A stretch of DNA of 402 bases, taken from sequence record MW984358.1; one strand, 5' to 3'. Each line of letters begins with the position of its first letter. Positions within the stretch are counted from its first letter, which is position 1. Positions 1-402 of this stretch are shown here, piece by piece. Made by a program: the position numbers and the translations under genes. This DNA comes from a phage. The notes beneath the pieces are model-generated. The model saw only the letters and a program-made list of their open reading frames with translations, did no database searches and was not told the origin of the DNA.

Positions 1-23
1 TGGTACCTTTCTATTCTCACTCT
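1..23 (+). other. 3' end of pIII signal-peptide coding region (..V-P-F-Y-S-H-S); signal peptidase cleavage expected after codon 21-23
   Basis: tg|gta cct ttc tat tct cac tct matches the M13KE leader/cloning junction as I remember it. Confidence 0.85.
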
Positions 24-402
24 TGTATTTGGTGTGTGGGGGAGCCTTGCGGAGCCTTTTGGTGGAGGTTCGGCCGAAACTGTTGAAAGTTGTTTAGCAA
101 AATCCCATACAGAAAATTCATTTACTAACGTCTGGAAAGACGACAAAACTTTAGATCGTTACGCTAACTATGAGGGCTGTCTGTGGAATGCTACAGGCGT
201 TGTAGTTTGTACTGGTGACGAAACTCAGTGTTACGGTACATGGGTTCCTATTGGGCTTGCTATCCCTGAAAATGAGGGTGGTGGCTCTGAGGGTGGCGGT
301 TCTGAGGGTGGCGGTTCTGAGGGTGGCGGTACTAAACCTCCTGAGTACGGTGATACACCTATTCCGGGCTATACTTATATCAACCTTCTCGACGGAATCC
401 TC
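1..402 (+). CDS. gIII: Filamentous phage M13 gene III (minor coat/adsorption protein pIII) as an N-terminal peptide-display fusion; partial at both ends. Leader frame has codons at 3-5 ... 21-23; pIII frame has codons at 61-63 ... 400-402; the two are offset by +1 across the 37-nt insert.
   Basis: Frame with codons at 73,76,... translates without stops to AETVESCLAKSHTENSFTNVWKDDKTLDRYANYEGCLWNATGVVVCTGDETQCYGTWVPIGLAIPEN-(EGGGS)3EGGGT-KPPEYGDTPIPGYTYIN..., which I recognise as mature pIII N1, linker and N2. Upstream 3-23 encodes VPFYSHS, the end of the pIII signal peptide as found in M13KE. No in-frame ATG in the window, so the start lies upstream. Confidence 0.93.
2..7. other. KpnI/Acc65I site (GGTACC), the 5' library cloning site of M13KE-type vectors
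   Basis: GGTACC read directly at 2-7, in the expected position relative to the TCT CAC TCT leader end. Confidence 0.9.
24..60 (+). other. Displayed-peptide library insert, 37 nt (36 expected for a 12-mer NNK library); contains an apparent single-base insertion
   Basis: Lies between leader end TCT (21-23) and spacer GGT GGA GGT TCG (61-72). Leader-frame codons 24-47 (tgt att tgg tgt gtg ggg gag cct) all end in G/T; pIII-frame codons 46-60 (ctt gcg gag cct ttt) also all end in G/T; the two registers differ by one base. Confidence 0.85.
61..72 (+). other. Gly-Gly-Gly-Ser spacer (GGT GGA GGT TCG) joining displayed peptide to mature pIII
   Basis: Exact spacer sequence as I recall it for Ph.D.-type libraries, in frame with mature pIII. 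Confidence 0.85.
71..76. other. EagI site (CGGCCG), the 3' library cloning site
   Basis: CGGCCG read directly at 71-76, spanning the Ser-Ala-Glu codons as in M13KE. Confidence 0.9.
89..110 (-). other. Annealing site of the standard -28 gIII sequencing primer (recalled from memory)
   Basis: + strand GTTGTTTAGCAAAATCCCATAC at 89-110 is the reverse complement of the primer as I remember it. Confidence 0.55.
157..176 (-). other. Annealing site of the standard -96 gIII sequencing primer (recalled from memory)
   Basis: + strand CGTTACGCTAACTATGAGGG at 157-176 is the reverse complement of the primer as I remember it. Confidence 0.55.
274..330 (+). repeat. gIII: Glycine-rich linker G1 of pIII, encoded by near-perfect 15-bp tandem repeats (EGGGS x3 + EGGG)
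   Basis: Units gagggtggtggctct (274-288), gagggtggcggttct (289-303), gagggtggcggttct (304-318) and partial gagggtggcggt (319-330). Confidence 0.9.
331..402 (+). other. gIII: Start of pIII N2 domain (F-pilus-binding domain), truncated by the window edge; last ~6 codons diverge from the expected sequence
   Basis: Translation TKPPEYGDTPIPGYTYIN matches pIII N2; the following codons read L-L-D-G-I-L where I recall P-L-D-G-T-Y. Confidence 0.8.

Follow-up and report, generated by a model that had tools for sequence, protein, structure and literature searches.

An M13KE phage-display read with one base too many between leader and pIII: a probable read error weighed against a possible rescued frameshifted clone

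Peptide libraries of the Ph.D. type are built from NNK codons (PMC9697088), and of 6.94 million deep-sequencing reads from a naive Ph.D.-12 library, 5233 (0.075%) were frameshifted, a figure that still counts non-viable genomes. These frameshifts were ascribed to oligonucleotide synthesis, and the clones bearing them yield no infectious virions (PMC9697088). Frameshifted display clones have nonetheless been known since 1998: in frame-disrupted N-terminal fusions to p3 or p8, frameshifting is needed for phage propagation (PMC6259096), where Carcamo 1998 and Goldman 2000, known to us through that citation, are given as the primary reports of frame-disrupted, active display clones, and library clones decoded via substantial +1 or -1 frameshifting are reviewed by Atkins et al. 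2016 (PMC5009743). The +1 signal of prfB is defined by AGGGGG, separated by 3 nt from CTTT (or from a T run that tRNA-Phe decodes), and by an in-frame TGA with a C after it (PMC12421855). Here we consider a phage record, MW984358.1, in which the leader and pIII portions of a display clone stand in different frames, and ask how it compares with these systems.

The M13KE clone and its frame break

Judged by its sequence, the window (the whole stretch of DNA that we analysed, 402 nucleotides) is a read across the M13KE cloning site into gene III of a phage-display clone of the Ph.D.-12 type. The identification of M13KE rests on finding together both published vector junctions, the two gIII primer sites (-28 and -96) and the N1 domain of pIII. 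The features are as follows:

1-23, + strand: 3' end of the gene III leader (…V P F Y S H S), TGGTACCTTTCTATTCTCACTCT; error-free
2-7, + strand: KpnI/Acc65I site GGTACC of M13KE, within the leader end
24-60, + strand: library insert, 37 nt as written, TGTATTTGGTGTGTGGGGGAGCCTTGCGGAGCCTTTT; one base over 12 NNK codons
61-72, + strand: GGGS linker, GGTGGAGGTTCG, matching GGTGGAGGTTCGGCCGAAAC of the published M13KE primers (PMC5925455)
71-76, + strand: EagI site CGGCCG of M13KE, read from the sequence
73-385, + strand: mature pIII, comprising the N1 domain, the glycine-rich linker and the start of N2; error-free against M13 / M13KE in the alignment
84-86, + strand: TGA in the leader frame, fixed vector sequence in which ACT GTT GAA is read as C TGT TGA A
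89-110, - strand: site of the -28 gIII sequencing primer, matching exactly the primer that seven papers print
157-176, - strand: site of the -96 gIII sequencing primer, matching exactly the primer in PMC5925455
386-402, + strand: error-laden read end, with two substitutions and two deletion events (4 nt) against M13

Positions 1-23 are identical to the vector portion of the M13KE forward primer, …GTGGTACCTTTCTATTCTCACTCT (PMC5925455), and, by comparison with the primers of that paper, both vector junctions are in place, …GGTACCTTTCTATTCTCACTCT on the 5' side of the insert and GGTGGAGGTTCGGCCGAA on its 3' side. Downstream, 70-395 is 98.5-98.8% identical to M13/f1 gene III, as befits a pIII of the M13mp/M13KE lineage, and the translation from 61 matches the Pfam family PF05357 (Phage_Coat_A; E=4.7e-28). 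A T at 103 gives Ser for Pro in mature pIII (AKSH), unlike both wild-type M13 references; since it lies inside the exact match to the -28 primer, we regard it as a difference of the vector lineage. In the alignment, C177 agrees with the M13 isolate JX412914 and not with NC_003287. At 273-330 a 15-nt unit (TGAGGGTGGCGGTTC), repeated in tandem 3.9 times, encodes (EGGGS) repeats; these belong to the glycine-rich linker between N1 and N2 and are a normal feature of M13. M13KE is a type-3 vector, in which the sole gene III carries the insert.

The quality of the read differs along its length. The alignment reveals no errors in 61-385, and 1-23 is likewise exact, whereas the last stretch departs from M13 gene III in that CCT has become CTT at 386 and GGCACTTATCCGCC is read as GGAATCCTC. 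The errors in 386-402 imply that the record was not quality-trimmed, and the deletion events among them that indel-type errors do occur within this read. As the record runs far past the -96 site, the standard primers were not those used for it.

The first-pass annotation had counted 37 nt between TCT (21-23) and GGT (61-63) and had placed the leader and pIII frames +1 apart; both statements proved exact, the leader codons beginning at 3, 6 and so on to 24 and the pIII codons at 61. Its translation of the leader frame (C I W C V G E P C G A F W W R F G R N C, then the TGA at 84-86) was reproduced letter for letter; the leader frame thus reads CIWCVGEPCGAFWWRFGRNC up to that stop. The frame break as written is arithmetic on the sequence, in which chance is no issue. 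Because the TGA belongs to the fixed vector, every insert of 3n+1 nucleotides that lacks an earlier stop terminates at 84-86, and in our simulation 48% of random inserts of 12 NNK codons plus one base (NNK12+1) had no leader-frame stop within the insert. Translation would accordingly end after 20 post-leader residues, and the earlier statement that pIII would be truncated is correct under established M13 biology.

The length of the whole record is 134 codons exactly, and its pIII frame has no stop from the first base on (WYLSILTLVFGVWGSLAEPFGGGSAETV…); it may have been trimmed to this frame and not to that of the leader. The first-pass annotation had also considered that a compensating -1 change further upstream in the leader might remove the frameshift. 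In that case the 37 nt would be real and the pIII frame would be read throughout, and it is true that this frame is open across 1-60 (WYLSILTLVFGVWGSLAEPF) and that its product there is hydrophobic and ends in S-L-A, conceivably a signal-peptidase site. However, the pIII frame runs into a TAG directly 5' of the window for any deletion upstream of that TAG, the intact cleavage region VPFYSHS (1-23) would be out of frame, and a second, unobserved mutation is required; we therefore regard such compensation as highly improbable. In the vector, the bases before the window (…CCTTTAG, followed by TGGTACC…) are such that this amber codon closes the pIII-frame stretch across the leader, and an amber TAG is suppressible in the supE library host (PMC9697088).

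Searches for relatives of the clone returned nothing: no paper among those searched matched the peptides readable from it (CIWCVG…, VFGVWGSLAEPF and others); the viral, metagenome and genome contigs that we scanned had zero matches to this insert, and hence no independent copy; and the same contig collections had zero M13KE clones with inserts of 18-48 nt.

Placing the extra base in the NNK pattern

The codon design of the library provides a means of locating the superfluous base. In the leader frame, third positions are G or T in codons 24-47 and then fail (TGC, GGA, GCC), while the pIII frame conforms in codons 46-60. We removed each base of the insert in turn and counted violations of NNK, on the assumption of a design of 12 NNK codons. 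A deletion anywhere in 45-50 leaves 0 violations, and at any other position between 1 and 3. The interval is entered as follows:

45-50, + strand: CCTTGC, the suspect interval for the extra base and the sole interval whose shortening by one base restores 12 clean NNK codons

Hence, under the assumption of a 12-mer NNK design, the extra base lies in CCTTGC at 45-50, outside both the run of five G and the run of four T. The insert as written departs from a Ph.D.-12 clone (12 NNK codons, 36 nt, in frame) and becomes one once a base at 45-50 is removed; in other words, with the extra base placed there, the record is a single base away from being an ordinary library member. Depending on the base taken out, the peptide is CIWCVGE-L/P-AEPF (CIWCVGELAEPF, CIWCVGEPAEPF), CIWCVGEPSEPF or CIWCVGEPWEPF. 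The first-pass annotation had directed attention to the G-run and to the CCTT and TTTT runs as places to inspect. The G-run and TTTT are disfavored, removal of a G from the former leaving one violation (AGC) and of a T from the latter three, while the CCTTGC interval comes out clean.

Two further patterns in the insert bear on an alternative origin. An 8-nt direct repeat, GGAGCCTT, is present on the + strand at 41-48 and 51-58 with a start-to-start spacing of 10 nt; a repeat of at least 8 nt arises in simulated random NNK12+1 inserts with p = 0.0073. In the corrected 12-mer this repeat would encode a repeated Glu-Pro (…GEP.AEPF). Moreover, 24-50 (TGT ATT TGG TGT GTG GGG GAG CCT TGC) is an exact TGT-(NNK)7-TGC, that is, a CX7C core, and simulated X12+1 inserts combine TGT at codon 1 with TGY at codon 9 at a frequency of 0.0013. 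The insert length can then be written as 37 = 27 + 10, and we considered that the clone might derive from a CX7C library, with 27 nt in frame at 24-50 followed by an imperfect 10-nt tandem copy giving a net +1, in which 51-60 (GGAGCCTTTT) would be the copy of 41-50 (GGAGCCTTGC). Such a copy would yield an NNK-clean 3' frame automatically, positions 51, 54 and 57 copying the K positions 41, 44 and 47, so that the NNK test leaves this origin standing, and custom libraries of the CX7C type in M13KE exist (bioRxiv 10.1101/2025.05.12.648809). Against this, it calls for several rare events, namely a 10-nt duplication and, at 59-60, the change of GC to TT by two substitutions; a 12-mer with a single additional base is by far the more parsimonious account. 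The TGC is also separated by ten bases (51-60) from the linker GGTGGAGGT, to which it would be directly joined in a C7C clone, and GCT is absent after TCT 21-23. In the commercial Ph.D.-C7C design GCT precedes the TGT, and it would have to have been lost or been absent here. We accordingly give a CX7C origin little credence; the frame problem and any rescue would in any case be unchanged by it. The repeat and the TGT-(NNK)7-TGC pattern, both noticed after the fact, remain coincidences that the 12-mer reading does not explain.

Candidate slip sites and the origin of the extra base

If the 37 nt are real, infectivity would demand that ribosomes change frame by +1 (or -2) somewhere past the leader cleavage site but ahead of the TGA at 84-86. 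We listed all leader-frame codons in this interval, and two sites allow perfect +1 re-pairing:

38-42, + strand: GGGGG, candidate G_GGG_G slip site, at which GGG 39-41 re-pairs perfectly at 40-42 (+1)
57-60, + strand: TTTT, candidate TTT_T slip site, at which TTT 57-59 re-pairs perfectly at 58-60 (+1)

A shift at G_GGG_G is predicted to give CIWCVG/SLAEPF-GGGS (the slash marking the shift), i.e., CIWCVGSLAEPF-GGGS, with the N-terminus CIWCVGSLAEPFGGGSAETVESCLAK. After a slip at TTT_T, in whose context the Trp codon UGG occupies the A site, the next codon is GGT 61-63 in the pIII frame, and the product would be CIWCVGEPCGAF joined to GGGS, with the N-terminus CIWCVGEPCGAFGGGS…. A Shine-Dalgarno (SD)-like GGAG lies at 51-54, 2 nt on the 5' side of TTT_T, and a GGGGGAG at 38-44. 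Weaker candidates are CCT_T at 45-48, where two of three positions re-pair and the product would be CIWCVGEP/AEPF (CIWCVGEPAEPF; N-terminus CIWCVGEPAEPFGGGS…), and a perfect -2 option in which GTG 36-38 re-pairs at GTG 34-36 within GTGTG (N-terminus CIWCVWGSLAEPF…). In simulation, one or more usable perfect +1 sites turn up in 17% of random NNK12+1 inserts (p=0.17) and two or more in 2% (p=0.02). Perfect +1 sites are thus mildly enriched in this insert, a feature that was chosen after the sequence was seen.

Several other routes to the pIII frame were examined and set aside. A shift at the TGA itself was rejected, for the preceding TGT cannot re-pair on GTT. Hops between matched codons (GGA 51-53 to GGA 64-66, GAG 42 to 52 and CCT 45 to 55) are conceivable, but they come without a context like that of T4 gene 60, where the hop context includes a stop or a hairpin. 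The RNA of 24-120 folds at -29.8 kcal/mol (z = -2.0; 6 of 200 shuffles fold at least as well), and the predicted hairpin pairs GAGCCTTT of the insert (52-59) with GGAGGTTC of the vector linker (64-71); it holds the TTT codon itself instead of lying downstream of it and is thus unpersuasive as a stimulator. Internal initiation was likewise rejected: GTG 34-36, the sole start-like codon of the pIII frame there, would yield a pIII lacking the signal peptide that its export requires. Rescue by transcriptional slippage is unlikely in that no homopolymer between 24 and 84 is longer than the five G and the four T, while slippage of the E. coli RNA polymerase takes an A or T homopolymer of about 7-9 or more.

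The two alternatives that the first-pass annotation had offered, an indel error in the sequence and a real clone kept alive by recoding, are the right ones and are backed by the literature, though the sequence alone cannot decide between them. On balance, we lean, by somewhat more than an even chance, toward an artefact of the record, namely a spurious base in CCTTGC at 45-50 of a read from an ordinary M13KE NNK 12-mer. A single-pass, untrimmed read would have gained one base within 45-50, presumably in base-calling or editing and not in the DNA. The physical clone would then carry a 36-nt in-frame insert and display, ahead of GGGS-pIII, CIWCVGE(L or P)AEPF (or …EPSEPF / …EPWEPF); with such an insert no recoding would be needed. 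An artefact is favored because one deletion at 45-50 restores 12 perfect NNK codons, because the unedited record has indels in its last 17 bases, because the vector has a single gene III and truncated pIII is non-infectious (PMC9697088) while the clone was evidently propagated and sequenced, and because real frameshifts are rare in naive Ph.D.-12 reads, at the 0.075% cited above. By our own weighting, an insertion error in 37 nt of good Sanger sequence has a frequency of ~0.1-0.3% and real viable clones with shifty sites one of ~1e-6 to 1e-5, and the artefact stands over the real clone by roughly 4-16 to 1 before a large uncertainty; the overall weights, a little better than even for the artefact and well below even for a real rescued clone, are rough priors and not measurements.

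Three observations speak against an artefact. The insert is flanked by 23 and 325 error-free bases, and the local quality thus appears good. Sanger insertions favor long homopolymers, and, given the 12-codon design, the NNK test excludes the runs of five G and four T. Finally, the insert has two perfect in-frame +1 sites and is free of leader-frame stops; inserts with two or more such sites are those that would be favored if viability of a frameshifted clone were under selection. The competing account, which we consider possible but distinctly the less probable, is that the 37 nt are real: an n+1 product of oligonucleotide synthesis with its extra base at 45-50, infectious via low-level +1 slippage, in which a few ribosomes would shift before the TGA at 84-86 to make full-length peptide-pIII, most plausibly at TTT_T or G_GGG_G. 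Besides the clean flanks, the placement of the base outside the long homopolymers and the pair of perfect +1 sites before the first stop, it draws on precedent: rescued frame-disrupted clones in filamentous display are documented (PMC5009743, and Carcamo 1998 and Goldman 2000 as cited via PMC6259096), frameshifted molecules are present in the Ph.D.-12 library (PMC9697088), tRNA-Phe slips on a T run naturally in some prfB genes (PMC12421855), and low-level shifting on a G run rescues indels in the herpesvirus thymidine kinase (TK) gene (PMC5009743). On the other side, read errors greatly outnumber viable frameshifted clones, the slip sites were picked out after seeing the sequence, and these sites have no strong stimulators, the A site holding neither a stop nor a very rare codon and the SD-like spacing being 2 nt and not 3. 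The absence of strong stimulators implies a low expected efficiency for a vector in which the shifted product would be the only source of pIII. The narrower proposition, that all pIII of the clone is made via +1 slippage at a stop-independent sense-codon site, either GGAG-CC-UUU_U-GG, where an SD-like element stands very close to a codon on which tRNA-Phe can re-pair perfectly, or G_GGG_G, is tentative and a shade less probable than this account as a whole.

The peptide to be assigned to the clone depends on which account holds. A read error would make it CIWCVGE(L/P)AEPF; if the ribosome shifts frame, the displayed peptide would be CIWCVGSLAEPF, CIWCVGEPAEPF or CIWCVGEPCGAF; and a naive read-back of 12 codons from the linker gives VFGVWGSLAEPF, which is wrong in every scenario. 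Were slippage true, the insert would represent a minimal +1 recoding signal selected from a library, displaying a peptide unlike any naive translation of its DNA. The useful outcomes of the analysis are the placement of the suspect base at 45-50, the prediction of a peptide for each scenario and the warning regarding VFGVWGSLAEPF.

Relation to known display clones and recoding signals

The record offers nothing beyond known ground: the choice lies between a trivial read error in a standard clone and another frameshifted display clone. In the latter case, a confirmed instance would be one further example of a known phenomenon and raise no new question, with a modest bonus if the shift occurred at a stop-independent, SD-assisted UUU_U. 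With a Ph.D.-12 / M13KE 12-mer clone it shares the KpnI-leader junction, the GGGS linker, the EagI site, the -28 and -96 sites, the N1 domain and the NNK pattern, and it differs in having 37 nt instead of 36 and in the leader and pIII being out of frame. With the clones of Carcamo et al. 1998 PNAS and Goldman et al. 2000 FASEB J, as far as these are represented in the literature citing them, it shares an insert of non-3n length in an N-terminal pIII fusion for which recoding is needed; there, the frameshift and the displayed product were shown experimentally, whereas the present case is known from one read. In prfB (RF2), to which GGAG-CC-TTT_T (51-60) bears a loose resemblance, an SD-like purine element stands just 5' of a pyrimidine slippery run. 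The element is present here (GGAG; GGGGGAG), though not as long as the AGGGGG consensus; CC (55-56) serves as the spacer, 2 nt against 3 nt; TTT 57-59 is followed by TGG and not by an in-frame stop, so that there is no C following a stop; and the TGA at 84-86 lies 24 nt downstream, where it follows TGT and precedes A. Lastly, the 'savior indel' of the herpesvirus thymidine kinase (PMC5009743) combines, like the G_GGG_G at 38-42, a one-base indel with rare slippage on a G homopolymer, but the run here is of five G as opposed to seven, the extra base lies outside it, and the slippage is a candidate only.

Follow-up and report, generated by a model that had tools for sequence, protein, structure and literature searches.

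Which base is surplus in the peptide insert of this phage sequence, and which peptide was it meant to encode? The window, by which we mean the whole stretch of 402 nt that was analysed (MW984358.1), begins at positions 1-23 (plus strand) with the leader end of gene III in its M13KE design (…V P F Y S H S). Its sequence is T GGTACC TTTCTATTCTCACTCT, translated VPFYSHS, and it includes the engineered KpnI/Acc65I site GGTACC at 2-7. The library oligo of the NEB cloning system has been given as 5'-…GGTACCTTTCTATTCTCACTCT…(NNK)n…GGTGGAGGTTCGGCCG-3' (bioRxiv 10.1101/2025.05.12.648809), and comparison with it identified both flanks of the insert as strings of the NEB Ph.D. oligo, with positions 2-23 representing the exact string …GGTACCTTTCTATTCTCACTCT directly 5' of the insert. 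Wild-type M13 differs from this leader end in the alignment (GTTGTTCC…CACTCC) and lacks the spacer. Downstream of the insert, the plus strand carries the GGGS spacer of the Ph.D. design (GGT GGA GGT TCG, GGTGGAGGTTCG) at 61-72, an EagI site (CGGCCG) at 71-76 that straddles the end of this spacer, and the mature pIII (AETVESCLAKSH…) at 73-402, which comprises N1, the EGGGS glycine linker and the start of N2.

The mature pIII is in frame with position 61 and out of the leader frame. It matches Pfam PF05357 Phage_Coat_A (E-value = 4.7e-28), and its translation is identical to residues 1-104 of PDB 1g3p. At the nucleotide level, 70-395 shows 98.8% identity with M13, the sole internal difference from M13 (Rutgers isolate) being T at 103 in place of the wild-type C (AAA TCC CAT, Lys-Ser-His instead of Lys-Pro-His). 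The K-S-H residues are common to PDB 1g3p and the insert-less clone of the Ph.D.-12 library, which has been given as AETVESCLAKSH (PMC9697088), and T103 is a vector marker of M13KE/M13mp19 and no error. The glycine linker extends over about 274-330 and is an ordinary gene III feature. Near-perfect tandem copies of the 15-nt unit TCTGAGGGTGGCGGT occupy 279-330 and code for the (EGGGS)n linker between the N1 and N2 domains of pIII. Taken together, the flanks, the restriction sites and the pIII match lead to the conclusion that the window is an engineered sequence, namely a read of a 12-mer pIII display clone in an M13KE-type vector (NEB Ph.D.-12 design). It shares with NEB Ph.D.-12/M13KE clones the leader end, the KpnI and EagI sites, the GGGS spacer, the K-S-H pIII and the NNK codon pattern, but differs from them in having an insert of 37 nt rather than 36 and a pIII that is out of the signal-peptide frame. 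Scanning of viral, metagenome and genome collections for Ph.D.-type clones (leader end, 15-45 nt, GGGS/EagI) gave 0 matches in each of them.

The constant flanks stop at 23 and resume at 61, leaving a random peptide insert of 37 nt at 24-60 (plus strand), which corresponds to 12 NNK codons and one surplus base; there is thus no 36-nt insert in frame with both leader and pIII. The length is attributable to this single base and does not indicate another vector. Since the insert has 37 nt instead of 36, the leader frame reads it as CIWCVGEPCGAFWWRFGRNC and then meets a TGA stop at 84-86 (plus strand), so that pIII as written would be truncated after 20 insert-frame residues (VPFYSHSCIWCVGEPCGAFWWRFGRNC*). 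The pIII frame is free of stops over the entire window. Every reconstruction of the insert starts with Cys-Ile-Trp-Cys (24-35), a CxxC pair at the mature N-terminus. These two Cys make an even count, compatible with pIII display; the leader-frame reading as written adds a third one (48-50). A minus-strand ORF at 17-121 and a plus-strand TTG ORF at 23-97 were dismissed as frame by-products and not genes.

Concerning the position of the surplus base, the earlier note had placed it in CCTT at 45-48 by means of the NNK rule, i.e. only G or T at the third codon position, and had reconstructed the 12-mer as CIWCVGE(P/L)AEPF. With the library made as (NNK)12, codons upstream of the surplus base must obey this rule when read from the leader, and codons downstream of it when read in the frame of pIII. 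The premise and the two-frame approach are sound, as the flanks match the NEB Ph.D. design and Ph.D.-12 is documented as an NNK library (PMC9697088). The sequence also bears out the observations on which CCTT was chosen. In the leader frame, the third base is G or T in all codons of 24-47 (tgt att tgg tgt gtg ggg gag cct), with the first break at TGC (48-50), and in the pIII frame the same holds for all codons of 46-60 (ctt gcg gag cct ttt), with the first backward break at AGC (43-45). The bracket, however, was found to be wider when each of the 37 insert bases was removed in turn and a deletion was accepted if all 12 codons ended in G or T. Deletions at 45, 46, 47, 48, 49 and 50 passed this exhaustive test, the insert being NNK throughout (12/12 codons) after removal of any one of them, and the other 31 positions gave 1-3 violations each. 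Thus, the C at 45-46 and the T at 47-48 stand as proposed, but G49 and C50 pass too. The narrower bracket arose because it was equated with the overlap of the two valid stretches; a surplus base within 48-51 (tgcg) is allowed too, because the last base, G51, still supplies the K. With the G/T rule followed in both frames, the surplus base is therefore to be sought in CCTTGC (45-50, plus strand), given the NNK design and a single insertion.

Removal of 45 or 46 (C) yields the codons ctt gcg and the peptide CIWCVGELAEPF, and removal of 47 or 48 (T) yields cct gcg and CIWCVGEPAEPF. These are the two peptides of the earlier 12-mer and both are NNK-consistent, but two further peptides are equally so: removal of 49 (G) leads to cct tcg (…gag cct ttt) and CIWCVGEPSEPF, and removal of 50 (C) to cct tgg (…gag cct ttt) and CIWCVGEPWEPF, i.e. 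to P-S and P-W at residues 8-9. CIWCVGE(L-A / P-A / P-S / P-W)EPF is consequently the proper reconstruction, with four peptides and not two. Such ambiguity is typical of the rule. Simulated NNK 36-mers to which one random base was added had a median of 6 admissible positions, equal to the bracket size observed here (6), and a median of 5 distinct reconstructions. The NNK rule seldom yields a unique repair, and a bracket of about 6 bases with about 5 reconstructions is what it typically leaves.

How far the third positions themselves speak for an NNK library was evaluated by simulation. Only 0.17% of uniform random 37-mers had any NNK-consistent deletion, but 13.5% of the shuffles of this particular insert passed the NNK test by chance. 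G or T occupies 12/12 third positions vs 16-17/24 at positions 1 and 2 (Fisher p = 0.02-0.04), a periodicity that is only moderately significant because 78% of the insert is G+T. Support from the insert sequence is hence moderate; strong support is provided by the vector flanks and by the documented library design. Specifically, Ph.D.-12 was built by NNK mutagenesis and deep sequencing found always G or T at the third codon position (PMC9697088). The skewed composition and the share of passing shuffles are also what speaks for an insert that is not NNK-encoded (a trimer-phosphoramidite library, an NNN/NNS library or a designed sequence), for which the third-position argument would be void and the surplus base could lie anywhere. 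The usual trimer sets use the codons preferred by E. coli, such as ATC, TTC, TGC and GAA. In the present insert, the codons att, ttt, tgt, gag, ggg and cct are NNK forms, the many T-ending codons rule out NNS, and the contrast between the third and the other codon positions points in the same direction. As the flanks, additionally, agree exactly with the NEB system, in which libraries are built as (NNK)n, we regard a non-NNK insert as the most improbable of the explanations considered.

A second way of escaping the bracket is an NNK library clone that has at least one non-NNK codon, with the surplus base outside 45-50, for example a G of the GGGGG run (38-42) or a T of the TTTT run (57-60). 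These two are the longest runs in the insert, and it is in homopolymer runs that base-calling and flow-based sequencing most often introduce insertion errors. The rule nevertheless rules out both runs as the site, since removal of a G forces AGC (one violation) and removal of a T forces TGC, GGA and GCC (three violations), against the G/T restriction of third positions in the deep-sequenced library (PMC9697088). Posterior weights were calculated under explicit error models, on the assumption that 0.1-3% of codons violate the NNK pattern. With run-length-squared weighting, the G-run solution received 0.3-8% of the posterior and the T-run solution essentially none; under the model in which the surplus base must copy a neighbour, the G-run solution received 0.1-8%. 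A surplus base outside CCTTGC is thus very improbable.

The same weights were used for ranking the four peptides within the bracket. Under a uniform random insertion model, the weights were 0.30-0.33 for L-A, 0.30-0.33 for P-A, 0.15-0.17 for P-S and 0.15-0.17 for P-W. The pair CIWCVGELAEPF and CIWCVGEPAEPF therefore holds 60-66% of the posterior if the insertion is uniform (e.g. an n+1 synthesis product or a spurious peak), and it holds 86-99.7% if the surplus base copies its neighbour (a split peak or a homopolymer over-call), a model that among the NNK-consistent sites admits CC and TT only. These two peptides are in our estimation the most probable ones and may serve as best guesses, although the NNK rule by itself does not favour them over the other two; P-S (CIWCVGEPSEPF) and P-W (CIWCVGEPWEPF) are possible candidates on the same logic. 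A full-text search of published papers found none of the candidate peptides.

The insert also contains two exact copies of GGAGCCTT on the plus strand, at 41-48 and 51-58 (8 nt each, 10 nt apart), as detected by repeat search. The bracket shares its first four bases (45-48) with the first copy and is directly followed by the second. Of the simulated NNK+1 inserts only 0.9% had a repeat of at least 8 nt, and of the shuffles 1.7%. Both copies are codon-aligned in 3/4 reconstructions, namely the P-containing ones, where they produce E-P-x-E-P. The repeat could be due to chance, to a selected E-P motif or to a T insertion templated by the quasi-repeat. Its use for choosing among the reconstructions was abandoned, because 36-mers of a random library are equally probable a priori and three of the four align the copies equally well. 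No inverted repeat suggesting gel compression was found within the insert.

Regarding the origin of the surplus base, an artefact of base-calling, of PCR or of the template would account for it, the simplest case being the doubling of a C or T. Gene III is present only once in M13KE, and a frameshift there should block the production of infectious phage. Variable-region frameshifts have indeed been reported to lead to no infectious virions, and in the naive library they were rare, with only 0.075% of reads frameshifted (PMC9697088). Because a frameshifted single-copy gene III should give no infectious phage, a technical origin is the likeliest one, and we consider it probable. The end of the window is instructive in this respect. 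Its last 17 bases (386-402, plus strand) are degraded: in the alignments with M13 they show the substitutions C386T and G>T and lack a C and a CTT, which marks the record as an unedited read with indel errors. In this tract, M13 GGCACTTATCCG is read as GGAATCCT, and the translation changes from NPLDGT to NLLDGI. The preceding stretch, however, counts against a technical origin: 76-385 has no base-call error, the vector marker T103 being its sole difference from M13, and there is no independent sign of poor base-calling near 45-50. On balance, the record is most probably an unedited read of an M13KE-based 12-mer NNK clone (NEB Ph.D.-12 or the same cloning system) with a technical surplus base in 45-50.

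The same error-free stretch is what could be expected if the extra base were real in the phage DNA, as an n+1 oligo product or a replication error, and +1 shifting before the TGA at 84-86 made enough pIII. Frameshifted reads constitute 0.075% of the naive Ph.D.-12 library and have been attributed to oligo synthesis (PMC9697088), and display clones that are frame-disrupted but active through +1/-1 decoding have been documented (Atkins et al. review, PMC5009743). In the present insert, perfect +1 re-pairing (3/3 identical positions) is offered by GGG_G at 39-42 and UUU_U at 57-60, which is a property of the sequence only, and the pIII frame is open through the whole window. These would be the likeliest slip sites, the former with the product CIWCVG|SLAEPF-GGGS, i.e. 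CIWCVGSLAEPF, and the latter with CIWCVGEPCGAF|GGGS; slippage at CCU_U (45-48) would give CIWCVGEP|AEPF. It has to be stressed that the NNK rule locates an insertion at the DNA or read level only. For a real insertion that is rescued in translation, the peptide on display would be set by the ribosome slip site and not by the 45-50 bracket.

As regards features that may promote such a shift, a slow A-site codon does not follow the slippery sites, where GAG and UGG come next. The rare AGG (66-68) and the TGA (84-86) are found only beyond them, neither being adjacent to a re-pairing site. A Shine-Dalgarno-like GGAG is present at 51-54, 2 nt upstream of UUU, and gives GGAG-CC-UUU-U (51-60) a loose likeness to the prfB (RF2) +1 site, with its SD-like element shortly upstream of the slippery site. 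The prfB site, however, has a 3-nt spacer, CUU (Leu) in the P-site and a UGA stop in the A-site, as opposed to the 2-nt spacer, UUU (Phe) and UGG found here, and the present stretch is random-library and not evolved sequence. RNA folding of 24-120 (z = -2.0) gave no defined or convincing frameshift stimulator, and an Rfam scan of the window gave no match. Furthermore, the UUU_U product would have three Cys, and odd Cys counts are disfavoured on pIII; Cys is also under-represented in the library (PMC9697088).

Frame-disrupted clones decoded by ribosomal +1/-1 frameshifting were reportedly recovered from phage display by Carcamo et al. in 1998 (as cited in PMC6259656), and the present one resembles them in an insert that is out of the pIII frame and in the short slippery runs GGG_G and UUU_U. 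The documented cases, however, are so far known only from phagemid/helper systems. M13KE is a type 3 vector without helper wild-type pIII, in which a frameshift is strongly counter-selected, and rescue by the putative trans-frame product would have to sustain infectivity alone. A real insertion rescued by slippage is accordingly unlikely in our view. If true, the displayed peptide would be CIWCVGSLAEPF or CIWCVGEPCGAF and none of the NNK reconstructions, and the clone would represent a selected frame-disrupted binder of the kind said to have been first reported in 1998, now in a helper-free vector.

With a technical surplus base as the preferred explanation, the finding is most likely an ordinary laboratory artefact and biologically nothing new. 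Natural biology is unaffected, as the vector is engineered and the anomaly most likely technical, and the practical value is limited to the owner of the clone, for whom four 12-mers, and not two, fit the library design. Indel repair from known library length and composition is established in display-library pipelines (bioRxiv 10.1101/2025.05.12.648809). The approach of the earlier note is like the P3ANUT-type correction described there in using the known length and composition of the library to recognise and repair indels. It differs in that one read was treated by hand, through the K-third-position rule alone, without a second strand or quality scores.

Finally, some observations were made on how the read was generated. 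Two stretches of the window, 89-110 and 157-176, are exact matches to the two standard NEB sequencing primers, -28 gIII and -96 gIII, respectively. As both binding sites are inside the window, neither primer can be the source of the read, and either a different primer was used or sequencing ran in the forward direction. The window starts at the base that directly follows …TTATTCGCAATTCCTTTAG, perhaps because a PCR amplicon had been trimmed of its primer.

Follow-up and report, generated by a model that had tools for sequence, protein, structure and literature searches.

An apparent +1 recoding site in a phage-display clone: ordinary library and linker codons read out of phase

Does a 402-nucleotide stretch of phage DNA (sequence record MW984358.1, the whole of which is referred to here as the window) carry a +1 recoding site, or does it only have the look of one? 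An initial annotation had proposed that an insert of 37 nt puts the gene III leader out of frame with pIII and that a compensating +1 shift could occur at UUU_U, helped by a Shine-Dalgarno (SD)-like GGAG placed as in prfB and by slow decoding of the rare codons AGG and CGA further downstream. Its accompanying caveats, that efficiency would be low and that the site is relevant only if the 37-nt insert is real, were sound. The flagged 'recoding site' is nevertheless ordinary; its elements form no coherent signal. They are by-products of the library codons GCG GAG CCT TTT (Ala-Glu-Pro-Phe) and of the constant Gly-Gly-Gly-Ser linker, read out of phase, and the 'recoding context' was neither designed nor evolved. 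The features on which this answer depends are collected in Table 1.

The window is one sequencing read of a clone from a commercial M13 phage-display library, of the NEB Ph.D.-12 type in the vector M13KE. The library flanks GGTACCTTTCTATTCTCACTCT ... GGTGGAGGTTCGGCCG are present and are followed by gene III; the leader portion includes the KpnI site GGTACC (2-7) and TTTCTATTCTCACTCT (...PFYSHS), with the signal-peptidase cleavage point after base 23. Bases 76-385 match M13 identically with the sole exception of T103, where the window agrees with a published M13KE primer, and the -28 gIII primer string corresponds, in reverse complement, to bases 89-110. The pIII frame, whose codons begin at 1, 4, 7 ..., is open throughout the window. 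Several errors in the last 17 bases make it clear that the read is unedited. The window begins just 3' of a sequence commonly used as the forward PCR primer for M13KE inserts, so that the template was probably an amplicon. BLAST against phage records returned only wild-type M13/f1/fd, from base 70 on, and no M13KE record. A search for sister clones or related loci, using the flank pattern with a gap of 21-50 nt, gave no matches in viral, metagenome or genome contigs, and none of six variants of the candidate insert peptide was found in the literature. Rfam, at E-values up to 10, gave no family match, only a single noise match to a nematode snoRNA.

Table 1. Features of the window bearing on the proposed shift site (a colon in a peptide marks the point of the shift).
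Feature	Coordinates	Strand	Basis or remark
Gene III leader end, M13KE	1..23	+	Sequence and translation; same flank printed in M13KE library oligos
Random library insert	24..60	+	37 nt as read; design 36 nt, 12 NNK codons
SD-like run GGGGGAG	38..44	+	-8.4 kcal/mol with anti-SD tail; 12 nt upstream of the UUU codon; stronger than GGAG
GGG_G, second perfect in-frame +1 re-pairing site	39..42	+	Inside G run 38-42; product would be CIWCVG:SLAEPF-GGGS
Perfect direct repeat GGAGCCTT	41..58	+	Copies at 41-48 and 51-58; 10-nt spacing
Surplus-base stretch CCTTGC	45..50	+	Sole stretch where removal of one base restores twelve NNK codons
SD-like 4-mer GGAG	51..54	+	-5.8 kcal/mol; in library phase, part of codons GCG GAG
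Slippery run UUU_U	57..60	+	P-site UUU; A-site UGG in 0 frame, GGU in +1; library phase CC[T TTT]
Constant GGGS linker GGTGGAGGTTCG	61..72	+	Holds GGAGGU (64-69), strongest SD-like element of the region, -10.5 kcal/mol
Linker cassette	63..77	+	Leader frame: UGGAGG 63-68, UUC 69-71, GGC 72-74, CGA 75-77; constant vector sequence
Mature gene III (pIII N1 domain and glycine-rich linker)	73..385	+	M13 comparison
First leader-frame stop TGA	84..86	+	3' limit for any rescuing shift
Low-quality read end	386..402	+	Differs from M13 by several substitutions and missing bases

Between TCT (21-23) and the linker the insert measures 37 nt, as given by one read that is unedited and of low quality at its 3' end. 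Ph.D.-12 inserts are designed as NNK codons, in which the third base is G or T, and as read the insert does not resolve into twelve of these (36 nt) unless the phase jumps by one base at 45-50. The NNK phase follows the leader frame through base 47 (codons 24-47) and, from base 49, that of pIII; read as leader-frame codons, TGC, GGA and GCC (48-56) are incompatible with NNK, and in the pIII frame all codons of 46-60 comply. This break in phase places the surplus base within CCTTGC, 7-12 bases upstream of TTTT, and removal of one base from 45-50 gives the peptide CIWCVGE[P/L][A/S/W]EPF. A surplus base within TTTT or within the G run was rejected under the NNK design, as such deletions leave non-NNK codons. 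NNK compliance after a single deletion was also obtained in 13.7% of shuffles, not a rare outcome for a G+T-rich insert, and the mapping of the surplus base therefore rests on the known library design. The initial annotation had overlooked this evidence of phase, and the GGG_G at 39-42 is likewise absent from it.

If the 37 nt are taken as read, the arithmetic of the initial annotation is right and a +1 shift is required before the TGA. The leader frame, with codons from 3, 6, 9 ..., runs GGA GCC TTT TGG TGG AGG TTC GGC CGA AAC TGT TGA, and GGAG, its CC spacer (55-56), TTT_T, AGG (66-68) and CGA (75-77) all lie where they had been placed. Translation with a +1 shift at the P-site TTT does give CIWCVGEPCGAF:GGGSAETVES, i.e. 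CIWCVGEPCGAF joined to the normal GGGS-pIII. M13KE has one gene III, so that the fusion is the only source of pIII, and for a phage with such an insert rescue by frameshifting would be obligatory for growth.

As far as can be inferred from a single read, the extra base most likely arose by error and does not reflect a real n+1 insert. A read or PCR error, with the surplus base absent from the phage genome and no recoding at all, is given somewhat better than an even chance, and a real n+1 clone, with all its possible readings taken together, a little less than an even one. The error would be one of base calling or of PCR, in the simplest case the duplication of a base in the CC or TT at 45-48, and the phage would then encode CIWCVGE(P/L)AEPF-GGGS-pIII in frame with nothing recoded. 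In a naive Ph.D.-12 library any kind of frameshift was found in only 0.075% of reads, and the authors of that work expected frameshifted clones not to give infectious virions. For a stretch of 37 nt in a single-pass read, the chance of an insertion miscall is estimated here at roughly 0.1-2.6%, the upper figure being set by the absence of errors across about 350 checkable bases. A number of observations count against an error. In the 310 bases 3' of the insert (76-385) T103 is the one difference from M13, which suggests that the insert lies in a good part of the read. The insert contains two perfect in-frame +1 sites, as would be expected of a real frameshifted clone that had survived selection for pIII, and we estimate that this favours a real insert by a likelihood ratio of about 5-10. 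Out-of-frame inserts pass pIII-dependent selection in other systems: after Hyperphage packaging the class with one extra base made up 27% of unique reads. Display clones with a disrupted frame have also been documented.

How often such an arrangement would arise by chance was calculated by simulating 200,000 random NNK 12-mers, each with one extra base, in the vector context of the clone. At least one perfect in-frame XXX_X site was present in 15-18% of these n+1 inserts and UUU_U in 8-9%, whilst two perfect sites, as in the present insert, occurred in 1.7-2.3%. An SD-like 4-mer stood 1-4 nt upstream of a perfect site in 1.5-1.9%, and the exact combination of GGAG, 2 nt and UUU_U was found in 0.06-0.07%. 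Taken singly, GGAG and TTTT are each as frequent in the window as chance predicts, and GGAGNNTTTT, which occurs once, was found somewhere in 4 of 200 dinucleotide shuffles; FSscan-type scoring was confined to the S rule. The slippery run by itself is thus unremarkable, and the full combination of motifs is uncommon but was defined post hoc from the same sequence.

That the insert is real, an n+1 oligo in which synthesis doubled a C or T at 45-48, and that the phage was rescued mainly by unprogrammed slippage at UUU_U, is possible but doubtful, although for a real clone UUU_UGG would be the likeliest place of such leaky slippage. Peptidyl-tRNA-Phe would slip from UUU at 57-59 to UUU at 58-60 while the A site awaited tRNA-Trp on UGG, a small fraction of ribosomes would thereby shift +1 before the TGA, and the resulting CIWCVGEPCGAF-GGGS-pIII would be made at roughly the per-cent level or below, with GGAG, AGG and CGA adding little or nothing. 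The initial annotation correctly recognised UUU_U as a site at which tRNA-Phe can re-pair perfectly one base forward, and the A-site codons, UGG in the 0 frame and GGU in +1, also favour slippage there. tRNA-Trp is reportedly of low abundance and the tRNA-Gly reading GGU is said to be abundant. The rarity by chance of two perfect sites speaks for slippage as well, whereas the codon in the E site, GCC, pairs strongly and +1 shifts are favoured by weak E-site pairing. The product would contain three cysteines, and an odd number of cysteines is disfavoured in pIII display. It also tells against this reading that the extra base was read once only, in a single read. Published precedents fall on both sides. 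In a minority of species UUU_U is the natural shift site of RF2, and argI reportedly undergoes +1 frameshifting at a high level at UUU UAU, without a stop or a hungry codon. In Yersinia yopN a +1 shift has been proposed for the identical hexamer UUU-UGG, and in E. coli test genes 1-nt indels were suppressed without programming at levels that reached 1-10% (2024, PMC10861913). There are also known phage-display clones with a disrupted frame that are decoded through +1 or -1 shifting. However, in RF2 the efficiency of CUU_U far exceeds that of UUU_U, and mutation of UUU-UGG in Y. pseudotuberculosis yopN left the hybrid protein in place. Folding of bases 24-120 gave a z-score of -2.0 and a local hairpin at 52-71 that contains the slippery run; a downstream stimulatory RNA structure was rejected, as this hairpin would be unwound once UUU occupied the P site.

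It is unlikely, though by no means negligible, that the insert is real and that functional pIII is produced mainly through shifts elsewhere in 24-83. Candidates are GGG_G, the linker cassette UGGAGG-UUC-GGC-CGA, and CCU_U at 45-48, which would skip the surplus base itself and give CIWCVGEP:AEPF; low-level non-canonical events might also sum to the same effect. Re-pairing at GGG_G is perfect, and the products of GGG_G and CCU_U would each have an even number of cysteines, but the A-site codon at GGG_G is GAG and there is no SD-like element upstream. GAG is a codon well supplied with tRNA. The linker cassette has GGAGGU on the 5' side of GGC at a distance of exactly 3 nt, and CGA as the A-site codon, yet re-pairing from GGC to GCC is poor, and that from CCU to CUU is likewise imperfect. 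In E. coli as many as half of the available codons have been identified as places of error frameshifting, and many of these are not slippery, but these data on diffuse sites concern -1 and not +1 shifts (PMC10861913).

A stronger form of the reading originally proposed, in which GGAG-CC-UUU_U would act as a prfB-like cassette, with anti-SD pairing pushing the ribosome into an efficient +1 shift and AGG and CGA slowing decoding, is very improbable. In its favour are an SD-like 4-mer close upstream of a perfect +1 site, the low frequency of the exact motif in the simulation, and the role of SD-like elements as major stimulators of +1 shifting in bacteria. The stimulatory spacing is 3 nt, however, and in that register the hexamer 48-53 (UGCGGA) offers only two Watson-Crick pairs and one G-U pair, so that GGAG cannot be regarded as a prfB-like SD; its 4-bp match falls in the register with a 1-nt spacer, at -5.8 as against -10.3 kcal/mol for prfB. 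Real RF2 sites avoid a competing SD-like sequence directly 5' of the stimulator, whereas here the stronger run at 38-44 competes, and the A-site codon is a sense codon and not a stop. The likeness to prfB therefore holds for UUU_U as an XUU_U shift site and fails for GGAG, in register, in strength of pairing and in the presence of the upstream run, and for the A-site stop. Nor do the rare codons help. AGG lies two and CGA five codons past the P-site UUU, which would be too far 3' to hold UUU in the P site; with AGG in the A site the P-site codon would be UGG and not UUU, and AGG and CGA should therefore be unable to promote a slip at 57-60. Both derive from the constant GGGS linker and the EagI region read out of phase and follow any insert that is one base too long. 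There is an equally slight chance that, in a real insert, chance has made a compact and efficient +1 cassette, in which the weak GGAG 1-2 nt from UUU_UGG stimulates slippage on a sense codon. If so, its spacing and context would lie outside the prfB rule, and the linker sequence UGGAGG-UUC-GGC-CGA might give every n+1 insert in the vector a second chance.

A real insert in a phage that is not self-sufficient, whether a defective genome supplied with pIII by a co-infecting phage or a product of PCR from a pool rather than a plaque, is a still remoter prospect; the probable amplicon template and the presence of frameshifted inserts at 0.075% in naive-library DNA would accord with it, but no feature of the sequence bears on such a reading and the standard practice is to sequence single plaques. 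Least credible of all is a non-standard event, namely a 10-nt hop of peptidyl-tRNA (GAG from 42 to 52, or CCU from 45 to 55) or slippage of RNA polymerase on T4 or G5: the repeat GGAGCCTT does provide matched take-off codons in the leader frame and landing codons in the pIII frame, and matched-codon hopping is known in E. coli from a review, but hopping needs a stop or slow codon after take-off, where CCU and UGC follow here, and transcriptional slippage was rejected because the reviewed bacterial cases involve runs of about 9 A or T, as against 4-5 here.

As the clone comes from a synthetic library, the locus carries little biological weight. It has been known since 1998 that frameshifting can rescue frame-disrupted display clones, and UUU_U is already familiar as a +1-prone site. 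The clone, if verified, would be one more case of leaky +1 decoding sustaining a phage with a single gene III. Its practical use lies in method: an indel within a library insert can be located by the NNK phase, which here identifies CIWCVGE(P/L)AEPF as the oligo-encoded peptide and shows the user what wrong peptide not to synthesise and what junction peptides to seek.

With prfB the clone shares an XUU_U shift site preceded by an SD-like element, and a shiftable P-site codon, UUU_U at 57-60 in the leader frame, where prfB has CUU_U or, in a minority of species, UUU_U. In prfB, however, the SD register is 3 nt and the element is strong, whereas the clone has a weak element in a register of 1 nt, or of 2 nt if the count starts at GGAG; prfB has a stop (UGA C) in the A site, which provides both pause and autoregulation, whereas the clone has the sense codon UGG and meets a leader-frame stop only at 84-86; prfB has no competing upstream SD, whereas the clone has GGGGGAG; and prfB is a conserved, autoregulated cassette, whereas the clone is synthetic random NNK sequence. 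It is the linker cassette at 63-77 that has the actual prfB geometry of SD, 3-nt spacer, P-site codon and slow A-site codon. AGG-AGG reportedly causes +1 frameshifting in E. coli. With frameshifting of that rare-codon AGG/AGA type, to which Ty1 also belongs, the clone has in common a rare leader-frame AGG, but it has only one, situated in the constant linker, and the preceding P-site UGG is unable to re-pair on GGA. The sites of the argI type, in which a pyrimidine comes directly after an in-frame UUU and the A-site codon is a sense codon, are matched by UUU_UGG at 57-62, although +1 shifting has been reported or proposed for argI and yopN and the clone is known from its sequence alone. The leaky suppression of 1-nt indels in E. 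coli (PMC10861913) operates without an evolved signal, at 1-10% in aggregate, but there it was -1 slippage suppressing deletions that was mapped, whereas the clone would need +1 slippage for an insertion. The clones of Carcamo et al. (1998 PNAS) and Goldman et al. (2000 FASEB J) are random peptide-pIII fusions with an insert of frame-breaking length, which the present clone would be if its one read is correct; for those clones there was reportedly evidence of binding and expression, where the present one has a single unverified read.

The flanks of the stretch at 24-60 match the M13KE library oligos as printed on sequence comparison, and the published -28 gIII primer string is the reverse complement of window positions 89-110. 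At position 103 the window has T versus C in wild-type M13, f1 and fd, giving Ser for Pro in AK[S/P]HTENSF, and because the published primer has the same base this is a vector-lineage difference, not a read error. Over the last 17 bases (386-402) the match to M13 breaks down, with several substitutions and then gaps (C386T and C396A, then missing bases), and the 402-base MW984358.1 window is therefore taken to be an unedited sequencing read; this tail resembles a Sanger read's unresolved beginning or end, left untrimmed. Window base 1 comes directly after a sequence often chosen as forward PCR primer for M13KE inserts; this, with the clean start (first 23 bases perfect) and ragged far end, hints that an amplicon was read in reverse, the insert then lying ~350 nt from where the read begins.

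Features of the phage-display read (window coordinates)
Feature	Position	Remarks
KpnI site	2-7	near window start
TTTCTATTCTCACTCT		after KpnI site, ahead of the 24-60 stretch
Insert, 37 nt	24-60	
GGTGGAGGTTCG	61-72	after insert
EagI site	71-76	
Gene III		after EagI site; 76-385 matches M13 gene III exactly but for T103

Ph.D.-12 inserts consist, by published library design, of twelve NNK codons (36 nt). In the leader frame (codons starting 3, 6, 9) every codon at 24-47 has G or T in third position, and the pattern is broken by TGC, GGA and GCC (48-56); in the pIII frame (codons starting 1, 4, 7) it holds for all of 46-60 and is broken by GTA (25) and AGC (43). Twelve NNK codons are obtained only by deleting one base within 45-50 (CCTTGC), with the peptide CIWCVGE[P/L][A/S/W]EPF, and so the surplus base lies 7-12 nt upstream of TTTT, outside both TTTT and the G run. 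As 13.7% of shuffles of the insert (78% G+T) also turn all-NNK after one deletion, this mapping rests on the known library design and not on the shuffle statistic. In library phase the flagged elements read GCG GAG CCT TTT (Ala-Glu-Pro-Phe), and the constant linker comes next. The insert opens (24-35) with Cys-Ile-Trp-Cys, a CxxC motif right after the signal-peptidase site; a third cysteine, TGC 48-50, comes from the leader-frame reading and exists only outside library phase. There is also a perfect 8-nt direct repeat, GGAGCCTT, at 41-48 and 51-58 (10-nt spacing); when NNK 12-mers with one base duplicated were simulated, only 0.7% had such a repeat. The NNK-mapped surplus base is the one that makes the copies identical, and it falls where the first of them ends; either coincidence or templated insertion between two nearly identical repeats may account for it.

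On balance the surplus base is likelier than not to be an artefact, and a real insert one base too long has a little under an even chance. Among naive-library reads only 0.075% contain a frameshift of any kind, and the authors of that figure expect no infectious virions from such clones; the chance of an insertion miscall over 37 nt of a single-pass read is by our own estimate 0.1-2.6%, its upper end set by the absence of errors among some 350 checkable bases. Both figures tell against a real insert. In its favour, the 310 flanking bases are clean, and survivor selection would enrich two perfect +1 sites, with an estimated likelihood ratio of 5-10. Moreover, after Hyperphage packaging, in which the fusion is the sole pIII source, inserts one base too long pass selection surprisingly well and make up 27% of unique reads.

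The leader frame translates as VPFYSHS, then CIWCVGEPCGAFWWRFGRNC and a stop. An initial annotation had proposed a prfB-like +1 site here, and its elements are indeed present in that frame: GGAG 51-54, CC 55-56, TTT_T 57-60, AGG 66-68, CGA 75-77 and TGA 84-86. Shifting by +1 when TTT occupies the P site restores pIII as it claimed, the computed product being CIWCVGEPCGAF joined to GGGSAETVES, and a second perfect +1 site that it lacked, GGG_G, lies at 39-42. The observation is thus confirmed; the interpretation finds partial support. In +1 frameshifting, SD-like stimulators work at 3-nt spacing, and RF2 sites are without a competing SD-like sequence just upstream (PMC5009743). Here the hexamer in the 3-nt register (48-53) forms two Watson-Crick pairs and one G-U with the anti-SD, and the 4-bp GGAG match falls in the 1-nt register (-5.8 kcal/mol, versus -10.3 for prfB) with stronger SD-like runs on both sides, GGGGGAG at 38-44 (-8.4) and linker GGAGGU at 64-69 (-10.5 kcal/mol); under FSscan's Shine-Dalgarno rule the S score at UUU_U would be zero. 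Nor should AGG and CGA serve as the slow codons aiding the slip. Both arise from out-of-phase reading of the constant linker and the EagI region, and consequently come after every insert that is one base too long; once AGG occupied the A site, UGG (63-65) would be in the P site, so that they should be unable to hold UUU there. In a predicted local hairpin (52-71) GAGCCUUU (52-59) pairs with GGAGGUUC (64-71), the slippery run thus pairing with the linker's SD-like element; as a downstream stimulator it is ruled out, the slippery run itself being inside it. The 97-nt fold reaches a z-score of only -2.0, and an Rfam search of the window gave no match. What is left of the proposed signal is a bare UUU_U.

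Random NNK 12-mers with one extra base were simulated in this vector context. Of these inserts, 15-18% had one or more perfect in-frame XXX_X sites ahead of the first stop in the leader frame, 8-9% had UUU_U, 1.7-2.3% two perfect +1 sites, 1.5-1.9% a perfect site preceded at 1-4 nt by an SD-like 4-mer, and 0.06-0.07% the exact GGAG, 2 nt, UUU_U. GGAG alone and TTTT alone each occur at chance frequency, and GGAGNNTTTT appears somewhere in 4 of 200 window shuffles. The slippery run is unremarkable; the full combination is uncommon, yet was defined after the fact.

Were the clone real, pIII would need a +1 shift between 24 and 83, since M13KE has a single gene III. The pIII frame has no stop anywhere in the window; just before base 1 a TAG within CCTTTAG of the wild-type M13 sequence should close it, and a rescuing shift upstream of the window would therefore be impossible. 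tRNA-Trp is scarce and the tRNA-Gly for GGU abundant. In the best candidate step, peptidyl-tRNA-Phe would slip from UUU (57-59) to UUU (58-60) while the A site waits for tRNA-Trp, tRNA-Gly then reading the +1 codon GGU. A minority of species shift at UUU_U in RF2, though with much lower efficiency than at CUU_U; in argI a +1 shift occurs at UUU UAU with neither a stop nor a hungry codon involved, and UUU-UGG was proposed as the +1 site of yopN, where the hybrid protein persisted after its mutation. However, +1 shifts are favoured by weak E-site pairing and the E-site codon here, GCC, pairs strongly, and the product would carry three cysteines. Alternatives are GGG_G, a CCU_U shift that would jump over the surplus base, diffuse non-canonical events, and the linker cassette at 63-77 (UGGAGG-UUC-GGC-CGA in the leader frame), which is the constant GGGS linker read out of phase and trails every one-base-too-long insert in this vector. 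The cassette has true prfB geometry: an SD close to consensus (-10.5 kcal/mol), a spacing of exactly 3 nt to the P-site codon, and slow CGA in the A site. Its GGC-to-GCC re-pairing is poor, however, and any effect doubtful. The matched codons of GGAGCCTT would formally allow a 10-nt hop from one copy of the repeat to the other, although no slow codon follows take-off. Transcriptional slippage is unlikely, the runs here being 4-5 bases versus about 9 A or T as described in a review.

The feature is best regarded as a chance by-product in a synthetic clone, its frame fault probably coming from read error, and as part of a synthetic library clone it has low biological weight. Of the five features that define a prfB-type site it lacks four: a stop codon, the strength and spacing of the SD, freedom from a competitor SD, and conservation. 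UUU_U fits the sequence definition of the error-prone UUU-pyrimidine sites. Nothing in the window is outside known kinds, and the decoding of frame-disrupted phage-display clones by +1 or -1 frameshifting is established (Carcamo 1998 and Goldman 2000, as cited in other papers).
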